Assembly (NCBI RefSeq): GCF_009914755.1 | Contig: NC_060929.1 | Direction: 5' to 3' (one strand) | Length of the DNA: 64,000 nt | DNA from: the human T2T-CHM13v2.0 reference genome, Homo sapiens | Notes under the pieces: model-generated | The model's input: the letters and a program-made list of their open reading frames with translations, nothing else | Databases searched by the model: none | Told to the model about the DNA's origin: nothing | Part shown: positions 1 to 64,000 of the stretch, in pieces | How positions within the stretch are numbered: the stretch's first letter is position 1 | Layout: each line of letters begins with the position of its first letter | Made by a program: the position numbers and the translations under genes

Positions 1-392
<392 letters not shown>

Positions 393-839
393 AGGAAACA
401 CTTTCTAATTCCCCATCTCCAGATGGGTTGGTTCTATGCATTCACCCATTCATTCAACAGGCATTGTTTGGACTCCTATGACCCATCAACATTACTGTGC
501 TAGACCCAGATAGACAGTGGTGAAAACAAAGCCCACATTCCATCCAAGAAAGTAACTCTCCTTCGAGTTTGCTCCAGCTCATTTTAAAACATGATCCTGA
601 ATTCTTCTCTCCATACCTGAAGGAGAAGCAAAACTAACTCAACCCAGTTGACAATGTGTCTGCCATGCCCATCTCTAGCCTCTTTTTGAACCAACACTTT
701 GGTTCTTCCTTGGAACCCTGACTCCCATGCATATCCCATATGTATTTGGAACTAGGATGTACACTACAAAGTATACCAGTAGAATCTGAACTATCCAGCA
801 TTTCTCAGGCATATTTATCACATTAAACAATCAAACTTT

Positions 840-1975
840 TAAGACTTCATGATCAAGAACCCAAAATCAAATGCAACAAAAACGAAGATAAATAAATGGA
901 CTTAATTAAACTAAAAAGCTTCTGCACAGCAAAAGAAATAATCAGCAGAGTTAACAGACAACCTACAGAGTGGGAGAAAATATTCACAATCTATACATCC
1001 AACAAATGACTAATATTCAGACTCTGTAAGAACTCAAACAAATCAGCAAGAAAACAAAACGATCCCATCAAAAACTGAGCTAAGGACATGAATAGACAAT
1101 TCTTAAAAGAACACATACAAAGAGCCAGCAAACATATAGAAAAATGGTCAGCATCACTAATTATCAGGGAAATGCAAATCAAAACCACAATGCAATACCA
1201 CATCACTCCTACAAGAATGGCCATAATAAAAAAATTAAAAAATAATAGATCTTGGCAGGGATGCAGTGAAAAGGGAACACTTTCACACTGTTGGTGGGGA
1301 TGTAAACTAGTACAAACACTATGGAAAACAGTGTGGAGATTCCTCAAAGAACTAAAAGTAGATCTACTGTTTGATCCAGCAATCCCACTACTAGGTATCT
1401 ACCCAGAGGAAAAAAAAGTCATTATATGAAAAAGATACTTGCACGTGCATGTTTATAGCAGCACAATTTGCAATTGCAAAACTATGGAACTAGCCCAAAT
1501 GCCCATCAATCAACAAGTGGATAAAGAAAATATTATATGATATATATATATATACACACACACATGCATACACACACCATGGAATACTACTCAGCCATTA
1601 AAAGGAACAAAATAAGGGCATTCACTGCAACCTGGATGGAACTGGAGACTATTATTCTAAGTGAAGTAACTCAGGAATAAAAAACCAAACATTGTATTTA
1701 TTCATTCATACCTTGGAGCTAAGCTATGAAGACGCAAAGGTATAAAAATCATACATTGGACTTTGGGGACTAGGGAGAAAGTGTGGGTGTTGGCGAGGGA
1801 TAAAAGACTACACATTGGGCATAGTGTACACTGCTAGGGTGATGGGTGCACCAAAATCTCAGAAATCACCGCCAAAGAACTTATTCATGTAACCAAATAT
1901 CACCTGTTCCCCAAAAGCCTATTGAAATAAAAAATAAAAAATTAATAAAACAAGTAAATAAATAAAAATAAATTC
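840..1975 (+). mobile_element. 5'-truncated LINE-1 3' end (L1PB-like)
   Basis: ORF 1088-1429 matches the L1 ORF2 C-terminus (REMQIKTT...[10 protein letters not shown]); L1PB-type 3'UTR; A-rich tail at about 1925-1975. Confidence 0.9.
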
Positions 1976-2109
1976 TAAAGGCCATTTCTTTGAATTCTGG
2001 AGAGCAGCTCTGCATGGAGGTAGACATCCACAGTGAGTCTGAAGGCAACAGGGTTTGGTGTGAGTGATATGTCTCAGTTGCTCCCTAGGTTGCTGCTTGC
2101 ATTGCTGAG

Positions 2110-2760
2110 TAGGTAGTATTGTCTAAGATAGGGACACTGGGAGAAGACTTGCTTTAATTAGGGGTGTTGGAGAGTGGAATTCATAAGTTCAGGTTTATCC
2201 TGATTAAACTTGAAATGTCTCTAGGAATTCAAAAGAGGGTGTCAAGCAAGCAGGCATGTATATGAGCAGAAGTATGTAGCCTGGAGATAACAAATGTGTG
2301 CTTCATCTGCAAATGGGGATAACTGAAGTTATGAGCTTGGGTGGTGTCTGAGAAGAAAGTACTGAAGAACAGAGGGTCTAGAGCCCGACATGGAGAAATC
2401 CCAACATTTAATGTCAGAGCAGTACAGAATAAGCCTGCCAAGGAGACAGAGAAGAAGGATCCTAAGAAGCAGGCGAAAAGCCAGGAGAGTATTAGCGCCC
2501 AGAAGCCAAAGGAAGAGAATGTATCAAGGAATGTGTGGTTAAATTCAAAAGCTGCTGAAAGGTCGGATAAGATAAGGAATAAAAAACATTCATTGGATCT
2601 AGAAAGATGTAGGTCACTGGTGACCACAGCAGAAGATGAGAAAAAAATGATGGCGCTAGAATTCATATCGGAGTGGACTGGAGAGTAAGTGAGAGGTGAG
2701 GAAATGAAGCCAGTGAAACTAGACAACTCTTTCTACTACTTTGGCTATGAAAGGGCATGA
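2110..2760 (-). mobile_element. LINE-2 fragment
   Basis: Antisense L2 text (ctgctgaaaggtcggataagataagg...cattggatctag...gtcactggtgacc); minus ORF contains RT remnant LILSDLSAAF. Confidence 0.75.
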
Positions 2761-5103
2761 GAGCAATAGGGAAGAAATGAATTGAGATGAGGAAGAGAAT
2801 ATTTTTGATTTTTGCTTGCTTTCTTTCTATTTTTGCAATGTGAGAGACTAGATTGTGTCTAAAAATATTATTCCAATATTTTGAAAGGAGATTACTGGGT
2901 GTACTTTCAGTACAGTGCTAGGGTGCACTTTTTACAACAATTTACAACTCTGTAACAGCCAACATGGACATTTTTATTACTAGAAACATAAATAAATTTA
3001 ATCCAGAGTAAATAGACTAACAGTGTGAACCAACGGACCTGCTGGACATTAACCAGTGTTGTGCCTAACCCAGAAATTATATCCTAACATTTCTTTGTTG
3101 AATTGACTATATATGTCACGTTTCCAGTGCTTTTTGGGCTGGTTTTACTGTTTTACCTGCCCCCTCCATTATTTAATGAATTAAATAAAATCATTGTCAT
3201 GTGCTTGTTTTGCATTTGCCTGAGAATCATGATTTTTACCATTGTAAAAACTATACTTTCATACTTGCCAAACCAATTTTAAGAAGGAAGTGGAGAGATC
3301 AGATCAAGCACCAGCTTCATGAAAATGAAAGAAACATATTCAGAAAAATGCAGGCTGCAGAACAATATAAAGAAGAAGGAAGTAGGCAACAGTAGAGCTG
3401 AGAAAATCCTAGGAAGGACACGAACTTTCAAAACATAAAGCCATAACTATTTAGGGTTTTAAGTTTGAGGCCTACAGAATTTGCACTATGAGTTCATAAA
3501 CAATTTCTGGTCAATACTTATTTTAAGTGAATAAACTAGAAAAGATAGAGACTTTTACTCAGAGAGTGAAAGCTGAGTATTGTAAGGGGCTTTTGGATGC
3601 ATTTGTGAATGGGAATCCAAATGCAATGGATTGGTTTAACTGGTAATATCTTTACATTTCCAAATTCAGATGTTTACTTCTGGGCAGAGTTCAACAAGCA
3701 TCATCAGAGCATCTCACTAGTTTTGGTGCCTTACCACCTCTTCACGGCTGCTCACCCGGCACTAATGTAGATGATGTTCCACACAGCCCAGGAAAGAAGT
3801 GGTCATTATGGAAATAAGCACATGTGGTTAAAGACAGCAGCACACTCTGCCCCGAGCTCCCAAAATAAACTTGCTTACATAATATACAAAAACCTCCCAA
3901 TCACTCCCTTGAGTTCCCTTGGCAGAACAGCCCATTTCCACCAAGAGGAACTATTCCATTATCCACGATAAGGACTCTACTCACTAACATTTTTGTCACT
4001 CTTACAATAAGGCTTTTTGAACTTTTATCAGAAAGGTCTTTGCTGGCCCCTTTTGCTGCACAGAAATGGTAGTTAAGGGCATCAAACTGGCTCAGCAAAA
4101 ATAAAACATTAATCAACAGTAACCTTCTGTTTTATCTGTTTTCCTACCCAAGGCCTGATTATCTCGTGAACAGTCCATTCTAAGAAGTCATTGTGACACT
4201 GCTTATTTGAGCAATATGTTTATTCAGAGTTGCTCACCTCTTACGGTGATCTTCACAGTGTAAATTTGTTTGAAGCAGGGATCTGACTGTTCCCAAATTT
4301 TGCCTAGTGCAGTGCTTTTTCAAACAGAAAACAAAATTCATGTATTTTGATCACAGGGATAATACTGATAATGATGACGAGAAGGCACAAAGGCCTGTGG
4401 GGAATGTTCTGAGGCAGCACAGAGCAGCAGAATGTTCATAACTATGGCTAGTTCCATGGCACAGTTACAGAAGCAGCATCAGAAACGATCGATTGGTTTT
4501 GGCACCGCTCACCTGGAAGACAGGCTCTAGCTGACTAAATTTCTATGCATTACAAATGACTGGTTAGCAAAGAAATGTGGTTACAATGTCTGACTCATTA
4601 AAAGGAGAGAGAAAGAGAACACTTTCTCACTGGCTTTTTTTTCTATGTAGAATTCATATGTCCTTACTATACTTTATCACTTGCTCTCCTTATTTGTGAT
4701 AAATATAAGAAGGTCAAATTGTTACCTGTCTTGCTACATAGTATTAAGAGGGGAAAAAGCCCTGGTGGACACCTTTTGCTGCAGCCAACAACATGCCCAT
4801 TACCCCATCCTACAGAGCAGTTAGAGGGAGGAAGAAATGCTTCAGTGCAGTTGACTGTTCCTCCAAGGATGTGCAAGACCATAGGCAGGAAATAGGATCC
4901 AAAACATTTTTATTTGCTGCAGAAGAAATGGCTCATGATCAGTCCATCATGTTTTGCCAGGCAAAGCTCCAATCACCTCCTACAACTGGGGCAAAGCAAG
5001 GAGGGGAGCAAGCACAGAGAAGGAAAGTGTAAGGAGATGGCCTGAGGGCTCATTTCCACTCCTGTCCCAGAGCCCCCTTGGTAAAAAACAGAACAATGGC
5101 CAC

Positions 5104-5330
5104 CATTTATGAACATTTAACATGTGCCAGACTCTGAGCTAAGTACTTTCAGTATACCAGCTAATTTAATCCTTCCAACACCCATTATGAGGTAGGTATA
5201 ATTAACTACTCTTTACTCTTTCAGAAACTGAGCCTTTAAGACATTAAATAACTTGCCTCAAAGCATACAACTGCCAGGTGTTGGAGTCAAATCCCAGGCC
5301 CATCTGACTCTACAACCTTACCCTCAATCA
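5104..5330 (-). mobile_element. MIR SINE
   Basis: Antisense MIR core: gaaactgag...taaataacttgcctcaaagcatacaactg. Confidence 0.75.
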
Positions 5331-5652
5331 TTATGTTATGTTAATGCCATAGAAAACTAGACGTCATTAAGCCTCCTCTAGTCTAACCTTTTACTGAGTG
5401 CACAAATTCCCTTGATAACATCCCAAACACATGGCCATCTATGGCTCTGTAACCTCCACTAAAGGAGCAGTACTGCATAGCCTGGCATTTCTCGAACTGG
5501 TACCTGAATCCTCAAAGCAGATAGATTCTTAACACCCATTTGTACCCAGAGGACATTCAAAGCCATAGTCTAACCATGCCCCCTCTCCTAGAGGGTCAAT
5601 TATACTTAAAGAGATGGAGGAGCAATTATATTTTTTATTAAAACAAACAATA

Positions 5653-5872
5653 CAGCTAAGTCCTCACTTAGTGAAATGCCAAAAAACAAAACCAATTTTA
5701 TTGTAGGCTAATTGATATAAATAACAGTAATGGCCTATTTCCGTTCACAAAAACATCACCAAACTTCTAAAGAAAAACCAAAACACTTCTAATATTTAAC
5801 ACTGAAATAAATGTGAGCTATATGTACATTTAAGAAAGATTAATAAAAACAAGAAAATCATTATTTACCCAC
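5653..5872 (-). mobile_element. MER6-family (TcMar-Tigger) DNA transposon, left piece
   Basis: Starts after TA with cagctaagtcctcac; MER6-type text (aaaaacatcaccaaacttctaa, gtgagctatatgtacatttaagaaagattaata); resumes at 12911. Confidence 0.7.
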
Positions 5873-6160
5873 TGCCTCAGAGTCCCCACTGCCTCAGAGT
5901 CCCCACAAGGAAAATGCCTGGTGGAGGCCGCAGAAGCAGGGCCACCCACCCTCCAGACCCTAGAATATTAGAGCCACCAGCAGTGCGCAACCTCAGCGTG
6001 GAGAAGCTGCAGGCATTTGACTGCAACTCACAAGAGCAGCCAAGTGGGCCGAGCCTGCGAAGCCACAGAGGCAGGGCTTCCTCGGCCTTGGGAACCCACC
6101 TCTCACCGGTGTGCCCAGGATGTAGGACATGGAGTCAAAGGAGTTCATTTCTGGAGCTCT
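5873..6160 (+). mobile_element. MaLR (MST/THE1-type) internal sequence, split by the L1
   Basis: cagagtccccac...ctccagaccctagaat...ggagtcaaaggag..tttctggagct; continues after the L1 TSD at 12208. Confidence 0.75.
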
Positions 6161-6173
6161 AAGACTTACTGTC

Positions 6174-7070
6174 GCAAGATGGCCGAATAGGAACAGCTCA
6201 GGTCTACAGCTCCCAGCGTGAGCGACGCAGAAGACGAGTGATTTCTGCATTTCCATCTGAGGTACCGGGTTCATCTCACTAGGGAGGGCCAGACAGTGGG
6301 CGCAGGTCAGTGGGTGCGCTCACCGTGCACAAGCCAAAGCAGGGCGAGGCATTGCCTCACTTGGGAAGCGCAAGGGGTCAGCGAGTTCCCTTTCTGAGTC
6401 AAAGAAAGGGGTGACAGACGGCACCTGGAAAATCGGGTCACTCCCACCCGAATACTGCGCTTTTCCGACGGGCTTAAAAAACGGCGCACCACGAGATTAC
6501 ATCCCACACCTGGCTCGGAGGGTCCTACGCCCACGGAGTCTCGCTGATTGCTAGCACAGCAGTCTGAGATCAAACTGCAAGGCGGCAGCGAGGCTGGGGG
6601 AGGGGCGCCCGCCATTGCCCAGGCTTGATTAGGTAAACAAAGCAGCTGGGAAGCTCCAACTGGGTGGAGCCCACCACAGCTCAAGGGGGCCTGCCTGCCT
6701 CTGTAGGCTCCACCTCTGGGGGCAGGGCACAGACAAACAAAAAGACAGCAGTAACCTCTGCAGACTTAAATGTCCCTGTCTGACAGCTTTGAAGAGAGCA
6801 GTGGTTCTCCCAGCACGCAGCTGGAGATCTGAGAACAGGCAGACTGCCTCCTTAAGTGGGTCCCTGACCCCTGACCCCCGAGCAGCCTAACTGGGAGGCA
6901 CCCCCCAGCAGGGGCACACTGACACCTCACACGGCAGGGTACTCCAACAGACCTGCAGCTGAGGGTCCTGTCTGTTAGAAGGAAAACTAACAAACAGAAA
7001 GGACAGCCACACCAAAAACCCATCTGAACATCACCATCATCAAAGACCAAAAGTAGATAAAACCACAAAG
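6174..7070 (+). promoter_or_regulatory. L1 5'UTR internal sense/antisense promoter with YY1 site
   Basis: CAAGATGGCCG at 6175-6185; many CpGs retained at 6170-6620. Confidence 0.8.
6307..6615 (-). CDS. L1 ORF0 (antisense 5'UTR ORF), open, 102 aa
   Basis: ATG at 6615 gives MAGAPPPASLPPCSLISDCCASNQRDSVGVGPSEPG..., the primate L1 ORF0 N-terminus; expression unknown. Confidence 0.6.
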   Translation of the reverse strand: MAGAPPPASLPPCSLISDCCASNQRDSVGVGPSEPGVGCNLVVRRFLSPSEKRSIRVGVTRFSRCRLSPLSLTQKGNSLTPCASQVRQCLALLWLVHGERTH

Positions 7071-8087
7071 ATGGGGAAAAAACAGAGCAGAAAAACTGGA
7101 AACTCTAAAAAGCAGAGCACCTCTCCTCCTCCAAAGGAACGCAGCTCCTCACCAGCAACGGAACAAAGATAGACGGAGAATGACTTTGACGAGTTGAGAG
7201 AAGAAGGCTTCAGACGATCAAACTACTCCAAGCTACAGGAAGAAATTCAAACCAAAGGCAAAGAAGTAGAAAACTTTGGAAAAAATTTAGAAGAATGTAT
7301 AACTAGAATAACTAATACAGAGAAGTGCTTAAAGGAGCTGATGGAGCTGAAAACCAAGGCTCAAAAACTACGTGAAGAATGCAGAAGCCTCAGAAGCCAA
7401 TGCGATCAACTGGAAGAAAGGGTATCAGCAATGGAAGATGAAATGAATGAAATGAAGCGAGAAGGGAAGTTTAGAGAAAAAAGAATAAAAAGAAATGAGC
7501 AAAGCCTCCAAGAAATATGGGACTATGTGAAAAGACCAAATCTACGTCTGATTGGTGTACCTGAAAGTGACGAGGAGAATGGAACCAAGTTGGAAAACAC
7601 TCTGCAGGATACTATCCAGGAGAACTTCCCCAATCTAGCAAGGCAGGCCAACGTTCAGATTCAGGAAATACAGAGAACTCCACAAAGATACTCCTCGAGA
7701 AGAGCAACTCCAAGACACATAATTGTCAGATTCACCAAAGTTGAAATGAAGGAAAAAATGTTAAGGGCAGCCAGAGAGAAAGGTCGGGTTACCCACAAAG
7801 GGAAGCTCATCAGACTAACAGCGGATCTCTCGGCAGAAACCCTACAAGCCAGAAGAGAGTGGGGACCAATATTCAACATTCTTAAAGAAAAGAATTTTCA
7901 ACCCAGAATTTCATATCCAGCCAAACTAAGCTTCATAAGTGAAGGAGAAATAAAATACTTTACAGACAAGCAAGTGCTGAGAGATTTTGTCACCACCAGG
8001 CCTGCCCTAAAAGAGCTCCTGAAAGAAGCGCTAAACATGGAAAGGAACAACCGGTACCAGGCGCTGCAAAATCATGCCAAAATGTAA
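7071..8087 (+). pseudogene. L1 ORF1p, disrupted
   Basis: ATG at 7071 (MGKKQSRK); in-frame TAG at 7170-7172; remainder open to ...QNHAKM* at 8087. Confidence 0.93.
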
Positions 8088-8135
8088 AGACCATCAAGAC
8101 TAGGAAGAAACTACATCAACTAACGAGCAAAATAA

Positions 8136-11971
<3,836 letters not shown>

Positions 11972-12207
11972 ACAATGAGATCACATGGACACAGGAAGGG
12001 GAACATCACACTCTGGGGACTGTTGTGGAGTGGGGGGAGGGGGGAGGGATAGCACTGGGAGATATAACGAATGCTAGATGACGAGTCAGTGGGTGCAGCG
12101 CACCAGCATGGCACATGTATACATATGTAACTAACCTGCACAATGTGCACATGTACCCTAAAACTTAAAGTATAATAATAAAAGAAAAAAAAAAAAGACT
12201 TACTGTC

Positions 12208-12910
12208 TGCCCTGCTGGGTTTTAGATTTGCTTGGGACCTGTTTTTCCTTGCTTTTAGCCCATTTCTTCCTTCTGAAATAGAAATGTTTACCAAATGTCT
12301 GTTACACCATTGTGTCTGGAAAGTAAATAATCATTTTCGATTTTACAATCCTAAGTCTCAGGAAACTTGCCCTGAGTCTCAGTTGAGACTTTAGGCTTTG
12401 GACTTTTAAGTTGGTACTGGAACAAGTTAATCCTTTTGGGACTATTGGGATGGAAAGATAGTATTTACATGTAAGGACATGAGTTTTTTGGGGCCAGGAG
12501 CAGAATGCTGTAGTTTGGAGGTTTGTTCCCTCCAAACCTCATGTTGAATTTTGGGGCCTAATGGAAGGTGTTTGGGTCATGGGGGTGGATCTCTCATGAA
12601 TAGATGAATGCCCTTCCTCAGGGATGAGTGAGTTGACTTCTTGCTCTATTGGTTCTTGTTAAAAAGAGCCTTGCTCCTCCCGCCTTTTCTCTTGCTTCCT
12701 CTCTCACAGTGTGATCTCTACATATGCCACCTCCAGCTCCCCTTTACCTTCTGCAATGAATGGAAGCAACCTGAGGCCCTCACCAAATGCAGATGTCAGT
12801 GTCATGCTTCTTGTAGAGTCTGCAGAATGATGAGCCAAATAAATCTTTTTCTTTGTAAATTACACAGCCTCAGGTATTTCTTTATAGCAACACAAAACAG
12901 AATTAAGATA
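12208..12910 (+). mobile_element. MaLR internal end plus 3' LTR (MST-type; LTR about 12506-12910)
   Basis: PPT-like gggccaggagcagaa followed by tgctgtagtttgg...; LTR end ttctttatagcaacacaaaacagaattaagata. Confidence 0.8.
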
Positions 12911-13257
12911 CCCACTTATTCCAGTTTAGGGTCTTAAGTGGCCACAGCCTATCTCAGCACCTCAGGGAACAAGGTGGGAACCTGGCCTGGTCAAGATATC
13001 ATTCCATTGCAGGGTGCACTCACATCCATGCCCACATTCCCTCAGACTGGGCAATTTAGACATGCCAATTCACCCAACATGCCCATCTTTGGGAAATGGA
13101 AAGAAACCAGAGTACTCGAAGAAAACCCATGCAGACATGGGAAAAAATGTGCAAACTTCACACAAACAGTGGCTCTGGCCAGGAATTGATTATTTTTCTC
13201 ATCAGTATTATAACAAAACAACATTGAACAAAAACAATGTTATGTGAGGATCAACTG
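12911..13257 (-). mobile_element. MER6-family DNA transposon, right piece
   Basis: ggaaagaaaccagagtactcgaagaaaacccatgcagacatggg...gtgcaaacttcacaca; ends gaggatcaactg followed by TA. Confidence 0.7.
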
Positions 13258-13449
13258 TATACTGTGGAATTAATCGCAACATCATCATTTATGAAACCTT
13301 AAAAATTAGCGCTTGCATTGAACAATTACATTCTACAAGACCAGAAGCTGCAATCCCATGTGACTCCCCACCCCAAACTGATACTACTACCAGGTTCAAA
13401 TTCTGTCTGCTATACTTAGTAGTACTTCAATGCAAAAGAATGAGAGGAA

Positions 13450-13690
13450 CTGGTTTAGTGGACTAAGTATAATCTTTGGAATCTAAGTCCAAAGTTCATA
13501 TCCCATCACTACTTCTAATCTGCTATCAGCTTAATCATGAGCAAGTTACTTAATCTGTCTGAGCCTCAATTTCCTTATCCACAAAATGGGAATGATATTG
13601 CTCACTTCTTAGAGTGGTTGGGGGGATTAAATAGACAAGTACAAGTGTCCAGAATAGTTCCTGGCACATCAGAAATTATCAGTATGGTTT
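13450..13690 (+). mobile_element. MIR SINE
   Basis: gcaagttacttaatctgtctgagcctcaatttccttatccacaaaatggg core. Confidence 0.8.
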
Positions 13691-16600
13691 CCTTCCCCCT
13701 CATTCTCTGAAATCCACTCTAAATTAGTATGTTTAGCATAATCGACCCTCCCAGCATCACAGAGGGGCTCCTGCTTGTCACTGAAGCTTCCTGAACCTCT
13801 TTTTATACTACCCTTGACAAGACTCAGTTAATGAACATTGCTAGAGATTAGCTGGTGTGAATCACAGGCTCCGTCTCTATTTCCTTCCTCACCTCCTGTC
13901 TAGCTTTCCTCACTGGAGAGCTGCCATTCCTCCCACCTGCAAGATGTGAGTACTGCCTGTACACTACTAGGCCACATCTAGTCACCTGTAATCTCAAAGC
14001 AATGGTCATTTGAAGTATCTGGATAGGAACACAAAGATATCTAAAGCTGCAAGAGGATCCGGGTTTCCCTAGAAAGACAACCTTATTATCTCAGAGGAAT
14101 TTGCAAAGTGCACAACTTGGGAGGAAGAAGGGACTTCTTCCTTGGGGCTACTGAAAATTGTTCACTTTGGTTTTATAGAGACCTCCATTTCTGACTCAGG
14201 CTAGGGGGAACCATTCATCAATAACAGAGAGGTGGAAAAGGGATTTGCAAACAAGGATCCACACTTAATCAGCAGGTGCCAGAAATTGCATCCCAGTGCT
14301 GTGAGCTCTCCTTACACTGACAGAAGTGGCAAAGGGAACAAGGGGTCCAGGTGCGCCCCAGGCTGTGTCCCAGTCTCACAGCTGATAGCTCGGCTCTTGA
14401 AACCCCAGGGGATGGCTGGCTGGGGTGGTATTACAGGGCTGGTAAAGTGTTGCTTTTTAAAAATACACATTTTATTGTGATAATGGGATGTTAAAGAAAG
14501 AAAGAGAAAGGCAGGTGCCCCTTGGGAGTCATTCAACAGCGTTACCACATGTGATACCTAGGGAAGCATTTCCCTTTTTGCTTAGAAACAACCAGCTACC
14601 CAGGTGGTGCCTGGGTAAGGTTTCTTAGCCAGCACCTCTTTGACCTGGTGAGGAAGCCAGTAACAATTTAGCTCTCTTTGTTTCTTCCAACCGCCATCTA
14701 ATTCATGGGCAGTGGTCTGACTTCTTCTTTATGCTTTTCCCTGGAGCAGCAGGGTCATTGCTCTTTGAACTCAGCTTTCTGAACTGGAAGGAACGGGCCC
14801 AAACCAGGCTGTCATGCGTCCATCCCAACCCACTGTGGGCTCAGGGGGTTTCCTCTGTTTCTGTGAGAGCAAGGGCAGGGACAGAGTGTTGTGGCCAGGA
14901 AGGTCTGATGAGCAGCTACTCTGTCTCGCTCAGCTTCACAACTCTCTACCAATCAGCTAAGTAAACTGATGCCTCTATGTCTCTCAACTGAACCACAAGT
15001 TAATTGGAAAGTCATCCTGCAAACCTGGGTATTGGGGAGTGAATAAAATCCTCTCTCTCTGACAAGGCTAGTAGTTCCTTTAGCCAGTTGCTGGTTGAGA
15101 AATTCTTATCAGTAGTGCCCTTTATATACACAGTTGAAGTTGATATGCCTTTAAAATTCTCTTATCATACGGATTTTTACTTCTTAGCACATTATAAACC
15201 CAGTAGGACAAACTGTTAAAAAAAAACTGTTAAAAAGGACTGTCTACAAATCTATTAATCCTGGGATACAAAGTGTAGGATTTTCCATCAGCCAAAGTTA
15301 TTATTGTTCATTTTGTGCTCTGAAGGTGCTTTTCCCTTTGTTTAATGAGCTAAAGCTTCAGGACAACCCTGTTAGAGGGGCTGATGCCATAGCAGTCATT
15401 ATCTTCATTTTCTGCACAAAGTGTCAAGAAAGGAAGTGATATACTAGAGGTCCTGGAGCCTCTGCTTGAACTAGGACTTGAACCCTTATAATCCAGAGCA
15501 AGAGGCTGAGACTTGCCCCTCTAACTTTTACCACCACTAAACTAGCCATCCACCCCCTGAAGGGGGCTGCCCATTTTAACCTTTCTTATTTACACATCTG
15601 TTTATTAAATCCCACTTTAGAAGAGATGAGAGGCAAAGAGAGAAATTAAGAAAATATTCATATCATAAGTCATTGTGTCCTCACCAGATGGAAGAAAAAT
15701 AAAGAAAAATTTAGCAATTCTTTCAGATGAGTTTAAGGAATGTCCCTGTGTGTCTTGAATGGCAAGAGAAGGAAAACATTCCCCTTTCAATGGGTACTTC
15801 CTCTGCTTTAAACTGGCAAGAAACACCTCAATAACGGGTTGTACAGAATGTTACTTCAAAGACCTCAAGTTGGCACTTTGGATGCTCTTGCCACAAACTG
15901 TATCCAAAAATGATTTAACTTCCCCCAGCCAGTGATGCGTACAAATGGCGCACACACCACTAACCACACATGCACGCAACATATGAATTCCCATATTCCT
16001 GATTTCTCATTCCAACTTAAGAATACTTTTTCCAGAGCTAAAAAGACATGAATCGAGTTCGTAAAAGGATATGTGAGAAAATGCCAAAAGAAAAATGAAA
16101 ATCAGATGCTTTTAAAGGCAGAGCCTGAAGTGCTTTGCTGAGATGTTCTGCACCCTAAAGGCCACCGAATCTTGTAGACCAAAGGGTCATAGGGTATGGC
16201 AGCAGGAGGAAAGTAGTTTAGTAGTTCTTTAAAGTAGTTATAAAATACTTAATCTTCTGAAGGAATGGTATTTCTGAGTAGTTCTTATGGGCATAGCATC
16301 CCTGCAACTCAAAATACTTTTCTGTATCATTGTTGCTATACTTTCAGCTGGTGGGATTCTTGAGAATGAAAGAAGTCATTTCCACCAAAATGAATACCCT
16401 GATAGCATGACTGGGCCTAGAAAAAATAACAGCAGCATAGTTTTTCAGCCTAGTGCATTCATAGACTCAAAAGATTTATTGGGAATATGGAGTGGTGGGA
16501 AGGTAATATTTTACATCATAGTTTTTATTTTTGTTAAACCCCTGAGGTGAATTCCTATGTTCTGAGCCAGCTTCTCATCAACAGAATTAAAATGTTCTCT

Positions 16601-19315
16601 GCCATTCCAGTCATAGCATGATATTGATCACAATACATTGCAAACTCAGCCACCTTCTCTGGAAATTGCTGTGCATGGGACTAAGTGGATTTACTGAGAA
16701 GATAACTGCCAGCCTTAGAAATATTCTGTTGATGGTGACCTGGCAGATTTTATTTATGCCACTGCTTAAGAGTTCCCATATTGGATAAAATTTAGAAAAT
16801 TTTATTGCCCAGTAGGATATCAAAAATCCAGACAAAACATTCATCAGAAACATAACTTACGAATGCCCTCTACTCTGTATGGTTTTTATATTTTTCTGAA
16901 AATCTTGATTTGAACAGTGCTTAACTAAGAGCATGTCTATACTATGTGGCAATTGTCATTTTTTTATTTGAATGGGGCATTATGATTATTCAAAGGAAAG
17001 ACAGATTTGAATGGCATCACGGAGGAGGAAATGTGATAAGTAGCTAGAACAATATGTTAGCCATATAGATATACAACAGTCCCCACTTTCTCTAAGGAAT
17101 GGCAGTGTTGACAAATACTAAGCCATGCCCTTTCCATGATGTACATGTCAATAATTTCTGCTTGACTGAGACTAATTAAAGCAGAAATAATAACTTGGAT
17201 AAATACAGAAACATGGAATTTAAAACAACTGGTACCACACAAAAGACTCCATCTCTCCTTTTTTGTTCTCCCCAGAATCACAATACCAAATATTGACAAG
17301 TCTAGTTCTGGTCAATGAAATATTCTTATAGTGTGATTTCTGAGAGAAATATTGGGCCTGCAATATATCATCTAAATTATGTCAAGTTGCTTTTAGAACT
17401 GCCTTTATCCATCTTTAGTCTTATAAATACTGAGAGAATCCTAAAAAACAAGAAAAAAACCACATTCTTCCTGATTTTCAAATAATTCCTTTTTCATTAT
17501 ATCCGGCATAAGTGGTCAGGGTGTAGCATACTTTGAGGTTTGACCCTAGAAACAGTATTAGTGGGCAACTGAGAAGAAACATCAATCATCAGCATTGGGC
17601 CAAAAACTAACAATTTAATGCAATTTTAAATTGGGTTAAAAAAAGAAATATTAACAGTCAAAAGCTTTGGGTAGTGTCTAACTCTTTGCCATCGAGCTCT
17701 AGCTTAGAGAAGTTACAAGAGCCCCCTTGTGTCTTTAGAGAGTTGCTTTATTGTGTTGGTTTTACAGATGAGAGCTCAAGTTCAGAGAAGTTAAGTGGCT
17801 TGTTCCAGGAGTTATAAAGGAGAACTTGTCTCATACGCAGATACGTTTCTTAATAGAGTCTAACGTTCTCCTTCTATGTCTATCCTTTACTAAAATCCGT
17901 CCTGAATTTTCTTTGACATGATCCCTCCTACTATGCAAGAAATCCTCATTGTTTGAGTGGGGGTATGGAAGGCAGGATGTCTGGCATATGCTTTTCCATA
18001 ACATTGAGGTACAATATATACAAAATGTACACATTACCTGCAAAAGAGCAGAACTAAAAGTTTTTTACAATGCTATACTATGTAAGATATTACAATCATT
18101 ACATCTTCATTTGCAAGATGCCATCAAATGTAAAATATATCACTGATTAAATAACATTTTAAGGAAAAAAGAAGTCTACCTGAAATGCACAGATACATTC
18201 CACTGTAAGACGTGTGAAAAGATAAAGATTATATGTGTTGGAATAAAGGAACAGGGAATTACCATTATATCTTCCCTACCAAAGCGTGTGTTCTTTTTAA
18301 GATATTCAATTTTCAGATCAAACAATATATAGTCCTCTCTGTAACTAGCATTATTGCATCTCTTAAGAAAAACTTTTAAATAATAGAAATGAAAAAGAAG
18401 GGGTGATGTCTCTAATAGTTAGAGGTCCTCAGAAGTGGGGCATTCCCTGCCTCTAAAAATATAAAAGCAAAATTTGGATCATCAACCTTCAGCATACAGT
18501 GGGAGAAAGAGTATGATTTCTTCCAACTCAAAAATTCTGTTGTTTCATTAGAATTAAGAAGAAAGTAAAAATGTTTCAATTGACATAACTAACCAATAAT
18601 AATAGCAATACTAGTAATTACTAACACCATGGCTCATCTCAAGAAATAAAGAAACACTAATCAACAATCTCAAATGGAAGTGGATGGAAGAGAGGAGCTG
18701 ATGGTAGTTAAATCACTTTCTCCCCCTCCATTATTTTTAGTTAAATCGTTTTACATAACCAACAGACCTTTCTGCTTAGTAATCCACTAAGAAATTAAAG
18801 GGTTTGTCTAGAGTTGACAGAAGCCATCATCAGCCACAAATAATTAGTTCAGTGATGAGTTTTTTTCATCCTTGAAAATGCCCAGATTTTATTAATCAAA
18901 ACTGGCTATAGACTTTGTAAAATCATATCCAGGTCTGACAAAGAGAATTGTAAAAAATAATCATGAAATACAAATTTGGAAAGAGCAATAAGAAAGCAAA
19001 CAAGTTGTTGAACTGTTAGAGCAATCTGGAGATGAACTCTGGGAAGAACTTGGTGTCCCCATTATCTGGAAGACTTGGGCTTGGTAATGAGGTAAGCAGG
19101 CTGCTGCAAGCTGAAATCTGAAAAGTCCATGTGCTCCTCTCCACCCTTTGGCTACTAGGGCCAGCTAAAATGACAAGTCCTCCACCCTCCCTTCCACTGA
19201 GATGCTAACTCTTACCTCAGAATTATAAACCTGGGGCCCTGGCTTCATATTGGCTATGTTTCCTGGAAGAAAATGACAGTCAGTTGCTTCTATTTGGAGC
19301 TTAAGAGCACACTGA

Positions 19316-19370
19316 AAACATTCAGATTGTGTTGTTATTGAGGAAGATGGTTGTGCAGTGGACAGGGAGA
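19316..19370 (+). repeat. 55-bp direct repeat, copy 1
   Basis: 53/55 identical to 20416-20470. Confidence 0.9.
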
Positions 19371-20339
19371 GAAATGAAAAGAGAAAGAAGAAAAACAGCT
19401 TTGCACCATCCTAATGCATATCTAATCTGTAACTCTATGCCAGGGGCCCTCACACCAGGGTGCTGAAAGGATGTTCTAATTGCCTAATGCGGAAGGCCCT
19501 GCCATTGTCCTTGGCCTTTTTATCAGAAACCCAGGTGCAAACCAGAGAGCTGTCAGGTAGCAAGAGTGTCTTGTAGAACAGCAGAAGGCAATATGGAAAT
19601 GAAGGTAACTTGGCCTGTCAGCTAAAATTACAAGGAGCAGAAACAAAAGTCAAATCAAATGTTATTGTTTCCTTGCCACTGCCCAGTGCAACCAAGCATA
19701 TGGAAAGCTTGAATTCTCGCTAGTCATGAAAGAGAAGAAGGAAAAATATGATTCCATCCGACTAAACCCAATCTTCTCACAGTAGAAAATGGCTCTTTTT
19801 TTCTTCCTTCTTTTTGCAGATTCTTAGCAAAATCTATTAAAAAGGGACCTTGGAAATTTAGATTGGGGATCTGTGTTTAAAGGCCTATTAGCCAGATGAA
19901 TCTTGGTCCAAATGATTGATAGCTTTTGGCTTAACATCTTTCTGGAAAAGTCAGGTTTTTCTTCTTCTCAGGCTTGTGTTTGTTCTTTTTTTTTACTGGC
20001 CAGTTACTTGCAGTGGCTTATAAAGAGAAAAGCAGAGGAATGGCGAGTGGGGGGCGGGGGGACGGTTAGGGGTCCTGGGGTCTTTCCCCATTTCTGTAAT
20101 GACCTTCAGGAAAGTTGGTGACACTTCCTGAGCCTCTATTTTATCACAACTCAGAGGAGGAATCTGAACTTACAATATTTAAGCTTCTTTGCTGTTCTAA
20201 AGCCCTGATTCTTTGATTTATTAACCCTCACTTTGAACGCCTCCTTACTGACATCTTTATCCTCTTCATAGGGACCATTATGTTGGATTTTTCTCTCCTT
20301 CTCCAGCAATATAATTCAAATTTTTCTGCCTGTCTTCCC

Positions 20340-20545
20340 AGGGATGGTTTCTGTAACTTTAACAACTTTTGCTGCTCTCCTCTGCACCTTTCTAAAGTTA
20401 CATCTTGATGGTAGCAAACATTCAGATTGTATTGTTATTGAGGAAGATGGCTGTGCAGTGGACAGGGAGACTGCAGTGCACAATCTGAATGAAGAGAGGC
20501 TCAGATGAAAGTCTGACCAGTGCCAACATAGGAGAATCACCCTAT
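20340..20545 (-). mobile_element. CR1/L3 LINE remnant, interrupted by the 55-bp copy
   Basis: tttgctgctctcctctgcacctttcta ... tcagatgaaagtctgaccagtgc resembles antisense L3 RT 3' region. Confidence 0.45.
20416..20470 (+). repeat. 55-bp direct repeat, copy 2
   Basis: 53/55 identical to 19316-19370. Confidence 0.9.
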
Positions 20546-23049
20546 GCACCCTTCCCCATGTTTGACAGATTCAAGCATCTGATCCCACGTGCTGTGCTCT
20601 GCAGAGTGCAAGTAGAGAGATCAGTCTGGTCCTAGACTGACTCTGCCACCACACGCAGTGACTTTGCTCCAGCAGCATCCCCTCTTTGGAGTTCAGCTTC
20701 TTCCTCAGCTAAAGAAAGGAGGGGATCATCTGACTGAGCTGTCTTCCAGCTCTGTGATAAATTATTCTGAGATGATCAGAGCTCTTATACCCATGCTTGC
20801 TCCAAGCAATCCCAATTGTATTTCCTGTTTATGTAGTTCGTTTTTATTTCTTATCTTAAATATATTACCAAAACAAAACAACAACAACAACAACAAAAAC
20901 CTCTCCTTTTGAAGACCATCCCAGACGTATCCTACTTCATTTACAAATGGTTAACTTTGTGTTTAAATTTCATCTCCCAGAGAAGAGCTATTAACATCCA
21001 CTTGGTTGTCAGGGCCCCTCTTCCATTAGCAGGTCATTAATAATCAAGTTAGTAATAACAGGCTGACACTGTATTTTGTAGAATTCAATATGTACAACCA
21101 GGCTCATAGTAACTCATTGATAAGTGCAGATTTCATTCATTTTGAGTAAAATAGATTTTTTAAAATGTCGATATGATTAGGCGGTGAGAATTGGCAAAAT
21201 TGAACCAGTAGAAAATCTGAATGAATGAATGAATCTGAATAAACTGATTTTTATTTCCTAGGAATAACAAGTTTTAAGTATCTATTATGTGCCAGACTTT
21301 ATTCTAAGTGTTTTATATATAACACATTTACTTTAGTGATGGTTAAGGTAGGACAGGTGGCTAAAAAAGGACTCCCTAATATATTCTATTAATGCAATGA
21401 AGCCTCTAGGAGTCCTTAATCTTTGCCAAGGATCACAAGCTCACATGCCTCCAGAATCTGGGCCACTCACATAAATAAATGAACAGAGCTGAGTATGAAA
21501 CAATAGGAAAGAAAGGAGACTGTGTAGAACAGGAGAGTTCAGGCTCCAACTGGTCATTGCCTTGCTGGAATGCTATGTTGTACCTAAATTGTGACATTTT
21601 ATTCAACAAAATCCAGAAATCTTCATGTAAATGTGGTATTCCCCTCTTGTTTCTAAAACACTGGACAGGCTAAACAAAATGCATCTGAGAGATACATGTG
21701 CCTCCCTTGCCCCTACTCATGGCCTTTGCATTTGTATACATCACACACTCCTGTCCTGTTAAAGGCAACCTCCTATTATGTACAGTGGGAGACCCTGGCT
21801 TTGGAATGCCTCATGTAGGAGCTGAGTGACCTCTCTGACTAGGGATTCAGTTTCCTTCTGTGTAACTCCTTACCTCCTTTGCAACCAGAACTTTCCCTTA
21901 GTAAGCAGTTCAGCTATTCCATCCTCCTTGAGATGGTTTTCCTCTCCTACATTTCTTCCTTATTGTATCATGCCCAGTGACGGCAGAGGGTCAACAGGCT
22001 TGCCTTGAAGATGCAGGTTCTTCATCCCTGGATGACTTCCTGCAGCTGAAGGCCATAGCCATCACTACCACTTATGAAGGACCTCATAAGCAGCCTTCCC
22101 ATTCTCCAAGACTTCACTTTCAGAGCACACTTACAGAAGATTTGAACCCCTCTCTGAATCTTGCAAGAACTATACCTCAGTCTCTTTTCCTACTACCTGG
22201 GATCCTCTCTCAAGAACCATAAATTCCCATTTCCTCCTGCTTGGAACTCTCAGTTTGGTTTCCTTCCCTAGTGTTTGAGACAGACAAGTCAAAGTGTGTT
22301 ACAGCCAGTGAAAATGTAATGGAGTAGGGATGATGGTGATGCAGACCCCTCTCTGTGTAATCAATGTCTGATGCAATATTGTCCCATAGCAACAATATTA
22401 AACTTAGAAAGTTAGTTCTGAAGTACTGTTGTGTGCATACCACCATGAAACTGGATGAGAGATGATTAGATTTTTCCACATAAGTGTCCATTAAAGGACA
22501 GGGGTTGTATATCCCACCATTTCCCCAAGCCCCATCTACCCTCTGTGAAGTTTTTGTGAAGACGTATGATTTATCTTGAAAGTTTATAAGCATTTTTGCA
22601 TTCCGTTCCTTGTTATATTTACTTAAATTTTAAAATATCTTAGATTATTTATATACATAAAAGTAACCACTCTCCAAGATGTAAGCTATATTTATTCTGG
22701 GCTTCCAGTATACCCCATATGCTATATGCTATTATATATACTTGGTAATATACGAACCCTAGACTGAGAACCACAGACCAATATAATGGCTTAGACTAAA
22801 CTTTATAGGCAAGCCTAAACATTTAATTACTTTCATGTGCAAAATTATTTCCATGGAGTTGCCTTACAAGTTATAAATACAATTTGAGGCATGCCTTTTT
22901 CCAAATTTGAGACTTATTACAAATGGCCTATCTTCAACATTCATACTTTCCATATACATTTGTTGAAAAGGTAAAGAAAATCCATCTCAATTGGTGGCCA
23001 AGAATATGCTATGTACAATACTTTCAAACTTCAAAGTAAGCTTATGAAG

Positions 23050-23929
23050 TACTAAAAGGAAAACCTGTTTTTCTACTCACATATTTCTGACACCAAATGT
23101 GTGGGTTTTCCACACTAAGCAATTCTCCAGTTCCCTGTGGATACCAAATGAGTGCCATACAATTTTAATTCAATTTTGACACTAACTTAGGGCAGACCCT
23201 GCAGGTTAAGGGCTCAGTTTCACAAGATGGTTCCCCACTTCAGACACCAATCACAGCACTGGGTCCTCAGGTTGCTCTCGCTACTGTCCAACTGAGCTAT
23301 GAGGTGGGGATTCCCATGACCTCCTCCTCAGGTTTGATAATTTGCTAGAGCAGCTCACAGAACTCAGGGAAACACTTTACTAATGTTTACTAACTTATTA
23401 TAAAGAACACAGATGGGCAGCCAGATGAAGAGGTACACAGGGCAAGGTCTGGAACTGTCCTCAATGCAATAGGTTTGCCCTATGGAAATGGGATGTATCA
23501 CTATCTCAGCAGGTGGATGTGTTCACCAACCTGGAAACTCCCCAGATCCTATTGTTTAACATTTTTATGGAGTTTATATTACATAGGCACAACTGATTAA
23601 ATAATGATTTAATTGGTAATCAACTCAATCTCCAGTCCTTCTCCCATCCCCTCCTCAAGTCACATGGTTTGCTCCTCTGGCAATCCTAGCCCTCACCCTA
23701 AGCTACCTAGAGGCCCCTAGCCACCAGCCATCTCCTTGGCACACGAAAAGACATTCATCACACAGAGATCCTAAGGGTGTTAGAAGCTCTTGTGTCAGGA
23801 ACTAAGGACAACTATTATAATAAAAGATACTCTTATCACTCCAATCATTCAAGAAATTACAAGGGTTTTAGAAATTCTGGGTTAGAAACCAGGGAAAGAG
23901 ACAAAATACATATTTCTTATTATGTTACA
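23050..23929 (-). mobile_element. MER21-family LTR
   Basis: caggttaagggctcag...cccacttcagacaccaatcac...gctcacagaactcagggaaacactttac; ends catatttcttattatgttaca. Confidence 0.75.
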
Positions 23930-24103
23930 AATACTATTGGTATTCATCATTTTACAAATTAAAACAGAATGGGGTGGTCAAACTGCTAATGGGGGCCCTG
24001 ATCACAAAGCCAGCAGAAAGAAGCAGTAGAATAGATCCTAAAAGAAGGGAGGAAGGTCCCTTGGAATGAATGTTGTCTGTACCCAAGGCAGGCATTATAC
24101 AGA

Positions 24104-24723
24104 AGTAAACCAAAAATGTGTCTAAGACAGGTCTCAATCAATTTAGAGGTTTACTTTGCCAAGGTTGAGGACACACCTGGGAAAAAGAGACACAAGCTAT
24201 TGTAGGATCTGTGGCCAGCACTTTTTCCAAGGAGAGTTTTGCGGGCTTCAGTAGTTAAGGGAGAAAAAGCAGACAAGAAGGGAAGGAGGAAGGGAAATAA
24301 AGGGAAGGGTAGAAAAATGAGAGAGTGGTTATATTCTTTTGAGGCTTTGATTAGTGCTCACTGAATCCGTGTGTTGCATGTGAAAATCAGGGGGTAGAGG
24401 AATAGTTTTCATCTTGTGCTCAGTCTGTACGTTCCATAAGATAATCTTATAGTAGTGGAAGAAATCAAACATACATTTATCTCGGGGTGGGCAGATGGGT
24501 GATTTCTAGTTTCCTCTCATCCCATACTCATGAAGGTAAGCTGTTAATTTACATTGTCAGGGTAAGGAAGCCACTTGGGGAGATACCTGGCATTCTATCA
24601 TGTAGCTATCTGTTTAGGAGCAAAAGGAAAGGCAGGGTTGTTTTGCATGACTCAGTTTCCAATCTTAACTCTTCCTTGTGGCATAGTATGTTTAGTGTAC
24701 CAAGATTTTATTTTCCTTTAACA
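24104..24723 (-). mobile_element. MER4-family ERV1 solo LTR
   Basis: gtaaaccaaaaatgtgtctaagacaggtctcaatcaatttag ... agattttattttcctttaaca. Confidence 0.8.
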
Positions 24724-24754
24724 CAAGATAGTTTAAAAAGGTTCCCAACCAAAA

Positions 24755-25972
24755 CTGGCTAACCATGTGTAGAAAGCTGAAACTGGATCCCTTCCTTACA
24801 CTTTATACAAAAATTAATTCAAGATGGATTAAAGACTTAAATGTTAGACCTAAAACCATAAAAAACCTAGAAGAAAACCTAGGCAATACCATTCAGGACA
24901 TAGGCATGTCATGACTAAAACACCAAAAGCAACGGCAAGAGAAGCCAAAATTGACAAATGGAATCTAATTAAACTAAAGAGCTTCTGCACAGTAAAAGAA
25001 ACTACTATCAGAGTGAACAGGCAACCTACAGAATGAGAGAAAATTTTTACAATCTACCCATCTGACAAAGGGCTAATATCCAGAATCTACAAAGAACTTA
25101 AACAAATTTATAAGAAAAAATCAAACAACCCCATCAAAAAGTGGGCGAAGGACATGAACAGACACTTCTCAAAAGAAGACATTTATGCAGCCAACAGACA
25201 CATGAAAAAATGCTCATCATCACTGGCCATCAGAGAAATGCAAATCAAAACCACAATGATATACCATCTCACACCAGTTAGAATGGCGATCATTAAAAAG
25301 TCAGGAAACAACAGGTGCTGGAGAGGATGTGGAGAAATAGGAACAATTTTACCCTGTTGGTGGGACTGTAAACTGGTTCAACCATTGTGGAAGTCAGTGT
25401 GGTGATTCTTCAAGGATCTAGAACTAGAAATACCATTTGACCCAGCCATCCCATTACTGAGTATATACCCAAAGGATTATAAATCATGCTGCTATAAAGA
25501 CACATGCACACATATGTTTACTGCAGCACTATTCAAATAGCAAAGACTTGGAACCAATCCAAATGTCCATCAATGATAGACTGGATTAAGAAAATGTGGC
25601 ACATATACACCATGGAATACTATGCAGCCATAAAAAAGGTTGAGTTCATGTCCTTTGTAGGGACATGGGTGAAGCTGGAAACCATCATTCTTAGCAAACT
25701 ATCGCAAAGACAGAAAACCAAACACCGCACGTTCTCACTCATAGGTGGGAACTGAACAATGAGAACACTTGGACACAGGATGGGGAACATCACACACTGG
25801 GGCCTGTTGTGGGGTGGGGGGAGTGGGGAGGGATAGCATTAGGAGATATACCTAATGTAAATGATGAGTTAATGGGTGCAGCACACCAACATGGCACACG
25901 TATACATATGTAGCAAACCTGCACATTGTGCATGTGTACCCTAGAACTTAAAGTATAATTAAAAAAAAAAAA
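24755..25972 (+). mobile_element. 5'-truncated LINE-1 (L1PA4/5-like)
   Basis: ORF2 C-terminal ORFs at 25154 and 25504; 3'UTR; poly(A); TSD GTTCCCAACCAAAA at 24741-24754 and 25973-25986. Confidence 0.95.
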
Positions 25973-26519
25973 GTTCCCAACCAAAAAATAAGATTTGATA
26001 AAATGAAAGCAGAGAGTTCTGAAAAACCGGAGCTTAGAAAATGCAGACAAACATATATTGTTGGAACGAGTAAAGGACAAATAAATGAGAAATGAAGTAA
26101 AAGAATGTCTTAGGTTTCAAATGTGCTCTTTTTCAGCTCTGTTTTATATGTGTATTCAAAAGAAATGGAAAAAAAAAATCCCAGAACATTTTTCTTTTAA
26201 GAGTCTTCATTCTTGAAGTGTGCTAAAAAATCAAAAACATTTTAATTTAAAAGAAAACTTTCTCCAACAAGAAAAGGGAAAGTTTTGGTTTATAAAAAGA
26301 TTGCACTATTATTAAAAGGTATAAGTTGGTTTCCAATTGCATTTGTTAAATTGGAACTGTCTTCTAGTGAACCCATAGGCTCTTTATTCCAGACATGATT
26401 TTTGGATGGAAAGAACATGAACACTTTTAAGCTTCCATCTAGAACCTAAGAAGCTAAAGCAAAACAAAACAAAATTGCACATCGCTGAGGCTTGAATGGC
26501 AGTGGCATAGTAAATGTGA

Positions 26520-28080
26520 AAGCAGCTTTATTGGGGTATAGTTTATATACCATAAAATTCACTCTTTGCACATGCACAATTCAAAAATTCGTAGTAAATT
26601 TGTAGAGTTGTGCAGCATACCCCAAAGTCCAATCTTAGAACATTTCTACCAATCTCAAAGTTCTCTCATGCTCGTTTGCAATCAGTCCCAGCTTCAACCT
26701 CTAGTCCCAGGGAAACACTGCTTTCTTTCTCTATAGATTTGTATTTTCTAGAAATTTTGTTTAAATGGAATAATACAATATGTAGTCTTTTGAGTCTAGC
26801 TTCTTTTGCTTTGCATAATATTTTTGAGGTTCATTGATGTAGCATGTATCAGTAGTTCATTTCTTTGGGTTGCCAAATAGTATTACATTGTTCACACATA
26901 CCATATTCTGTTTATGAATTTTGATTGCATTGGATATAGTTTTTGGCTAATATAAATAAAGTCACAATAAACATTTGTGCACAAATTTTCAGGTGGACAT
27001 ATGTTTTCATTTCTCCCAAGTAGTTACCCAAGGAGCTGAATTGCTGGGTCACATGGTAAATATATGTTTCAATTTTATGAAAATGCCAACATTTATAAAA
27101 ATGGCTACACCAATTTACATTCTCACCAGGAATGTATGAGGGTTTGAATCTTTCCACATCCTCTCCAACACTTGGTATTGTCAATTTTTTTGTATTTTAG
27201 TTATTCTAGTGAGTATGCACTGGTCTCTCACTGAGATTTTAATTTGTATTTCCCTGCTGACTAATGATATTGATCATGTTTTTATGTTCTGTTTAGCCAT
27301 TCATAAGCCTTCTTGGGTGAAATGTCTTTAAATCTTTTAGCTCCATTATAATCAGGCTGTTTATCTTCTTATGAAGAATGTTTTTAAATTTTAGAGACAA
27401 GTCTTTCATCAGATATATAATTTACACATTTTTTTCATTGTGTATGGCTTATGCTTTCATTTTCTCAGTGATGTTTTTGGAAAAGCAAAAGTTTTTAATT
27501 TTTAAATTCTTACTTGGGAAGCTGAGGCAGGTGGATTACTTGGGCCCAGGAGATCAAGTGTAGGTAGCATGGGCAACATAGTGAGATCCTGTCTCTAAAA
27601 AACAAGGTTTTAATTTTGAAGAAGTTCAATTTATAATTTCTTTTTCTCTTTAAGATCTTGCTTCTCTTTAAGATCTTGCTTTTGGTGTCACATTAGTGCC
27701 CATGGTGACAAAAATTTTAGATTTTCTGCTAGTAGTTTTATAGTTTTTGCTTTTACATTTAAATTTGCAATTGATTTTGGGTAATTTAGTTAATTTTTTA
27801 TGTGATGTGAGAAAAAGATAAGTTCATTTTTTTGTATATGAATATTCAATTCTTCTGTAACCATTCTCGAAAAAGGCTATCATTTCTCCCACTGAATCAC
27901 CTTGGTACATTTTACTGTAAAGCAGTTGATTATAAATATAAGAGTTTCCTTCTGGGACTTCCTGTTCTATTCCATTGATCTGTCTATATGTTTATATTGC
28001 AATACCTGTCCCATACCTGTCAAGGTAAGCTGCCTTGATTAGTGTTACTTTATAGTAAGTTTTGAAATCAGGAAGTGAAA
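26520..28080 (-). mobile_element. Old LINE-1 3' portion (L1MB-like)
   Basis: Antisense L1M 3'UTR and ORF2 end (minus ORF ...EMKTYVHLKICAQMFIVTLFILAK). Confidence 0.8.
27510..27602 (+). mobile_element. Alu monomer fragment (FLAM-like) inside the L1M
   Basis: tacttgggaagctgaggcaggtggattacttgggcccagg...gggcaacatagtgagatcctgtctctaaaaaa. Confidence 0.7.
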
Positions 28081-28209
28081 AGTCATCCACGTGACTATCA
28101 CAAATCTGCTGTTGATCTTCTCTAGCTAATTTTCATTTAAGTTATTTTACTTTTCAAATCTAGAAATTCCATTTGTTATAGTTTTTATATCTCTGTTGAG
28201 ATTCCCCCC

Positions 28210-29250
28210 TTTTGTTTTTTTAATCTTCTAACTTTACAAGTTTTAGATTTATAGAACATTTGCAAGAATACTGTAGAGCTCTCATGTAGCCCAAACCAAA
28301 TTTTCTATTGTTAACCTATTGTATTTGTAACAACTAATGAACCAGTTTTGATCCATTATTATTAAAATGCATACTTTACTCAGATTTCTTTAGTTTTTAC
28401 CTAATGTCCTTTCTCAGTTCCAGGGCCCCATCCAGGATATTACATTATATTTAGTCATTATTTCTCCTCAGCCTCCTCTAGACTGTGACAAATTCTCAGG
28501 CTTTTTGTGATTTTAATGACCCTTGACGGTTTTTTAAAGTAATGATTAGGTATTTTGTAGACTGTCCTTTGATTTTAATTTGTCTGATGTTTTTCTCATG
28601 GTTAGGGTTAGACTGAAATTATGGGCTTTTGGGAGTAAGACTGCAGAGGTATAAGTACTATCCTCATCACATAATATCCAGGGCACATACTATTAACCCG
28701 ACTTATCACAGATGACATTAACCTTGATCATCTGGCTTTAGAAGTATTTGGTTTCTCCACTGAAAAGTTGTTTTTTGTTCCCAGTTTTCCATACTGTATT
28801 CTTCAGAAGGAAGCAATTATGCACATCTTACACTTAAATATAGAGAGTTACCTCCACCTCTTTGAGGTGAGAGTATTTACTAAATGATTTGAAATTCTTC
28901 TGTACAGGAGATTTGTCTATTTTCCCTTATTTATTCAATAACTTACTCCTATTAGTAGGGAGATGGATATTTCTTTTTACTTTGGGCTATAATCCAATAC
29001 TACATTATTTATTTTGTTGCTGAAATTGTTTCAGATTTGTCCATTGGGAGCTCTTTCATTTAGATCTTGTGTCCCTTTGCCATACCTCCACTATTACGGT
29101 TTTTTGAGCATTTTCTTACTCTATGACACTGTAAGTCACTCCAGGGTCATCTTGTATATCCCTGCCCCAGCCATTTCTTCAAGGACTGCTGTGTTCCTCC
29201 AGTGGAGAATAGTATTAGAAACTAAAATCTGAGTGCTGGTGTCCCTATTT
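28210..29250 (-). mobile_element. Old LINE-1 3'UTR (L1MC/L1MD-like)
   Basis: tttttacctaatgtccttttctcagttccaggg...ccatccaggatattacattatatttagtc. Confidence 0.7.
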
Positions 29251-30400
29251 GTTTTCACACTGTCATTATATTTTCCTTTAATTCTTTGAATGTATTTATA
29301 ATAATTATTTGGCATCTTTGCTGATGCCAACATTTGGACCTACTAGATTTCATTTCTAATGACTGCTTGCTTTTTCCCTGAGTAAGGCTCACACTTTCCT
29401 ATTTCTTTGAATGTCTCAATTTTTTGTTGTTGAAAATTAAATTGTGATAATTTTAATAATTAAATTATAACAATATACTATAGCAAATCTGGATTCTGAT
29501 TTCCCCCCATGGAAATTTTTCTAAAACTCACCTGGATTTAATTTATGGAATCCATCTCTGCAATGGTGTGAAGCCATTGATGTCTCTGCTTAGATATTTT
29601 ACTCTTATTTTTACTTTTCATCTGACTTGTTAGGAGGTTGCTCCCAAGTCTGCATAGTATCTCTTGCTTATTATTCAGGCAGTGATGGAGAAGATGCTGT
29701 CCTTAAAAAGTTCCATCCCTAAGGCATCCACCTCTCCCAGTGGACCTGTGTGCAGGTTGGGAAGTGTATTACAAGTTCAGGCTTTTATGAATTCTGTCTC
29801 AGCTTCTCCCTTCTACCAGGACTCTCAGATCTCCCTTGCACATGTCAGTAATTTTCCAGTTAGGCAGAGACATATGAAGGGCTCATACATTCCTTCTCTG
29901 ACTTTCTTTAGTATCTCCGTGTTAAACTCATGGCTGGTCCACCACTCTCACCAACTGGGACTGCAATCTTTTGCTAGCAGAGCTGTGGATTTTCTCTTTT
30001 ATTTTCTACCAAAGGTATTACTTTTATTGACAGTGCTGACAGGTATGGATTTTCCTTTTTGCTCCAAATTGAGTCAGCCTCCCATGGCAAGGAAGCTGCT
30101 GTTTGTCATGGTTCACCCAATTCTGATACTACCATAGCACAAAGTGAGCTGAGGTAGCAGATGTAGATGGGTATAGCCCCAACCAAAAAGGCTGAAGGTT
30201 TCTACCGTTCTTTCCTAAATTTCTGGGTTTCTTTTTTTCATGAATAAACACCTTTCAATTTTTCATTTGCCTTTGCTTTAGTCAATTTTCAGAGCACTTA
30301 TATGGTTTTATGGGTTTTTTTTAAACAGATTTATGTTTTTTGTTGGGGAGAATATTAGCGTATCTCTTCACTTCACTATAGCTAGAAGTCTGTCTCCTGC
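29250..30400 (-). mobile_element. Old L1M 5' region fragment
   Basis: Similar to 43320-43960 (ctgtgtgcaggttgggaagtg vs tgtgtgtgggttgaggaatgc); typical antisense L1M 5' text. Confidence 0.5.
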
Positions 30401-31714
30401 AATTTCTCAATAATTATTTATTTTAATAAAACAATTATAGTCTCATTTAGCATATAGCACTAACAGATATGGACTCGGTAAATGCATTGTCCTGTTAGCA
30501 CTAGATACCAGAAACCTAATTATCTGATATTTTACAGAATAAGTGACTTCTGCATGGGAAACTTAGGAAAAGAGGTAGTGGGTGTGCAAAAGAAATGTCT
30601 TCTCTAATTTTTTTCAGTCTCAATCTAGTTAGTAATTTCCTTGTTATATTCCAGATAAGCATCTGACAAGAGAAGCCCACACTCCTCCACTGGTTCACCA
30701 AGAGTTTCTAAACCCCTAGTCAGTTACTCCTTTTCAGGGTTGTCGAAAAGGGCACTCTAAATCAATCTTATGTCTGAGCCAAAGAAAAGTCACAGAATGG
30801 ATAATTGGGGTCCTGTCCTCTAATGGGGAAATCCAGAGGCTCTAAGATTTTGCATATCAAAAACACTTTTCTATTTTTTAAAAATTAGAATTTTTACTTT
30901 GTCAATTAAGACATTTTTTAAAAATAGCCATACTGGCCATCAACCATCATCATCATTATGATAGCAGAAAGACATCCTCTCACCCCTAAACAGGGAAAGT
31001 TTGCTAGCTAACAATGTTTGTAATTTAAACATTTTTTTCTATATGACGGGATTTTTAGTTTCAAGTATTATACATCACTAGGAGGGGCATAGTAACATAT
31101 CTGGGGATTTCACAGCCTGGGCTGATGCCTCAATACGCTGCCAGATGGCTCCATCTGAGCCCATCCTGCCCCTGAGGGGTACAGGCATTGCAGTTTACAT
31201 TTCAGACGCTAGGCAAACTACTCACCAGGCCATCAGCTGCAGCTCCCTTTAAAACAGGATTTCTTAGTCATACTTCTGTCTTATCCTGGGTTTCCTAGAA
31301 AACAGAACCTAAGGAAGAGCTTGCATGCTGATGCTTTAGGGGTTGGTGTAATCCCAGAGAAGCAAAAATAAATAAGAAAGGGAAGAAAAACAGGAAAGAA
31401 GTACATTACTGATCTGGCTGCAATTTCACACACAAGAAAACTCAGCTAGTTATTTAGATGTGTAGGATGTCTCCAGAGAGGTTGTCAACAATCCCTGTGT
31501 CTTACAAAATTCTTTGGTGGCAGGGAAGATGGTTGATTTATCTGCTGGTTCCTTCTTTGGTTAAAGGTTGTCTCATGAGATACTGGGGCTTTGCTACCTG
31601 TACCTTCCAGGTAGCCACTAGGAAGCCAGAGTTGCCATGGGTCTGGTAGGTTTGAGTCCTGGAGCTGTTGCAGCACTCACCAAGGTGGGTAATGGAACAC
31701 ATGCTGCACTCTGC

Positions 31715-32120
31715 AAAGGATCAGGGTGTGACCTGATGGACCCTCGCTTCCTGTACATCGCTATGTTCACCAACCAGGAAGCTTCCTGAGCCCATTCTTC
31801 AGAGTTTTTATCTAGGTCTCATTATGTAGGCACAATTGATGAAATCACTGGCCATGTTGTTGAACTCAACCTCCAGCCATCCTCTCACACTTCCAATCTG
31901 TCATTAGTTTTCCTGGAAACTAGCCTTCATCTTGAAGCTATGCAACCCCTTTCCTTACTCCCCCTAAGAGTTATCTCATTAGTATAAACTCTGGTGTGAT
32001 CCTTAGGGGCTCATTATTACTAACAAAGGACCCTCCTATCTCTCAGGAAATTCCAAGGGGGTTTGAAGCTCTATGTCAAATACTAGGAGAAAAGACCAAA
32101 TTCTTTTTCAAATCACAACA
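31715..32120 (-). mobile_element. MER21-family LTR fragment
   Basis: atgttcaccaaccaggaagct...ggaaattccaaggg; homologous to 23520-23930. Confidence 0.65.
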
Positions 32121-34233
32121 CAACTGAGTGAATCTAGGGAGAATATATAAACCATGTCCAGTACGATTGCTAAATGGCTTTCCATGACACCTGCTTCTTC
32201 ACGGTAGTTGCTTACAAATAGAAATCACAAAGTACCTCTAGGTGTATGAAGACAAGTACTCAAAAATTAACAAATTACCCCAGGATGAGACATTTTTGCA
32301 AACGTGTTAATTGTTCACTACACTGTGAACCACTAAATTTTTATTATAGAGGAGCCCAATACTGCTTTTTGAAAAAGATCATTAGATTAAAAATTTTTTC
32401 TAGAAATCATTTTGTAGTCCCTGTTATAGAGCATGATCCTTTTTTGTGTCATTATCAAAATGTATTTCATGCCTTTGGATGGGATTGCAATGCAGTTGAC
32501 ATTTCCTTAGACCTAAAGTTTAAATTACCTGAAGAAAAAGAATAATACTATTAATTTGTTAGTCTAAGTGTAGACTAACAATCTCTGCACTTAAGGGAAG
32601 AAAGGGAGTATAAACAAAATAAATAAATAAAGTAATTTGTATCTAAATATTAAGCCCATATTCCATGGTAATTTAGTCAGTATCTAATAGGCGTCAGCAA
32701 TTTTATTATATGTTATCCTAACAAATACAGTAATTCTGGGAGATAGGAATCTTTATTCTAATTTTATAAGTGACAGAATTGAAGCTCTGAGGTTAAAAAA
32801 TTGATCACGTAGATGCTGCATGGAAAAACAGAATTAAAATCCAGGACAAGCAACTTCAAGGTTGGTCATCTGTTTCTTCTATCTCTGCTGCTTTTTAACA
32901 TGTAAAGTAGCTTTTCAATACTCCAGGAATCTAAAGTTTTGAAGCTCCCTTATGTTTTTTACAGAATCAATAAAATACTCTCAAGAGGAAAATAATCCTC
33001 CCAAAAGCTGTGACTTTTTCAGGAGGCTAAAGAAGTACTCCTTCCCCGAGTTTAGAGCAGAATGGTTCCAAACACCTCTTTCCTTCTGACTTGCACTTGT
33101 TGAACTGTTACCTTTCTTGTTCTCATCAGCATTCATATAGAAACATTTACTAATCTTAGCCATATTCTGGGCTTTGTACCAAATAATTCTCATTAAATCT
33201 TTCTTTTCCAGTTCATTTTGGCCCCTGCCCACATGCTACTTTATGGGAAGATTGAATTGTTTAGGATGTGTTTTGCTCATCAATTAGATGGTATGGTCCT
33301 GGAGAGAATGGACTTATTTTGTTACCAGTGTTAGCCAACAGCTCGCATTTAACTGATGCTTTTTGAATGGAAATTCAGACCATTCAATGAATGCCGGGAA
33401 GCAATGGCCTCATCTGGGAATGATCTGTGTATTGCCGTCTTCCTCACACAGTGAATCTCTTTCATGCCATTTCCTCAACATGAAGATGGAGTCACTTGTC
33501 AATAATGCAAATAACAGGAAGGTGTTTGGTGAAAGAAAGGGTGCAAACAGGGTCACAAGTGAACTCTTTTGACTTGGAATAAGTAGGCAATTTGGGCCTA
33601 CAATAATGGGAAGGTGGTTTGGCACTGGAAACATATTGCTTTCAGCGTAACTGTCCCTCTCACAAGAGAACAGAAGGAACATTGTAATTAATGAGTTCTT
33701 TCGAAGAAAACAAATGTAAAGAATTTATCAGAGCACCTTAATGTTGCTTGTGGCTGCATCTGTGAAAAACAAGGAACAGGTTTTTCTCCTGGCACTTGTC
33801 AGGGGTTAGTTGCTTTCAGCTTCTTTTTGACTTTCTCTACAACAATGTTGATCATAACCATTTTGGTTCTTGAGTGTGCACACTATCTAAAAGCAATCTC
33901 TAACTCTTACAAGGCTCTTATTACCCAAAATGGTTATATGTAAGGTGAAAGCTGCTCCCAGGGTAATTTTAATTGGGGTGTCCAGCTTAGAATTGCCTAG
34001 CACTAATGTGGAAGTGGGGAGCATAGTGTGGAATAGATGCAATGGCTGCAAGGTCAAGGCTTTTGGGCTGAACACACAGGAAGACACCTGGCAAGGCAAA
34101 GGATGGTTTCAACATCTCCATGGAAACAGAGCTCAGGTCCACTTGGTCTACACATCACCTTTGAAAAGCAAAGATAACAAAGCAAGGCCAGTGATTTTTC
34201 TCAGTAAATATGAGAATTCAAAAATCTGTTTGA

Positions 34234-35444
34234 GGGAGCCAAGCCAATTCAATGAGGAAAGAATAATCTTTTTAACAAATGGTGCTGGGACAACTAGATA
34301 TCTACATGCAACAGAACAAAGCTAGGTTTCTCCTCAGAACAAACATAAGAATAAAAATGTAGGAGTAAATCTTTAGGACCCTGGATTAGAAAAAGCCTTC
34401 TCAAATATGACATCCAAAGCACAAGAAACAAAAGAAAAGAGAGATAAACTGTACTTCATGAAAATAAAATAATTTTGCTTCAAAGGAAACCACCAAGAAA
34501 GTGAACAAGCAACCCAAAGAATGGGAGAAAATATTTGCTATTACAGCTCAATAATAAAAAGTCAAGTAACCCAATTTTAAAATGCACAAAGGATCTGAAG
34601 AGATATTTTTTCCAAAGAAGATGTACAAATGGCCAATAAGCACATAAAAAGATGCTCAACATCATTAGCCATCAGGAAAATACAAATCAAAACCACAGTA
34701 AGAAACCACTTCGCCTGCACTAGGATGGCTATAATCAGACAGATAGATGATAAGTGTTGGTGAAGATCTGGAGAAATTAGAACTGTCATCTCTTGCTGGT
34801 GGGAATGTAAGCTGAGCAGCTGCTTTGGAAACATTGTGGCCGATCCTCAAATAATTAAATATAGAATTTCCTTAAAACCCAGAAATTGTTCCTGTATGTA
34901 TACCCAAGAGAAATGAAAACATACAACCACCCAAAAATGTGTACACAAATGTTCATAGTAGCATTGTTTATAGTAGGCAAAAAGTGGAAATAACCCAAAT
35001 GTTCATCAATGAATGAATGGATAAATAAAAGATTATATATCCTACAATGGAATATTATTCAGCAAGAAAAAGAAATGAAGTATTGACACATGCTACATGT
35101 GTCAATGTATCTAGATGAATCTAGAAAATATGCAAGTGAAAGAAACCAGTCCAAAAAGACCACATATTATATGACTCAATTTATTTGAAATATCCATAAA
35201 GGTAAATCTGTAGAGACAAAAAGTAGATTAGTCGTTGCCTAGGGCTGAGCAAGAGGGGTAGAGAGACTATAGGGAGTAACTGCTAAAGGATATGAGGGTG
35301 AAGGGGTGATGAAAATATTCTAGATTCTGGTAATAATGTAATTGTGGTAAGGGTTGCACTATTCTGTGAATGTACTAAAAAACGTGCTGCACACATCAAA
35401 TGAGTCAATTGTATGTTATGCAAATTATATCTCAAGTGCTACTT
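34234..35444 (+). mobile_element. 5'-truncated old LINE-1 (L1MB-like)
   Basis: ORF2 3' end plus L1MB-type UTR; perfect 14-bp TSD AAAAATCTGTTTGA at 34220-34233 and 35445-35458. Confidence 0.85.
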
Positions 35445-38052
35445 AAAAATCTGTTTGAACTCACTAGAATAATTCATAGCATAACTAAACAACCAGCTTT
35501 AACAGGAAGGTTTATTTATATATTTTATTTTGCCAGAAATTGTTTTTAAAAAGTTATTGAATATAATTTTCTTAACCTAATTTAATAATATTCAACCTAA
35601 ATAATGCTTCAAATAACCATATTATTAAAAAGTCAAGATAGAAGTAAATGTATTTGATTTGATAATTTATTATGTTTGTACAGATTAATATGCATTTATT
35701 AACATATTTAATTCTTCTTGAATATTAACTTCAAATATTGGTTTATCAGTATTATTTATTACTTCATTAAATATTGAAATATTTCAGATGAAATTAATAA
35801 AATATAATATGTACTATATGTTTTAATATAGGAATATATTTTCTAAAAATATACATATTTATAAACATAAAAATATAAATGCATTTTAATAAGCATATTA
35901 AAATGTGTATATTCTAATAATGTCTTACTGACAATAACTTATCTCATGGATTTTTAAATACACTATTACTACATTTAGTAATAGCAGAAGACATAGAATG
36001 CTTATTTGAAGGCAAAAATATTCTCATGTGAATATTTTGTGCTGTAAAATAAAAAATACAATTTCTAGAAGCAATGAAACTTTAAAAAATTATTTATTGT
36101 TTTGGTCATTGTTTTCTATTTGTGTTATCTTAAGAATGCAGATATTGGTATGGAGATTTTCACAAGGCTCTGTCCATCTACACAAAAGGCTTAGCTGGAA
36201 CCCTCTTATTGCCTTAAAAGCCTTATAATGGCAAGAACTGTGTTTGTCACACATTTATTTTACATATGAACCCTGGTGTAGTCACATAATAGATGTTTAA
36301 ATTTTTTTTAAATTAATTCAATTTCTCAGCTCAAATCCTTGAACTATACTCATAATAGCTGGTAAAATTGTAAAATTAAGCAGACTTTATGGAAAGCAAT
36401 CAAAATGCATATGGTAAAAGCTCTTAAAATATTTTAAGAAGATAAACAAAAAATGTATGTTCAAGAAAATTCCTAGCAGCATTATCTTCTAATAGTTAAA
36501 AACACCTGGAAATTCACTAAATGGGTCATTAATAAAGAATTGGCTAAAGTATAGAACATCCATATAATGGAATATTATACAGTTGCTAAAAGTCATGTTT
36601 GTAAATAATTTAATTTTTTTAAAAATACGACTTCTTGTAAAGAAATGAAGGCTAAAAAATTACATAAACAGTACAAACTCAATTATAAAATATATACAGA
36701 TAGAAATGTAAAAAGAAAACAGTAGAAGAAATTAAATAAACATGCTACTAAATTTATTGTGGTACTAGTGTAAAAATAAGCAGGCAGATACATATAGAAC
36801 AGAATAGAGAGTCTGCAGGTAGATATTTGTATATTTAAAAAATTAATATGTGGGAACACTAACATCTAAAATTGGTGATTGGAAGCATAAGTCAGTTCAT
36901 AAATAGTATTAGAAAAATAGTTATCTAACTATGAATAAAATTCAAGTTAAATCCCCACCTCATACCCTATACCATATAAATTCCAACCATATTAAACATT
37001 AAAAGGCTAAAAATGTTATTTAAGGACATGAGAAATAAGGAGTATACAATTTGAGCTTGAAGGACTTTCTGAGCATAACTCCCAGCAGAAGCCATAAAAG
37101 GAGAGATCGATAGACTTGACTACATTTAAACATTTAAAATGTATGTCTCTGTGAAATAAACACAATTTTTAAAATAGCAAACTACAAAAAATAATTTTGA
37201 ATTATAACTGTCAAAGTTTAATATATTATTAAGAATACTATAAAAATCTTAAGAGAAAAATGTTACAAGAACATACAGAAAGTGATTAACAGAAAAACAA
37301 ACAAACAACAAACAAAAACCTCCAACAGACAAAACAACAAAGATTTAAAACTTTCAGCTCTAACCATGATAGGGTAGATGAGTATCAAATCACCCTCCAG
37401 TTATGAAGAATTATAAAACTGAATAAATATATATTAATTACTGTTTTCAGTCATTAGATATCATATGGCATAGAGCTGTAATACTTGATAGAAGGGAAAC
37501 ACCTGGGAGTCTTGCCTGAAGGTTCTTTCCTAACAAGGAAGGGCAATCACCCAAACCCAGAGCAAAGATCTCATTAAGATTCAGATCATCATTCGGGAAA
37601 AAACAGAGATCAAATTTTGAAACAGCCAAGGTGCCTGCAACTTCCGGGGCAAGATATTGGAGGTGAGAGAGTTATACAGAGAACAATCTGACCATAAGAG
37701 TAACTTTGAGTTTTTAGATGAATACTAATGCACTGGTTGAGATGCCATGAGTCCTGAAAAAGAAGCTACAGGTTGTGAGTTAAGCACAGACTTTGGAGGT
37801 TATACTCATTGGAAAAAATTGGAATTTTAAACAGCTAGGGTAGAGTCATTTCACTAAATTATCTGGCCATTCAGTTGCATTCTCAATAAAATCATGCCTT
37901 AGCAGTATGATTGTAGAAGCTTAGAAGGTTACTCTAACTGCAAAGTAAATGCTATTCTACACTCAGCCTAATAAAGCCTAAAAAATATACCTTCACAGGA
38001 TAAAACTGATCTGCCAATAAACTAGCTGGCTTACAGAAAGATGCTCAATAGT

Positions 38053-38411
38053 TGATATGGTTTGGCTGTGTCTCCATGCAAATCTCACCTTGAATTGTAA
38101 TAATCCCCACGTGTCAAGGGCAGGGTCAGGCTGAGACAATTGAATCATGGGAGGAGTTTCCCCATACTGTTCTCGTGGTAGTGAATAAGTGTGATGAGAT
38201 CTGATGGTTTTATAAATGGGAGTTTCCCTGTACAACCTCCCTCTTTGCCTGCCGCCATGTAAGATGTCCCTTTGTTCTTCCTGCATCTTCTGCCATGATT
38301 ATTGAGGGCTCCCCAGCCATGTGGAACTATGAGTTCATTAAATCTCTTTCCTTTATAAATTACCCAGTCTTGGGTATGTCTTCATTAGCAGCATGAGAAC
38401 AGACTAATACA
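38053..38411 (+). mobile_element. THE1 (THE1C-like) solo LTR
   Basis: tgatatggtttggctgtgtc ... gagaacagactaataca; flanks atagt/atatt. Confidence 0.92.
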
Positions 38412-39271
38412 ATATTCTAGAGAACAACAACCAAAATCTAGACTCAACAGTAATATCCACAATGTGCAAGCATGCAATCAAAACTGTTACTAAATAAGAA
38501 GAAAAGAAGGAAAAATGTGACCATAATGAGAAGAAAATGATCAATAGAAACACTCAGATACAGCACAGACGTTAAGACAGCTATTATGAATGTAAAGTAT
38601 GCAGATGGAAAATCTCTGCAAAAGAAAAAATAAAACAAACTATAAAAAAGAGCTAGATGAACATTGTAATTCTGAAAGATAAAATAACTGAAAAGAAAAA
38701 TGCCCTGGATGGGTATAACAGCAGATTGAACCCTGCTGAAGAAAAGATGAGTGAACTTGAAGGTGGGGCAATGAGAGCTATCCAAATAAAAGTACAGAAA
38801 ATAAAAATAAACAAAACTTCGGTGACCTGTAGTACAATGAGCTACATACCTATAATTAGAATCCCATAAGAAGAGAAGGGAAAAACTGGGGAAGAAAAAA
38901 TACTGGAAAATATCACAGGCAAATTCTTCACAAATATAATGAAGACTATAAACCTTCATATCTAAATAGTTCAGTGAACCCCCACGGATAATGGACCCAA
39001 TGAAAACTGCACCTAGACATATCATAGTCAAATTGCTAAGAATAAAAATAAGGAGAAAAATATTAAAAGCAGCCAAAGTAGGAAAAATCATGAAATATAT
39101 TAAATATAATTTTACATATAGGTGCACAACAATAATGATTACTAATTTCTCTCAGAAGTAAGGCAAACCAGAATATAAAATCCCATCTTCAAAACCCTGA
39201 AAGGGAAAAGTTCAATATTAAGTTAAAAAATATTTTACAAGATTGAAAGAAAATAAAGACACTTTAAATCA

Positions 39272-39577
<306 letters not shown>

Positions 39578-39982
39578 TTAAAATAATTCAGATAAAATTC
39601 AAGAGAGTTTCTTAAAAGCAGAATTACTCTACAGGAAATGATAAAGAAAGATCTTCAAGCTCATAGAAAATGACAGCAGTAAAATACTCAGATATATGTA
39701 GAAAGAAACAAATTGCACATAAATGGTATATGTAAATATAGAAGACTTAAACTTTAAAAAATTCTTCAAAAGACAATTGACTGTTTAAAGCAAACAAAAA
39801 ATGTATAGCAGGGCCTATAATCTATGAAGAATAAAAATATAAACAGCAATAAGACTAAAAATAAGTAAAAATAAACCAAAGAATAGTGTTGCAAAGTTCT
39901 TATACTATAAGGGAAATGGTATAATATTAATTCAAATTACACTGTGAATAGTTAAAGATGCATTTTGCAATTCCTAGAGCAA

Positions 39983-39983
<1 letters not shown>

Positions 39984-40011
<28 letters not shown>
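39984..40011. repeat. (CA)n microsatellite
   Basis: Direct reading. Confidence 0.9.
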
Positions 40012-40015
<4 letters not shown>

Positions 40016-41944
40016 AGTGTAATAAAAGAGACAACAGAGGAAACAAAATGGAATAATAAAAAATAATTGATAAGAGGGAAGGAGACGGGGAATGAATTAA
40101 AAAGACAGACTGGACAAATAACAAATAAATAGCAAAATGATATTAATTACTGTTACTTAAATACAATCATATCAATGATTTTGTAAATGGATAAAGGTTT
40201 TCAGTTAGAAGGGAGAGATTTTGAGGCTGAATAAATTCTGTCTATATAGTGTTTATAACAGGCGTACTTTAATTACAAAGATATAGATTAAAAGTAAAAG
40301 ATTTGAAAAAATATACCATGCAAACACAAATCATAAGAAAACTGGAGTGCTACATTAATATCAGCTAATACATACTTCAAGACAAAGGTTACTTTTTAGA
40401 AACAAAGATAGAGGCTAAGAAGACATCAAAATCCTGAATGTGGCTGCACCTAATAACAAAGCTTCAAAATATATTAAAAAACTGACAGAGCTAAAGGGAG
40501 AAATAGGCTCATCCACAACATTCACTGGAGATATTTAACGCTACTTTGTCAGTAATTGCTAGAACAAGTAGACAAAACACAAACAAACAAAAAACACCAT
40601 AATAGTATTTGAATAACACTGCTAAAAAAATTGACCTAACTAATACCTATAGACCACTAATAACTGCATAATACACATTTTTTATGAACTTGTTTCTTTC
40701 CATGAACATTTATTTTTTTAAAATGTTCATGTAATATTCACAGATTGACCAAATTCATAATAATAAAATAATACCCAATAAATGGCAAAGGATTGAAGTC
40801 ATACAGAGTATGTGTCTTATCCCAATATAATTAAATTGGAAATCCATATAAAAAGTCTGAATAATCTCCAAATACATGCAAATTAAACAACATACTTATA
40901 ATCTTGGGTCAAAACAAAATCTCAAGGGAAATGCAAAAATATGTTAAAATAAATAATAATGAAAACATAACTTCTCAAAATGAATGGGTTGTAACTAACA
41001 AATTGATTACATAAAAATTCATATCAAAATGCATATATTAGAAAAGAAGATTTAAAATCAACCATCTCAGCTTTCATGTTAACAAGGAAGAAAAAGACAA
41101 GCAAATTGAAGCATAAGTAAGAGTGAACTAATAAAGTAGTAAGTAATACTAAGTACTAATAATAAAGTAGTAAGTAGTAAGAGAAGAAACAACATGGAAA
41201 ATAAAGAAAATAAAACAAAAATTGACTGTTTAAAAAGATTAATAAAATTGACAAGCGCTAGATAGCAGAGAGAGAGACAGAAAAAGAGATAAAGAGAGGA
41301 ATGAAAAAGATCATTGCCACTTGTCATCCATAAATTAAAAAGATAGTTAAGAGGTTATAGAAAAGTTATGCCACTAAATTTGCAATTTTAGATAAAAAAT
41401 AAATTTCATTGAAAAAAACACGTCCCAAAACAGACACAATAAAATATGCAAGGAGAAATAAGAAATCTAAATACCCTATATCTGTTACAGCAATTGAATT
41501 TGTAAGACAAAAAAACTTCACAAATAAGACTTCACACCGGGCTGGCTTCCATGATGAATTGTAAACATCTGTTTTTTAAAGAAATGATATAATTTTACAT
41601 ATACCCTCTTCAGAAAATTGTGAAGGGAATAGCTCCCAACTTATGTAATGAGGTCGGCATAACACTGATATTGAAACCAGACAAATATATTTCAAGAAAT
41701 GTGAACATACAGATGTAAGAATCCACAACAATATAGTAGCAAATTGAGTCTTGCAATGTATAACAAAAATAATGCATTAAGACTAAGAAGGATTTCTCTC
41801 AGCAATATAAATTTGATCTAACATGTAAAATTCAATCAGTTATTTAACATATTAAAAGAAAAATAAAATTTGATCATCTTCATAACTCTAAATTCACTAC
41901 CCATTTATGATTTCTTTTCGAGTAAGCAAACTAGAAAAAGAAAG

Positions 41945-42316
41945 TGTATTAGTCCATTCTCACACTGCTATAAAGAACTGCCCAAGACTGGGTAATTTAT
42001 GAAGGAAAGAAGTTTAATTGACTCAGTATTGCAGGGCTGGAGAGGCCTCAGAAAACTTACAATCATGGCAGAAGGGGAAGAAAACACGTTCTTCTTCACA
42101 TGGCAGCAGGAGAGAGAAATGAGTGCCCAGCAAAGGAGGAAGCCCCTTATAAAACCATCAAATCTCATGAGAACTAATTCACTATCGCAAGAACAAGAAG
42201 GGGGAAACCACCCTGTGATTCAATTATCACCACCTGGTCCTTCCCACAACATGTGGAGATTATGGGAACTACAATTCAAGATGAGATTTGGGTGGGGACA
42301 CAGCCAAACCATATCA
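41945..42316 (-). mobile_element. THE1 (C/D-like) solo LTR
   Basis: tgtattagtccattctcacactgct ... cagccaaaccatatca. Confidence 0.92.
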
Positions 42317-43195
42317 GAAGAGTAACTTCAAAAGCCAATAAAGGGGTCTACAATAAATGTTATAGCTAACATCACATTTATTCATAAATAACTAAAGATT
42401 GTTTTCTCTAAGATTGGGAATAAGATAGGAATAAAGTCTTCACTATTTCTACTCACAATTGCACTGAAGATTCTGAAGTCCATAAAACAAGAAAAACAAA
42501 CTGCATTAGTAAGAAGAAGTAAAACTTTTTACTCATAGGCAATATGCTTGTACAGGTAAAAAATCTTAAGGATTATACAAAAGAAAACAAAGTTTGCTAG
42601 AACTAAGAAGTGAGTCTAGTATTTATATGGGTTATAAGGCCAATATACAAAAATAAAATGTATTTTATAAACGAGGAACAAGTGACAATAAAATAAGTAA
42701 TTTCATTTTAAAAACCTAAATACACAGGAAAAAATGAAAAAGCATAGGAACTGACATAGTGTGGTAACTAAAAATATTACTGAGAGAATTTAAAGACTTA
42801 ATTAAATAGAGGAATAAAGTATATTCATGCACTGGAAGACTCAAGACTGTTTAGATGGTAATTCATGTCTAACTCATCTATATTTCAAAAAGTCCCCAAT
42901 CAAAATTTCAGCAAACTTTTTGTTTTTCTAGAAACTGGCTAATTGCAAGCTCATGCTGGAAAGTTGAAAGATCTAGAATAGTCAAAATAATATTGAAAAA
43001 AAAAGAAACAAGTTGGATGACTTTTTCTATCTGATTAAGTCAGGCAGGTCTTTATATTAAGTTAGGTCTTTAAGATTTAATGTAAAGCTACAGAAATTAA
43101 GACAGTGTGGTAATGGTGAAAGTAGACGGTAAATGATAAAGTAGAAATAAATCATTGCAACAGTAGGCAGAGTCCCAAAATGGACCCACCCATGT

Positions 43196-43320
43196 ATGTT
43201 AAGGTAGCCATCCTTTAAGACGGCCTCTAATGATCCCCACCCCCTGTATTCACAACTGTCTGTAGTCCCTTCTCACACCACATAAAGATTGGTTCATGTG
43301 ATTAATGGAATATGGCATAC
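43196..43320 (+). mobile_element. MLT1-type LTR 5' fragment, truncated
   Basis: taagacggcctctaatgatccccacc...tattcac...aatggaatatggca. Confidence 0.55.
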
Positions 43321-43961
43321 TTTGTCTGCCATGTCAACTTCTGTTTAAACCATTTAGTGATTTTTTAAAGTTCGTGTACATTTTAGCTTAGAATATCACT
43401 TGTCACTTGTTTTCCTTCCATAGCTTCTGTTTACTATTTACTGTTTCCCTTTAATTCTTTGAACATATCCTAATAGCTGCTTTGAAGTTTTTGTCTGCTA
43501 AATTCATTACCTGGACTCACTCAGAGTCAGTTTCTACTGATTTCTATTTTTCTCCCTGGAGAATGGACCACCCCGTCATGTTTCTTCATATATCTGGTAA
43601 TTTTTTGTATTGAAAATTGGACTTGGTGGATAATAAATGTAAAATTATACAATCTATTTTGTTATTGTGAGGTTTGACTTTTTTTTATTTTAGTAAGTAA
43701 TAAACTTTCCCTAAACTGCAAAATCTGTCTCCCCTGTAATATGTAGACACTAATGATTCTGCTTAATACTTGGGGGGTGGTGTGTGGGGGCATTTGAGTT
43801 CAATAAAGATCTTCCCAGCAACTGTATTGCTCGGCAGTCAGCCAATTATTTGGGCAGAGGCTATGTTCAGACACATCAAGCCTGTGAGGCCCTACCTTCT
43901 GCTGCCTGAACTGTGTGTGGGTTGTGAATTACAACTATCTAAATTGTGTGTGGGTTGAGGA
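43320..43961 (-). mobile_element. Old L1M 5' region fragment
   Basis: taatagctgctttgaagtttttgtctgctaaattc...tcagagtcagtttctactgat; similar to 29280-29780. Confidence 0.55.
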
Positions 43962-44216
43962 ATGCCGCAAATAGAAAAGTTTTCTGCAAATGTACCCCAT
44001 TCCCCTGTGCGAGAATTGCTTGAAATGGAACCAGAAACTACCAAATTTAGCCCGGCTGTGAGAACTTACAAAGGGAAGGTCAGAGTCACCATAGAAGTAG
44101 CAGGACAGGAGAAATTTAAAGGTGTTGGTCGAAGTAACAGGATTGCCAAATCTGCAGCAGCAAGAAGAGCCCTCCGAAGCCTCAAAGCTAATCAACCTCA
44201 GGTTCCCAACAGCTGA
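43962..44216 (+). CDS. Open 84-aa frame in the retrocopy: isolated Dicer dsRBD (coding status doubtful)
   Basis: ATG at the junction, no stop or frameshift, native stop codon; 9 aa differences from the recalled human DICER1 sequence. Confidence 0.25.
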
Positions 44217-47200
44217 AACCCCTTTTTAAAATTCAAAAAAAAAAAAAAAAAGGCGGGGGGGAAATTACTTAAATTGGAAGGATGACTTAAAGTTGATATT
44301 GAGCTAAATGCATTGAAGGCAGAATTTAAAGTTTGTTTGATAACAAGATAGCTAACAGAATAAAACATTTAGCATATGTATGCAATTTTGGAACTAATTG
44401 TAGTTTCAGTTTTTGCACAAACACAATCTTGTCTTCTTTCCTCACTTCTGCTTTGTTTAAATCACAAGAGTGCTTTAATGATGACATTTAGCAGGTGTTC
44501 AAAATAATTGACAGAGTTTTTTTGTTGTTGTTTTTTGTTGTTGTTGTTTTTGAGTTTAATTTATGTCAGCTTTGCTTAGTGTTAGAAGGCCATGGAGCTT
44601 AAACCTCCAGCAGTCCCTAGGATGACGTAGATTATTCTCCATCTCTCCATGTGTGAAGTAGTGCCAGGCCTGCATTAGTTGATAAGAATAGAATGATTGA
44701 ATAGAATGATAAGGTTTTCGAGAAGAGAAGTGCACCAATGTTGTCTTTTCTTTCCACGTTATACTGTGTAAGGTGATGTTCATGGTCGCTGTTGCACCCG
44801 ACAGTAAGGGATAGATACTTAATGAACATTGGCTGACATGTTGGTTAATCACATTTTAGTTTTCTGATGCCACATAATCTTGCATAAAAAAGATTCTTGC
44901 CTTAACAGTAAAACCTTCATGGATATTCTTTAATCTCTGATCTTTTTGGAAAAATGTTTTACATTCCCTTCATTTTATTATGCATTAGACGTTGAGACAT
45001 CGTGATACTTACAACTCACCAGTATAGTTGTAACTTATTACAGGATCATACTAAAATTTCTGTCATGTATACTGAAGACATTTTAAAAACCAGAATATGT
45101 AGTCTATGGATATTTTTTATCATCAAAAAAATGATCTTTGGCTAAATACCCCATTTTACTACAGACCTCCTGCTACGTAATTCCACTGATGGAAATGTTT
45201 TGTGACAAATAATTTTGCCTTCTAGGCTGTTGCTCTAACAAAATAAACCTTAGATATATCACACCTAAAATATGCTGCAGATTTTATAATTGGTTGGTTA
45301 CTTATTTAAAGAAGCAAAACAGAGCACCTTTACCCTTAGCTTCCTCACATAAATTTCTTACTGTACTTTTCATAATGTTGCATTCCTATTTCACCTACCA
45401 AGCCATGCTGTTAATGCCATGAAAGTTTAACATTTGTGATAAACTGCTGTAATTTTGATACATCTGTGATTTAGCTCATTAATTTAGATAAACTAGCTTA
45501 TTGTTTCTGTGTTTGGGAAAGGAAAAAAAGACTTTTTTAGGCATTTGCCTAAGTTTCTTTAATTAGACTTGTAGGCACTCTTCACTTAAATACCTTAGTT
45601 CTTGTTTTCTTTTGCATGCATTTTTCCCCTAGTTGGTGCTATGTTTATGTATTATGCTTGAAATTTTAATTTTTTTTGTACTGTAACTATAATTCCTCTT
45701 AGTTTACCTTTTTAAAAGTTGTGGGTCAGTCTTGCACTCCCATCAACATACCAGTAGAGGTTTGCTGCAATTTGCCCCGTTAATTATGCTTGAAGTTTAA
45801 GAAAGCTGGGCAGAGGTGTTTCATATTTCCCAGCACATGATTCTGAAGTTGAAGCTTCATGGAATGCTGCATGTATGTGTATGTGACATTTGAATACTGT
45901 CCTTCCTGCTTTATCTGCATCATCCACCCACAGAGAAATGCCTCTGTGTGAGTGCACCCACAGAAAACTGTCAGCTCTGCTTTCTAAGGAACCCTCAGTG
46001 AGGGGTATATTATGCTTCTCCAGTGTTTTTTGTTGTCTCCAATCTTAAAATTAAATTGAGATCTAAATTATTAAATGAGTTTTTGAGCAAATTAGTTTAG
46101 ATGACTTGTTTTAAAAATATTTAATTCTGATTTGGAACCTTAGATATCTACTTGATTTTTTAAAAAACCTTAATGTAACATATGGCCAGTTAAAACAAAA
46201 TAATTCTTGAATTATGGAACTATAAAGGTGTACAGTGAACAAGTAAGGTTGGATGTGAATTTTACTGTGAGGGTTATTTGTGATCAAGTTTAATCACAAA
46301 TCTCTTAATATTTATAAACTACCTGATGCCAGGAGCTTAGGGCTTTGCATCGTGTCTAATGCATCCATCCCAGTGTTACGGGATTCTCTTGATTCCTGGC
46401 ACCAAAATCAGATTATTTTCACAGTTATGATTCCCAGTGGGAGAAAAATGCCTCAATATATTTGTAACCTTAAGAAGAGTATTTTTTTATTAGTACTAAG
46501 ATGTTCAGACTTATAGACATGATTAGGTCATGCATTCTCAGGGGTTCAAATTTCCTTCTACCATTCAAAATGTTTTATCAACAGCAAACTTTAGCTCTTT
46601 CACTTTTTGTTGGAGAAAAAATAGTGGATTTTAATTTGACTCACAGTTTGAAGCATTCTATGATCCCCTGGTTACTAAGTTAAAAAATTTTTAAAGTACA
46701 GGTTAGACATATGAAATGGTTATGAACGCTTTTGTGCTGCTGATTCTTAATGCTGTAAAGTTTTCCTCTGTTTAGCTTGTTGAAATGTTTTGCATCTGTC
46801 AATTAAGAAAAAAAAATCACTCTATGTTGCCCCACTTTACAACCCTTATGCCATTCTTCTGTTCCTGTGATTGCAATGTGAGACTGAATGTAATATGCAA
46901 AACCTACTAGTGGGGTGTGGTTGTGCTCTGAGCACATGTGTAAAGGACTGGGGAGGTGTATCTTGAAAAAGCAACTGCAGAAATACCTTGTGATGATTGT
47001 GTGCAAGTTAGTTGACATGAATCTTCATTTGTAAATTTTTTAAAATATACTTTCCGCAGTCCTAACTACGTTGCGTTTTATAATAGCTTTTTCCCTTCTG
47101 TTCTGTTCATGTAGCACAGATGAGCATTGCACTTTGTACCATGCTTTACCTCATTTCAAGAAAATATGCTTAACAGAGAGAATAAAAATGTGGTTTGGCC

Positions 47201-48503
47201 TTGCTGCTGTTTTGACTTATGGAATTTGAAAAAGATAATTATAATGCCTGCAATGTGTCGTATACTCACACAACTTAAATAGGTCATTTTTGTCTGTGGC
47301 ATTTTCACTGTTTGTGATATGAAAAAGATTTGTTAACTGAACTCTTAATTACGTTTTTAAGATGTTTGTTACATTTCTTTTCCTTTTTCTTTTATATTAC
47401 GTGAAGTGATGAAATTTAGAACGACCTCTAACACTCCTGTAATTGTCTCTTAAAATACTGATATTTTTATTTGTTAATAATACTTTGCTCTCAGAAAGAT
47501 TCTAATACCCTGCCTTGACAACATGAAACTTGAGGCTGCTTTGGTTCATGAATCCAGGTGTTCACCTGGCAGTCAGCTCCTTCAGTCGCTCCCTGGAGGC
47601 AGGTGGGGACTGCAGAGGATCACTGGAATCCAGAATGAACGCAGTTCATGCACAAAGCCCCATTGATTTAAAATATTGGATCTTGCTCTGTCAGGGTGTC
47701 TAATTCCTTTACAAAAAATTTAAGCCACCAAACTGAGACCTTGATACCATTTTTTAACTGCATCTGAAATTATGTTGAGTCCTTAACCCGTTTGCATTAT
47801 CTGCAAAAGAGAAACTCATGTCATGTTTATTACCTATATGGTTATTTTAATTACATTTGAATAATTATATTTTTCCAAGCACTGATTACTTTTCAGAAAT
47901 TTAATTATTTCCAGATAAATTTCTTTATTTTGTATTGTACATGAAAAGTTTTAAAACTATGTTTAATACCAAGACTATTAAAATGATTTTAAAAGTTGTT
48001 GGAGATGCCAACAGCAATATCTAGGAAATTTGCAAGGAGACCACTGTATTTTCCACTAGCAGTGAAAATGACTTTTCACAACTAACTTGTAAATATATTT
48101 TAATCATTACTTGTTTTTTTTCTAGTCCATTTTTTTTTGGATATCAACCACAGACAATTTAAATTCTATAGATGCACTAAGAATTCACTGCAGCAGCAGG
48201 TTATCTAGCAAAAATGCAAAGGTGAACAGGAAGTAAATTTCTGGCTTTTCTGCTATAAATAGTAAAGGAAAATTACTAAAATCAAGTAAAACTAATGCAT
48301 ATAACTTGATTGACAATAAAATATTTACCATCACATGCTGCAGCCGTTTTTTAAGGAACATGATGTCATTCATTCATACAGTAATCATGCTGCAGAAATT
48401 TGCAATCTGCACTTTATGGATCACAATTACCTTGAGTTTTTTTTTGTAATAATTGTAGCCAAGTAAATCTCCAATAAAGTTATCGTCTGTTTAAAAAAAA
48501 AAA
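43962..48503 (+). pseudogene. DICER1: DICER1 processed pseudogene (5'-truncated retrocopy: dsRBD exons, 3'UTR and poly(A))
   Basis: ORF 43962-44216 translates [27 protein letters not shown]...[30 protein letters not shown], the Dicer C-terminus; no intron at the recalled last junction (44050/44051); about 4.3 kb DICER1-like 3'UTR; AATAAA at 48473-48478; A11 at 48493-48503. Confidence 0.95.
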
Positions 48504-49320
48504 GTAGGCAAAAGACATGAACAGACACTTCTCAAAAAAAGACATGAAAGCTCAGTGTCACTGATCATTAGAGAAATGCAAATCAAAACCACAATGAGAT
48601 ACCATCTCACACCAGTCAAAATAGTTATTATTAAAAAGTCAAAAAATAACAGATGTGGGCAAGGTTGCAGAGAAAAAGGAATGATTATACACTGCTGGTG
48701 GGAGGGTAAATTAGTTCAACCACTGTGAAAAGCAATATGGTGATCCCTCAAAGAGCTAAGAGCAGAAGTACCATAACACCCAGCAATCCCATTACTGCGT
48801 ATATACGCAGAGGAATATTGATCATTCTACCGTAAAGACACACGCATGTGAATGTTCATTGCAGCACTGTTCACAATAGCAAAGACATGGAACCAACCTA
48901 AATCCCCAACAATGATGACTGGATAAAGAAAATGTGGTACATATACACCATGGAACATTATGTAGCAATAAAAAAGAATGAGGTTATGTCTTTTGCAGGA
49001 ACATGGGTAGAACTAGAGGCTATCATCCTTAACAAACTAATGTAGGAACAGAAAACCAAATACCATATGTTCTTACATATAAGTGTAAGCTAAATGATGA
49101 GAACTTAGGAACACAAAGAAGGAAACAACCAACACTAGGGTCTACTTGAAGGGGAAGGATGAGAGGAGGGAGAGGAACAGAAAAGATAACTGTTGGGTAC
49201 CGGACTTAATACCTGGGTAACGTAATAATATGTACTACAAACCCCCATGACATGAGTTTATTTATGTAACAAACCTTCACAGGTACCCCCAAACGTAAAA
49301 TAAAAATTAAAAAAATAAAG
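48504..49320 (+). mobile_element. LINE-1 3' fragment (older L1PA, about PA12-15-like) abutting the DICER1 poly(A)
   Basis: gtaggcaaaagacatgaacagacacttctc ... cttaatacctggg ... aaaccttcacaggtacccccaaac followed by A-rich tail. Confidence 0.9.
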
Positions 49321-49349
49321 AGAAAACAAACTAAGTCATTTCCAAATCT

Positions 49350-50080
<731 letters not shown>

Positions 50081-50089
50081 ACCTTACTA

Positions 50090-50830
50090 ATTTTTAAATT
50101 AAGTAATGCTTTACATACACATAGATCTTAAATTCATAAATCATTAAGTGTATAGTTAGATCAGTTTTGACAAATACATGCACTCAGATATCTGTCATCT
50201 CTAGCAAGAAAAAAAACCAGAAAAACATTTCCATTACTCTAAAGAGTTTCCTTGTACCTCTTCCCAGTAAATTATCCCACCACCAGAAACAAGCACTGAT
50301 CTGATTTCTATTATAATAGATGTTTGTCATGGTTTAGAACTTCGTATAAAAGAAATAACATACTATATACTTTTTTCTGTCTGACTTATTTTACTTGGCA
50401 TTATGTCTTTAAGCATCATTCATCATGTTGTGTTCATCAGTACTTCTTTTTTGTTTGTTTGAGCAGTCTTCCATTGAAAGGACACTCTATAATATGTTCA
50501 TCCAAACTCTTTAAATGAACATCTAGACAATTTCCAGGGGTGTTTGTGTTATTATAAATAGTATTAACAAAGCTAATATGGGCATTCTTCTATAAGACTT
50601 TTTGTTGATATAGGTTTTCTTTTTTGGAGAGGAGACAAAGATCTAAGATTGAAATTGCTGGGTCATACACTGGATTTTCATTTACTTTTTAAAAAACTGC
50701 CAAAGAATTTTCCAGTGTAGTTGCACACTTTATGTTCCCATTTATAATGTATAAGAATTCCAGTTGCTTCATGGCCTCTTCGATATTAGGGGTTTTTTTG
50801 TTTTTGTTTTTTTTAGGTTAGCCATTCTAT
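50090..50830 (-). mobile_element. Old LINE-1 3' end (L1ME/MC-like)
   Basis: ttaagtgtatagttagatcagttttgacaaat...gaaattgctgggtcata. Confidence 0.65.
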
Positions 50831-51469
50831 TAGAAATGTCGTTTTTAAAGTGGATAAAGTGTTTTCCGTATTTCATTTGATATCCTCTATTGATTGTTTG
50901 CTGTGGCTCTTTGTGTTAAATTTTTTTAGTGGTTACACAGGAGACTTCAATACACATCTCTCACTTATTAGAGTAAAGCTTCAAAAATGTTCAAATATTC
51001 CACAAAAATATGAGAACCTTACTACAGTACACTTTCCATTAAAACCCACCCACCCTTTGTGTTCTTTGTCATATACTTCATTTTCATATATGTCACAAAT
51101 ACTGCATTGCATCTGAAAAGTTTAAAGTCAGTAGTCTTTAAAGCTTATCATTGGTATATAAAGATATGAATACTTTTGTAAAGCTCCTTTCTATTTTGCA
51201 ACATTTCAGTCTTCCTGGTACTCTTTCTTTCTTTCTGCAGAAGCAGGTTTCTACCTGGTATCATTTCTGTTCAGCCAAAGAACTTCTTTCGACTTTTCTT
51301 GAAATTTGAGTCTGCTGGATATAAATTCTTTTGATTTTTGTCTTTCTGAAAATGTCTTTTTTCTTTATATTTGAAGAATTTTTAATTAGAAAGAGTGTAT
51401 ATCTACAGTTTTCTTCTTTCATCACTTTAAATATTAAATATATTCTTCCATTGACCATTAGCCTCCATT

Positions 51470-51834
51470 TTTTTTTTAATTTTTTATTTCCGTAGGTTAC
51501 TGGGGAACAGGTGGTGTTTGGTTATATGAGTAAGTCCTTTAGTGGTGATTCGTGAGATTTTGGTGCACCCATCATCTGAGCAGTATACATGGCACCCTAT
51601 TTGTAGTCTTTTATCCCTCACCCCCTTCCCACCTTTTCCCCCGAGTCCCCAATGTCCACTGTATCATTCTCATGCCTTTGCAGCCTCATAGGTTAGCTCC
51701 CACTTATGAGTGAGAACATATGATATTTGGTTCTCCATTCCTGAGTTACTTCACTTAGAATAATAGTCTCCAATCTCATCCAGGTTGTTGCAAATGCCAT
51801 TAAATCTTTCCTTTTTATGGCTGAGTAGTATTCC

Positions 51835-51876
<42 letters not shown>

Positions 51877-53202
51877 CACATATATATGTGTATTTATATT
51901 CATACATATCACACGTGTATATATGTGTATATATACATACATATCACACGTGTATATATGTGTGTATATATACATACATATCACACGTGTATATATGTGT
52001 GTATATATACATACATATACATATATACACATATATACATATATACATATATACACATATACATATATACATATATATCACATATATATATGTATATATA
52101 CACACACATATCTCACAGTTTTTTTAATCCACTCATTGATTGATGGACATTTGGGTTGGTTCCATATTTTTGCAACTATGAATTGTGCTGCTATAAACAT
52201 GTATGTGCAAGTATCTTTTTCGTATAATGACTTATTTTCTTCTGGGTAGATACCCAGTAGTGGGATTGCTGGATCAAATGGTAGTTCTACTTTTAGTTCT
52301 TTAAGGAATCTCCACACTGTTTTCCATAGTGGTTGGACTAGTTTACACACCTATCAGCAGTGTAGAAGTGTTCCCTGTTCCCTGTTCACCACATCCACAC
52401 CAACATCTACTGTTTTTTGTTTTTTTGATTACGGCCATTCTTGCAGGAGTAAGGTGGTATCACATTGTGGTTTTGATTTGCATTTCCTAATCATTAGTGA
52501 TGTTGAGCATTTTTTCATATGTTTGTTGGCCATTTGTATATCTTCTTTTGAGAATTGTCTATTCATGTCCTTAGCCCACTTTTTGTTGGGATTGTTTTTT
52601 CTTGCTGATTTGTTTGAGTTTATAGCAGATTCTGGATATTAGTCCTCTGTCATATGTATAGATTGTGAAGATTTTCTCCCACTCTGTGGGTTGTGTGTTT
52701 ACTCTGCTGACTATTCCTTTTGCTGTTAGTGTAATTAAGTCTCAGCTATTTATCTTTGTTTTTATTGCGTTTGCTTTTGGGTTCTTGGTCATAAAATCCT
52801 TGCCTAAGCCAATGTCTAGAAGGGTTTTTCCAATGTTATCTTCTAGAATGTTTACAGTTTCAGGTCTTAGATTTAAGTCCTTAATCCATCTTGAGTTGAT
52901 TTTTGCATAAGATGGGAAATGAGGATCCAGTTTCATTCTCCTACATGTAGTGAGCCAATTATCATAGCACCATTTGTTAAAAAGGGTGTCTTTCTCCCCA
53001 CTTCATGTTTTTGTTTGCTTTGTTGAAGATCAGTTGGCTGTAAGTATTTGGGTTTATTTCTGGGTTCTCTATTCTGTTCCATTAGTCTATGTGCCTATTT
53101 TTATACCAGTACCATGCTGTTTTGGTGACTATGGCCTTATAGTACAGTTTAAAATCAGGTAATGTGATGCCTCCAGGTTTGTACTTTTTGCTTAGTCTTG
53201 CT
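51470..53202 (-). mobile_element. 5'-truncated LINE-1 (L1PB-like)
   Basis: Minus ORFs match the ORF2 C-terminus ([32 protein letters not shown]); TSD-like TTAGCCT(C/T)CATT at 51458-51469 and 53203-53214. Confidence 0.9.
51837..52110. repeat. Compound (TG)n/(TA)n/(CATATA)n repeat with a 35-37 bp higher-order unit
   Basis: catacatatcacacgtgtatatatgtg(tg)tatatata occurs three times at about 51901-52009. Confidence 0.9.
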
Positions 53203-53294
53203 TTAGCCTTCATTGTTTTTGACAAGAAGCCTGCACTCATTCTTGTCAATTCTCTATGTGAAGTATCTCTTTTCTATGACTGCTTTCAATTTTT

Positions 53295-53842
53295 ATAGTA
53301 TAATCTAATAGAGAAATTGCTAAATGAGAGATATTTTTATTTTTCCATTTTTAGTTCAAATTTGCAAATATTTCAGCACTCATTTTCTCAGAGGTATGAT
53401 TTTTTGTTCCCATTTAAGGGCTTTCTTTTGACAAACATGCTAGTGAAAAATTATCAAATAATTTGTCTCTATTATATTTTGGATATAGGTAATAGAAGAT
53501 CATATGCTTTCTCATTTTATTATTTTGCAATGGAAAATATAAATTTATCCAATTATATATAGGCATTCCAACAAAAGAACCTTCCCCAAAACTAAGATAA
53601 TATAAAATGCAACTATGAAATTTTGAAACTAAATCTTGAACCCTGTTTTAACTCTCAACATTTAATAAATTTAGACCCCCCCATTTTGTAGTGATAAATT
53701 TCCTGGTTTTGTTTGCTTCTTTGAAAACATTTGATACTCCATTGTTGAATATATTGATTAAAGAATTCCCAATTATTTTGAATTAAATCCAACCAAAATG
53801 CAGAAAACTTTGTAAATACCATTGTAAAATAGGTATATGGGT
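53295..53842 (-). other. 548-bp orphan insertion with a perfect 16-bp TSD
   Basis: ACTGCTTTCAATTTTT at 53279-53294 and 53843-53858; host L1M text reads on across the site. Confidence 0.7.
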
Positions 53843-54237
53843 ACTGCTTTCAATTTTTTTCTTTATCTTTGGTTTTCAACCATTTAACTATTATTTGCCT
53901 AGGTTTGTTTTCCTTTGCATCTCTCATACATGTAATTCACTAAGATTCTTGGATCTGGGGTTTGACATATTTTATGAATTTTAGAAAATTCTCAGACATT
54001 ATCTCAAAATATGTTTTTCTGTCTACTTTCTTTCACTTTTCTTCTGGAACTCCAAGGCCAAGTATGTCAGATTATTCAATATTATCTCAAACATCTTGGA
54101 TGTTCTGTTCTGTTTCTTATGATATTCCCTCTTGTATTTGATTTTTATAATTATTATTGACTAGTCTTTACGTTTGCTAAATCTTCAGATTACCTAATCC
54201 AGTCGGCTGTATAGTCCATTAAAGAAATTCCTCATTT

Positions 54238-57666
<3,429 letters not shown>

Positions 57667-57683
57667 AAGGAAATTCCTCATTT

Positions 57684-58900
57684 CTTATATTATCTGTTCA
57701 TTTCTGGGATTTCCACTTCAATTTTTTTTATACTTACCATGTGTTTGCTGAAATTTCTTCACCCATGAGGGTCAGTCACCTTTTTGTCTAGGTACTTTAA
57801 CATATTTATGACAGTTATGATAATTTCAACATTGAGGCCATCTCTGGATCTGGTACCATTGACTCTTTCCTTCATTGTCAATGGATCATTTTGTTTTCTT
57901 GGTTGTTTTTGTGTCTTGTGACTTTTTATTAACCACCACAAATATGTAAAAACAGCATGGTCTAATGCAGTTATATTTATATACAGAAAAGGGTACATTT
58001 CTGTTTCTTTCAGGTCATTAGTATTGAGGTTTGAGTCATTCTAGTTGTGTTTAGTTTGAGTATGAGTTTTTGCTTAAGTTACATTCAGTTCACTTCAGGT
58101 TTCAAAATATTTGAGGTTGGGATCATTACTTTAGCAGGGTTTGGGCTCTTAATGCCTAAAGGGTTTGCCTAAGTTCCCCTGCCCTAACTTTAGACTTCAG
58201 CAAACTCCATACTTCTGTATCTCAGGGCTTCTCTCTCAGCTCTCTTATCCCTTCTCTGGAGTCAAGGGGTCTCTGCCTCAATCAGCAGGCATCCCCTGGG
58301 TAGTTGCTTTTAAGTCTCTTGCTCTTCCTAAGGATAGAGGAGACCTCATGAGCCCATACCTGAATGGGTCTTGCTCTGCTGCTCTGCCCTTTCCCCAATG
58401 GTAGATCATCTTTGCCTGATATTCAGTGTAAGGTTTTGAGTATGAGAATATTTCTCTGTTTTTGTGCTTCACTCTCAAAGTACAGCAGAAACACTGCTTG
58501 CACTTCAGAGGAGTTTGTTCTGAATAGTTCTGCCCCGATCACAATCTTTCACATGAGGATATTGTGAAGACTTGTGTAAAATACCTTATAGGGTAGGCGT
58601 GGACTCCTCTTTTGTCTGGGGTTCTCAAGGATCCTAAGCTCTAATACTCAGTTCACACTCAGCCTCCACAAGTTCATTAAAATTCAGCTATTTTTTTCTT
58701 ACCCACATCCATGAATGTGTTTTCCTCCTCTCTCTGTTCTGCCAAAGATGAAAATAGCCATGGTTCCCATCTCTCTTAGGAGGGACTTGACCCCTCTTGG
58801 ATTTTAGTTCATTAGATTACTTTACAATCTTAACTTCCTGGCAGGGTTAAAATGACAATGGTTTTGTAAATCATCTGGCTTTTTAATGACTTTCTACATG
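57684..58900 (-). mobile_element. Old L1M ORF1/5' region, continuing the element at about 50830-54230
   Basis: Antisense L1M-like text continues across the TSD. Confidence 0.5.
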
Positions 58901-59084
58901 CTAAATAAAGATTAACTCTCTCTAAATGTTTAAAATAATTCTCACATTCTTGTCAAAGTGATCATCTAAAATCCTACCATAAAGGTTTTCTGCTGGAATC
59001 TTCTTCATTCACTTATTTGCAGGGAAATTCTTAATCCTTTTTCAAAACTACAGTCACTTATCACTTTTTCTAGAATGTATAACT

Positions 59085-59282
59085 AGGGATTGCTCAATAT
59101 CACCACGATTGACATCTGGGGCCAGAAAATTCTTTGTCATGGAGCTTTTTCTTTGCATTGTAGGATGTTTAGCAACAACTCCGATCTCTATTGCTAGATG
59201 TTAGTTTCGTATTATATCACCTCTCTAATTGTGACAATTAAAAATGTCTCCAGACATTCTAAAGTGTTGAGAACCATTGCTG
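59085..59282 (+). mobile_element. MER20 (hAT-Charlie)
   Basis: ttgacatctggggccagaaaattctttg...gtgacaattaaaaatgtctccagacatt...ttgagaaccattg. Confidence 0.85.
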
Positions 59283-61204
59283 TAACTTGATCTCTTTTCT
59301 GGGCTTAGGATGAGGGGTTGCTTTTGTTAGTTTTGGTCTCATATTATCCTGTGTCCACCTGTTATATTTTCACTTATTATATTTTCTTGTATTTTTCTGT
59401 CCTTCTCTCTCTTTCTCTCTCTCACTCTCTCTCTCCCCCCCACACACACACTCACAGACAGACACATGCACACACACACTTGTGCCTGGTTAGAATCCTC
59501 TACTGCACTGAGAAGGGTGAATGCTAAGAAGTAGAAAGGTGGGAAGAGAGTTGATCACTGTGATGATGCAAATAATTTGTAAAATCTGAAAAGGAACTAT
59601 TAGTGTTTGTATTAGAAAAGGGAAAGATACAGGGGAAGGGGTTAGTGTGGGGGTGTGTGTGTGTGTGTGTGTGTGTTGGCATGGAAGTGCCATTGAGAGT
59701 AGATACCCATCCTCGAAAAAAAAATGAGTTGGAGACAGAGAATTGGGAGAGATTCGTGGGGAAATGGTTGTGAAGAAAATAAAATTTGGCAATTGAAGCA
59801 ATAATGTCAGGAAATTAGAGAGGTCTAGCTGGGATTCTTGTTGCATTTTGCCATATAGTATACAATTATTTAACATTCTTCTCACACTACCTGAAAAATG
59901 TTCATCATTGTGGAGTTGGGTTTGCTTTTTAAGTTTACAAGACAAATGTCAAGTTCTGCCCTGAGGTAGACAAGATATTGATGAGAGTCTGAGGTGGGAA
60001 TGAGGTGTGGTATATAGTCCGCTGTTTTTCTTTGTTTTCTGTGGTTTCTTCCTGTTCCATTGTGAGTTGCTTGAGGGCCAGGCATATGTCTCATATAGAG
60101 CAGAGTTTATGGCACATAGTAGACTCACAATATCTGTTGTATAGGTACCTGGATGAGAATTACCTTCTCTATTAAGGGTGATTAAATGATCAGTGACCAT
60201 TATTGCCTGAGCTTATGGAGAAAAGTAATAACCTGGCCATGCAACCTGGGGAAAGGATATTCTGAGTATTTCTCATGCTCAGATGCCAGATGAGGACTGT
60301 TAGTCTTAGGACTTAAAGCAGGAGTTGGAAGAAGAGCAGGAGGAGGGGAAGGAGAAAGAGGAGGAGATAACATTTACTGAAAGTTTACTAACATTTTCCA
60401 TCAAATGTAAAAGTCAAAAATGCCAATTATAATTTCAATGTCATTCATTACTTCTAAGACACATACTAATTTCACAGATGTCTGAATATAAAAGTTAATA
60501 TTAAAACTGAAATATGGCACATGCCATGCAGTCTTCAGGGTGATCTGAATAAGTGAAGTCATTCAGTCTTCACCACTATCCCATGAGGGCCCTTATCATT
60601 AGATGGCAGAAGGCCCACTAAGTTCTAGTCCTTGTTTTATCCCAGTTTATGATGTACCTGGAAAGCCAAATTTTCCAGATATGATGATATGGCTCTTGGT
60701 TTTCTAATGAAAAACTGTTTCTGAAAAGATGTAAGGACAGAAGCTCGTCAAAAGGATTTAAGAAAGGATAACCAGTGGTAAGCCTAAAAGTGCATGTTCT
60801 AGAAATGAATAAATGGATATCCTGTTCAAATTTATTCCATGATGTTAATATAACCAACAAAGTGTGGGGCAGGAAACACTTTAGATTGTTTAAAAGTTCT
60901 TCTTGTCCCAGGACAACAGTTTGAATATCTGCTGTACTCTTTGAATACTAAGCAAGGCTATGTTCCCTTTGCTGTACAGCTATGGAAAGAGGGATATTTC
61001 TATAGGAAGGGTGGGAGAATAGGAGAGAACACAGAAAAAGTTTACTATTCCTGAAAGAACAGACACCTTAGCATCCTCACCTCTATTCCCACCCTATGTA
61101 ATCATGAGAACATGACGATGGGGGTGGCCAAGAAAGAAAAGATCACGGAGGCTTAAGAGGGAAAGCAGACTAGGGAGATGTAGCCATCTGGATAAGGAAT
61201 CTGA

Positions 61205-61440
61205 GCAGGGTGGTTAGAAGTGTGGATTCTGGAACTTAATAGCTTGTGTGTGAAACCTGGCTTCATTCATTACCAGCTGGTAACTTGGGCTAGGTACTTA
61301 GCATCTCCAAGCCTCAGTTTTCTCATCTGTGAAATGTGGATGATAATATTATTTATCTTGCTGTCATTGTTGTAAAGATTGTTAACCTAGTGATTGGCAC
61401 ATTAGTTAAGTGCTCATAAAAATTAGCTATGGTTATTATG
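61205..61440 (+). mobile_element. MIR SINE
   Basis: aagcctcagttttctcatctgtgaaatgtggatgataat core. Confidence 0.8.
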
Positions 61441-61794
61441 AGACTTAAAAATTATTATTATGCCATAAATACAGATATAGATAGATATAGATATAGACAT
61501 AGATATAGATATAATCCTGTGTTCATGGCTGAGAAATGGTTTATATAATCAAGAAAGGAAGGAAGGTAGCTAAGCTCAAGAGAAAATATTACTAGAAATA
61601 TGTTGACATGTGAGCAAGAAGCAAAGGCAAATTTCCCTAAAACAAATTGTGGCAGTACACACTGGGATGTCATGGATAGCAAGAGGCAGAATTACAACTG
61701 GCTCCCCAGCAATTGCTTATAACCTGATAGGAATGCATTTCAAATGTGGACGTTATCCTTCAATGGTGCACCTGCCAACATCACTGTTTTAAAG

Positions 61795-62071
61795 AAGTGA
61801 TTTTCAACTTTGTTTGCACAACAGAATCATCTGGGGAGCTTTTAAAAATGTACAGATTTCTAAATCCCACTCCAGACCAGTCGATTCAGAATCTTTGGGA
61901 GATTCAGACACTCATATCGAATGGACAGCCAGGACTAAGAATCATTGCCTTGGAGCAATGGTTCTCAAACTGGAGCATGCATCAGAATCACACAGAGAGC
62001 CTCTGTAAACACAGATGGCTGGACCCCACCCCTGGGGTTTTAGATTCAGTAGATATGCAGTGGGGCCCAAG
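61795..62071. mobile_element. MER5-family hAT elements (tandem; the second resumes at about 62620-62680)
   Basis: cagaatcatctggggagctttt; caatggttctcaaact...catcagaatcac; later cacacttcgagaaccactg. Confidence 0.75.
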
Positions 62072-62584
62072 TGGCAATGCCCTTCAGCCCAAGACCACCA
62101 GAAACACAGCTGTAGTTAACCAAGTTGGTCTTATTATTTGTTGTAGCCAGGGACAGCACACCATGGGAAATATGAGTGTCCCAGTAAGGTGTGAATAAGA
62201 TCCTACAATAGGATTTGGGCTTTGGTTGAGTGATTTGAAACTTTAAGAAAGCAAGTGTTTGCTCTAGATTGGGTGCTGCTGGAAAGTGGATACCATTCTA
62301 TGATTGGCTGTCTAAATAAGTTTTATCTATAAAGAGCAGAGACTAGCAAGAGGATAAGCTGTACTTGGTAAACAAGTGGCAGCCACTCATTGTGGCCAAG
62401 AGAGGATGTTTGGCAGTTTGTAGGCTGCACAATGACCTTATTTTTATCTGTGTTTAGATAAAATTATGAAGTAGACTTGCTTTGTCTCATTTCTCATGGT
62501 CTGCAACCTTGTTTAGGGTTGGTGTTCTGTGAGACTGTTTAGTAGGAGAATGGCATGGCCTACTGTGGGTGCTTTAAAATGTCA
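62072..62584 (-). mobile_element. ERV-class solo LTR inserted in MER5 (subfamily not determined)
   Basis: About 510-bp block bounded by TG...CA that splits the MER5. Confidence 0.55.
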
Positions 62585-62939
62585 GGAACTGCCCTCCTCT
62601 TCCCATTTCCTATCCTGCCTGTTCCCCATGATGCTAATACTGCTAATACAGAGACTACCACACTTCGAGAACCACTGCCTAAGAGGATGAAGTGACCTGA
62701 GAACTACTGTTTGGAACAGGTGCAAAAGAAAAAATATACAAGTAAATACAATCTTGAAAAGCAAGGGAACAGAACTTCAAGACTAAAACAAAATAAGAAT
62801 AACAGATCCTAGCAGACAATGTACCCTGGGCAAACTGAGTAGATTAATGTAATGCACAGCTTTAAATGGATGGGATATGGCTGGCATCATCTGGTCATAC
62901 CCCTCCTCTCCAGCTCCCAGCTGCCTTTCTTAACCAACT

Positions 62940-63260
62940 TCCAATTAAGGCCTTTGTGCTTTCTATGTCCTTTGCCTAGAACTGGTGCATTTTTCACCTG
63001 CTTCTTACTCATTCTTTATGTCTCATTTAAAAACGTCTCTTCTTCCAATAGGCCTTCTCAAAACCCACTCCCTCTTAGTAAACTAACTTCCCTTTTAGTC
63101 ACTATCATATTTTCTTTTTCTTTAATGCATCAATCATAATTTATCATTAGATATTTATTCTTATGATGGTTGATTCCATTTGTCTGTCACTTCCACTAAA
63201 CTGTGAGCTCCCTGTGAGTAGGAACCATACCTATCTTGGTGACCACTGTCTCTTTCACTT
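62940..63260 (+). mobile_element. LINE-2 3' fragment
   Basis: ggcctttgtgctt...cactaaactgtgagctccctgtgagtaggaacc. Confidence 0.65.
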
Positions 63261-64000
63261 TTAGAAGAACACTGGAAGGGAAGGACCCACTTCCTTCCTC
63301 CGCATGCATCGAATGTCCAGTGAGTCCCTATTTTCCTGTATCCAGTATAATACACACTAGATCTTTAAAAAATTCTCGATTGCTTTGGCTTACAATGACA
63401 CTCTGTTTTTCATTGCTTTTATAAATCCCAAAAAACACTTTATATTTTTATTTTATTATTTCAATAAACATTACAAAGTATGTGATGGAAATCTATATAC
63501 GCAATGAAACTTGAGTTTCACACCATAACAGACCATGATTTGTTATCAAGACCTCTTTGCCTTGATTCAATCTGATGGTTGCTCTTTTAGTTGTTGTTTC
63601 ATGCTCACTATTAGAAAGCTAATAGGGACTAACATTAAATGAATTTTTTTCCTTTGGGCACTTCACTTGTTTGAGATATATTTCTTGGGTTTGTTGTTTC
63701 AATTAAGTGTTCTGACACACTTCTCTTAACCCTTCTTCTGGGGCTGGGCTTGATACAATAGCCTTCTTGGCTGTGAATCTGGGATGGGAGAAGATATTTC
63801 GCCAAGAATGGTATCCAGCAAGGTCTCAGGAGTTTTAAGCTTCAAGCTAAACTGTGTCCTGTTCAGATCTGGTTTAGTTGACTCCCTAATACTGAATTCA
63901 AATGACTCAAAATGCTCGTAAAATGGTAACAGAAGATTCTGTGTACATCAAACAGCTCTTACTGAACATCACTTTAATGAGTTCAGTGTAAATGAAACAG

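What the first reader, a model, noticed from the sequence alone, without database searches (positions are those of the whole stretch)
43962..48503. Retrocopy of DICER1 mRNA: C-terminal dsRBD plus the long 3'UTR
Seen: an 84-codon ORF ending [22 protein letters not shown], then about 4.3 kb free of recognisable transposons, AATAAA (48473-48478) and A11. Known: that peptide is the C-terminal dsRBD of Dicer (RNase III, miRNA biogenesis), and the downstream sequence follows the DICER1 3'UTR as I recall it, through to the distal poly(A) site. The intron I recall at TTTAG|CCCGG (44050/44051) is absent. Inference: L1-mediated retrotransposition of spliced DICER1 mRNA in a primate ancestor. About 95% of it is UTR, so protein-based pseudogene annotation could miss it. 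I do not recall a named DICER1 pseudogene but cannot check. It could also mis-map reads or primers aimed at the DICER1 3' end.
Basis: partly seen in the sequence, partly recalled or inferred. Interest (0 to 1): 0.85.

Follow-up and report, generated by a model that had tools for sequence, protein, structure and literature searches.

The report
Old DICER1 processed pseudogene, already catalogued
This stretch of human chromosome 5 is a dead, 5'-truncated reverse-transcribed copy of the end of the DICER1 messenger RNA, an ordinary processed pseudogene that a published primate retrocopy list already contains.

Summary
Window 43962-48503 (+) is colinear with the 3' end of DICER1 on contig 14 of the same genome. 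It is 94.2% identical without gaps (4209 of 4467 aligned bases, K2P 0.060). The 368-bp last intron is absent at 44050/44051, and a second, upstream intron is absent at 43974/43975. The copy ends at the parent's distal poly(A) site: AATAAA at 48473-48478, then A11, where the parent gene has no A run. The 84-codon dsRBD frame evolves neutrally, with dN/dS 1.3.

No target-site duplication was found. The A tail joins an older L1 fragment exactly where two of three related L1 copies read TT|AAAAAG, an L1-endonuclease-type site. I infer L1-driven insertion into a pre-existing L1 with loss of the upstream target DNA.

It is not new. Supplementary file 2 of Navarro and Galante 2015 (PMC4558860) lists a DICER1 retrocopy on chr5, + strand, 4521 bp, and one on chimpanzee chr5. 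It is an ordinary processed pseudogene of low interest. Practical point: 22% of parental 25-mers are identical in the copy, and no 100-mer is.

The parts
43906..43957 (+). 5' flank. A 19-nt direct repeat (43906-43924 and 43939-43957, 17 of 19 identical, spacing 33) abuts the 5' junction. It is unexplained and is not a target-site duplication of the retrocopy.
   Evidence: no counterpart 3' of the insert
43962..43974 (+). Remnant of the antepenultimate DICER1 coding exon and the 5' truncation point (boundary uncertain, 43961-43970). It holds the ATG that opens the 84-codon frame.
   Evidence: the window bases before 43975 match the parent exon end (8 of 10, counted by eye) and not the intron end (3 of 10)
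43975..44050 (+). Complete 76-nt penultimate DICER1 exon, with both flanking introns absent
   Evidence: BLAST block 43973-44050, 97.4% identical; parent exon 76 nt
44051..44216 (+). Coding part of the last DICER1 exon (dsRBD C-terminus) with stop TGA at 44214-44216
   Evidence: 9 of 81 codons changed, dN/dS 1.32
44217..48492 (+). Full-length DICER1 3'UTR copy, 4275 nt against 4268 nt in the parent, 94.2% identical without gaps
48473..48478 (+). Distal poly(A) signal AATAAA, identical to the parent
48493..48503 (+). A11 tail. The parent genome has no A run here (it continues CACTTTGTGTCC). The last 5 A (48499-48503) also align with L1 copies.
48499..49319 (+). 3' flank and target: the 3'-terminal ~820 nt of an older L1, cut off exactly at the retrocopy's tail. 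It is not part of the DICER1 copy.

Best explanation
Window ~43962-48503 is a non-functional, 5'-truncated processed pseudogene (retrocopy) of DICER1.

How it arose: a mature, spliced and polyadenylated DICER1 mRNA that used the distal poly(A) site was reverse-transcribed from its tail. About 4.53 kb was copied: the 3'UTR, the last exon's coding part, the 76-nt penultimate exon and about 13 nt of the exon before that. The copy was fixed on chromosome 5.

Most likely mechanism (inferred): L1 endonuclease and reverse transcriptase primed on a TT|AAAAAG site inside a pre-existing L1. The upstream target DNA was lost at integration or later, which would explain why there is no target-site duplication.

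Age: divergence from the parent points to roughly 30-50 million years, in an anthropoid or early catarrhine ancestor. This dating is an inference that uses recalled primate neutral rates.

The copy has no promoter or start of its own gene. Its short dsRBD frame drifts neutrally and it does nothing known.
For: Shown:
- Across the whole genome, one colinear match lies at contig 14:89316447-89320882(-), plus the 78-nt block at 89321251-89321328(-).
- That locus encodes the Dicer C-terminus. Its 81 translated codons equal the PDB Dicer chain printed.
- 4209 of 4467 aligned bases are identical. There are 169 transitions, 89 transversions and 28 gap events. K2P is 0.060, or 0.0515 without CpG columns.
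- CpG has decayed in the copy: 47 in the parent against 29.
- Two introns are absent.
- The copy ends 13-14 nt after AATAAA and is followed by A11, which is not templated in the parent gene.
- Coding part: 13 substitutions, 9 of 81 codons changed, dN/dS 1.32.
- With the chr13 copy as outgroup over 671 ungapped columns, 19 changes are private to chr5 and 9 to the parent.
- Three related L1 copies run on upstream of the junction. Two of the three read TT|AAAAAG where the window's A tail meets L1.
- The L1 fragment has 7.0% private changes (57 of 814 columns). It is 84.6-85.2% identical to those copies, so it is more diverged than the retrocopy is from its parent.
- A printed catalogue lists the same chr5 + strand DICER1 retrocopy, 4521 bp, and a chimpanzee one.
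Against: - No target-site duplication. The best local alignment of the 5' flank with the sequence after the A tail, and with the sequence after the L1's own tail, scored 15 each. That equals the median of 300 random controls; the 95th percentile was 21.
- The 5' flank is not L1. The nearest upstream L1 piece (~42594-43200) is much more diverged: 28.6% amino-acid identity to L018 and no blastn hit. A target deletion or later rearrangement therefore has to be assumed and is not shown.
- The L1-older-than-retrocopy argument rests on three hand-picked L1 copies. Subfamily differences inflate such numbers.
- No other primate genome could be searched, so the empty site and the age are untested.
Confidence: 0.95

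Rival explanations
1. Chimeric retrocopy made in one event. L1 reverse transcriptase first copied the last ~820 nt of an L1 RNA. It then switched template at the L1's AAAAAG to the poly(A) tail of a DICER1 mRNA. On this reading 43962-49319 is a single insertion.
For: DICER1 tail and L1 fragment lie on the same strand and abut directly. The junction falls on an A5 microhomology. This kind of L1 chimera is known to me from recall only; no paper was read.
Against: - No target-site duplication flanks 43961 and ~49320-49335.
- The L1 part looks older: 7.0% private changes against at most 5.8% total raw difference between retrocopy and parent, about a third of which lies on the parent branch.
Confidence: 0.1
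2. The retrocopy came first. A 5'-truncated L1 later inserted into its poly(A) tail, which is an A-rich endonuclease target, and separated the retrocopy from its 3' target-site duplication.
For: Poly(A) tails are good L1 targets (established knowledge, recalled). The L1's 5' end shares A5 with the tail.
Against: - The L1 fragment is more diverged than the retrocopy.
- No match to the retrocopy's 5' flank lies after the L1's own A-rich tail at 49306-49335.
Confidence: 0.1
3. DNA-level (segmental) duplication of the 3' end of the DICER1 gene.
For: None beyond the sequence similarity.
Against: Both introns are missing precisely at the exon junctions. The similarity stops at the mRNA cleavage site and an untemplated A run follows.
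Confidence: 0.005
4. A functional retrocopy: either a transcribed decoy for microRNAs that target the DICER1 3'UTR, or a gene for an 84-residue dsRBD peptide.
For: - The frame is open with an ATG.
- 4 of the parent's 5 ATGCTGC 7-mers are kept at the same columns. The link of that motif to miR-103/107 is recalled, not tested.
Against: - dN/dS is 1.32.
- UTR divergence (K2P 0.061) is the same as in the coding part (0.055), and CpG has decayed.
- RefSeq annotates no gene, and the RefSeq enhancers lie elsewhere in the window (hub note).
- No Rfam family matches.
- No expression data were available.
Confidence: 0.03

Closest known systems
DICER1 retrocopy entry in the primate retrocopy catalogue of Navarro and Galante 2015 (Genome Biol Evol 7:2265, PMC4558860; RCPedia data set)
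   Same: Same parent gene, chromosome 5, + strand. The listed length is 4521 bp, equal to the span 43971-48491 that I aligned. The genome search found only one chr5 DICER1-like locus. A chimpanzee chr5 entry of 4522 bp is listed too.
   Different: The listed coordinates (67151571-67156091) belong to another assembly and are 1.53 Mb lower than the T2T place. I could not lift them over. I saw only two passages of supplementary file 2 (2 of 5 occurrences of DICER1). File 1 was not searched and I did not read the main text.
Ordinary human processed pseudogenes (L1-mobilised mRNA copies)
   Same: Intronless, 5'-truncated, poly(A) tail at the mRNA cleavage site, on a different chromosome from the parent, neutral drift.
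   Different: It has no target-site duplication. It is almost all 3'UTR (94%), so protein-based pipelines see only 84 codons.
Second DICER1 3'UTR fragment on contig 13 (G000:C13:44983524-44984201, locus L003)
   Same: It also ends at the distal DICER1 poly(A) site and carries an A-rich tail. It is an independent 5'-truncated retrocopy of the same mRNA end.
   Different: It is only ~690 nt long and much older: 79.5% identical to the parent and 77% to the chr5 copy, with 102 of 671 columns private. Its tail has degenerated to (CAAA)n.
PTENP1-type pseudogene microRNA decoys (recalled; no paper read)
   Same: A processed pseudogene that keeps much of the parent's 3'UTR, including 4 of 5 ATGCTGC 7-mers.
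   Different: There is no evidence of transcription or of constraint here. The resemblance is structural only.

Membership tests
Processed pseudogene / mRNA retrocopy | Colinear similarity to the mature mRNA of a parent gene located elsewhere in the genome | tested here: met
   one colinear match to contig 14 (DICER1 3' end), 94.2% identical over 4467 aligned bases. The window lies on contig 5.
Processed pseudogene / mRNA retrocopy | Introns of the parent precisely absent | tested here: met
   the 368-bp last intron is absent at 44050/44051. The preceding intron is absent at 43974/43975, but this junction is supported by only ~13 nt of upstream exon (8 of 10 bases against 3 of 10 for the intron end, counted by eye).
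Processed pseudogene / mRNA retrocopy | Untemplated poly(A) tail at the mRNA's cleavage site | tested here: met
   AATAAA at 48473-48478, similarity ends at 48491/48492, then A11. The parent genome continues with non-A sequence.
Processed pseudogene / mRNA retrocopy | No coding constraint; incomplete gene | tested here: met
   dN/dS 1.32 and 9 of 81 codons changed. Only 84 codons are kept; the matching human Dicer chain 5zak_A is 1922 residues long.
Classical endonuclease-dependent L1 target-primed reverse transcription | Target-site duplication of about 7-20 bp flanking the insert | tested here: not met
   best local score 15 at both candidate 3' positions, equal to the median of 300 random controls. 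By contrast, a nearby Alu (49696-50014) shows a clear ~15-nt duplication when read by eye.
Classical endonuclease-dependent L1 target-primed reverse transcription | Integration at a TT|AAAA-type endonuclease site | tested here: inconclusive
   the tail joins L1 sequence where 2 of 3 related L1 copies read TT|AAAAAG and the third reads TT|AAAGTG. The pre-insertion sequence of this locus itself is not available.
Classical endonuclease-dependent L1 target-primed reverse transcription | 5' truncation of the copied RNA | tested here: met
   the copy starts within the antepenultimate coding exon. No inverted DICER1 piece lies upstream (one search found no contig-14 match for 43190-43965).
Functional retrogene or expressed pseudogene | Transcription and/or purifying selection | not testable with these tools
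   No expression data and no other primate genomes were available. The one-lineage dN/dS of 1.32 argues against constraint on the frame.

The most novel reading that the evidence does not exclude
The copy is transcribed in some tissue. Because it keeps nearly the whole DICER1 3'UTR, including 4 of the 5 parental ATGCTGC 7-mers, it would act as a competing target that buffers microRNA repression of DICER1, in the manner of PTENP1. Nothing here excludes this, and nothing supports it beyond the retained sequence.
Probability: 0.03. Interest if true: 0.5.

Novelty: already known. Interest (0 to 1): 0.1.

Why it matters
It matters little. It is one of thousands of human processed pseudogenes and a published retrocopy list already contains it.

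Two modest points remain:
- Practical. RefSeq annotates nothing here, yet 30% of parental 20-mers and 22% of 25-mers from the DICER1 3' end are identical in this copy, with exact runs of up to 89 nt. Small-RNA, CLIP or 3'-end tags, primers, probes and guide RNAs aimed at the DICER1 3'UTR can therefore hit chromosome 5 as well. Reads of 100 nt or more cannot match exactly (0 of 4451 100-mers).
- Mechanistic. It is a tidy example of an mRNA copy whose tail sits on a TT|AAAAAG site inside an older L1 without any target-site duplication. The likely cause is a target-site deletion.

Tried and rejected
- **Target-site duplication.** I aligned the 5' flank 43860-43975 locally against 48492-48620 and against 49290-49480, with 300 random controls. 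Nothing rose above chance.
- **Twin priming or a 5' inversion, or a second source RNA upstream.** A genome search with 43190-43965 gave 40 scored matches out of 166 candidates. One was the window itself. The other 39 were copies of an old interspersed repeat, all within query positions 229-582 (about 43418-43771) at 68-88% identity. Nothing matched contig 14:89.3 Mb, and nothing at all matched 43772-43965.
- **One L1 interrupted by the retrocopy.** The upstream L1 ORF2-like piece (~42594-43200) gave only a 28.6% amino-acid match to L018 and no blastn hit to three copies of the downstream L1's family. It is therefore a different, older element.
- **Structured RNA.** An Rfam scan of 43000-49500 at gathering threshold gave 0 matches.
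- **A named pseudogene in print.** Two full-text searches used twelve phrasings, among them DICER1 pseudogene, DICER1P1, retrocopy of DICER1 and Dicer retrogene. They gave 8 and 0 papers. I opened only the single 'DICER1P1' hit, and it is the variant name DICER1_P1592L. I did not open the other listed papers, which hit only the prefix DICER1P; none has a pseudogene term in its title.
- **More copies in the genome.** One search gave 12 matches: the window itself, 2 parent blocks, 1 on contig 13 and 8 short matches of 30-48 nt. The PF20932 search gave 3 matches: the window and two parent exons.
Full report
**Observation**

It runs from ATG at 43962 through 84 codons to TGA at 44214-44216 and ends [22 protein letters not shown]. 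It matches Pfam Dicer_dsRBD (PF20932) at E=1.6e-36 over profile positions 11-89 of 89. It also matches the extreme C-terminus of the Dicer chains in the PDB, for example 5zak_A residues 1840-1922 at E=7e-40. Ten of 83 aligned residues are changed in the alignment printed for 7yyn_A. AATAAA is at 48473-48478 and 11 A follow at 48493-48503.

**Parent and colinearity**

The window's own genome could be searched. With 43962-48503 as query, one search returned 12 matches:
- the window itself;
- contig 14:89316447-89320882(-), covering query 88-4530 at 92% identity with gaps counted;
- contig 14:89321251-89321328(-), covering query 12-89 at 97%;
- contig 13:44983524-44984201(+), covering query 3839-4542 at 77%;
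- eight short matches of 30-48 nt.

The contig-14 locus is the Dicer gene. Its last coding exon translates to a peptide that matches 5zak_A residues 1869-1922. The 81 codons I aligned translate exactly to the Dicer sequence printed. A search of the genome with PF20932 found only the window (124 bits, 85-residue open frame) and the two contig-14 exons.

**Spliced origin**

In the parent, a 368-bp GT...AG intron separates ...AAATTTAG from CCCGGCTG.

The parent's penultimate exon is only 76 nt long and is complete in the window at 43975-44050. Upstream of it the window reads ...ATGCCGCAAATAG. This resembles the end of the antepenultimate exon (...ATGCGGCCACTAATAG) and not the intron's 3' end: 8 of 10 bases match the exon and 3 of 10 match the intron (my count by eye). 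A second intron is therefore missing too. That junction rests on about 13 nt only, and the 5' end of the copy can be placed no better than 43961-43970.

**3' end**

Similarity runs to GTCTGTT at 48491. The parent genome then continues CACTTTGTGTCC..., whereas the window has T followed by A11. The copy therefore ends at the cleavage site 13-14 nt after the distal AATAAA, and the A run is not templated by the gene.

**Divergence**

A global alignment from 43971 to 48491 against the spliced parent gave these figures:

| Measure | Value |
|---|---|
| Aligned columns | 4467 |
| Identical | 4209 (94.2%) |
| Transitions / transversions | 169 / 89 |
| Gap events / gap columns | 28 / 101 |
| K2P, all columns | 0.060 |
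| K2P without CpG columns | 0.0515 |
| CpG count, parent / copy | 47 / 29 |
| K2P, coding part | 0.055 |
| K2P, UTR | 0.061 |

The coding part and the UTR are equally diverged. In the coding part, 13 substitutions change 9 of 81 codons, and dN/dS is 1.32, so there is no constraint on the frame.

The largest indels are a 20-nt insertion and a 12-nt deletion.

**Age**

The contig-13 fragment can serve as an outgroup over 671 ungapped columns. There, 19 changes are private to the chr5 copy, 9 to the parent and 102 to chr13. About two thirds of the 6% divergence therefore lies on the retrocopy's branch, roughly 4%, with an upper bound of 6%.

I compared this with recalled, untested values for neutral divergence on the human lineage: about 3% since the split from Old World monkeys and about 5% since the split from New World monkeys. 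The comparison points to roughly 30-50 million years. This step is an inference. The one printed datum I saw is a chimpanzee chr5 entry in the catalogue.

**Insertion site**

No target-site duplication exists. I aligned the 5' flank against the sequence after the A11 and against the sequence after the L1's own tail. Both gave a best score of 15, the median of 300 random controls.

The 3' flank (48499-49319) is the 3'-terminal ~820 nt of an L1. It produced 13,786 first-look candidates in the genome, and the 40 that were scored are 81-85% identical over their long matches. Three related copies were fetched.
- They align with the window from 48499 or 48504 onward.
- They continue upstream as L1. 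Two of the three read TT|AAAAAG exactly where the window's A tail meets L1.
- The window's L1 fragment has 57 private changes in 814 columns (7.0%) and is 84.6-85.2% identical to those copies. It is more diverged than the retrocopy is from its parent.

My reading is that the L1 was there first. The DICER1 cDNA was primed at an endonuclease-type site inside it, and the L1's upstream part was lost with the target, at integration or later. Only the junction sequence and the divergence figures are shown; the rest is inferred.

Two rivals fit the same junction but fit the age figures and the missing duplication less well:
- a one-step L1-DICER1 chimera made by template switching at the A5;
- a later L1 insertion into the retrocopy's tail.

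The 5' flank is not L1. The stretch 43772-43960 is unique in the genome, and about 43418-43771 is an old interspersed repeat, with 39 other scored copies at 68-88% identity. A 19-nt direct repeat (43906-43924 and 43939-43957, 17 of 19 identical) abuts the junction and remains unexplained.

**Function**

None is indicated. There is no Rfam match in 43000-49500, RefSeq annotates no gene (hub note), and the copy drifts neutrally. Four of the parent's five ATGCTGC 7-mers are retained (the microRNA assignment is recalled). That alone keeps a decoy role conceivable, but it would need transcription, which I could not test.

**What is known**

Two full-text searches for a named DICER1 pseudogene or retrocopy found nothing true. 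The one 'DICER1P1' hit is a variant name.

Supplementary file 2 of Navarro and Galante 2015 (PMC4558860) does list 'DICER1 NM_001195573 chr5 67151571 67156091 +'. I saw only the search listing, the start of the abstract and two passages of that file. The entry is 4521 bp long, the same length as 43971-48491. The file also lists 'DICER1 XM_001154369 chr5 47406255 47410776 -' among what look like chimpanzee rows. One search found only one chr5 DICER1-like locus in this genome, so this entry is the same element, although I could not lift the coordinates over.

**Verdict**

It is an ordinary, old and already catalogued processed pseudogene. The practical residue is multi-mapping of short tags: the share of parental k-mers found identical in the copy is 30.4% for 20-mers, 22.4% for 25-mers, 11.4% for 36-mers, 4.4% for 50-mers and 0 of 4451 for 100-mers.

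Noticed in passing
L003 1501-2168 (G000:C13:44983524-44984201, + strand); outside the window: A second, older and independent DICER1 retrocopy. It holds only the last ~690 nt of the 3'UTR up to the same poly(A) site, is 79.5% identical to the parent, and is followed by a degenerate (CAAA)n tail. I did not see it among the two catalogue rows shown to me.
   Followed up: partly
window 43906-43957: A 19-nt direct repeat (17 of 19 identical, spacing 33) lies immediately 5' of the retrocopy junction. It looks like a short tandem duplication of flank DNA. It has no counterpart on the 3' side and no explanation.
   Followed up: partly
window 48499-49319: The L1 3' fragment extends well beyond the stretch masked in NCBI's file (48483-48730). 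The whole 817 nt matches other L1 copies at 81-85% identity.
   Followed up: yes
window ~42594-43200 and ~43418-43771: A much more diverged L1 ORF2-like piece lies on the + strand, with frameshifts and stops. It is followed by an old interspersed repeat with at least 39 other genomic copies at 68-88% identity. Neither stretch is in the hub's list of masked stretches. Family names were not determined.
   Followed up: partly
window 49696-50014: An Alu in reverse orientation (it starts with a T run) is flanked by a clear ~15-nt target-site duplication, AGAATTT(T)CTTCATCT, read by eye. It is a useful contrast to the retrocopy, which has none.
   Followed up: no
window 44236-44260: The A-rich, interrupted stretch just after the stop codon in the parent 3'UTR has become a pure A17 run followed by a G-rich patch in the copy, with a 7-nt deletion. 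This is probably replication slippage.
   Followed up: no
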